Shown here: piece by piece, positions 1-10,170 of the stretch
How positions within the stretch are numbered: position 1 is the first letter of the stretch
How the letters are laid out: each line of letters starts with the position of its first letter
IMG/VR virus record: IMGVR_UViG_2703718835_000004
DNA length: 10,170 bases
Reading direction: 5' to 3' (one strand)
Source of the DNA: a virus
Taxonomy: Duplodnaviria; Heunggongvirae; Uroviricota; Caudoviricetes
Notes under the pieces: generated by a model
Databases searched by the model: none
What the model was told of the DNA's origin: nothing
What the model saw: only the letters and a program-made list of their open reading frames with translations
Made by a program: the position numbers and the translations under genes

Positions 1-521
1 TCTGAGTCCGTCACATTGTTCAGCGACAGGTCTGCACAGATGATTTCATGTGTGTTACTGTCAACGGCGAGATGCAGCTTACGCCAGATACGGCGGCGTT
101 CCTGGCCATGCTTTTTGACTTTCCACTCGCCTTCACCGAAGACCTTCAGCCCGGTGGAATCAATTACCAGGTGTGCGATTTCACCCCGGGTGGGCGTTTT
201 GAAACTGACATTAACCGACTTTGCCCGCCTGCTGACACAGCTGTAATCCGGGCAGCGTAGCGGAACGTTCATCAGAGAAAAAATGGAATCAATAAAGCCC
301 TGCGCAGCGCGCAGGGTCAGCCTGAATACGCGTTTAATGACCAGCACAGTCGTGATGGCAAGGTCAGAATAGCGCTGAGGTCTGCCTCGTGAAGAAGGTG
401 TTGCCGACTCATACCAGGCCTGAATCGCCCCATCATCCAGCCAGAAAGTGAGGGAGCCACGGTTGATGAGGGCTTTATTGTAGGTGGGCCAGTTGGTTAT
501 TTTGAACTTTTGCTTTGCCAC
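1..521 (-). CDS. IS903-family DDE transposase, N-terminal ~173 codons (3' part of the gene lies outside the window)
   Basis: Uninterrupted minus-strand frame from a GTG at 521-519 to the window edge; an in-frame TTG further upstream is an alternative start. It is absent from the ORF track because there is no stop codon inside the window. Translation is typical of IS903-group transposases. Confidence 0.8.
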   Translation of the reverse strand, partial: MAKQKFKITNWPTYNKALINRGSLTFWLDDGAIQAWYESATPSSRGRPQRYSDLAITTVLVIKRVFRLTLRAAQGFIDSIFSLMNVPLRCPDYSCVSRRAKSVNVSFKTPTRGEIAHLVIDSTGLKVFGEGEWKVKKHGQERRRIWRKLHLAVDSNTHEIICADLSLNNVTDS

Positions 522-598
522 GGAACGGTCTGCGTTGTCGGGAAGATGCGTGATCTGATCCTTCAACTTAGCAAAAGTTCGATTTATTCAACAAAGCC
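1..598 (-). mobile_element. IS903-family (IS5 family) insertion sequence, terminal ~600 bp including one 18-bp inverted repeat; the rest of the element lies beyond the window start
   Basis: Positions 581-598 (gatttattcaacaaagcc) are the reverse complement of the IS903 terminal inverted repeat GGCTTTGTTGAATAAATC. The adjoining ~500 bp closely resembles, with a few substitutions, the IS903 arm that flanks aph(3')-Ia in Tn903-derived kanamycin cassettes, as I remember it. A minus-strand reading frame runs from 521 to position 1 with no stop and translates to a DDE transposase N-terminus (VAKQKFKITNWPTYNKALINRGSLTFWLDD...). Confidence 0.85.
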
Positions 599-949
599 AC
601 TTCAATCTACAAAATTGAGCACATCACTGTTGGCAAGCCAGGATCTGAACAATACCGTCATGCTTTCGAGCTTGCCGATCAGCTTGGTTTAAAACACCCG
701 GATTGCATCGAGCATGTATTTCCGACCTATGCTGATGAGCAATGTACTCATGTCCTTACCGAAGAGGATTTTTTCAGCACTGAAGAACGAGAAGGCGTTG
801 ATCGCTGCATTGGTGTGATTTGCTCTTCAGTGAGTTATGAGTTATTCCCTAATGTCCATGAAAATGGTGGTATTGGATACCAATTCCTGTACGAAGGCGA
901 TGAGCTTAAATGTTATGAACATGGTCTTCTTATCGAAAGCGTAGAATAA
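599..949 (+). pseudogene. 3' remnant (~116 codons) of a gene truncated by the IS903-family insertion; function unknown
   Basis: Frame 2 is open from the IS boundary to a TAA at 947-949 and contains no ATG; the first internal GTG would give only ~45 aa. The frame continues back into the IS inverted repeat, as expected if the IS was inserted into a pre-existing gene. Translation (...HITVGKPGSEQYRHAFELADQLGLKHPDCIEHVFPTYADEQCTHVLTEEDFF...GGIGYQFLYEGDELKCYEHGLLIESVE) has protein-like composition, and a hairpin terminator follows. Confidence 0.45.
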
Positions 950-962
950 TACCCTTCCTTCC

Positions 963-986
963 AACCGGCTATGTTGGCCGGTTTTT
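963..986 (+). terminator. Putative intrinsic terminator of the truncated upstream gene
   Basis: Stem aaccggc (963-969) pairs with gccggtt (977-983) around a 7-nt loop, followed by a T run (982-986), 14 bp after the TAA at 947-949. Confidence 0.4.
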
Positions 987-1010
987 CACTTATCCACATT
1001 ATCCACTGGG

Positions 1011-1068
1011 TAGATCCAATAATTAGGTCCATACAGATCCCAATTAGATCCATATAGATCCCTGATCG
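1011..1068. repeat. Cluster of five GATC (Dam) sites in heptamer-like repeats (AGATCCA/AGATCCC)
   Basis: GATC at 1013-1016, 1036-1039, 1047-1050, 1057-1060 and 1064-1067. P1 oriR is known to need Dam methylation of such a cluster. Confidence 0.75.
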
Positions 1069-1106
1069 TTGCAGGCCGCGCCACGTCTGGCTTAGAAGTG
1101 TATCGC

Positions 1107-1189
1107 GATGTGTGCTGGAGGGAAAACGATGTGTGCTGGAGGGATAAAAATGTGTGCTGGCGGGATATAGGATGTGTGCTGACGGGAAA
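1107..1189 (+). repeat. incC-type iterons: four direct 19-bp RepA-binding repeats
   Basis: GATGTGTGCTGGAGGGAAA (1107-1125), GATGTGTGCTGGAGGGATA (1128-1146), AATGTGTGCTGGCGGGATA (1149-1167) and GATGTGTGCTGACGGGAAA (1171-1189), spaced 21-22 bp apart (two helical turns). Confidence 0.9.
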
Positions 1190-1245
1190 GCCTGGGTAGT
1201 TATCACCACTTATAAAAACTATCCACATAATTCGGAAAAAGTAAT

Positions 1246-2106
1246 ATGAATCAATCATTTATCTCCGATATTCTTTACGCAGACATTGAAAGTAAGGCAA
1301 AAGAACTAACAGTTAATTCAAACAACACTGTGCAGCCTGTAGCGTTGATGCGCTTGGGGGTATTCGTTCCGAAGCCATCAAAGAGCAAAGGAGAAAGTAA
1401 AGAGATTGATGCCACCAAAGCGTTTTCCCAGCTGGAGATAGCTAAAGCCGAGGGTTACGATGATATTAAAATCACCGGTCCTCGACTCGATATGGATACT
1501 GATTTCAAAACGTGGATCGGTGTCATCTACGCGTTCAGCAAATACGGCTTGTCTTCAAACACCATCCAGTTATCGTTTCAGGAGTTCGCTAAAGCCTGTG
1601 GTTTCCCCTCAAAACGTCTGGATGCGAAACTGCGTTTAACCATTCATGAATCACTTGGACGCTTGCGTAACAAGGGTATCGCTTTTAAGCGCGGAAAAGA
1701 TGCTAAAGGCGGCTATCAGACTGGTCTGCTGAAGGTCGGGCGTTTTGATGCTGACCTTGATCTGATAGAGCTGGAGGCCGATTCGAAGCTCTGGGAGCTG
1801 TTCCAGCTTGATTATCGCGTTCTGTTGCAACACCACGCCTTGCGTGCCCTTCCGAAGAAAGAAGCTGCACAAGCCATTTACACTTTCATCGAAAGCCTTC
1901 CGCAGAACCCGTTGCCGCTATCGTTCGCGCGAATCCGTGAGCGCCTGGCTTTGCAGTCAGCTGTTGGCGAGCAAAACCGTATCATTAAGAAAGCGATAGA
2001 ACAGCTTAAAACAATTGGCTATCTCGACTGTTCAATTGAGAAGAAAGGCCGGGAAAGTTTTGTAATCGTCCATTCTCGCAATCCAAAGCTGAAACTTCCC
2101 GAATAA
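1246..2106 (+). CDS. repA: RepA plasmid replication initiator (P1-type iteron-binding initiator), 286 aa
   Basis: 286-aa ORF flanked on both sides by its own iterons. The length and the N-terminal sequence (MNQSFISDILYADIESKAKELT...) match my recollection of phage P1 RepA. The stop codon overlaps the first downstream iteron. Confidence 0.92.
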   Translation: MNQSFISDILYADIESKAKELTVNSNNTVQPVALMRLGVFVPKPSKSKGESKEIDATKAFSQLEIAKAEGYDDIKITGPRLDMDTDFKTWIGVIYAFSKYGLSSNTIQLSFQEFAKACGFPSKRLDAKLRLTIHESLGRLRNKGIAFKRGKDAKGGYQTGLLKVGRFDADLDLIELEADSKLWELFQLDYRVLLQHHALRALPKKEAAQAIYTFIESLPQNPLPLSFARIRERLALQSAVGEQNRIIKKAIEQLKTIGYLDCSIEKKGRESFVIVHSRNPKLKLPE

Positions 2107-2236
2107 GTGTGTGCTGGAGGGCAGCTGCATTTGAAAAATGTGCGCTGCCGGGAATGCCTGCCCATTTTCCTGTTTTTGGTGTGCGCTGGAGGGTTGCGCC
2201 ACGCAGTTTGCCCAGACATTCCCTCCAGCACACATC
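2105..2236. repeat. incA-type iteron cluster downstream of repA (three direct, one inverted)
   Basis: Iteron cores at 2106-2121 (AGTGTGTGCTGGAGGG), 2138-2154 (ATGTGCGCTGCCGGGAA, degenerate) and 2178-2193 (GGTGTGCGCTGGAGGG), plus an inverted perfect copy at 2221-2236 (ccctccagcacacatc, reverse complement of GATGTGTGCTGGAGGG). Confidence 0.8.
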
Positions 2237-2258
2237 TAATAGCCTCATCGCCATTTCT

Positions 2259-2322
2259 TTACGTGCAATAATTTACGCACGAATCAAAATAAGTTGCACG
2301 TAGCAGAATCAAACGTACAATT
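2259..2322 (+). promoter_or_regulatory. parAB promoter with overlapping inverted-repeat operator
   Basis: Candidate sigma70 promoter with -35 TTGCAC (2294-2299) and -10 TACAAT (2316-2321), 16-bp spacer. A perfect 9-bp inverted repeat, TACGTGCAA (2260-2268) and TTGCACGTA (2294-2302), overlaps the -35. Type Ia ParA proteins are known to autorepress through such operators. Confidence 0.5.
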
Positions 2323-2345
2323 CACTCATACGAAATGATAAGGAG

Positions 2346-3557
2346 ATGATGATGAAACGCGATTACGGCGGTGTCGGCACCATAGCTCTTCGTGCAAGCG
2401 CATTACTTAAGGCCATGAGTCAGGATATTGAAGATCAGCGCAAAGAGTTCAATCAGACCGAGTATTATCAGACGTTCACTCGTAACGCTGTGGCAAAGTT
2501 GCCGAAGCTGAGCCGCCGCATTGTGGAGCAGGCCATCAAAGAGATGGAAGATGATGGGTACCAGTTCAACAAGAAACAGGTCGGTAACGTTGAACAGTAC
2601 GCGCTGACCATCCAGAACGTCATTGATATCTATGCCCACCGTAAGATCCCAAAATATCGCGACATTCACAAATCGCCTTACGTTATTTTTGTCGTAAACC
2701 TGAAGGGTGGCGTATCCAAAACGGTTTCCACAGTCACGTTGGCGCACGCTCTGCGTGTGCATCAGGATTTACTGCGTCACGATCTGCGCATTCTGGTAAT
2801 TGACCTTGACCCTCAGGCATCCAGCACAATGTTCCTCGACCATACTCACAGTATTGGTTCCATCCTGGAAACCGCCGCGCAGGCGATGCTGAACGACTTG
2901 GACGCGGAGACGCTACGCAAAGAGGTGATTCGTCCGACCATTGTTCCTGGCGTAGACGTGATTCCAGCCTCTATCGACGATGGCTTTGTTGCCAGCCAAT
3001 GGAAAGAGCTGGTTGAAGAGCATCTTCCCGGACAAAATCAGTACGAAATCCTTCGACGCAATATCATTGATCGTGTTGCTGATGATTATGACTTTATCTT
3101 TATTGATACCGGTCCACACCTGGATCCGTTCCTGCTCAACGGTCTGGCGGCCAGCGATTTGCTGCTTACCCCTACCCCACCAGCCCAGGTTGACTTCCAC
3201 TCAACACTGAAATATCTCACCCGTCTGCCAGAAATGCTGGAGCAACTGGAGGAGGAAGGCGTAGAACCGCGTTTAAGCGCCAGCATTGGTTTTATGTCGA
3301 AGATGACCGGCAAGCGCGATCACGAGACATCACACAGCCTTGCGCGTGAGGTTTACGCCAGCAACATTCTGGACTCTTCTCTGCCTCGTCTGGATGGATT
3401 TGAGCGATGCGGCGAGTCTTTCGACACCGTAATCAGTGCCAACCCGCAATCGTATCCAGGCAGTGCAGAGGCGCTGAAGAAGGCACGAACCGAGGCCGAG
3501 CGTTTCACTAAGGCTGTGTTTGATCGAATTGAGTTTGTTAGGGGTGAGGCGGCATGA
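2346..3557 (+). CDS. parA: ParA partition ATPase, type Ia (P1/P7 family), with N-terminal regulatory extension
   Basis: Deviant Walker A motif KGGVSKT (residues 120-126, nt 2703-2723) after a ~100-aa N-terminal extension; overall clearly similar to, but not identical with, P1 ParA as I recall it. Three consecutive ATGs at 2346-2354 follow an AGGAG at 2341-2345, so the real start is probably the second or third ATG (2349 or 2352). Confidence 0.92.
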   Translation: MMMKRDYGGVGTIALRASALLKAMSQDIEDQRKEFNQTEYYQTFTRNAVAKLPKLSRRIVEQAIKEMEDDGYQFNKKQVGNVEQYALTIQNVIDIYAHRKIPKYRDIHKSPYVIFVVNLKGGVSKTVSTVTLAHALRVHQDLLRHDLRILVIDLDPQASSTMFLDHTHSIGSILETAAQAMLNDLDAETLRKEVIRPTIVPGVDVIPASIDDGFVASQWKELVEEHLPGQNQYEILRRNIIDRVADDYDFIFIDTGPHLDPFLLNGLAASDLLLTPTPPAQVDFHSTLKYLTRLPEMLEQLEEEGVEPRLSASIGFMSKMTGKRDHETSHSLAREVYASNILDSSLPRLDGFERCGESFDTVISANPQSYPGSAEALKKARTEAERFTKAVFDRIEFVRGEAA

Positions 3558-4519
3558 AAAAAATAGTTTCCCGTGGACGAGTGCTGGGCAAGAATAGCTC
3601 CGAGTTTGCTCGCATGCTTGAAGGCAGTGAAGGCACCAAAACCTTTACCCTAAAATCTGGCCGCCAGGCTAAATTTTTGCTTACCGTTGTGCTGAGTGGT
3701 GAGATTGAGTCGCGCACGTTCGTTGACCCGGCAGTTAACGGCCGCGATCAGTCTCTGCTCACCCCTGAGTCGGTAAGCGATATTTCCCGCACCATTAAAT
3801 TGCAACAGTTCTTCCCGGCTATCGGTCGTATGGTTGGGGAGCGCATTGAGGTATTGGACGGATCACGTCGCCGCGCTGCGTGTATCTTCAATGAAACGAA
3901 ATTTGAGATTCTGGTGACGAAAGATGAGATCAGCCTGGCGGATGCACGCCAGCTGGCCATTGATATCCAGACAGCCCGCGAACACACCCTGCGCGAACTG
4001 GGTAAACGCTTCGAGGTTATGTATGGTAAGAGCATGACCAAAGAAGAGATCGCCCGCGCTGAGAACATTTCAAAGGCTAAAGTTACGCGCGCGTTCCAGG
4101 CGGCAGCGGTGCCGGATGAGATGATTGCTGTCTTCCCTGTTGCCAGCGATCTCGCCCTGCCAGATTACCAGTTACTGCTCCAGATCTCCGAGGATGCCAA
4201 CGCTAAAAGCGTGCCTATTGAAGAGCTGGTTGATACGGTGCGCGAACGAATTGCAGAGACTGAGGGCGCGAAAGAGGATAAAGCGAAGATACTGGCTATC
4301 TTCAAAGCGGAAAGCAAAAGCCTGAAGCCCGCGCCGGTTAAATCTGTGGTGGTTGAGAAGCTGCGAGACTTCTCTGACCGTCGCCAATATGCTCGAAAGA
4401 AGTCCGATCCGAAAAAACGGGTTGTCGCCTACGAGTTCTCCAGACTCCCGTCTGAAGTGCAAACTGAAATTGACGAAGCAATAAAAAAAATCATTGGGAA
4501 AATGTCTGCTGGGGAATAA
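3554..4519 (+). CDS. parB: ParB centromere-binding partition protein (P1/P7 family), 321 aa
   Basis: Start codon overlaps the parA stop (ATGA at 3554-3557), implying translational coupling. Sits between parA and a parS-like site; conserved stretches (GRDQSLLTP, ILDGSRRRAA, AKVTRAFQAA) resemble P1 ParB. Confidence 0.9.
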   Translation: MKKIVSRGRVLGKNSSEFARMLEGSEGTKTFTLKSGRQAKFLLTVVLSGEIESRTFVDPAVNGRDQSLLTPESVSDISRTIKLQQFFPAIGRMVGERIEVLDGSRRRAACIFNETKFEILVTKDEISLADARQLAIDIQTAREHTLRELGKRFEVMYGKSMTKEEIARAENISKAKVTRAFQAAAVPDEMIAVFPVASDLALPDYQLLLQISEDANAKSVPIEELVDTVRERIAETEGAKEDKAKILAIFKAESKSLKPAPVKSVVVEKLRDFSDRRQYARKKSDPKKRVVAYEFSRLPSEVQTEIDEAIKKIIGKMSAGE

Positions 4520-4559
4520 TTCCGCTGGTGGGAGGTGGTGTTAGCCCCTCCCCTTTCTA

Positions 4560-4650
4560 AAATGTCCCGCACCAATTTCATTGCTAACCTTGTGATTTGC
4601 ATGTGTTTTTTAGGAGAATTTCAGACTGAAATTCCCACGATTTAACGCCT
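4560..4650 (+). other. parS-like partition site (centromere analogue): heptamer and hexamer ParB boxes around an IHF-like site
   Basis: Right arm AATTTCAG-ACTGAAAT-TCCCAC-GATTTAAC (4617-4646) is arranged like the P1 parS right arm as I recall it. Left arm has TCCCGC (4565-4570) and ATTTCAT (4575-4581). Between them, an IHF-consensus-like AATCACAAGGTTA lies on the minus strand at about 4586-4598. Confidence 0.7.
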
Positions 4651-4703
4651 GCATTCACCGTCCACTTCCCCGCACAAAAAATTTAAAAAATTACTTTTCG
4701 CGA

Positions 4704-4733
4704 GAAAGTCAACAAGTGACTTTCAATAAAATC
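4704..4733 (+). promoter_or_regulatory. Candidate late-type promoter for the structural operon: inverted repeat upstream of an A/T-rich -10
   Basis: Perfect 8-bp inverted repeat GAAAGTCA (4704-4711) / TGACTTTC (4717-4724) with a 5-bp spacer, followed by TAAAAT (4727-4732) and no recognisable -35. P1 late promoters are known to pair a -10 with an upstream conserved element bound by the late activator in place of a -35. Confidence 0.4.
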
Positions 4734-4783
4734 TCTTCCGAAAAGGGATTCACACAAGTGCCTTGTGTTTAAGGAAGAGTAAA

Positions 4784-6490
4784 TTGAGTAACTTACGCGA
4801 ATACCAGAATCGTATTGCAGATATCGCAAAACGCTCTAAAGCTGTGCTTGGCTGGGCAAGCACTGCGCAGTTCGGTACTGATAACCAATTCATTAAAGAT
4901 GATGCCGCGCGTGCCGCATCTATCCTTGAAGCTGCACGTAAAGACCCGGTTTTTGCGGGTATCTCTGATAATGCCACCGCTCAAATCGCTACAGCGTGGG
5001 CAAGTGCACTGGCTGACTACGCCGCAGCACATAAATCTATGCCGCGTCCGGAAATTCTGGCCTCCTGCCACCAGACGCTGGAAAACTGCCTGATTGAGTC
5101 CACCCGCAATAGCATGGATGCCACTAATAAAGCGATGCTGGAATCCGTCGCAGCAGAGATGATGAGCGTTTCTGACGGTGTTATGCGTCTGCCTTTATTC
5201 CTCGCGATGATCCTGCCTGTTCAGTTGGGGGCAGCTACCGCTGATGCGTGTACCTTCATTCCGGTTACGCGTGACCAGTCCGACATCTATGAAGTCTTTA
5301 ACGTGGCAGGTTCATCTTTTGGTTCTTATGCTGCTGGTGATGTTCTGGACATGCAATCCGTCGGTGTGTACAGCCAGTTACGTCGCCGCTATGTGCTGGT
5401 GGCAAGCTCCGATGGCACCAGCAAAACCGCAACCTTCAAGATGGAAGACTTCGAAGGCCAGAATGTACCAATCCGAAAAGGTCGCACTAACATCTACGTT
5501 AACCGTATTAAGTCTGTTGTTGATAACGGTTCCGGCAGCCTACTTCACTCGTTTACTAATGCTGCTGGTGAGCAAATCACTGTTACCTGCTCTCTGAACT
5601 ACAACATTGGTCAGATTGCCCTGTCGTTCTCCAAAGCGCCGGATAAAGGCACTGAGATCGCAATTGAGACGGAAATCAATATTGAAGCCGCTCCTGAGCT
5701 GATCCCGCTGATCAACCACGAAATGAAGAAATACACCCTGTTCCCAAGTCAGTTCGTTATCGCGGCTGAGCACACGGTACAGGCGGCGTATGAAGCACAG
5801 CGTGAATTTGGTCTGGACCTGGGTTCCCTACAGTTCCGCACCCTGAAGGAATACCTGTCTCATGAACAGGATATGCTGCGTCTTCGCATCATGATCTGGC
5901 GTACTCTTGCGACCGACACCTTTGACATCGCTCTGCCGGTTAACCAGTCCTTTGATGTATGGGCAACCATCATTCGTGGCAAATTCCAGACTGTATATCG
6001 CGACATTATTGAGCGCGTTAAATCTTCTGGTGCGATGGGGATGTTTGCTGGTGCTGATGCAGCATCTTTCTTCAAACAGTTGCCGAAGGATTTCTTCCAG
6101 CCAGCCGAAGACTATATCCAGACTCCGTATGTTCACTACATCGGTACCCTGTTCGGTAACGTGAAAGTGTACGAAGTACCTGCTGGTATTTGTAAGAACT
6201 TAACGACAGAGAACATTCAGTTCAGCTCGATGGATGTGCTGTGCTACGTCCGTGATGAAAATCCGGGTAAAGCAGGCTTCGTGACTGGTGATGCTGTCCC
6301 GGCCATCCCGTTCCAGCATCCGACCACTCCGGCGCTGGTCAACCGTACCACGCTGTGGGGTTCGGCTATCAACGATATGCACCCACGCAACGGCGCTGAT
6401 TACTTCACTCGTGTAACGCTGACAATGGCCAAAAAAGGCGGGCTTAACTTTATAAGCGGCGACACGATTGATGCCGGTGACTCTGAGTAA
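4784..6490 (+). CDS. Putative major head (capsid) protein, ~568 aa; probable TTG start
   Basis: Long ORF (track 4763-6490) with no in-frame ATG for ~90 codons. The TTG at 4784 lies 6 nt after a strong AAGGAAG (4771-4777). It is the first gene of an operon immediately after parS and before the sheath gene; size (~62 kDa) and position match the P1 major head gene next to par, from memory. Function is inferred from synteny and size only. Confidence 0.5.
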   Translation: MSNLREYQNRIADIAKRSKAVLGWASTAQFGTDNQFIKDDAARAASILEAARKDPVFAGISDNATAQIATAWASALADYAAAHKSMPRPEILASCHQTLENCLIESTRNSMDATNKAMLESVAAEMMSVSDGVMRLPLFLAMILPVQLGAATADACTFIPVTRDQSDIYEVFNVAGSSFGSYAAGDVLDMQSVGVYSQLRRRYVLVASSDGTSKTATFKMEDFEGQNVPIRKGRTNIYVNRIKSVVDNGSGSLLHSFTNAAGEQITVTCSLNYNIGQIALSFSKAPDKGTEIAIETEINIEAAPELIPLINHEMKKYTLFPSQFVIAAEHTVQAAYEAQREFGLDLGSLQFRTLKEYLSHEQDMLRLRIMIWRTLATDTFDIALPVNQSFDVWATIIRGKFQTVYRDIIERVKSSGAMGMFAGADAASFFKQLPKDFFQPAEDYIQTPYVHYIGTLFGNVKVYEVPAGICKNLTTENIQFSSMDVLCYVRDENPGKAGFVTGDAVPAIPFQHPTTPALVNRTTLWGSAINDMHPRNGADYFTRVTLTMAKKGGLNFISGDTIDAGDSE

Positions 6491-6516
6491 TCAGGGGAAG
6501 TTCTCCGTTTAACATA

Positions 6517-6534
6517 GCGCCCCGTGCGGGGCGC
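6517..6534 (+). other. GC-rich hairpin between the head and sheath genes (no U tract)
   Basis: gcgcccc (6517-6523) pairs with ggggcgc (6528-6534) around a gtgc loop, 27 nt after the stop of the head gene; the following sequence is not T-rich, so it is not a classic terminator. Confidence 0.4.
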
Positions 6535-6549
6535 ATAACAGGGAAAGTT

Positions 6550-8139
6550 ATGTCTCAATATTCAATTCAACAGTCATTAGGTAATGCATCCGGTGTCGCT
6601 GTTAGCCCGATCAATGCCGATGCGACGTTATCTACCGGTGTTGTATTAAATAGCAGCTTGTGGGCAGGTATTGGTGTATTTGCGCGTGGCAAGCCGTTTA
6701 CTGTTCTTGCGGTTACTGAGTTCAATTACGAAGATGTTCTCGGCGAACCGCTGAAGCCGTCCTCCGGCTCACAGTTCGAACCAATTCGCCATGTGTACGA
6801 AGCTATTCAGCAAACGTCTGGTTATGTTGTCCGTGCTGTTCCGGATGATGCGAAGTTCCCGATTATTATGTTCGATGAATCAGGCGAACCGGCTTACAGT
6901 GCGTTGCCATACGGTTCTGAAATTGAACTTGATAGCGGCGAAGCCTTTGCTATCTACGTTGATGATGGTGATCCGTGTATTTCTCCTACCCGTGAGTTAA
7001 CCATCGAAACGGCAACAGCGGACAGCGCGGGTAATGAACGCTTCCTCTTAAAACTGACCCAGACGACTTCGCTCGGTGTGGTAACGACCCTGGAGACACA
7101 CACTGTGTCTTTGGCGGAAGAAGCGAAAGATGACATGGGCCGCTTGTGTTATCTGCCTACGGCTCTGGAAGCCCGTTCTAAATATCTGCGCGCGGTTGTT
7201 AATGAAGAGCTGATTTCGACGGCGAAAGTAACAAATAAAAAATCGCTGGCGTTCACTGGCGGTACCAACGGCGATCAGTCGAACATTTCCACTGCTGTTT
7301 ACCTGCGTGCGGTGAAAGTGCTGAACAATGCGCCGTACATGTACACCGCTGTTCTCGGCCTGGGTTGCTATGACAATGCGGCGATCACTGCGTTAGGTAA
7401 TATCTGTTCTGATCGCTTGATTGATGGCTTCTTTGATGTCAAACCGACATTGACGTACACGGAAGCGATCTCTGCTGTTGAAGATACCGGTTTACTTGGT
7501 ACCGATTATGTAAGCTGTGCTGTCTATCATTTCCCGTTCTCCTGCAAAGACAAATGGACCCAATCCCGCGTGGTCTTCGGTCTGTCTGGCGCGGCGTATG
7601 CGGCGAAAGCTCGTGGCGTCAAGAAAAACTCCGATGTCGGCGGTTGGCATTACTCACCGGCTGGTGAAGAACGTGCCGTCATTGCTCGTGCATCACTTCA
7701 GCCGCTGTATCCTGAAGACACCCCGGACGAAGAAGCTATGGTCAAGGGCCGACTCAATAAAGTATCTGTAGGTACTTCGGGCCAGATGATCATCGATGAT
7801 GCTTTAACTTGCTGCACGCAGGACAACTATCTGCATTTCCAGCACGTCCCATCCCTGATGAACGCAATCAGCCGTTTCTTTGTCCAGTTAGCCCTACAGA
7901 TGAAGCATAACCCGGACGGCATTACTGAGTCTGGCCTGACTAAAGGGATGACCAAACTTTTGGATCGCTTTGTCGCCTCCGGCGCTCTGGTGGCTCCTCG
8001 TGATCCTGATGCTGACGGTACAGAACCGTATGTGCTGAAAGTTACGCAGGCGGAATTCGATAAATGGGAAGTAGTCTGGGCCTGCTGCCCGACTGGCGTA
8101 GCCCGTCGTATCCAGGGCGTACCGCTGCTTATTAAGTAA
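6550..8139 (+). CDS. Contractile tail sheath protein, 529 aa
   Basis: The central/C-terminal region carries a pattern I recognise from myovirus sheath proteins such as P2 FI (...AFTGGTNGDQSN...AVYLRAV..., ...AAYAAKARGVKKNSDVGGWHYSPAG...). Size (~57 kDa) and position directly after the head gene are consistent. Confidence 0.7.
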   Translation: MSQYSIQQSLGNASGVAVSPINADATLSTGVVLNSSLWAGIGVFARGKPFTVLAVTEFNYEDVLGEPLKPSSGSQFEPIRHVYEAIQQTSGYVVRAVPDDAKFPIIMFDESGEPAYSALPYGSEIELDSGEAFAIYVDDGDPCISPTRELTIETATADSAGNERFLLKLTQTTSLGVVTTLETHTVSLAEEAKDDMGRLCYLPTALEARSKYLRAVVNEELISTAKVTNKKSLAFTGGTNGDQSNISTAVYLRAVKVLNNAPYMYTAVLGLGCYDNAAITALGNICSDRLIDGFFDVKPTLTYTEAISAVEDTGLLGTDYVSCAVYHFPFSCKDKWTQSRVVFGLSGAAYAAKARGVKKNSDVGGWHYSPAGEERAVIARASLQPLYPEDTPDEEAMVKGRLNKVSVGTSGQMIIDDALTCCTQDNYLHFQHVPSLMNAISRFFVQLALQMKHNPDGITESGLTKGMTKLLDRFVASGALVAPRDPDADGTEPYVLKVTQAEFDKWEVVWACCPTGVARRIQGVPLLIK

Positions 8140-8148
8140 GGAAATACA

Positions 8149-8964
8149 ATGAGCAAAAACTTTTTTCAATCCGGGGCATTTTTGGGGAATGGACTGTCTC
8201 GTTTCGCTTTGAACTCTGATCTTGTGCAGTTGATGGAGTCTGCCCGAGCAAGCGCCGAACCGACAATAGATCCGGTTATTAATAATAATCCGGAACCGGC
8301 GGCACAGACTAACGATAATGCTCCATCTGCCACGGCTCCTGAGCAAATCCTGGAAGGGAAAGACGGTAAAGAATGGACCGTCGAACAGGCGCACCAGATG
8401 ATTCTGGAAGCTGCAAATCGAAGTGCTATGCAGAATGCGTTGAGTGATGCGGCCGACGCCGTTTTCGCCTGGGCTGATAGCGGTGATCTGACTTTCGACT
8501 CCCTTGATGGTTTCGTTCAGGCTATCGCTGGTATCTCTGATGACGACGACTCCGAAGTTACAGAAGAACAGGACGATGCCTATAACGAAGCATGGGCAAA
8601 TGTTGCTGACTTCCTCGCAGCATGCGGTGTAGATGATGACCTGATCGAAGCACTGGCTGACGATGAAGACGACGACGCAGCTGCTGATGTTGGTGCCTCT
8701 ATCGCTGGTTTAGATAGCGACGACCGCGACGAACTGGAAGCGGCGTTTGTTGTTGCTGGCACTTCTGATGAAATGCTGACTGAAGCATTTAAGAAGGTTG
8801 TTCGTAACGGTGAGATCAAACTCATCCGTAAACGCCTGCGTAAAAAACGTCTGACTGCGGCTCAAAAATCGGCGCTGAAAAAAGCGCGTCGAAAAGCCCA
8901 GACCGGCGCGGCAAAACTTGCCCGCAAAAAGTCAATGAAACTGCGCCGTAAGCGCCTTGGCTAA
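8149..8964 (+). CDS. Hypothetical virion-module protein, 271 aa, strongly acidic body with a highly basic C-terminal tail
   Basis: ATG at 8149 lies 5 nt after AAGGAAA. The body contains acidic runs (DDDDSEVTEEQDD, DDEDDDAAAD, DSDDRDELE); the last ~56 residues contain about 26 Lys/Arg (LIRKRLRKKRLTAAQKSALKKARRKAQTGAAKLARKKSMKLRRKRLG). No family recognised. Confidence 0.7.
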   Translation: MSKNFFQSGAFLGNGLSRFALNSDLVQLMESARASAEPTIDPVINNNPEPAAQTNDNAPSATAPEQILEGKDGKEWTVEQAHQMILEAANRSAMQNALSDAADAVFAWADSGDLTFDSLDGFVQAIAGISDDDDSEVTEEQDDAYNEAWANVADFLAACGVDDDLIEALADDEDDDAAADVGASIAGLDSDDRDELEAAFVVAGTSDEMLTEAFKKVVRNGEIKLIRKRLRKKRLTAAQKSALKKARRKAQTGAAKLARKKSMKLRRKRLG

Positions 8965-8990
8965 AGGAGGAGGCCGGAGAACTCCGGCCT
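8965..8990 (+). promoter_or_regulatory. Shine-Dalgarno sequence separated from its start codon by a stable hairpin (split ribosome-binding site)
   Basis: AGGAGGAGG at 8965-8973 follows the upstream stop; a hairpin at 8971-8990 (7-8 bp GC-rich stem, loop gaac) precedes ATG 9000. There is no SD within 5-12 nt of the ATG, and an in-frame TGA at 8997-8999 rules out an earlier start. Confidence 0.4.
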
Positions 8991-8999
8991 TTAACTTGA

Positions 9000-9581
9000 A
9001 TGGCTCCTATAGCTTATGGGGTTTACAGCCAGGCTGACGGTGTATCGCCATATCTGAAAGTTACTTTAACGAACTCTCAGTACCAGGTTACCGGATATAT
9101 CAGCCAGGGAGCGGCAATGAACATGGCCCAGAATTGGGAAGCGCCGTTTACCGGTATGTCCATGGGATCTGTTTCTGGTGCTCTGGGTGGTTTTGTGCAA
9201 GTAGGTACTGAAACAACGTCGGTTGCCCGTTGGAATAGCTTAATGGTTTGGGAAGGGGGGACTCCGCCGACGTTCACGCTGCCTGTAACTTTCATTGCTT
9301 TGAACAATCCATTCATTGAAGTTTCAGGCGCTATCGCCGCGTTGACAGCCATGATTAGCCCGGAACTAAAAGCGGCCAATGTTGGTGGTCGAATCCCGGA
9401 GCGCGTGACGCTAAACATTGGTCGCCGGATCAACATCACCGATGTCGCCATCCAGGACTTAAGTTTTGATCTCGATGCGCCAAGGGACAGTAATGGATAT
9501 TTCCTGAAAAACACCGTCAACCTCCAGTTGACCGGTTCTTCGATATATAACAGCTCCGATATTGTTCGGGCGTTCCAGTAA
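9000..9581 (+). CDS. Hypothetical phage structural protein, 193 aa (tail tube or other tail component is possible)
   Basis: Co-directional ORF in the sheath operon with protein-like composition; size (~21 kDa) fits a tail-tube-class protein, but no motif was recognised. Confidence 0.6.
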   Translation: MAPIAYGVYSQADGVSPYLKVTLTNSQYQVTGYISQGAAMNMAQNWEAPFTGMSMGSVSGALGGFVQVGTETTSVARWNSLMVWEGGTPPTFTLPVTFIALNNPFIEVSGAIAALTAMISPELKAANVGGRIPERVTLNIGRRINITDVAIQDLSFDLDAPRDSNGYFLKNTVNLQLTGSSIYNSSDIVRAFQ

Positions 9582-9592
9582 AAGGATTTTAT

Positions 9593-10102
9593 ATGGGGCA
9601 CAATAACACTAAGGGAAACCGTAAATTTATTAAGGGCCGCTATACTGCCAACGCGGCCAAAGGCGAACGACTGGTATCTTCTGAATTCCAGCTCACTTTT
9701 GCAGGCCATGAAGATATCAGCGTACTGGTTCGTACGTCGCAAATCCCTGAAATGACTCGAGAGAATGTGGAGGACTATGGTCCGAATGGTGTGAAGTTCA
9801 ACCAGCACGGACCAATTCGAAACTCTGGGGAAATCCAGGTCCAGTGCGTGGAGACTATCGAAGGCGATATTCTTCAGTTCATTAAGGATCGCATTGCGGC
9901 GAAGGACTATGTTGATATCACGATGGCTGCTACCCCTGAATCCAAATCTTCCGGGGTTAACGCTGTGACAAAAGCTGCTACAACAATTGAAATGTTGGAC
10001 TGCAAAATCTACAGTGATGCAATCGACTTTAGTACCGAAGATGTGACTGCCGCTGTGCGCCCGTCACTTCGTATCGTCTACAACTGGATTGAGTGGGATT
10101 AA
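9593..10102 (+). CDS. Hypothetical phage structural protein, 169 aa (tail-associated candidate)
   Basis: ATG at 9593 lies 5 nt after AAGGA (9583-9587), 11 nt after the previous stop; the gene is followed by a strong intrinsic terminator, as expected for an abundantly expressed structural gene. Confidence 0.6.
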   Translation: MGHNNTKGNRKFIKGRYTANAAKGERLVSSEFQLTFAGHEDISVLVRTSQIPEMTRENVEDYGPNGVKFNQHGPIRNSGEIQVQCVETIEGDILQFIKDRIAAKDYVDITMAATPESKSSGVNAVTKAATTIEMLDCKIYSDAIDFSTEDVTAAVRPSLRIVYNWIEWD

Positions 10103-10121
10103 GAGTCATCCCTTGTATTTT

Positions 10122-10148
10122 AAAGCTCCTTCGGGAGCTTTTTTATTT
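10122..10148 (+). terminator. Rho-independent terminator with a UUCG tetraloop
   Basis: Stem aaagctcc (10122-10129) pairs with ggagcttt (10134-10141) around loop ttcg, followed by a T run (TTTTTTATTT, 10139-10148), 20 nt after the TAA at 10100-10102. Confidence 0.85.
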
Positions 10149-10170
10149 GGAGTGACCCGTCCTGAATAGC

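Follow-up and report, generated by a model that had tools for sequence, protein, structure and literature searches.

An IS903-type element apparently joined recently and precisely within upfA of a P1-derived plasmid segment, at a bond also used elsewhere

Introduction

What is the insertion sequence (IS) whose end stands just to the left of a P1-type replication origin in Escherichia coli, how did it come to be joined there, and does it bring cargo with it? The DNA analysed, referred to below as the window, is 10,170 bp long and is, base for base, the entire contig LONV01000081.1 of assembly GCA_001576295.1. This assembly is listed as E. coli G186 (PMC9638481). A sequence-only reading had recognised an IS903-family element at the left edge and had proposed that it might be one arm of a composite transposon bracketing cargo. 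The interpretation favoured here, to which we would give a probability of about 80%, is that a single copy of a known IS903/IS903B element was joined precisely, and very recently, within upfA. The IRL end of IS903 would have been joined by transposase at the phosphodiester bond between upfA codons 14 and 15; the target would have been a dispensable gene to the left of oriR in a P1/P7-derived plasmid segment of strain G186, and the join would have left oriR, repA, incA and parAB untouched.

Results

The element at the left edge of the window

Nucleotides 1-598 belong, on the minus strand, to an IS903/IS903B-isoform insertion sequence of which 598 of approximately 1057 nucleotides are present, the remainder being cut off by the contig edge. 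Over its full length this stretch matched more than 5000 plasmid records with identities of up to 98.7%, the RefSeq label under these matches being 'IS5-like element IS903B family transposase', and it was 97.7% identical to the annotated IS903 of phage HK022. Among the 5000 best-scoring plasmid records there was no copy identical to window 1-598 (best 98.7%). A transposase frame runs on the minus strand from a GTG start at 521-519 through 173 codons to the contig edge without meeting a stop (3-521). Its product, the N-terminal part of an IS5-family DDE transposase, matched NCBIfam NF033579 (IS5-family transposase; 1.9e-62, 211 bits against a cut-off of 140) and Pfam PF13737 (7e-40) and PF01609 (1.2e-10), all with residues 1-173 only. 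By the convention of ISfinder, isoforms share at least 95% nucleotide identity with the named element. The terminal repeat, the IS5-family DDE transposase and an identity of at least 95% to a named isoform were all found, and the element is an ordinary, already known IS903/IS903B isoform of the IS5 family and not a new kind. With IS903/IS903B it has in common the 18-bp terminal repeat and the transposase N-terminus (97.7-98.7% over 598 nt); it is present over 598 nt only, full copies elsewhere being 1057 bp long.

The 18-bp terminal inverted repeat, GGCTTTGTTGAATAAATC, reads from 598 to 581 on the minus strand (581-598), and this is the one end of the element that lies within the window. In a scan of IMG/VR contigs the same 18-mer was found at both ends of complete 1057-bp copies with flanking 9-bp duplications; therefore position 598 is a genuine IS terminus, in agreement with the inverted repeat that the sequence-only reading had placed there. 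Perfect 9-bp direct repeats flanked 15 of the 21 unique full IS903 copies in this sample, and the other 6 (~29%) had none. The sequence just inside the 18-mer is of the IRL type, that is, the end at which the transposase gene starts, as judged by its match to the left end of the complete copy in plasmid ET220 (L002).

When compared with other IS903 copies the variants of the window element form a mosaic, with clusters, for example, at 378-399 and 405-452, and one variant (position 569) lies within the extended IRL region. Such clustering suggests either that IS903 variants have recombined or that the draft assembly presents a blended sequence; a draft contig that reaches 598 bp into a repeat could have as its consensus a mixture of several IS903 copies.

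The junction with upfA and the adjoining replicon

From base 599 onwards the DNA is of P1/P7 type, and base 599 is the first base of upfA codon 15. Translation against the P1 annotation identifies a truncated gene, upfA' (599-951, plus strand), comprising codons 15-130 and the stop, the start and the first 14 codons having gone. Upstream the upfA' frame meets a TAG at 569-571, and no in-frame ATG, GTG or TTG occurs before 815. The truncation, which had been reported from the sequence alone as affecting the neighbouring gene, probably inactivates upfA. The alanine codon 14 of intact upfA loci reads GCA or GCG in all 25 relatives with an intact gene, and GCC in none of them; it follows that C598 is contributed by the IS, as its outermost base. 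The join is exact, as would be expected of a junction made by transposase.

Beyond the junction the replicon is spared, as had been proposed. oriR (970-1211, plus strand; mapped from the P1 annotation) is intact, with tandem DnaA boxes at 990 and 999 (990-1007), five GATC sites between 1013 and 1067, and incC iterons from 1109. The distance from the IS end to the DnaA boxes, previously given as about 400 bp, was measured as 391 bp. repA (1246-2106, plus strand) is also intact and encodes a protein of 286 aa that is 100% identical to P1 RepA (tblastn). With an oriR that carries DnaA boxes and iterons, and with RepA and ParAB, the window has the components of P1-type replication and partition, and it matches the replicon of the P1/P7 plasmid prophage in its order upfA-oriR-repA-incA-parAB as well as in DnaA boxes, GATC cluster and iterons. 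It differs from P1 in its divergent par genes, shorter incA and truncated upfA, and in that the segment is bounded by IS elements. ParA and ParB share 58% and 43% identity with their P1 counterparts and are identical or nearly so to those of many P1-like plasmids; in an exact-protein look-up the RepA, ParB and gp22 alleles of the window proved to be common. The interval between repA and parA (2107-2345) is 240 bp long with four recognisable iterons; in P1 it measures 558 bp and nine iterons are annotated. These comparisons show a shortened incA and par genes that are not of P1 type. The P1-like DNA of the contig amounts to approximately 9.5 kb only.

Contig status and records of the junction

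At the right edge, P1-like homology ends at 10152 in most relatives, and the last 18 nucleotides (10153-10170, plus strand) are the first 18 nt of an IS3-family element. The same 18 nt run on, in L024, into a gene with an rve domain; the L033 contig stops 2 nt later. The contig is bounded by repeats at both ends, IS903 on the left and an IS3-family element on the right, and the sequence breaks off inside an IS because a repeat present in several copies defeated the short-read assembly. Where a window opens inside an IS it may, as here, represent a whole contig, and extension to the left is then impossible.

A 201-nt query across the junction found no covering record in PLSDB or among complete E. 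coli genomes, and a 41-nt junction pattern had no match in GTDB species genomes, IMG/VR or JGI metagenomes. Similarly, with window 1-2200 as the query no record of the phage collection linked the IS903 and P1 parts, and the 60-aa ORF that spans the junction had no exact match on record. The 114-aa truncated UpfA, when read with its native Ile start, matched exactly only in contigs that begin at positions equivalent to 603-605, and in a collection of this size we took these to be contigs that happened to break there; when read with a Met start, its only exact match was LONV01000081.1 itself.

Age of the event and close relatives

Against near-identical contigs the window carries a specific non-synonymous SNP at nt 8267, a rare allele that produces T40I in the 271-aa gp21 protein. 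One sister contig, L158, has the same rare gp21 allele together with an intact upfA, and across window 588-10150 it shows a single difference, at base 598. It is clear that the event is very recent, since this sister contig with intact upfA differs at 598 only. The other relatives with intact upfA (L024-L033) are 2-9 SNPs from the window over 7.9 kb. The junction arose after the split from otherwise identical isolates.

The closest complete relatives, L024-L026, are plasmids of approximately 75 kb, of which 21.6 kb were examined. In this stretch the P1 segment is bounded by IS elements, beyond which lie glycosyltransferase genes. The phage-plasmid backbone of the sequence-only reading thus stands only in part: the DNA is P1/P7-derived, but the 21.6 kb of the relatives show the arrangement just described, and the P1/P7-type replicon in this lineage is part of an IS-rich mosaic plasmid. 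Past the P1 rep/par/structural segment, L024-L028 carry IS elements and glycosyltransferase, manC-like and gnd-like genes (for example, L026 16595-21590), which look like a polysaccharide-synthesis cluster on a P1-derived replicon.

In other sister isolates that share the rare gp21 allele, a terminal repeat of Tn1721/Tn21 type lies within repA, at the equivalent of window position 1577 (L156 ~3390-3429; L160 1-29; the start of L161). In L156 the repeat is followed by Tn1721 tnpA-like DNA and by genes of the EamA and MFS families. This plasmid lineage can evidently do without the P1-type repA.

A second join at the same bond

The intact target, ATCAACAAAGC(A/G) followed at the bond by ACTTCAATC, resembles the IS end, TTCAACAAAGCC, with 10 of 11 bases in agreement directly against the joined bond. 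Because of this 10/11 match, 588 and not 599 is the position at which BLAST alignments with intact P1-like plasmids begin; the counterparts of window 588-598 in intact relatives are, for example, L158 1277-1287 and L001 2501-2511. The calculated chance of a 10/11 tip match on either side of a given site is approximately 1.6e-5.

Furthermore, two complete plasmids of E. coli from frogs in Shantou, ET220 (NZ_CP100983; L002 4964-6019) and ET650 (NZ_CP100937; L013 10964-12019), carry IS903B at the same upfA bond. In both, the IS tip is followed by ACTTCAATC, the bond is identical to that in the window, and the P1/P7-type backbone is 99.66% identical. The IS itself lies in the opposite orientation, so that IRR meets the junction; it is frameshifted and shares 97.3% identity with the window IS; its left flank is inside an IS3-family element and there is no 9-bp duplication. 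The backbone of these plasmids is 25-31 SNPs from the window clade over 7.9 kb, and the other members of the clade have an intact upfA. The two joins are independent, because homologous recombination or replicative inversion would preserve the IS end at the old junction. That the window and ET220/ET650 junctions descend from one join, with the IS flipped later, was considered and rejected, the nearest relatives of the window having an intact upfA. The same bond having been used twice suggests a recurrent IS903 target. In ET220/ET650 repA has been lost, by a deletion whose ends fall within the incC and incA iterons (L002 6584-6641, against window 1164-2219).

The published IS903 target motif, WTTYA-N9-TRAAW (PMC2577343, Table 1), is matched by the window site at 7 of 10 positions, a score equalled by 2.7% of positions in a 10.8-kb relative; as the cause of recurrence the motif was rejected as too permissive. 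A general preference of IS903 for tip-like targets was looked for in 15 natural sites flanked by target duplications and was absent, their mean tip-likeness being 2.87/12 against an expected 3.0, with a maximum of 6.

Discussion

The window element is an unremarkable copy of IS903B type, placed where a draft contig ends; it disrupts a P1 gene whose function is unknown and spares the replicon. The finding matters little in itself; its sole lead is the recurrent bond beside a tip-like sequence. Of the five points that had been read from the sequence alone about the element and its surroundings, namely its IS903-family identity, its inverted repeat, its distance from the origin, the intact origin and repA, and the truncated gene, each is borne out above. 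The proposal of cargo fares differently. Tn903 is a composite transposon with the structure IS903-aph(3')-Ia-IS903, so that an arm of such a transposon, bracketing cargo such as a resistance gene, would use the same IS as its building block. The lineage is known to gain accessory DNA, as the Tn1721-type transposon of a sister isolate attests; moreover, L006 has an aph(3')-Ia cassette with an IS903 remnant, and the P1-like phage-plasmid SJ46 has an IS903-associated blaCTX-M. The geometry, however, argues against it. In the Tn903-derived locus of L006, which we used as a reference for Tn903 geometry only, IRL is the inside end, with 60 bp between its tip and the 3' end of aph(3')-Ia, whereas in the window IRL faces P1 DNA at upfA codon 15. 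Likewise, in the ISEcp1-blaCTX-M-14/27-IS903 unit of SJ46, in which an IS903-group element also sits on a P1-like backbone, IS903D is located elsewhere on that backbone, between a fragment of an iron-receptor gene and blaCTX-M-27, and the 3' end of the bla gene adjoins the IRL tip, where the window has upfA'. Two IS903 copies and cargo make up Tn903, and the window shows one copy and no cargo. At least on its visible side the element is arranged differently from both classic units, and the orientation of its visible end already speaks against an arrangement of the Tn903 or CTX-M kind. The plasmid matches, more than 5000 in number, are annotated as IS903B transposase genes, many plasmids carrying several copies, and around IS903 the closest relatives have only IS debris (a darB fragment, IS30 and IS1) in the stretch examined. 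Nothing in the window points to cargo, and we consider the arm of a composite transposon very improbable.

Less probable still, by our estimate, is a chimeric contig in which IS903 and upfA were brought together through a short shared sequence. The window is indeed a short-read draft contig with repeats at its ends, and the IS tip and native upfA have 10 nt in common. Ten shared bases, however, are far fewer than the usual assembly k-mer sizes, base 598 is that of the IS and not the native one, and the tip joined to ACTTCAATC is also present in two complete RefSeq plasmids. Base 598 also bears on a deletion made by microhomology alone, with the IS tip and the pseudo-tip as its two ends, which was rejected: it predicts the native A or G at this position, and C was observed.

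If a single IS903/IS903B copy was joined precisely within upfA, there are two main routes by which this could have happened. We infer that simple insertion, with duplication of the 9 bp ACTTCAATC (599-607, plus strand, expected from the duplication habit of IS903, the opposite IS flank being outside the contig), has slightly less than an even chance; it is supported by the 9-bp duplications at most natural copies (15/21). The opposite flank of the IS would then read ...ATCAACAAAGCAACTTCAATC up to the bond and GGCTTTGTTGAATAAATCAGATTTCGGG after it, and upfA codons 1-17, ppfA and mlp would have been kept. Alternatively, and with a somewhat smaller though still substantial chance, an IS903 copy already resident 3,036 bp upstream made an intramolecular adjacent deletion without duplication. 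L024-L026 have such a copy at this distance from the upfA target, in the same orientation as the window copy and with its IRL facing upfA, and the interval between the two holds a darB fragment, IS30 and IS1 remnants, upfB' and ppfA/mlp. Were this copy to transpose intramolecularly into upfA, exactly the junction of the window would result, with no duplication, as in the analogous junction of ET220; the IRR side would then carry the left flank of the resident copy and lack ACTTCAATC. Of the 598 positions of the window IS, 16 are different in the copy upstream of upfA in L024/L026, which may itself differ from the upstream copy of the G186 lineage. These differences argue against direct descent from the upstream copy, and the mosaic clustering tempers that argument. 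What is left of the probability goes to other rearrangements.

The recurrence of the bond could be an effect of the tip-like sequence or could reflect chance together with selection for retention of oriR. The former would mean that TCAACAAAGC(A/G), the pseudo-end before the bond, steers IS903 ends of either orientation to this place. Transposase bound at the pseudo-tip might position the strand transfer, or the cleaved 3' end of the IS (...AAAGCC-OH) might anneal to the 10-nt microhomology and be extended; by either means the junction would recur and a duplication would not be required. This is what the 10/11 match at the joined bond would lead one to expect, as would the independent IS903B event of ET220/ET650 at the same bond, in the opposite orientation and, in ET220, without duplication, and the published target motif explains little of the site (7/10, equalled at 2.7% of positions). 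Against it, the 15 natural IS903 targets show no tip-likeness, the tip match was noticed post hoc and only two events are known. In addition, rearranged P1 replicons must keep oriR, so that surviving breakpoints will concentrate just to its left, where ends of other IS do stand nearby in other lineages (IS911-type and IS1, below), and no published IS903 precedent for such joining is known to us. To our knowledge the targeting of pseudo-ends has not been described for IS903 or for the IS5 family; IS911 and IS30 do insert next to sequences that resemble their own inverted repeats. On balance we regard steering by the pseudo-end as improbable, if less so than either the chimeric contig or the composite transposon. 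If true, recurrent use of the bond would add a targeting rule for IS903, and the pseudo-end would help to explain why breakpoints of P1-derived plasmids cluster just to the left of oriR.

Three further observations concern the loci compared here. The L006 locus (CP050522.1, a record of 8.6 Mb) combines P1 repA/par and repL with two APH-family genes and a methylase gene of the thiostrepton-resistance type, and resembles a cloning vector built from P1 more than a plasmid found in nature. SJ46 has Tn1721 genes and ref/cre near its IS903D. In L003, L005 and L008 (~9290-9340; contigs of 4.4-4.7 Mb) an IS end, ...GTGCCACTTCA, which from its terminal repeat we take to be of IS911 type, is joined 9 bp upstream of the IS903 site, and the native ACTTCA just downstream resembles the joined tip.

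Finally, a search with the 44-aa C-terminal UpfA ORF led to L021 (~6841-6897), in which IS1 stands directly upstream of a upfA remnant, at the equivalent of window position 625. Similarity is also lost at 625 in many PLSDB and phage matches, including phage SJ1, and this position may mark either another breakpoint that recurs or the limit of a diverged stretch.

Follow-up and report, generated by a model that had tools for sequence, protein, structure and literature searches.

Is the incA locus of this P1-like plasmid prophage truly shortened, how would it have lost its iterons, and what would the loss mean for copy number? These questions arise from a 10,170-nt stretch of viral DNA (IMG/VR record IMGVR_UViG_2703718835_000004), hereafter the window, which covers the region for plasmid maintenance in a P1/P7-like (IncY) plasmid prophage. 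In P1, RepA monomers bound to five origin iterons initiate replication, while the nine iterons of incA sequester RepA by titration and pair with those of the origin (handcuffing); the more iterons, the lower the copy number. Iterons outside the origin are described as lowering copy number by titration and handcuffing (PMC12361487), and in the iteron handcuffing model fragments with fewer iterons handcuff poorly (PMC3401445). Our literature search on incA, mini-P1 and handcuffing, with the classic P1 papers outside its range, returned only general statements, and the papers found on P1-like phage-plasmids do not discuss iteron number. The parts of the window that frame the locus are the following.

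1-598, no strand given: terminal part of an IS903B-type insertion sequence (1-420 match the annotated IS903B transposase gene of CP100983 at 98.3%)
to 949: upfA-like ORF, truncated by the IS903B-type end
about 990-1189: oriR
990-1075, + strand: left part of oriR, with two tandem DnaA boxes (990-1007) and five GATC sites in A+T-rich repeats
1246-2106, + strand: repA, 286 aa (ORF list and translation), encoding a protein identical to P1 and P7 RepA
2240-2345, + strand: P7-type par promoter/operator region, identical in intact relatives and aligning with P7, not with P1
2346-3557, + strand: parA of the P7/IncY type (ORF list and annotation of relatives)
3554-4519: parB (ORF list and annotation of relatives)

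The IS903B-type element lies within the upfA-like ORF upstream of oriR and is context outside the control locus; it ends in CGATTTATTCAACAAAGCC (579-598), which we take to be the IS903 terminal inverted repeat. The DnaA boxes and GATC sites of oriR were taken from the annotation of K02380 and AF503408, and 990-1075 is identical in the alignment to intact relatives and nearly so to P1 and P7. Downstream, the first ATG of parA is at 2346, with the annotation of relatives placing the start 6 nt later. The partition module is of the P7 type: in a three-way alignment the par promoter and parA follow P7, and P1 is unalignable downstream of iteron copy 1. P1 structural genes follow further downstream of parB.

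To count the incA iterons, we built a position weight matrix (PWM) from the 14 annotated P7 iterons and scanned the spacer between repA and parA (2100-2345), which gave four sites.

2106-2124, + strand: incA iteron copy 9, 21.3 bits, corresponding to the annotated P7 copy 9 and overlapping the last base of the repA stop codon
2137-2155, + strand: incA iteron copy 8, 20.9 bits (P7 annotation, alignment)
2178-2196, + strand: incA iteron copy 7, 21.3 bits (P7 annotation, alignment)
2218-2236, - strand: hybrid of copy 6 and copy 1, the sole remaining inverted iteron, 25.9 bits, with copy-6 context on its left and copy-1 context on its right

These four matches to the 19-bp P1-consensus iteron (20.9-25.9 bits) compare with a mean best score of 1.2 bits over 500 shuffles of the spacer (95th percentile 7.2, maximum 12.3). 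Beyond them the PWM found no degenerate iteron in 2100-2345; as the next best score was -2.9 bits, below the shuffle 95th percentile, none has been missed that could raise the count towards nine. An earlier note on this DNA, made from the letters alone, had given the spacer as 239 bp with three direct iterons and one inverted; both figures hold (with the end of repA at 2106 and the first ATG of parA at 2346). The same PWM recovers five origin and nine incA iterons in P1, P7 and nine close relatives. The reference array spans 285 bp and consists of three direct and six inverted iterons, whereas that of the window spans 131 bp with three direct iterons and one inverted, so that the references do not share its count or its span. 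The note had further proposed that incA is shortened, and P7, P1 and the closest intact relatives indeed all align with it across an exact 154-bp gap. The array begins at the repA stop codon and ends at 2236, upstream of the par operon, in the layout of P7, and its cognate RepA is of the P1 type. The window array is a truncated allele of a P1/P7-type incA, and its homology is not in doubt.

The anatomy of the gap points to how it arose. Relative to LT883139 and AP027746, the window shows a single gap of exactly 154 bp between flanks that are 100% identical, and the same gap is seen against P7 and P1. Lost with it are iteron copies 5, 4, 3 and 2 and one of copies 6 and 1, while the par promoter region is unaffected. 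The junction is a single short repeat.

2220-2239, + strand: deletion junction, the 20-bp TCCCTCCAGCACACATCTAA, present once in the window and twice, 154 bp apart, in intact relatives

In LT883139 and AP027746 copies 6 and 1 are both embedded in TCCCTCCAGCACACATCTAA. No other exact repeat in incA is as long as these 20 bp, and the remaining pairs in the same orientation share 11 bp at most; in P7 they share 18 bp and in P1 17 bp, at the same distance of 154 bp. Because its end points lie in this longest repeat, the deletion is what recombination or replication slippage between copies 6 and 1, with their shared 20-bp direct repeat, would be expected to produce.

Next to the contracted incA, repA has the same nucleotide sequence as in the intact relatives CP110759 and LT883139, and a compensating mutation in the initiator is therefore absent. 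Salmonella phage SJ1 (OQ595196.1; L005/L030) is likewise 100% identical to the window in repA and at the start of parA. We dropped it as evidence on incA: the record, although labelled a complete genome, consists of coding sequences concatenated head to tail and lacks intergenic DNA.

A second contraction, which had gone unnoticed in the earlier reading, lies in the origin.

1107-1189, + strand: origin (incC) iteron array of four iterons starting at 1107, 1128, 1149 and 1171, corresponding to copies 14, 13, 11 and 10 (27.0-29.9 bits)
1144-1149, + strand: position of the repA promoter -35 box, ATAAAA in the window and TTGCTA in P1 (mapped from K02380 by alignment)
1168-1173, + strand: repA promoter -10 hexamer TAGGAT, retained (mapped from K02380 by alignment)

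In the alignment with five-iteron relatives, copy 12 and its spacer are missing through a 21-bp deletion, and it is this deletion that places ATAAAA where TTGCTA stood at the -35 position. For the promoter we relied on the annotation of K02380 (-35 TTGCTA at 904-909, -10 TAGGAT at 928-933); a promoter consensus scan was set aside after it missed even the known repA promoter in an intact relative. A P1-type oriR has five phased iterons at 21-22 bp spacing together with the repA promoter. That of the window has four and a replaced -35 box, and it keeps the DnaA boxes, the GATC repeats and the -10 box; a loss of 21 bp would preserve the helical phase of the parts that remain. A probe across the copy 13-to-11 junction (1138-1171) matched a single plasmid, the Escherichia coli plasmid p92944-TEM, among 72,556 PLSDB plasmids and had no match in 5,426 E. 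coli complete genomes. The origin loss would be a second slippage event in the same lineage, removing iteron 12 and the annotated repA -35 box.

We then asked how widespread the short incA is. A probe for intact incA covered at least 80% of its length in 365 of 374 matching PLSDB records, and one 31-bp unit was missing in 3 of 60 sampled PLSDB records. For the window allele we used a 34-nt junction probe (2213-2246) designed to be unable to seed on intact incA. It matched p92944-TEM (NZ_MG860488.1) as the one hit in PLSDB and one metagenome contig, ERZ1106969 NODE_2427 (L008), with no match in IMG/VR or among GTDB species representatives and none among the 362 E. coli complete genomes that have this region. 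A low-coverage PLSDB match to the intact-incA probe led to pMB9366_2 (CP103510), which has the same architecture of three direct and one inverted iteron with a different sequence, and a probe for this second type of junction, taken from CP103510, found four plasmids in E. coli complete genomes (4 of 362 with the region). These four, pMB9366_2 (CP103510), p3347558_2 (CP071075), pSW070910 and pSW071620, come from E. coli of the USA, Switzerland and the Galapagos, measure 63-207 kb and are referred to below as lineage B. Across PLSDB and the E. coli complete genomes, a four-iteron incA thus occurs in ~1% of P1-like replicons, and it is inherited rather than a one-off. The iteron counts of these replicons and of two further relatives are as follows.

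Window: origin 4, incA 4
p92944-TEM: origin 8 (copy 14 in five tandem copies, copy 12 missing), incA 4
Metagenome contig ERZ1106969 NODE_2427: origin 5, incA 4
Lineage B (four plasmids): origin 5, incA 4
AP027746: origin 4 (independent 13/12 hybrid, 21-bp deletion), incA 9
pCP53-92k: incA 8

p92944-TEM is an E. coli multiresistance plasmid of types IncFIA and IncY, on which a literature search (p92944-TEM, MG860488) yielded nothing relevant. It carries the same incA junction and the same copy-12 deletion as the window. Since the two differ at only 11 positions over about 9.1 kb and share both deletions, they belong to one lineage; they also share an IS3-family insertion at the right end of the window. 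Unlike the window, p92944-TEM has iteron 14 five times (8 + 4 iterons) and an intact upfA-like ORF where the window has IS903, an ORF that is also intact (393 nt) in most relatives. The five copies of iteron 14 are identical 21-bp tandem units (L007 9683-9850; NZ_MG860488.1 about 109682-109849), and the expansion is either a real slippage product or an assembly miscount.

The same concern extends to the deletion itself, which a collapse of repeats during assembly could have falsely produced. The iterons are short, an assembler might in theory miscount the tandem array of 21-bp units in the origin, and p92944-TEM differs from the window at exactly that place. The incA junction, however, is seen in several assemblies that different laboratories made independently, and between flanks of more than one haplotype, and normal k-mers or long reads should resolve a repeat of only 20 bp around a unique deleted segment. 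We therefore consider an artefact very improbable.

Several side observations concern the flanks of these replicons. The last 18 nt of the window (10153-10170) are the start of the IS3-family element, at the same site as in p92944-TEM and with a 3-bp duplication (GAG). This site adjoins a known IS186/IS421 target at which both p92944-TEM and lineage B carry an insertion. We rejected the shared IS421 insertion as proof of common ancestry of the two lineages, as the position is already reported as a target of IS186/IS421, and an unrelated P1-like plasmid has an identical 10-bp duplication there (PMC6906374). At 9174-9533, about 45 closely packed SNPs separate the window from CP081715, CP110759 and ERZ1106969 NODE_2427; this block is absent relative to pNDM-M121 or p92944-TEM and has the appearance of a patch introduced into a P1 structural gene by recombination. 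The 568-aa P1 protein encoded at 4784-6490 is ubiquitous among P1-like elements, and its homologue in lineage B contains an internal stop and carries a pseudogene annotation (L032 and L033, 14573-16279), which fits a loss of phage function in these plasmids.

We also asked whether the short incA arose once or several times. Lineage B resembles the window in its three direct and one inverted incA iterons, the 6/1 hybrid and an equal repA-parA spacing, and its par side is nearly identical to that of the window (7 differences in 2240-4250). Its rep side, of a P1/P7-like haplotype, diverges from that of the window by about 3%, encodes a RepA with S4Y and has the normal five origin iterons. Over 900-4250 (compared with L031), the divergence changes from about 3% on the left to 0.35% on the right, and the switch falls exactly at the incA junction. 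This pattern is consistent with two different P1-like plasmids having recombined unequally, or with an exchange that took place later at the hybrid iteron, and suggests that the incA iterons are where crossovers join the rep module of one P1-like plasmid to the par module of another. The sequences of P1 and P7 likewise part immediately after iteron copy 1. ERZ1106969 NODE_2427, in turn, lies 5 SNPs from the intact CP110759 and 77 from the window. The 6/1 deletion is thus present on at least two rep-side haplotypes. Because IncY-type relatives show almost no variation in the replicon region and the ancestry of lineage B switches at the junction itself, recurrent deletion and transfer by recombination are inseparable here; judged from these haplotypes, strictly independent deletions are probable but unproven.

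Iteron arrays of P1-like plasmids have recombined elsewhere too. The ET220 plasmid (NZ_CP100983.1; L009 1387-1530; also CP100937, from ET650) carries a dead replicon remnant in which repA and iterons 10, 9 and 8 were lost through recombination of origin iteron 11 with incA iteron 7. It has an additional 5/1 hybrid iteron, and its IS903B occupies the same upstream site as in the window, in the opposite orientation. Iteron-iteron recombination is evidently recurrent in this plasmid family.

The carriers of the short allele have a second replicon in common. In all five complete plasmids with a four-iteron incA, we found a full-length, complete-looking RepFIA repE flanked by F-type iterons (L031 8581-9696; L010 2412-3629; L029 27846-28961). 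What we take to be the F iteron consensus is matched exactly at one site in each of these plasmids. Lineage B carries a dual-replicon module, with the RepFIA repE 1.5-2.7 kb upstream of the P1-type oriR. Among seven typed relatives that keep eight or nine incA iterons, not one was IncFIA. The four-iteron carriers have degraded P1 backbones with IS elements and resistance genes, a heat-resistance island or capsule genes. Since lineage B shares its module by descent, the association represents two evolutionary events at most and is only suggestive.

Such a second replicon raises the possibility that the P1 replicon has become redundant, that its iteron arrays are drifting by slippage and that the short incA is not under selection. 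Consistent with this, both lineages with the 6/1 deletion carry the full-length repE with F-type iterons, the backbones are degraded and rich in IS elements and resistance genes, and the window origin lacks one iteron and the annotated -35 box. The fivefold iteron 14 of p92944-TEM, the loss of repA from the ET220 plasmid and the independent 21-bp origin deletion in AP027746 (IncFIB and IncY) point in the same direction. On the other hand, repA and parAB are intact, as are the DnaA boxes and the iterons still present; repA is that of functional relatives, and lineage B keeps its 5 + 4 iterons unchanged in four plasmids from three countries and thus looks maintained. Decay of this kind is possible, if on the unlikely side.

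Our preferred reading, to which we assign a probability of about 0.6, is that the locus is a genuine P1/P7-type (IncY) incA with a clean 154-bp deletion that should weaken negative control and raise the copy-number set-point, unless the P1 origin is idle. As RepA is identical to that of P1, the four remaining iterons should still bind it and pair with the origin iterons, at less than half the normal load. Weaker negative control, a higher set-point and weaker incA-mediated incompatibility would follow, unless another origin does the work. By analogy with the P1 model, a raised set-point is the most likely consequence, and the earlier note's expectation that such a variant might run at a different copy number or rely on other control appears reasonable on the same grounds. 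The loss of origin iteron 12 and of the -35 box would act in the opposite direction, through less RepA or a weaker origin, and may partly offset the incA contraction. The two effects oppose each other, and the net copy number of the window replicon is not predictable.

The offset could even be the point: the loss of iteron 12 and the -35 box would cut RepA supply and origin strength, the incA contraction would cut RepA demand and handcuffing, and copy number would stay low and near normal, with the iteron 14 expansion retuning p92944-TEM. In favour of this, the two deletions co-occur only in the window and p92944-TEM, the incA deletion is found alone with a normal origin in ERZ1106969 NODE_2427 and lineage B, and the 8 + 4 = 12 iterons of p92944-TEM come near the normal 14. 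Set against this, the argument is purely inferential, the two near-identical members stand for a single evolutionary event, and the data also fit neutral drift. We regard such balancing as doubtful.

P1 is the textbook case of iteron copy control, and knowledge of it comes almost entirely from engineered deletions. A natural, inherited four-iteron incA therefore offers a ready-made test of iteron load against copy number in wild plasmids. In the relatives it always lies beside RepFIA on resistance or virulence plasmids; it could show whether an increase in copy number accompanies the conversion of a phage-plasmid into a cargo plasmid, and could alter the dosage of linked resistance genes as well as IncY incompatibility. 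Were copy number unchanged, the allele would be a tolerated scar. At its most ambitious, iteron number might serve as a natural copy-number dial: the 20-bp identity of copies 6 and 1 would be a hot spot that recurrently yields a "relaxed" four-iteron state, favoured, or no more than tolerated, after the conversion of a P1 prophage into a cargo plasmid that has a second replicon, and re-balanced by slippage in the origin (loss of iteron 12 and the -35 box, expansion of iteron 14). This generalization is speculative, and we think it improbable as a whole.

Compared with known systems, the locus is nothing new in kind: it is an allele of a textbook element, shortened by a natural deletion. The incA of P1 and P7 (IncY; K02380, AF503408) agrees with that of the window in position, 19-bp iteron family, RepA protein and oriR core, and in the order and orientation of copies 9, 8 and 7, followed by an inverted copy; P7 also shares the type of par operon downstream. 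The window differs from both in an incA without copies 5 to 2 and one of 6 and 1, and in a four-iteron origin without the annotated -35 box. What is added here is the 20-bp hot-spot mechanism, the companion deletion of origin iteron and -35 box, the rarity of ~1%, the inheritance in two lineages and the co-occurrence with RepFIA. Another close parallel is with mini-P1 plasmids from which incA iterons were deleted in the laboratory, in part or completely, and which, in the work of Chattoraj and colleagues (1984), of Pal, Mason and Chattoraj (1986), and of Abeles and colleagues (1995), reportedly replicate at raised copy number; complete deletion of incA is said to raise it about eight-fold. Like these constructs, the window has lost incA iterons with oriR and repA otherwise present. 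Unlike them, its allele is natural, derives from iteron-iteron recombination, is inherited in wild plasmids and is joined with the loss of an origin iteron.

Follow-up and report, generated by a model that had tools for sequence, protein, structure and literature searches.

The partition (par) systems of phages P1 and P7 are known to differ in the incompatibility that they mediate (incB), and the literature treats P1 as having a partition species specificity of its own. The parS site of pWR100 is reportedly of P1 specificity because it has the box B in common with P1, though the rest of that site differs strongly. According to the summary in PMC10999674, which cites Dabrazhynetskaya 2005/2009 and Sergueev 2005, ParB binding needs only the boxes A2, A3 and B2, while discrimination and partition incompatibility are both set by box B, specifically by B2. 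The P7 par system is already known, and the common natural parS allele described below was noted in passing in 2019 for the E. coli phage-plasmid pTZ20_1P, which was recorded as "parAB 99.8% P7 ... 3' parB 81%" (Venturini et al. 2019, PMC6906374). The par region of pTZ20_1P is called 'P7-like' and has the pattern seen here; that paper holds no box-level analysis, and the likeness rests on its published percentages.

The 10,170-nucleotide stretch of DNA that we analysed as a whole (the window) comes from a P1-like phage-plasmid that carries the partition system of phage P7. By megablast, phage P7 matched window positions 588–10144 with 97.2% identity, covering 94% of the query. With P1, coverage of the query fell to 71%, since the par genes fail to align; the flanking phage genes are ~97% identical to P1. 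The features are collected in Table 1. The window opens with the end of an IS903-like element (97.7% identity with the IS903 of phage HK022), whose terminal repeat (cgatttattcaacaaagcc) is at 578–596. The upfA region, which lies upstream of oriR, is either adjoined or interrupted by this end, and homology to P1/P7 begins at 588. An Rfam scan of the window at the gathering threshold gave no match.

Table 1 Features of the window and their coordinates
Feature	Coordinates	Strand	Remarks
IS903-like end	1-598		
oriR/incC and repA	1246-2106 (repA)		
incA, short	between repA and parA		
incA iterons	2107-2124, 2139-2156, 2179-2196	+	
incA iteron	2218-2235	-	
parA	2346-3557	+	Walker-type partition ATPase, N-terminal HTH
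parB	3554-4519	+	centromere-binding protein
Divergence island around parS	4521-4667		~74-81% identical to reference P7; flanks ~99.5%
GC-rich inverted repeat GGGAGG-N11-CCTCCC	4530-4552	+	just 3′ of the parB stop
parS box B1, GTCCCG	4564-4569	+	annotated P7 boxB(1), same position
parS box A1, ATTTCAT	4575-4581	+	annotated P7 boxA(1)
IHF core, TAACCTTGTGATT	4585-4597	+	position as in the annotated P1 and P7 IHF sites
parS box A2, ATTTCAG	4618-4624	+	P7 boxA(2)
parS box A3, CTGAAAT on +, ATTTCAG on -	4626-4632	-	P7 boxA(3)
parS box B2, TTCCCA	4632-4637	+	annotated P7 boxB(2); specificity-determining hexamer, TC at positions 2-3
parS box A4, ATTTAAC, variant	4640-4646	+	P7 GTTTCAC, P1 ATTTCAC
Late promoter LP23, capsid gene	4715-4733	+	-22 box AAGTGACTT, -10 TAAAAT; annotated P7 LP23; outside parS
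P1/P7 capsid (gene 23), sheath (gene 22) and morphogenesis genes	downstream of the parS region		

Both partition proteins are those of P7. ParA and ParB were identical to their P7 counterparts throughout (403/403 and 321/321 amino acids), the two genes together differing from P7 at 7 nucleotides, one of them in parB, with 0 protein changes. Identity to the P1 proteins was 58% for ParA, which bears out the divergence from P1 ParA noticed in the preliminary description, and 43% for ParB. ParA contains the Pfam domains HTH_54 and AAA_31. ParB contains the Pfam ParB domain (PF08775, E=6e-33), and its residues 137–316 align to the P1 ParB chains in PDB 1ZX4/2NTZ; by Pfam and PDB alignment, it is a cognate ParB with a helix-turn-helix and a C-terminal dimer/box-B-binding domain. 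Within parB, ~20 mostly synonymous polymorphisms at 3946–4216 part the haplotype shared by the window and P7 from that of most relatives, and this block is found with either of the parS alleles described below, which shows recombination inside parB.

Directly 3′ of parB, which stops at 4519, lies a complete centromere of the P1par family (4564–4646, 83 bp), a placement shared with P1 and P7. The whole site falls within positions 4560–4650, where parS had been proposed. Box assignment follows the register used by the GenBank annotations of P1 and P7, together with the summary in PMC10999674. All four heptameric A boxes are present, A1, A2 and A3 as perfect ATTTCAB and A4 with one departure from ATTTCAN, and A2 and A3 form a perfect inverted repeat (GAATTTCAG/CTGAAATTC). 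The two B hexamers occupy the offsets typical of the family, B1 starting 11 bp before A1 and B2 overlapping the last base of A3, while the distances from A1 to A2 (43 bp) and from B1 to B2 (68 bp) are equal in the window, P7 and P1. The putative IHF core lies centrally between helically phased arms and agrees, as its reverse complement AATCACAAGGTTA, with the consensus WATCAANNNNTTR at 8 of 9 positions by manual count. The composite A2-N-A3-B2 pattern (ATTTCANNNTGAAATNNCCA) has a single exact match in the window, at 4618–4637, and with up to two mismatches allowed it has 2 overlapping matches, against 0.04 expected from shuffles. Taken singly, neither kind of box was significantly enriched across the window (heptamers, 10 found and 6.3 expected; hexamers, 21 found and 17.8 expected), and significance is confined to the composite arrangement.

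The heptamers and their layout had been said to track the right arm of P1 parS, as indeed they do: from A2 to A4, 23 of the 29 nucleotides are identical to P1 (26 of 29 to P7), and the site has three perfect heptamers plus ATTTAAC. The hexamers had been read as TCCCGC and TCCCAC, strings that are present at 4565–4570 and 4633–4638, respectively. They were correctly judged to be of non-P1 type, but their register has to be amended, since they represent GTCCCG and TTCCCA shifted by +1. TCGCCA, the hexamer given there for P1, is the sequence of both annotated box B sites of NC_005856.

Strings resembling box B also occur nearby. A direct repeat, CCCGCAC(C/A)AA, overlaps B1 at 4566–4575 and recurs at 4669–4678, just to the right of the divergence island, and a reverse-strand TCCCAC at 4528–4533 lies within the inverted repeat that follows parB; these resemblances may be due to chance. 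The inverted repeat itself is kept in all P7-type loci and could possibly form a hairpin at the end of the transcript. Since a scan of 4350–4850 for consensus promoters and terminators gave no match, we do not claim it as a terminator.

We then compared the site with the named par systems. In phage P7 (AF503408 / X17529), B1, A1, A2, A3 and B2 are identical to those of the window and stand at the same offsets, the IHF core is likewise of the TAA-N4-NTGATW type, no inter-box distance differs, and parS again lies between parB and LP23 / gene 23. The bases between B1 and A1 differ, being CACCA in the window and CGCCT in P7. Phage P1 (NC_005856) shares the B1-A1-IHF-A2-A3-B2-A4 architecture and the 43/68-bp geometry, but the window has neither its hexamer nor a P1-type ParB. 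Yersinia pestis pMT1 shares the family layout and the 43-bp spacing, and its ParB is 67% identical, but its box B is TCACCA at both positions, unlike that of the window, which also lacks a ParB of pMT1 type. In a Shigella pSF5 locus, presumably of the pWR100 type, the B boxes are TCGCCA/TCGCCT. By contrast, the B2 of the window is TTCCCA and the box-B recognition region of its ParB is of P7 type, the whole protein being identical. Taken with the rule, as summarized in PMC10999674, that B2 discriminates, this B2 argues for P7 specificity. Thus, 4564–4646 is very probably the parS centromere of a P7-type parABS cassette on a P1-like phage-plasmid, as judged from sequence, and represents a natural allele of P7 parS.

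The preliminary description had left the choice between a P7-like and a novel specificity. The former is upheld, as ParA and ParB are 100% identical to P7 and both B boxes are the annotated P7 boxes; the latter is to be abandoned, as ParB and all essential boxes belong to the known P7 system. The comparison with P1, P7 and pMT1 that it had proposed gave boxes of P7 type, distinct from the TCGCCA of P1 and the TCACCA of pMT1, and neither P1-type hexamers nor a P1-like ParB (only 43% identical) came to light.

Outside this group, a Klebsiella pneumoniae IncFIB(K) plasmid (NZ_CP086668.1; our locus L071, 1400–1485) encodes a ParB 62% identical to P7 ParB and has a parS-like site 3′ of parB, with the B boxes TTCCCA and TTCCCT and hence the TC dinucleotide as in P7. 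These boxes raise the question of whether P7-type phage-plasmids might engage in cross-talk, or be incompatible, with the IncFIB(K) plasmids that are widespread in Klebsiella.

How the site would work can be outlined from studies of P1 and P7, from which binding, bending, partition and specificity are carried over to what was observed here, namely the identity of proteins, boxes and geometry and the frequency of the allele. ParB dimers would contact the A heptamers with the helix-turn-helix, and their C-terminal dimer domain would bind the B hexamers. Bending of the central part of the site by host IHF would bring the left arm (B1-A1) and the right arm (A2-A3-B2-A4) together in one ParB-wrapped complex, and the ParA ATPase would then position the plasmid copies ahead of division. 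Owing to the TC at positions 2–3 of box B, above all in B2, the site would be recognized by P7 ParB but neither by P1 ParB (CG) nor by pMT1 ParB (CA).

Several differences count against reading the site as a P7 allele. The 221 bp at 4500–4720 are 81.2% identical to both P7 records (83.0% to OP279344, which is labelled P1), the 36-bp spacer differs from P7 at 20/36 positions, and A4 differs at 2/7; the other boxes, the IHF core and the distances are unchanged. Over 5 kb, there are 76 differences from P7, of which 42 (substitutions or indels) fall within 4521–4699. As an allele of P7 parS, the site would have kept its boxes, IHF core and distances, while the spacer and the box flanks were replaced and the dispensable A4 acquired two changes.

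To place these differences among natural relatives, we used 35 IMG/VR loci (L034–L068) that were sampled through ParB and were hence not selected on parS; this sample replaced an earlier scan of viral contigs by the A2-A3-B2 pattern, which was biased to conserved boxes. Two main parS alleles, ~26% different from each other, were found among the 35 loci on near-identical ParB (99–100%), one of the P7-reference type with the AT-rich spacer GTATAAATATATGATATATATAGAYATTCATGRAAA and one of the window type with the spacer TGCTAACMTTRTGATTTGCATGTGTTTTTTAGGAGA. Intermediate alleles accompanied slightly more diverged ParB in L056, L057 and L059; the left half of the L056 site resembles the window type and its right half the P7-reference type, which suggests that halves of parS can be exchanged. 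Compared with the P7-reference-type loci, divergence is 24–27% in the island, 0.2–0.7% in parA, 0.5–3% in parB and ~1% in the LP23 region. The 36-nucleotide spacers of the main alleles differ from each other at 17–20 positions, and either differs from P1 at 19 and from pMT1 at 20–21; across 11 alleles/species, no spacer column is invariant except the TA and the TG of the IHF core.

Divergence of this depth beside flanks that differ by less than 3%, and the coexistence in the population of two deep alleles on the same ParB, might be taken to mean that the diverged spacer, box flanks and A4 confer a new or partly separate specificity, such that the site does not compete with the reference P7 parS in spite of the same ParB; Venturini 2019 (PMC6906374) speculated about a 'potential modification of replicon function' for such regions. 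We regard this as very improbable. Identical ParB would be a protein without the means to tell the two sites apart, the required boxes A2, A3 and B2, along with B1 and A1, are identical, and the literature as summarized in PMC10999674 has B2 alone setting incompatibility. The hybrid allele of L056, which suggests exchangeable halves, likewise counts against it.

The same loci show which parts of the site are held constant. B1 is GTCCCG, A1 is ATTTCAT and A2 is ATTTCAG in 32 loci each; B2 is TTCCCA in 33 and A3 is CTGAAAT in 34; the A1-to-A2 spacing of 43 bp and an 83-bp site without indels are likewise found in 34 of the 35. A4 is the most variable box (ATTTAAC in 13 loci, GTTTCAC in 14, ATTTCAC in 4, TTTTCAC in 2 and others in 2). 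Thus, constraint falls on the boxes, the IHF core and the geometry but not on the spacer sequence and A4, which vary freely, in agreement with the classical bent, wrapped complex. In two loci of the P7-reference type, L054 and L065, B1 is GCCCCG, with a change at a discriminator position, and B2 is unchanged, which fits the report, as given in PMC10999674, that only B2 sets specificity.

The edges of the island are sharp and coincide with the parB stop codon and the late-promoter region. Relative to the P7-reference-type loci, the last 300 bp of parB contain ~1 difference (at 4393) and the next 150 bp ~40. Gradual neutral drift was considered as the origin of the island and is ruled out by this step from ~1 to ~40 differences between adjoining segments. 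parB is mosaic, its 3946–4216 block segregating independently of the parS allele, and the parS of L056 is a hybrid. The island is most simply read as the outcome of homologous exchange that is frequent among P1-like plasmids and moves an old, saturated spacer allele about. Local accelerated evolution is possible as well. It is very unlikely, in our estimate, that the service of two deeply diverged parS alleles by one P7 ParB reflects selection on the spacer and not neutral mosaicism. Were this so, selection might act on the strength of IHF-dependence, on ParB spreading or silencing of the adjacent capsid-gene promoters, or on a partial easing of the competition for partition among P1-like plasmids that co-infect a cell.

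The allele is frequent in nature. At a threshold of at least 95% identity, it was found in 127 PLSDB plasmids and in 127 RefSeq E. coli records, the RefSeq picture being as in PLSDB, which indicates that it is maintained. The 80–90% band, which holds the P7-reference type, comprised ~103 PLSDB plasmids, and 540 had a P1-type partial match alone. P7-type ParB (at least 90% amino acid identity) formed a tight cluster of 234 plasmid records. Many E. coli plasmids belong to the lineage with the P7-type par, as do plasmids of ~84 kb in Salmonella enterica isolated from human blood.

The incA region, a locus of copy-number control, is short in the window: it has 4 RepA iterons (2107–2235) against 9 in P1 and P7, and the repA-parA gap measures 239 bp, compared with ~558 bp in P1. 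A deletion from one iteron to another seems to have occurred, which could raise the copy number. In related loci, the region seems to be of full length, as judged from the alignment offset alone. In oriR/incC (1108–1189), 4 iterons are present against 5 in P1, with a clean alignment gap of 21 bp, or one iteron.

A raised copy number could relax the need for partition, and A4 is off consensus. The site might be a decaying, non-functional centromere on a plasmid that persists in some other way, for instance through addiction modules or a raised copy number. We consider this extremely unlikely, since the 83-bp site has suffered no indels despite heavy substitution, its spacing is exact and its IHF core is kept, parA and parB are intact and protein-identical to P7, and the allele occurs in more than 120 plasmids, most of them apparently, by the same alignment offset alone, with a full-length incA.

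The replicon points in another direction from the partition cassette. RepA is identical to P1 RepA (286/286 amino acids) and the oriR/incC iterons are nearly identical to those of P1, which together indicate the replicon incompatibility group of P1; from its sequence, the whole plasmid would be replicon-incompatible with P1. The suggestion that the plasmid might be compatible with a resident P1 therefore holds only for par-mediated incompatibility (incB) and fails at the level of the replicon. Among 5426 RefSeq E. coli genomes, 770 matching records were distributed over 767 genomes, so two such plasmids per genome are rare, consistent with a shared incompatibility group.

The par specificity class can be recognized from box B in raw sequence; beyond that, the locus has little significance. 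The comparative loci amount to a natural mutagenesis map of parS, which agrees with classical genetics. For a common phage-plasmid lineage, the analysis provides an annotation label: a P1-type (IncY) replicon that carries a P7-type par, with the incB of P7.

Follow-up and report, generated by a model that had tools for sequence, protein, structure and literature searches.

The region between the partition site and the major head gene of the DNA analysed here, a stretch of 10,170 nt (the window), holds at 4714-4732 what is very probably the late promoter LP23 of a P1/P7-type (Punavirus) element. The promoter parts are a 9-bp inverted repeat, AAGTGACTT, and the -10 hexamer TAAAAT. The perfect 21-bp palindrome that the original prediction had placed at this site is, judging from the comparison of relatives, a clade-specific by-product around this real element and not the functional unit.

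The window carries replication, partition and late genes of the P1/P7 type

Positions 588-10144 of the window were ~97% identical to P7, with the same gene order, and the window was also ~97% identical to P1 wherever P1 aligns, its par genes being of the P7 type. The order oriR/repA, parA, parB, parS, 23, 22, 21, pmgG, bplB is that of P1 and P7. Profile searches confirmed RepA, ParA and ParB, and the features by which Punavirus membership is judged, that is, an IncY RepA-iteron replicon, ParA/ParB/parS and structural genes in P1 order, were all present. Rfam gave no RNA family match anywhere in the window. The genes and sites that frame the promoter are as follows:

1..598 (no strand assigned): terminal part of an IS903-family element, next to a truncated upfA; an HK022 record that carries IS903 matches it at 97.7% identity
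2346..3557 (+): parA, P7-type; PHROG ParA-like, E 1e-139; Pfam ParA HTH and AAA_31; P7 annotation
3554..4519 (+): parB, P7-type; PHROG ParB-like, E 3e-124; Pfam ParB; P7 annotation
4564..4646 (+): parS centromere, box B1 to box A4; P7 annotation via alignment, box A motifs read directly
4772..4780 (+): ribosome-binding region of gene 23, AAGGAAGAG, read from the sequence; its positions 4774-4780 are the 3′ arm of a tentative helix discussed below
4784..6490 (+): gene 23, major capsid protein, TTG start; PDB 9ukm_A residues 1-568, full-length; phrog_1014, E 1.6e-252; P1 annotation
6550..8139 (+): gene 22, tail sheath; PDB Gp22 8jaj_a residues 1-529; PHROG tail sheath, E 1e-228
8149..8964 (+): gene 21, baseplate or tail tube; phrog_1053; P1 annotation
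9000..9581 (+): pmgG, morphogenesis; PHROG PmgG-like, E 4e-80; P1 annotation
9593..10102 (+): bplB, tail tube or baseplate; PHROG tail tube protein, E 2e-82; P1 annotation

The genes downstream of the palindrome had been taken to be structural, and the HMM check bore this out: the capsid protein Gp23 and the sheath protein Gp22 match solved structures over their full length, and the PHROG sheath, PmgG and tail-tube families were also found. The five late reading frames all have the same lengths as in P1. At the left end of the window, an IS903-type element truncates upfA; its terminal repeat, CGATTTATTCAACAAAGCC, lies at 580-598 and homology to P7 begins at 588. The P7 genome itself contains an annotated IS903. 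No record spanning the IS903/upfA junction was found in PLSDB or among complete E. coli genomes.

The limits of the intergenic region were set as follows. Carrying over the P7 annotation by alignment placed the start of box B(1) of parS at 4564 and the end of box A(4) at 4646, and the box A motifs ATTTCAT (4575-4581) and ATTTAAC (4640-4646) could be read in the window. The first in-frame start codon of gene 23 after the preceding stop is the TTG at 4763; the ribosome-binding sequence precedes the TTG at 4784 instead, which is the start annotated in both P1 and P7 and is consistent with the 568-residue chain of Gp23 in the PDB. Since parS ends at 4646 and gene 23 starts at 4784, the gap measures 137 bp, as against the previous estimate of about 130 bp. 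The P1-like vicinity of head gene and partition locus was likewise recovered, the order par-parS-23-22-21-pmgG-bplB being exactly that of P1 and P7.

The palindrome upstream of gene 23 contains the annotated promoter LP23

Direct reading of the sequence located the palindrome at 4704-4724, formed by the arms GAAAGTCA (4704-4711) and TGACTTTC (4717-4724) around the five bases ACAAG (4712-4716). Two bases, AA, separate it from TAAAAT (4727-4732), so that a perfect palindrome upstream of this hexamer is present as originally claimed. With up to 3 mismatches allowed, the palindrome pattern was found at a single site in the window; 0.04 matches were expected from shuffled sequences, and one match or more turned up in 9 out of 200 shuffles.

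Both the P1 and the P7 GenBank records annotate a 'predicted late promoter LP23' at this very site. In these records, the '-22 region' of LP23 is AAGTGACTT and its -10 is TAAAAT, which correspond to 4714-4722 and 4727-4732 of the window. The site is thus the orthologue of an annotated late promoter and matches the motif AAGTNACTT at 8 out of 8 specified positions, which upholds the suggested likeness to the activator-dependent late promoters of P1. The elements of the promoter region are:

4704..4724 (no strand assigned): 8-N5-8 palindrome GAAAGTCA ACAAG TGACTTTC, from sequence reading and pattern search
4714..4722 (+): 9-bp inverted repeat AAGTGACTT, the '-22 region' or Lpa box of LP23; coincides with the P1 and P7 features
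4727..4732 (+): -10 hexamer TAAAAT of LP23; minus_10_signal of LP23 in P1 and P7
4740..4740 (+): predicted transcription start, deduced from geometry (box centre 4718 taken as -22; a G lies here, 8 nt past the hexamer)

The 21-bp palindrome consists of the 9-bp box, the TC that follows it and the upstream complement GAAAGTCA. Its centre is at 4714 and the dyad of the box at 4718, that is, the centre of the box is displaced 4 bp to the right. Box and hexamer are separated by a 4-bp spacer, TCAA, and eight of the nine late promoters annotated in P7 are spaced in the same way. The hexamer ends up 51 nt upstream of the capsid gene. From 4702 to gene 23, the window equals P1 base for base and differs from P7 at a single position just before the start codon. 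Upstream of 4702 the three sequences diverge: the par genes of the window are of the P7 type and the central parS differs from both P7 and P1. LP23 of P1 (AF234172) and LP23 of P7 (AF503408) thus share with the window the same site, box, spacer length and hexamer, without any difference in the promoter. A consensus scan of 4300-4900 found no sigma-70 promoter with a -35/-10 pair, which fits an activator-dependent promoter. The palindrome finding is therefore correct but ordinary, as it contains a promoter that was already annotated, and adds nothing new to it. Promoter activity, Lpa dependence and start site are inferred for LP23, and the records themselves word it as 'predicted'; in the accessible literature we found neither start-site mapping nor a test of Lpa dependence for LP23, nor start-site data for P1 late promoters in general.

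The 9-bp core and the -10 hexamer recur at P7 late promoters

All but one of the nine late promoters annotated in P7 fit the pattern NNAC-AAGTNACTT-N4-TANNNT; in LPsit, the exception, the box measures 8 nt and the spacer 5 nt. Over the first 100 kb of P7, the pattern AAGTNACTT-N4-TANNNT gave 3 perfect matches (LP23, LPs and LPdar) versus 0.1 in shuffled sequences, and 11 matches with at most one mismatch, including LPmat, LPpro, LPpac and LPlyz, versus 2.1 in shuffles. The P1 late promoters LPs/Ps, LPdar, LPsit, LPlyz, LPpro and LPmat, which unlike LP23 are annotated without the word 'predicted', resemble it in showing NNAC-AAGTNACTT-N4-TANNNT, in lacking a -35 hexamer and in lying upstream of morphogenesis or lysis operons; for these promoters, dependence on Lpa and on the host protein SspA has been published. 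What sets LP23 apart from them is the extra upstream complement that completes a 21-bp palindrome. The left arm GAAAGTCA was seen nowhere but at LP23 of P1/P7-clade members, and the remaining annotated late promoters of P7 lack it. Of the 101.7 kb of the P7 genome, the first 100 kb were scanned, and the full palindrome occurs there at LP23 only; the one other site within 3 mismatches of it lies inside nmpC. Hence, uniqueness of the palindrome, which had been named as a sign against the late-promoter reading, holds literally for the 21-bp sequence in the scanned part of P7 and not for its 9-bp core. In the same way, the interpretation of the palindrome as a late-promoter element was right as to the promoter and wrong as to its limits, the unit common to late promoters being the 9-bp AAGTGACTT at 4714-4722.

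Conservation of the promoter region in relatives

We gathered about 250 loci of the head gene by scanning viral, genome and metagenome collections, by protein search and by looking up contigs, and grouped them into 30 clusters of upstream sequence; the scan of genome contigs contributed 4 of the loci. In ~196 P1-like loci, the left arm of the 21-bp palindrome was invariant, except for one locus with apparent indels, while the sequence a few bases upstream varies. Across divergent head-gene loci, the most conserved intergenic stretch was the block GTCAAC-AAGTGACTT-TCAA-TAAAAT. The lineages nearest to the P1/P7 group were L084 and Cronobacter phage JK004 (~80% Gp23 identity), followed by L172 from Pantoea (77%). 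In these, the block reads GTCAAC-A(A/T)(G/A)T(G/C)ACTT-TC(A/C)A-TAA(A/T)AT and is again the best-conserved intergenic part. Box, 4-bp spacer and -10 were kept even at ~57-63% Gp23 identity, for instance as ATGTAACTT-tcct-TACCAT in contigs of Chimaeribacter, Nissabacter and Citrobacter, and the box became unrecognisable below ~50%. A conserved G-AAA(A)G starts at the position equivalent to 4740 in divergent lineages.

The left arm followed a different course. It is not conserved in L084, JK004, L172, L100 and L101. In L084 and JK004, CTTG or GTTT stands in place of its GAAA, and in L172 TGAC has become TCAC with GTCA kept. The right arm is altered to TTGC in L100, to TTAC in L101 and to TTTT in L064 and L079, without compensation. 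Distant P1-like elements (JK004 and the Pantoea, Nissabacter, Chimaeribacter and Citrobacter contigs) keep box, spacer and -10 before the Gp23 homologue and lack the left arm; in these elements the head gene is often not beside par, and toxin-antitoxin genes, a methylase or a strong terminator lie upstream. As far as these alignments go, the left arm gives no sign of being maintained as a palindrome. It may nevertheless have a clade-specific role, because a perfect 8-bp complement is unlikely to arise by chance and is invariant in the ~196 P1-like loci.

Other readings of the site

These data allow the remaining explanations of the palindrome to be weighed. The entire 21 bp might be a functional operator, bound for example by a dimer of Lpa dimers or by a separate repressor of the head promoter. 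The perfection of the palindrome, its low expectation in the window (~0.04 matches) and its invariance in the P1/P7-like variants sampled, the indel locus apart, speak for an operator, but the sequence is unique in the scanned part of P7 and no left arm occurs at other annotated late promoters, the relatives named above (L084, JK004, L100, L101, L064, L079 and L172) break the arms without compensation, and the centre at 4714 is offset by 4 bp from the conserved dyad of the box at 4718. We therefore consider such an operator improbable. It is the lack of maintenance of the left arm in relatives, together with the displaced centre, that leads us to regard the palindrome as a by-product surrounding LP23.

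Still less probable is that the palindrome acts as an RNA hairpin in par read-through transcripts, insulating the late operon as a terminator or attenuator. Such a hairpin would have 8 bp and a folding energy of -9.1 kcal/mol (z = -2.1), and since the scan detected no canonical terminator between parB and gene 23, read-through from par is plausible. However, the hairpin is not followed by a U-tract (the next bases are AAUAAAAUCUCUU), the terminator scan makes no call at the palindrome and the arms do not covary in relatives; for want of both U-tract and covariation, a terminator or attenuator was rejected. We give an equally small chance to an ordinary constitutive sigma-70 promoter, or to no promoter at all, with a palindrome arisen by chance. 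The annotators of P1 did predict two sigma-70 promoters here, P1 23 and P2 23. Yet no -35/-10 pair passes the scan, and the -35 of P1 23, TTGTCA in P1, has become TTTTCG in the window and TTTTAG in P7. Box plus hexamer, moreover, show strong enrichment at late operons and have been kept in deeply diverged lineages.

Proposed mode of action of LP23

A 9-bp inverted repeat and a -10 hexamer in the absence of a -35 constitute the published signature of Lpa-dependent promoters; transcription from such promoters is expected to begin ~7-8 nt past the hexamer. Late gene expression requires Lpa (PMC8198154, PMC8201110), which acts together with the host protein SspA, presumed to make contacts with the polymerase as well as with Lpa on the DNA (PMC1891329). 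Applying this published knowledge by homology, host sigma-70 RNA polymerase would use the -10 TAAAAT at LP23, and the place of the -35 hexamer would be taken by AAGTGACTT, ~22 bp before the predicted start at G4740. Lpa (gp10), the phage's activator of late promoters, would bind to this repeat and work with SspA, a protein associated with the host RNA polymerase. LP23 would then drive the late operon 23-22-21-pmgG-bplB. No Lpa homologue was found in the 10-kb window; in P7, lpa lies ~35 kb away.

A sequence between the -10 and the predicted start is complementary to the gene 23 ribosome-binding region

Directly after the -10 hexamer come 7 nt whose complement overlaps the ribosome-binding site of gene 23:

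4733..4739 (+): CTCTTCC, tentative anti-Shine-Dalgarno arm; complementary to GGAAGAG (4774-4780) in the ribosome-binding region of gene 23

The resulting 7-bp helix appears in both the minimum-energy and the centroid folds of 4725-4800, a segment whose folding energy is not unusual (z = -1.2). The complementarity was tested only after the pattern had been noticed, and we relied on duplex statistics, since gap placement by MAFFT in the first clade left two registers unaligned. For the arm in the window, the duplex statistic gave p ~0.007. When the 8 nt downstream of the -10 were shuffled with their composition kept, p values of 0.004-0.04 resulted in 11 of 15 lineages, and the other 4 showed nothing. 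Elsewhere the arm pairs with other letters, as in L084 (TTGTCCT/AGGACAA), L092 (CGAGCC/GGCTCG) and L091 (CAAGCC/GGCTTG). In the second clade, a formal covariation count found the helix 94% paired with no double-sided changes; it is conserved, not covarying. The predicted cost of opening the ribosome-binding site was 5.4 kcal/mol in the long RNA versus 0.8 kcal/mol in the short one. When the arm was shuffled as a control, the effect was strong in L091 and L092 and weak in the window, where 8 out of 50 shuffles did as well. Among late promoters, a post-hexamer complement to the ribosome-binding site of the first gene was significant at LP23 alone and marginal at LPdar, and the arm was consequently rejected as a general feature of P1 late promoters.

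The restriction to LP23, the lack of covariation in the second clade, the weak shuffle control in the window and the choice of the test after the fact all speak against a function of the arm. We hold it doubtful that the 6-7 nt between the -10 and the predicted start act as an anti-Shine-Dalgarno arm by pairing with the ribosome-binding region of gene 23. In such a scheme, the Lpa-dependent transcript would begin just past the arm and only RNAs initiated upstream, by par read-through or at weak sigma-70 starts, would carry it. With a start at ~4740, the arm would be missing from the late transcript, and the ribosome-binding site would be occluded in read-through RNA alone.

Implications for P1/P7-derived elements

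The P1/P7 ancestry of the window is certain. The closest complete plasmid examined, E. coli CX04 plasmid unnamed2, is 99.2% identical to it over 625-10152. This plasmid, an IncY mosaic, has retained rep-par-23-22-21-bplB, kilA/repL, c1, lpa and phd/doc; the remainder contains IS26, IS1, sil, ttr and other cargo genes, and most of the morphogenesis genes have been lost. Because the same block occurs in a decayed mosaic plasmid, an intact prophage is not proven from the 10 kb seen and, since IncY mosaics retain it, the par-LP23-23 block is insufficient to call an intact phage-plasmid. The original inference of a phage-plasmid rather than a conventional plasmid thus stands with regard to ancestry and does not extend beyond it.

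The LP23 site shows that the window derives from P1/P7 and indicates where the late head-tail operon begins. Its importance beyond annotation is small. An Lpa-type late promoter can be recognised from the sequence alone, and scans for late promoters are better made with the 9-bp core and the -10 (AAGTNACTT-N4-TANNNT) than with the 21-bp palindrome. The anti-Shine-Dalgarno arm, if true, would leave the capsid gene translationally silent in the lysogen and the late mRNA open, so that transcript isoforms would be told apart at translation by sequence belonging to the promoter itself. If real, it would explain how a constitutively transcribed par operon can lie 137 bp from the capsid gene without leaky capsid synthesis.

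Possible pairing between the late promoter region and the gene 23 ribosome-binding region

The 7 nt that lie between the -10 hexamer of LP23, the predicted late promoter of the head gene, and its predicted start (CTCTTCC, 4733-4739) are complementary to GGAAGAG (4774-4780) in the ribosome-binding region of gene 23. In other lineages this complementarity is preserved with changed letters (TTGTCCT/AGGACAA, CGAGCC/GGCTCG and CAAGCC/GGCTTG), and the statistics for the pairing are suggestive over the lineages and weak for the window itself. The 4733-4739 segment may act as an anti-Shine-Dalgarno arm that is present only in read-through RNA.

The leader of gene 23 also contains a local hairpin of 7 bp at 4752-4770 (ACACAAG-TGC-CTTGTGT), which is invariant among P1/P7-like loci, save for a single variant in which a T is replaced by C, and is not kept in the clade of about 80% identity. 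A leader motif at 4740-4762, G/TC-AAAAG-N3-(C)TTCAC, starts at the predicted LP23 start and is also found at L234, L242, L246, L175 and further loci, 5′ of homologues of the head protein Gp23 with protein identity as low as about 44%. At about 44% identity the Lpa box is absent and a TTGAC-type -35 hexamer is present, and the leader motif is retained. In the lineages with a TTGAC-type -35 and no Lpa box, the ribosome-binding site lies under a local hairpin (GCCC...GGGC).

The partition site and its surroundings

The centre of parS, between box A1 and box A2 (4582-4617), shows strong differences from P7 and P1 alike, in which an IHF site is annotated between these two boxes. Despite this divergence the boxes on either side are preserved; the sequence of box A4 is ATTTAAC in place of ATTTCAC. 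The parS of the window may be a variant. Directly past the parB stop codon, a G+C-rich inverted repeat (4527-4556; GGTGGGAGG...CCCCTCCCC) is followed by TTTCT. This repeat is common to the window and P7 but missing from P1, and its run of Ts is too short for the terminator scan to call it.

The left end and the closest plasmid relative

At the left end of the window, upfA, which is next to oriR, is 5′-truncated and adjoins the following feature:

1-598, end of an IS903-family element, whose terminal repeat CGATTTATTCAACAAAGCC lies at 580-598

No record spanning the IS903/upfA junction was found among PLSDB or complete E. coli genomes. Among the complete plasmids examined, the closest was E. 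coli CX04 plasmid unnamed2 (NZ_CP081715.1; L258/L259), with 99.2% identity over 625-10152. This plasmid is a decayed IncY mosaic that retains rep-par-23-22-21-bplB, kilA/repL, c1, lpa and phd/doc amid IS26, IS1 and sil and ttr cargo genes; most morphogenesis genes are absent and pmgG appears to be disrupted.

Genes upstream of the head gene in other lineages

In other lineages, toxin-antitoxin or methylase genes occupy the position 5′ of the head gene. In the L174 lineage (GCA_000307305.1, DF158889.1; Gp23 identity 52%), a partition cassette encoding a small ParA and ParG (2292-3201) lies immediately 5′ of the head gene. Since this cassette is non-homologous, the par-next-to-head layout recurs with the par system swapped.

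Follow-up and report, generated by a model that had tools for sequence, protein, structure and literature searches.

Several assembly proteins of known function bear comparison with the protein described here. The herpesvirus scaffold protein pre-VP22a (pAP) is anchored to the major capsid protein by a short C-terminal tail, and the herpesvirus capsid protease, whose assemblin fold places it in the superfamily of phage prohead proteases, frees the scaffold by cutting the M-site, (V/L)-x-A|S. The gp8 protein of phage P22 is helical, contains about 300 residues, is absent from the virion, and binds coat protein electrostatically through a basic C-terminal helix-turn-helix. In phage T4 the core proteins gp22, gp67, and gp68 and the internal proteins are cut by the T4 gp21 protease at (L/I)-x-E; in T4, HK97, phiKZ-like phages, and herpesviruses alike, the prohead protease acts inside the prohead. 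In T5 and HK97 the capsid is built with no scaffold other than an N-terminal domain. Tail chaperones, lambda gpG among them, are acidic.

Phage P1, a textbook phage, is the prototype of a very large phage-plasmid group, and its head genes are scattered in the genome. Two recent studies, structural and proteomic, state that P1 has no identified separate scaffold and leave gene 21 unexplained; the proteomics and cryo-EM papers propose instead that the 120-residue N-terminal propeptide of capsid protein gp23 serves in its place. The only maturation cleavage mapped in P1, by Edman data, is ...AMLE120|S121VAAEM in gp23 (PMC9024508); this reference site, A-M-L-E|S, lies at 5132..5146 on the + strand of the DNA described below.

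The window, which is the whole 10,170-nucleotide stretch of DNA analysed here, is a segment of a P1-type phage-plasmid containing repA (1246-2106), parA (2346-3557), parB (3554-4519), capsid gene 23 (about 4763-6490), and sheath gene 22 (6550-8139; PHROG 1036, E 1e-228), followed on the + strand by a coding sequence at 8149..8964 that begins with ATG and encodes 271 residues plus a stop codon, and then by pmgG (9000-9581) and the tube gene bplB (9593-10102). The initial annotation placed this coding sequence between the sheath gene and small tail genes, and this location holds, with gene 22 directly upstream and pmgG and bplB downstream. A Shine-Dalgarno-like AAGGA read from the sequence (8138..8142, + strand) lies 6 nt before the ATG and overlaps the stop codon of gene 22. 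For gene 23, the mechanically delimited reading frame starts with TTG at 4763 and encodes 575 residues, and the start equivalent to that of P1, at 4784 and likewise not an ATG, gives 568 residues.

The nucleotide identity of the coding sequence is 97.2% to phage P1 (NC_005856 54592-55407) and 99.5% to phage phi456, and the genes 21 of P1, P7, SJ46, and RCS47 as a set are 97-99% identical to it. The protein is a member of PHROG 1053 (E 1.9e-98, residues 10-270), which carries no name. Judged by this identity, the coding sequence is phage P1 gene 21. The P1 record describes gene 21 as '21, gp21, baseplate or tail tube', an annotation dating from 2004, and other records call the product 'tail tube protein Gp21', 'tail tube protein', 'baseplate or tail tube protein', 'tail protein', or 'hypothetical protein'. 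HMM searches of Pfam, NCBIfam, and PADLOC returned no match to gp21, nor did a sequence profile search of the PDB or a fold search. The suggestion in the initial annotation that the function is undescribed thus stands in part: the molecular function is undocumented, but the gene is a classical one.

Between gene 21 and pmgG lies a GC-rich intercistronic hairpin (8969..8992, + strand; dG -24.5 kcal/mol, z -3.25) that starts right after the gene 21 stop codon and is kept in P1 and Kluyvera; at the equivalent position a Xenorhabdus relative has a different hairpin. The hairpin is real, but it has no T-run and was rejected as a terminator after gene 21. The sole good Shine-Dalgarno sequence of pmgG, AGGAGG (8965-8970), sits at the 5' edge of this hairpin and some 30 nt from the ATG at 9000; folding of the hairpin could bring AGGAGG near the pmgG start codon or regulate pmgG translation.

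The charge of gp21 is divided between two segments, as the initial annotation had described. Residues 1-215 contain 31 Asp and 18 Glu against 8 Lys or Arg, giving a net charge of -41 and a pI of 4.05, whereas the last 56 residues (216-271) contain 14 Lys and 11 Arg against one acidic residue, giving a net charge of +24 and a pI of 12; the basic tail of 56 residues is thus borne out, with a count of 25 basic residues in place of the 26 or so first estimated. The AF2 model is all-alpha and allows a finer division of the chain, all on the + strand. An N-terminal segment (residues 1-30, 8149..8238), modelled with low confidence and ending in the first predicted protease site, QLME30|S31, is possibly a targeting segment or pro-peptide. 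It is followed by a disordered linker rich in Pro, Ala, and Asn (residues 31-72, 8239..8364; pLDDT 40-47), which varies strongly in length among homologues or is missing, and by an acidic alpha-helical body (residues 75-205, 8371..8763; pLDDT 83-92). The second predicted protease site, M-I-L-E87|A88 (8398..8412), sits within a confidently predicted helix and covaries with the third, M-L-T-E212|A213 (8773..8787), which falls exactly at the junction of body and tail and whose Glu212 is conserved. The basic C-terminal module beyond it (residues 213-271, 8785..8961) comprises 59 residues and 6.8 kDa with a net charge of +25, includes the conserved segment KVVRNG-x-KLIRKR, and is where the family is most conserved. 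A helix-turn-helix is predicted at residues 237-270 (pLDDT 65-86), and the module as a whole is possibly a beta-hairpin followed by this predicted helix-turn-helix.

A first scan of viral contigs returned only near-identical P1 copies and no diversity. A word-indexed search yielded 85 relatives, and an exhaustive profile search yielded 598 family representatives at 50% identity, 380 of them with E < 1e-10, with hosts that include Enterobacterales, Vibrio, Xenorhabdus, Moritella, Desulfovibrionaceae, and a Roseburia MAG. All full-length members examined keep the acidic helical body and the basic tail. Among 70 homologues with a recognisable junction the body ranges from 157 to 218 residues with a net charge of -26 to -41, and the tail is 56-57 residues long, with a net charge of +18 to +26, except in three homologues (one of them truncated). 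Because this charge design is kept across 70 homologues despite the variable length of the body, it is not a product of chance. The tail consensus reads KVVRNGKVKLIRKR...SAAQK-ALKKARRKA...KLARKKSMKLR-KRG, and the residues invariant in the alignment are R219, G221, A246, K249, and K261. In some members (P0184, P0220, and P0224) the basic module is tandemly duplicated, with acidic spacers between the two copies. The N-terminal extensions of some long members are essentially arrays of the putative cleavage motif (MFE|S four times in one case, VLD|N six times in another); a known domain or a fusion of protease to scaffold was sought among these long members and none was found.

Conservation of the neighbourhood, which the initial annotation had proposed examining, is extensive. 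The order 23 (capsid), 22 (sheath), 21, pmgG, bplB is present in the relatives examined with the exception of a Psychrobacter prophage, and the sheath-21-pmgG-tube order spans E. coli to Vibrio, Mailhella, and the Roseburia MAG. The arrangement of capsid, sheath, gene 21, linker, and tube genes is so conserved that the neighbourhood cannot distinguish a role in the head from one in the tail. In the exceptional prophage, of Psychrobacter piscatorii (L110 5383-6955), a divergent gp21-like protein of 299 residues (PHROG 1053, E 1e-42), whose candidate sites are a mix of the Glu and Asp forms, is encoded downstream of a split sheath gene, the capsid gene is not adjacent, and a gene like Hdf (P1 head-size/Dar) lies downstream in place of pmgG and the tube gene. 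Distant relatives have an extra gene of 103-141 codons between the capsid and sheath genes (L003 7924-8235, L005 7952-8377, L007 8057-8440, L116 3905-4312, and L117 3846-4262), annotated in two plasmids with a Rho-N-terminal-like or RNAP-alpha-CTD-like domain; P1 and the window have only a 60-nt gap at this place.

The alignment of gp21 reveals conserved motifs of the form Phi-Phi-E|S/A, namely QLME30|S, MILE87|A, and MLTE212|A, which appear to be the same in kind as the AMLE|S site of gp23. Glu30 and Glu212 are kept in at least 90% of 62 aligned homologues. Members of the family having Glu at these sites (E-type) contain 3.33 Phi-Phi-E-[SAGN] motifs each, compared with 0.40 in shuffled sequences, and the corresponding Asp version is at background although Asp is commoner than Glu in these proteins; D-type members show the converse, with 2.30 Phi-Phi-D-[SAGN] motifs compared with 0.55 in shuffles and the Glu version at background. 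In a scan of 53 P1 proteins the mean motif density is 0.19 per 100 residues, and the two highest values belong to Pro (2.06) and gp21 (1.48, from four sites in 271 residues), the next being 0.68. All three motifs of gp23 fall inside the cleaved propeptide.

The identity of the residue at these sites changes in concert. Among 205 full-length members sites 87 and 212 are Glu/Glu in 137, Asp/Asp in 38, and Ala or Ser at both in 7, with about 7 discordant, and the N-terminal site follows the class of the other two. On a rough NJ tree built from the remaining alignment columns, about 13 independent switches of class are required, so that the covariation is not the effect of a single clade. The same switching extends to the capsid protein. 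In a comparison of 20 loci (the capsid genes of 18, with two more aligned subsequently), the major capsid protein has Glu at the position of the P1 cut wherever the gp21 homologue is E-type, as in P1, Xenorhabdus, Pantoea, Mailhella, and V. alginolyticus; at four D-type loci (L007, L103, L104, and L106) the capsid protein reads AILD|S; in the A-type Vibrio fluvialis it reads LLLA|S, alongside ILA|S, LFA|S, and LLS|S in gp21; and in the S-type Moritella plasmid it reads LLS|S, alongside LLS|S, ILS|A, and LLS|A. The protease conforms as well: P1 Pro contains seven Phi-Phi-E motifs, and in the D-type Vibrio plasmid p0908 the homologous protein, encoded beside the portal gene and assigned to the PHROG of P1 Pro, contains nine Phi-Phi-D-[SAGN] motifs and none of the E-type. 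As a negative control, the sheath, PmgG, and tube proteins show neither enrichment of the motif nor switching of class.

The simplest account of the enrichment, the covariation, the negative control, and the variant classes is that gp21 is a substrate of a co-evolving protease that matures both the capsid protein and itself. That gp21 is cut by the prohead protease accordingly seems very probable. The identity of Pro as the P1 prohead protease comes from the literature, and cleavage of gp21 by Pro in particular is indicated by the enrichment, conservation, and co-switching of the motifs, all of them features of sequence. Searches of Pfam, NCBIfam, and PDB sequences with Pro gave no family match. 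Pro (L002 11015-12034) belongs to PHROG 1801, and both that family and the P1 RefSeq record carry the label 'tail fiber protein' for it, a mislabel that has propagated. The cleavage motif is dense in the acidic, coiled-coil-like C-terminal half of Pro (about residues 165-300), and Pro may itself have a scaffold-like domain.

Two further proteins carry the motif. DarA (L002 19905-21824, P1 darA) has four motifs in a wider scan, of which two, DLLE68|A69 and LMTE43|S44, are N-terminal and lie within residues 1-69, a region invisible by cryo-EM; DLLE68|A69 is a predicted processing site that agrees with the first residue in the cryo-EM model. In p0908 a 105-residue open reading frame (NC_010113.1, 58731-59048) has three D-type motifs, the highest density in that plasmid, and its product is a candidate for a further head-internal protein. 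The same plasmid has a diversity-generating retroelement, with reverse transcriptase, Avd, and a SUMF1/FGE-type target, beside its baseplate genes (49890-52805).

Published LC-MS/MS of P1 virions identified 23 proteins, including the products of ORFs 54 (BplB), 55 (PmgG), 57 (gp22), and 58 (gp23); gp21, the product of ORF 56, is absent from this list, and the cryo-EM study of the whole P1 virion includes no model of it. The solved P1 structures assign the tube to BplB, the initiator to Tub, and the linker to PmgG. Cleavage at the three sites of gp21 would turn three of its four well-sized tryptic peptides into semi-tryptic ones, and trypsin reduces the basic tail to fragments of seven residues or fewer, so tryptic LC-MS/MS would be blind to any retained fragments of gp21. 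The peptides suited to a search with semi-tryptic or Glu-C specificity are FALNSDLVQLME, EWTVEQAHQMILE, and DELEAAFVVAGTSDEMLTE, together with the N-terminal AFKK....

The genetic evidence for a role in the tail has a similar ambiguity. Classical amber mutants in 'gene 21' are reported to be tail-less by electron microscopy, and the 'baseplate or tail tube' label derives from this phenotype. Gene 21 was also scored essential in a genome-wide CRISPRi screen of P1, whose authors stress that the block is polar, so that any gene followed by an essential one on its transcript gives no information. Gene 21 is directly upstream of pmgG and bplB, both essential, the product of pmgG lying at the junction of baseplate and tube. 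Since polarity on pmgG and bplB would give that same phenotype, the amber and CRISPRi data are weak evidence for this particular reading frame, and the old tail phenotype may be such polarity. Another possibility is that the am21 alleles fall within pmgG or bplB, the reading frame having been numbered by map position. Gene 21 is not included in a set of 29 P1 gene knockouts, and no non-polar deletion of it was found in the literature searched. The heads of P1 tail mutants are reported to be amorphous and unstable, and a head defect in gene 21 mutants could therefore be overlooked. The initial annotation had named a confident match to a known protein of tail assembly, or to the P1 gene in the same place, with a documented role, as grounds for abandoning the idea of a new function. 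Such grounds exist in name only: there is a P1 gene, but its role rests on amber electron microscopy and polar CRISPRi, neither of which separates gene 21 from pmgG and bplB.

A protein cut by a prohead-type protease would belong to the head pathway, since such proteases work inside the prohead. In its anatomy gp21 resembles, by analogy, a classic scaffold or core protein: the body is acidic and helical, the full-length protein is undetected in virions, and a conserved basic segment, predicted to form a helix-turn-helix, follows a putative cut site. We lean towards the view that gp21 is a scaffold or core protein of the prohead that Pro cuts, and that its basic tail binds the shell and is then removed by cleavage. 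Operon position and a good ribosome-binding site suggest that gp21 would be synthesised abundantly from the late 23-22-21 transcript. The basic module (213-271) would dock against the inside of the gp23 shell, or on some other partner in the prohead, and the acidic helical body (75-205) would fill the interior; P22 gp8 and the herpesvirus scaffold supply the analogy for this arrangement. Once the shell had closed, Pro would cut gp21 after E30, E87, and E212, sites of the kind found in gp23; the cut after E212 would part the anchor from the acidic body, and body fragments of 3-13 kDa would leave or be expelled by incoming DNA. Departure of these fragments after cleavage is proposed as the reason that gp21 is missing from the virion proteome and the cryo-EM maps. 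Against a scaffold role is the location of gene 21 between the sheath and tube-linker genes in the relatives examined, and beside the sheath gene in the Psychrobacter prophage; this conserved position is the best argument for a role in the tail. Scaffold genes of the P22 gp8 type are adjacent to, and usually just upstream of, the capsid gene in the head module, and gene 21 is not so placed. The position of site 87 within a confidently predicted helix also counts against this reading. Moreover, a separate scaffold is not strictly needed in P1, because gp23 has an N-terminal scaffold domain, as do the capsid proteins of T5 and HK97.

Cleavage by Pro does not by itself specify what becomes of the fragments, and the evidence for gp21 as a protease substrate fits equally well with a processed internal head protein, of which one or more fragments stay in the mature head after Pro has cut gp21 in the prohead. 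The polycationic C-terminal peptide of 59 residues would then be a counter-ion or condenser of DNA, maybe injected, and the acidic part a neutralising pro-region. The conservation of the tail, the highest in the protein, and its fixed length agree with this, retained fragments would escape tryptic LC-MS/MS, and disordered internal peptides are invisible in icosahedrally averaged cryo-EM maps. However, a small basic peptide in P1 virions is not reported in the literature searched, and the strictness of the tail sequence (KVVRNG-KLIRKR, SAAQK-ALKKARRKA), beyond what charge would demand, suggests a protein partner over DNA binding, so that we regard a retained internal protein as unlikely. Improbable too is the more specific idea that gp21 is a self-neutralised 'diblock' precursor, in which the body masks the +25 peptide until the cut at E212 and the polycation then stays with the DNA; by analogy with adenovirus protein VII/mu, the released peptide may act as a counter-ion or condenser in packaging, and may be injected.

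A role in the tail is the other direction in which the data might be taken. Were gp21 a non-virion chaperone that aids assembly of the baseplate or tube and is then released, the acidic body could, for example, shield the tape-measure protein as the basic tail engages the negatively charged lumen of the tube. The P1 tube lumen is indeed electronegative, gp21 is undetected in the virion, the sheath-21-pmgG-tube order is conserved, and the reported amber phenotype is behind the tail label. Yet a tail chaperone offers no explanation for sites in gp21 that switch together with those of the capsid protein and Pro when the flanking tail genes do not; gp21 has no HMM or fold similarity to any tail chaperone; its gene is neither beside the tape-measure gene sit, where pmgB holds the chaperone position, nor between the tube and tape-measure genes, sit and pmgB being elsewhere in P1; and polar effects on pmgG and bplB confound the phenotypes seen with amber mutants and CRISPRi. 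Such a chaperone is accordingly a rather doubtful proposition. A chaperone produced by frameshifting was dropped, as there is no frameshift signal and the basic tail is in frame in every homologue. That gp21 is a structural protein of the tube or baseplate, a reading that comes solely from the record annotations, is hardly credible and effectively refuted: the all-alpha model lacks the beta-sandwich of tube proteins (the T4 gp19 fold), BplB, Tub, and PmgG fill the places of tube, initiator, and linker in the solved structures, and gp21 is undetected in virions. The database labels are thus contradicted by the fold prediction and the solved virion, and the remark in the initial annotation that gp21 is not a standard tail component agrees with the all-alpha model, the failure to detect it in virions, and the lack of an HMM or fold match. 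An arithmetic by which Sit and gp21 sum to the length of the tube was dropped as numerology, gp21 being undetected in the virion. Of the functions suggested at the outset, an assembly chaperone or packaged internal protein comes close to the scaffold reading favoured by the evidence. A DNA mimic or anti-defence protein, whose acidic surface would imitate DNA, is most improbable: apart from the strongly acidic helical domain itself nothing supports it, PADLOC returns no match, the gene is in a late structural operon with fixed synteny to structural genes across very distant hosts, and the pattern of protease sites would go unexplained.

What is new here is the set of conserved Phi-Phi-E|S/A sites in gp21 that switch together with the sites of the capsid protein and the protease. 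Gene 21 itself was already known, and as a head scaffold its product would be a new family within a well-known kind of protein. If gp21 is a scaffold, a tail assignment 40 years old, which hundreds of annotations repeat as 'tail tube protein', is wrong, and a missing player in P1 head assembly comes into view, with bearing on the switch between large and small heads and on the packaging of Dar proteins. The specificity of the P1-type prohead protease would be defined as Phi-Phi-E|S/A, with D, S, or A in some lineages, which would provide a simple sequence rule for head-internal proteins and a cargo design for the P1 capsid-delivery system. If instead the polycation stays with the DNA, a textbook phage has an unseen virion component, and a widespread one given the 598 family representatives.

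All comparisons of gp21 with the systems introduced above are functional analogies, with no homology detected. The chaperones gpG/gpGT of lambda and gpE/E+E' of P2 are acidic, essential for tail formation, and absent from the virion, but their genes are found between those of the tube and the tape measure and are expressed with a -1 frameshift; P1 gene 21 has neither property, and its product carries sites of the head-protease type. P22 gp8 has a C-terminal helix-turn-helix, and gp21 is predicted to end in one at its residues 237-270, whereas gp8 is recycled intact and uncleaved, unlike what is proposed for gp21, and is encoded directly upstream of the coat gene, whereas gene 21 follows the sheath gene; no homology between the two is detectable. 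The T4 core proteins have no polycationic tail, their genes lie between those of portal and capsid, and they have no sequence similarity to P1 gp21; nevertheless, they are acidic, of similar size (269 residues in gp22), contain several hydrophobic-x-Glu sites, and are degraded in the prohead, and the P1 motif is of the same type. From the herpesvirus scaffold gp21 differs in its longer and highly charged tail (59 residues and +25, compared with 25 residues), in the extra sites at E30 and E87, and in having no similarity of sequence or fold, but, as in that scaffold, a conserved predicted site falls exactly at the junction of body and tail, and the A-type relatives, reading L-L-A|S, reproduce the M-site consensus.

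Follow-up and report, generated by a model that had tools for sequence, protein, structure and literature searches.

The pmgG gene of a P1-type phage genome appears to start at a split (noncontiguous) ribosome-binding site, with the Shine-Dalgarno (SD) sequence and the start codon lying on opposite sides of a stable RNA hairpin. Based on comparison with relatives, we put the probability that bridging of this hairpin is the operative mechanism at about 0.6. According to this model, a very stable 8-bp G+C hairpin would form directly 3' of the SD AAGGAGG and would cut the separation between the SD and AUG 9000 to an effective 9 nt instead of 29; the 30S subunit would hold the SD by its anti-SD and have the AUG in its P site, the intervening 20-nt hairpin being looped out. 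Literature searches found no prior description of the junction between gene 21 and pmgG, and the site is apparently an undescribed example of a mechanism that is itself already known.

P1 has long served as a tool in genetics and is the prototype of the phage-plasmids, which are widespread. The DNA analyzed here (10,170 nt in all, referred to as the window) belongs to a P1-type phage genome, and its segment from 8100 to 10170 is 98 to 99% identical to Salmonella phage SJ46 and Escherichia phage P1. The late mRNA is polycistronic, with the order 23-22-21-pmgG-bplB (Table 1). Pfam gave zero matches for the four proteins searched, and the gap between gene 21 and pmgG is bare of annotation in the P1 record. 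The product of gene 21 has a very basic C-terminal tail. The 193-residue PmgG chain is present in PDB entries 9ay5 and 9vzk. In the cryo-EM model, PmgG forms a single hexameric ring (6 copies per virion), the sheath has 322 copies, and BplB is assigned as the helical tail tube, with the same helical symmetry as the sheath (bioRxiv 10.1101/2025.07.21.665459). These copy numbers, together with the gene order, make pmgG a 6-copy gene located between high-copy genes on one late transcript.

Table 1. Genes and elements of the gene 21-pmgG region (positions in the window)
Feature	Positions	Strand	Remarks
Gene 23, major capsid protein			P1 record annotation
Gene 22, sheath	6550-8139		P1 record annotation; PHROGs agrees (sheath)
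Gene 21, 271 aa, upstream cistron	8149-8964	+	ORF list; P1 gp21; phrog_1053, unknown function; stop codon TAA 8962-8964
Gene 21-pmgG junction, 35 nt			RNA ...GGC UAA (8962-64) AGGAGG (8965-70) AGGCCGGA (8971-78) GAAC UCCGGCCU (8983-90) UUAACUUGA (8991-99) AUG (9000)
Shine-Dalgarno sequence AAGGAGG	8964-8970	+	Best register; first A shared with the TAA of gene 21
RNA hairpin, 8 bp	8971-8990	+	Arms 8971-8978 and 8983-8990; tetraloop GAAC 8979-8982
AU-rich spacer UUAACUUGA, 9 nt	8991-8999	+	No SD; contains in-frame TGA 8997-8999
pmgG, 193 aa	9000-9581	+	T4 gp48-like baseplate/tail-tube junction protein; P1 annotation, PHROGs "PmgG-like," PDB, PMC9024508, bioRxiv 10.1101/2025.07.21.665459
bplB, tail tube	9593-10102		P1 record annotation; PHROGs agrees (tail tube)

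The only SD available to pmgG is distal, as the original prediction had stated. It is part of the run AGGAGGAGG (8965 to 8973), and no SD was found within positions -20 to -1 of ATG 9000, where the best duplex with the 3' end of 16S rRNA reaches -1.7 kcal/mol (-0.4 kcal/mol for the spacer itself). The distance of 27 nt given in that prediction needs a small correction, as 26 nt lie between position 8973 and the ATG, or 29 nt when counted linearly from the end of GGAGG at 8970, well over the approximately 15 nt beyond which a site is considered split. With a duplex energy of -11.6 kcal/mol, this SD is the strongest among the eight gene starts in the window. Once the hairpin forms, what is left between the SD and the AUG is the 9 nt from 8991 to 8999, the same value that had been predicted and one within the functional range (5 and 11 nt in T4). 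We also scanned both strands of the window for a composite motif (an SD 5-mer, a hairpin of at least 7 bp with at least 5 G-C pairs, a start codon 4 to 12 nt later, and an SD-free spacer). Its single occurrence is the gene 21-pmgG junction, while dinucleotide shuffles contained a mean of 0.05 per window, with at least one occurrence in 9 of 200 shuffles.

The start codon itself is well supported. The TGA at the end of the spacer is in frame with ATG 9000 and excludes a start further upstream, as had been proposed. Homologues as distant as 53% identity conserve the N-terminal 39 residues of PmgG, among them Y6, G7, D13, V15, S16, L19, and K20, and we therefore take ATG 9000 as the pmgG start rather than the next in-frame ATG at 9117. 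The latter is preceded by GGGAG 5 nt upstream and was rejected as an alternative start because residues 6 to 39 are conserved in all homologues. A fusion of gene 21 and pmgG by read-through or frameshift was also discarded, as the frames differ and both are closed within the junction, the gene 21 frame by a TAA at 8992 to 8994 and the pmgG frame by the TGA.

The stem-loop described in the original prediction was confirmed by structure prediction. The inverted repeat is perfect (8971 to 8979 with 8982 to 8990), and the G+C core stem of 8 bp with its GAAC loop has a folding energy of -14.6 kcal/mol. The minimum-energy fold adds a G8970-U8991 wobble and possibly G8969-U8992; the isolated 24-mer (8969 to 8992) folds at -16.6 kcal/mol with this outermost pair open, while other folds pair 8969 with 8992. 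In a 56-nt context, the energy was -24.5 kcal/mol (z = -3.5), and an equally good fold was obtained in 1 of 200 shuffles. The core pairs had a probability of about 1 in a 130-nt context, and AUG 9000 and the spacer were mostly unpaired (probability of roughly 0.6 to 0.9). The core of the hairpin thus lies wholly between the SD and the start codon, both of which are outside the helix, and only one or two optional G-U pairs enter the SD. A search of positions 6400 to 10170 against Rfam found no match to a known RNA family at E values up to 1.

To determine how the junction varies, we collected about 240 loci with PmgG homologues from genomes, viral contigs, metagenomes, and assemblies, which yielded 39 distinct junctions, and 18 representatives were aligned. 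Conservation of the stem in relatives had been suggested as a check of the original prediction, and the hairpin was found in all 18 distinct junctions, 5 to 14 nt past the stop of the upstream gene, the homologue of gene 21. The stems vary widely in sequence (GGCCGGA/UCCGGCC, GGGCCGG/CCGGCCC, CCGGCCGG, CUGGCCGG/CCGGCCAG, GGCCACCAGC/GCUGGUGGUC, GCCGCCGG/CCGGCGGC, and CGGCCGCCC/GGGCGGCCG, among others). The RNAalifold consensus helix of these junctions has 10 pairs, 7 of them with compensatory double changes. Pair counting gave 87.8% of cells paired versus 69% in shuffles, and the covariation score of 0.52 (0.21 in shuffles) was matched by none of 500 shuffles; slid alignment registers all scored far below the true hairpin register. 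Since both covariation and pairing are above those of the shuffles, we conclude that the hairpin is a selected RNA structure. Across the relatives, GNRA and UUCG tetraloops are frequent among the loops, an indication that the element functions as RNA. A protein-binding palindrome at the DNA level was considered and is unlikely, because the lineages have entirely different stem sequences that nevertheless pair, with loops of the tetraloop kinds typical of RNA. At a much shorter evolutionary distance, the approximately 200 near-identical P1-type loci contained five stem substitutions, four of which make G-U pairs and one of which breaks the outermost G-C pair, and none of the five falls in GGAG.

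The aligned junctions fall into two types that differ in the side of the hairpin on which the SD is located. Clade A comprises P1, P7, and SJ46 together with types from Salmonella (L088, L098) and Klebsiella (L090, L108) and the L092/L099 and L101 types, while clade B includes nine lineages (L006/L102, L096, L094, L100, L105, L106/107, L123, L185, and L007). In clade A, the SD is present 5' of the hairpin (-7.4 to -11.6 kcal/mol) and there is none on the 3' side (0 to -2.0 kcal/mol), whereas clade B has none on the 5' side (-2.4 to -5.6 kcal/mol) and a conventional one 3' of the hairpin (-6.8 to -13.1 kcal/mol), 3 to 7 nt before the start. The distance from the G-C core to the start codon differs accordingly, being 8 to 10 nt in clade A, shortened from the 13 to 16 nt of clade B, whose junctions measure 42 to 51 nt. 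The order stop-SD-hairpin-8 to 10 nt-AUG is maintained throughout clade A, and GGAG, stem, and spacer length are preserved in every relative of this clade, down to about 69% PmgG identity. The spacers are nearly randomized in sequence but constant in length (UUUAACUUGA, UUAUUGACAG, UUGAAUUAUC, UUAACCUGAU, and CUACAUUGCA); the loops also vary (GAAC, UUUC, GCGA, GUGA, UUCG, AUUG, and AAUAU), and the closing pair of the stems alternates between A-U and G-C. In the Klebsiella type, PmgG is 2 residues shorter and the whole module lies 6 nt further downstream, with the 9- to 10-nt spacing intact.

The fact that an SD is always found on one or the other side of the hairpin indicates that pmgG needs one. 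An SD on the 5' side can serve AUG 9000 only across the folded hairpin, from which we infer that the ribosome actually bridges it, and the compensating spacer length supports this reading. The T4-like split site put forward in the original prediction thus gains support from the relatives, as clade A keeps the SD, the stem, and a spacer of 8 to 10 nt. That prediction had also named orthologues with a conventional SD and without the stem as evidence against it; the distant orthologues do have a conventional SD but keep the stem, with a longer spacer.

In a neighbor-joining tree of PmgG, the clade-A sequences form one monophyletic group inside clade B, which indicates that the split layout had a single origin and was then maintained. 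Phylogenetically, the split state therefore counts as one observation with later maintenance. We infer that the SD moved from the 3' to the 5' side of the hairpin in the ancestor of the P1 clade; before the stem, the sister lineage has UAACAGAGUG where the Klebsiella type has UAACAGGAGAG. In several clade-A members, the old start is marked by another AUG (M-A-M-E) that follows two codons later, about 16 nt away from the hairpin; in P1 this codon is now AUA, which leaves only AUG 9000. Judging from the distribution among the clades, the hairpin predates the split layout, into which it would have been co-opted, and bridging is not the reason for its existence. Indeed, it is equally conserved in clade B, where nothing is bridged, and so no split ribosome-binding site is needed to explain it.

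A different role for the hairpin is suggested by the other junctions of the operon. A second conserved hairpin (window 6517 to 6534, GCGCCCCG-UG-CGGGGCGC) is located at the 23/22 junction in all relatives for which that region could be inspected and is followed by a normal SD. No hairpin was found at the 22/21 and pmgG/bplB junctions, which are 9 to 11 nt long in the window and up to 16 nt in relatives. At the 21/pmgG junction, the hairpin is conserved just past the upstream stop codon regardless of the layout of the downstream ribosome-binding site, the pattern expected of intercistronic punctuation. It probably punctuates the mRNA, contributing to stability, acting as a processing barrier, or insulating the cistrons.

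Because a G+C-rich stem is conserved directly behind a stop codon in every relative, and UUU follows it in P1, the hairpin could also be a transcription attenuator or intrinsic terminator past gene 21, in which case the SD-like run would be incidental. We regard this as extremely unlikely. There is no U-tract (the tail is UUUAACUU in the window, and 0 to 3 U follow the stem in relatives), the high-copy tail-tube gene bplB is further downstream, its start being separated from the hairpin by a stretch in which a promoter is neither annotated nor predicted, and a terminator leaves the strict either/or placement of the SD unexplained. A terminator scan did not call the junction hairpin but did call a true terminator past bplB (10122 to 10141, with the T-run TTTTTTATTT). 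A canonical intrinsic (Rho-independent) terminator was consequently rejected, given the missing call and the missing U-tract.

The copy numbers raise the question of whether the hairpin serves initiation or limits it. In the bridging reading, the arrangement probably gives a modest, fixed output from a strong SD, not maximal output, as a virion requires no more than 6 copies of PmgG. Alternatively, a distal SD combined with a rigid hairpin might chiefly down-tune translation, with the 30S subunit reaching AUG 9000 rarely, or only when the hairpin breathes (standby binding); PmgG would then be made in few copies while the neighboring sheath and tube genes are heavily translated, and the hairpin would be inhibitory or neutral. 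This is in line with the strongest SD of the window serving a protein modelled as one hexamer per virion against 322 copies of the sheath protein, and with the base of the stem overlapping the last two G of the SD via G-U pairs. In ensemble folds of the P1/SJ46 allele, moreover, the SD (8965 to 8969) can pair with CUCCU at 9004 to 9008 (codons 2 and 3), which would hide it. However, such throttling is unlikely in our view. The overlap with the SD consists of only one or two weak wobble pairs, the pairing with codons 2 and 3 is missing in most relatives, throttling alone would not demand a spacer length of 8 to 10 nt amid sequence drift, and clade B makes the same low-copy product with an ordinary SD beside the same hairpin. 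The junction does not have the features of an SD-sequestering inhibitory hairpin either, since G8969 and G8970 are the only SD bases able to join the stem, as wobble pairs at its base. Of the alternative raised in the original prediction, a hairpin that overlaps the SD, these weak pairs are what stands, while the core stem leaves the SD free. Pairing between the SD and codons 2 and 3 was also rejected as a conserved repressor helix, since that position reads GCACCT in about 170 of about 200 close relatives.

Some observations count against bridging in their own right. The strongest SD in the window serves the product with the lowest copy number, which fits inefficient use of the SD equally well. 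The SD of the P1/SJ46 allele is able to pair with codons 2 and 3, a pairing that most close relatives are without. Finally, the hairpin is twice as stable as that of T4 gene 25, and such a rigid insert may be less well tolerated by the 30S subunit.

The position of the SD next to the gene 21 stop codon also had to be considered. In P1 its first base is also the last base of that stop codon, and in all clade-A relatives the two are within 1 to 7 nt of each other, a proximity that would suit termination-reinitiation, in which ribosomes ending gene 21 at its TAA restart at AUG 9000, 35 nt downstream. The SD would then only tether the post-termination 30S subunit, and bridging by free 30S subunits would not be the main route. 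Judging from the size of the ribosome footprint, a ribosome that terminates on gene 21 would unwind the 5' side of the stem, which could then refold. However, 35 nt with a hairpin of -15 kcal/mol make a long, structured gap, the other junctions of this operon that could couple are 9 to 11 nt long and hairpin-free, and clade B, with junctions of 42 to 51 nt and an SD of its own close to the start, looks like a case of independent initiation. We hold reinitiation as the main route to be very unlikely. A more speculative and distinctly unlikely combination is that the terminating gene 21 ribosome hands its 30S subunit over to the abutting SD, and that this subunit initiates across the 20-nt hairpin of about -15 kcal/mol. 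Translation of pmgG would then be tied to that of gene 21 at a small, constant ratio, and the ancient hairpins at the 23/22 and 21/pmgG junctions would set segment stability or insulate cistrons. If true, hand-over to an SD abutting a stop codon would be a stoichiometry-setting device for a 6-copy baseplate protein, and the family would provide a natural before/after series for 30S initiation across a rigid hairpin.

The bridging reading has some practical consequences. The P1 family offers a comparative series with the same hairpin, the SD on either side, and an adjusted spacer, in which the model could be tested by swapping natural junctions. Gene callers and calculators of ribosome-binding-site strength that scan 5 to 15 nt upstream would score pmgG as SD-less, and the arrangement matters when P1 tail genes are re-engineered or when pmgG is cloned together with its natural 5' flank.

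The closest parallels are found in phage T4. The split site of T4 gene 25, at the gene 26-25 junction, was reportedly described by Nivinskas et al. in 1999 and by Malys and Nivinskas in 2009, and the translation initiation region of gene 38 is said to have been treated by Gold in 1988. Experimentally supported split ribosome-binding sites are few, T4 genes 25 and 38 being the named examples (PMC3014915). In genes 38 and 25, a structure between the SD and the AUG brings the two closer, to 5 nt instead of 22 and to 11 nt instead of 27, respectively (PMC3014915; also PMC7297116). Mutations that destabilize it lower initiation, and the arrangement is restricted to close T-even phages (PMC3014915). 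The gene 26-25 junction in NC_000866 reads GAGG-C-(CUCAAAG AGUU CUUUGAG)-UUACUAUA-AUG, with a 7-bp hairpin of -7.4 kcal/mol and an SD of -5.8 kcal/mol. As at the P1-type site, a tetraloop hairpin separates the SD from the AUG, and when counted identically, 27 nt are reduced to 9 unpaired nt in T4 (11 by the count of the T4 authors) and 29 to 9 in the P1-type site, a nearly equal geometry. Both serve a low-copy baseplate protein in a late polycistronic mRNA, and in both the arrangement is limited to one clade with conventional sites in more distant relatives. The sequences, however, are not homologous. In T4, a weak GAGG within the gene 26 coding region serves as the SD, and the stop and start codons overlap, whereas the P1-type junction is a true 35-nt gap with a strong AAGGAGG; the T4 stem is AU-rich (-7.4 kcal/mol) whereas the P1-type stem is G+C-rich (-14.6 kcal/mol), so that both SD and stem are about twice as strong in the latter. 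The P1-type hairpin also antedates the split, and relatives whose SD is conventional still have it. While the T4 case was proven by mutagenesis and DMS probing, the P1-type case rests on sequence comparison.

The other known systems resemble the pmgG site in part. In T4 gene 38, compared here by its description, a hairpin between the SD and the AUG likewise brings the spacing to a functional distance (22 to 5 nt; PMC3014915), although the folded spacing is shorter and the gene encodes a tail-fiber assembly factor. The noncontiguous initiation regions of Escherichia coli rpmE and thrS also tolerate stable hairpins in the ribosome-binding region, which arrange the initiation elements (PMC7297116), but these are 5'-untranslated-region regulatory sites bound by autoregulatory proteins, none of which is indicated at pmgG. 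The inhibitory hairpins of T4 e, soc, 49, and I-TevI share with pmgG a stable structure at the initiation region on a phage late or read-through transcript (PMC3014915). In those genes, the SD and/or the AUG is inside the helix, whereas at pmgG both are outside the core stem.

In the late operon, Shine-Dalgarno (SD) strength is inverse to the required copy number, since bplB, the high-copy tail tube gene, and gene 21 both have weak SDs, whereas the strongest belongs to pmgG, the gene of a baseplate protein present in 6 copies per virion. In the P1/SJ46 allele, codons 2 to 5 of pmgG (GCT CCT ATA GCT) can also pair with the SD region, in a larger helix that would enclose both the hairpin of the 21/pmgG junction and the AUG. 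These codons read GCA CCT ATA CCT in most close relatives, and the pairing is lost. It may provide extra repression specific to the P1/SJ46 allele, or may simply be due to chance.

Features of the late operon and flanking genes (window coordinates; SD energies are for the duplex with the 16S 3' end)
Feature	Position	Sequence or property	Location
ORFs of 286, 403 and 321 aa	1246-4519		Precede gene 23
Perfect G+C hairpin	6517-6534	GCGCCCCG-UG-CGGGGCGC	3' of the major capsid gene, within the 23/22 junction (6491-6549), 15 nt from ATG 6550
22/21 junction, with the gene 21 SD	8140-8148	UAAGGA, -6.1 kcal/mol	
gp21 C-terminal ~50 aa	8800-8961	Extreme K and R content (…KLIRKRLRKKRLTAAQKSALKKARRKAQTGAAKLARKKSMKLRRKRLG)	
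Potential larger helix, P1/SJ46 allele	8959-8969/9004-9014	GGCUA-AGGAG with codons 2 to 5	SD region and pmgG start
pmgG/bplB junction, with the bplB SD	9582-9592	AAAGGA, -5.4 kcal/mol	
Canonical intrinsic terminator	10122-10141	AAAGCTCC-TTCG-GGAGCTTT, then TTTTTTATTT	Directly 3' of bplB

A second hairpin was found at the 23/22 junction, where the SD (AGGGAA) is weak. It is kept, with varying loop and stem, in all relatives with sequence extending that far, and its presence and conservation suggest that structural hairpins punctuate the late operon. The operon probably ends at the terminator following bplB, and an analogous stem with T residues is found 3' of bplB in most of the relatives examined.

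Several DUF1643 (PF07799) proteins of 111 to 129 aa from Salmonella and E. coli (P0037-P0042 among the protein matches) match ~17% of PmgG at 97 to 100% identity, which looks like an unrelated gene joined to a P1-type pmgG fragment by fusion or recombination. At one pmgG locus (L206, OQVL01023251.1), unrelated DNA replaces everything upstream of codon ~4, and with it the SD, the hairpin, the spacer and the start codon; the break may be an insertion, a rearrangement or an assembly joint.

The product of gene 21, with its highly basic C-terminal tail, had no match in Pfam and no sequence match in PDB, and it is not mentioned in the available part of the P1 virion proteome paper. Upstream of gene 23, the 286-aa ORF lacks a recognizable SD (best, -3.5 kcal/mol). 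Together with the 403- and 321-aa ORFs, it probably corresponds to the replicon genes of the plasmid prophage, repA, parA and parB, as notes to the P1 map place repA and the par region adjoining gene 23.
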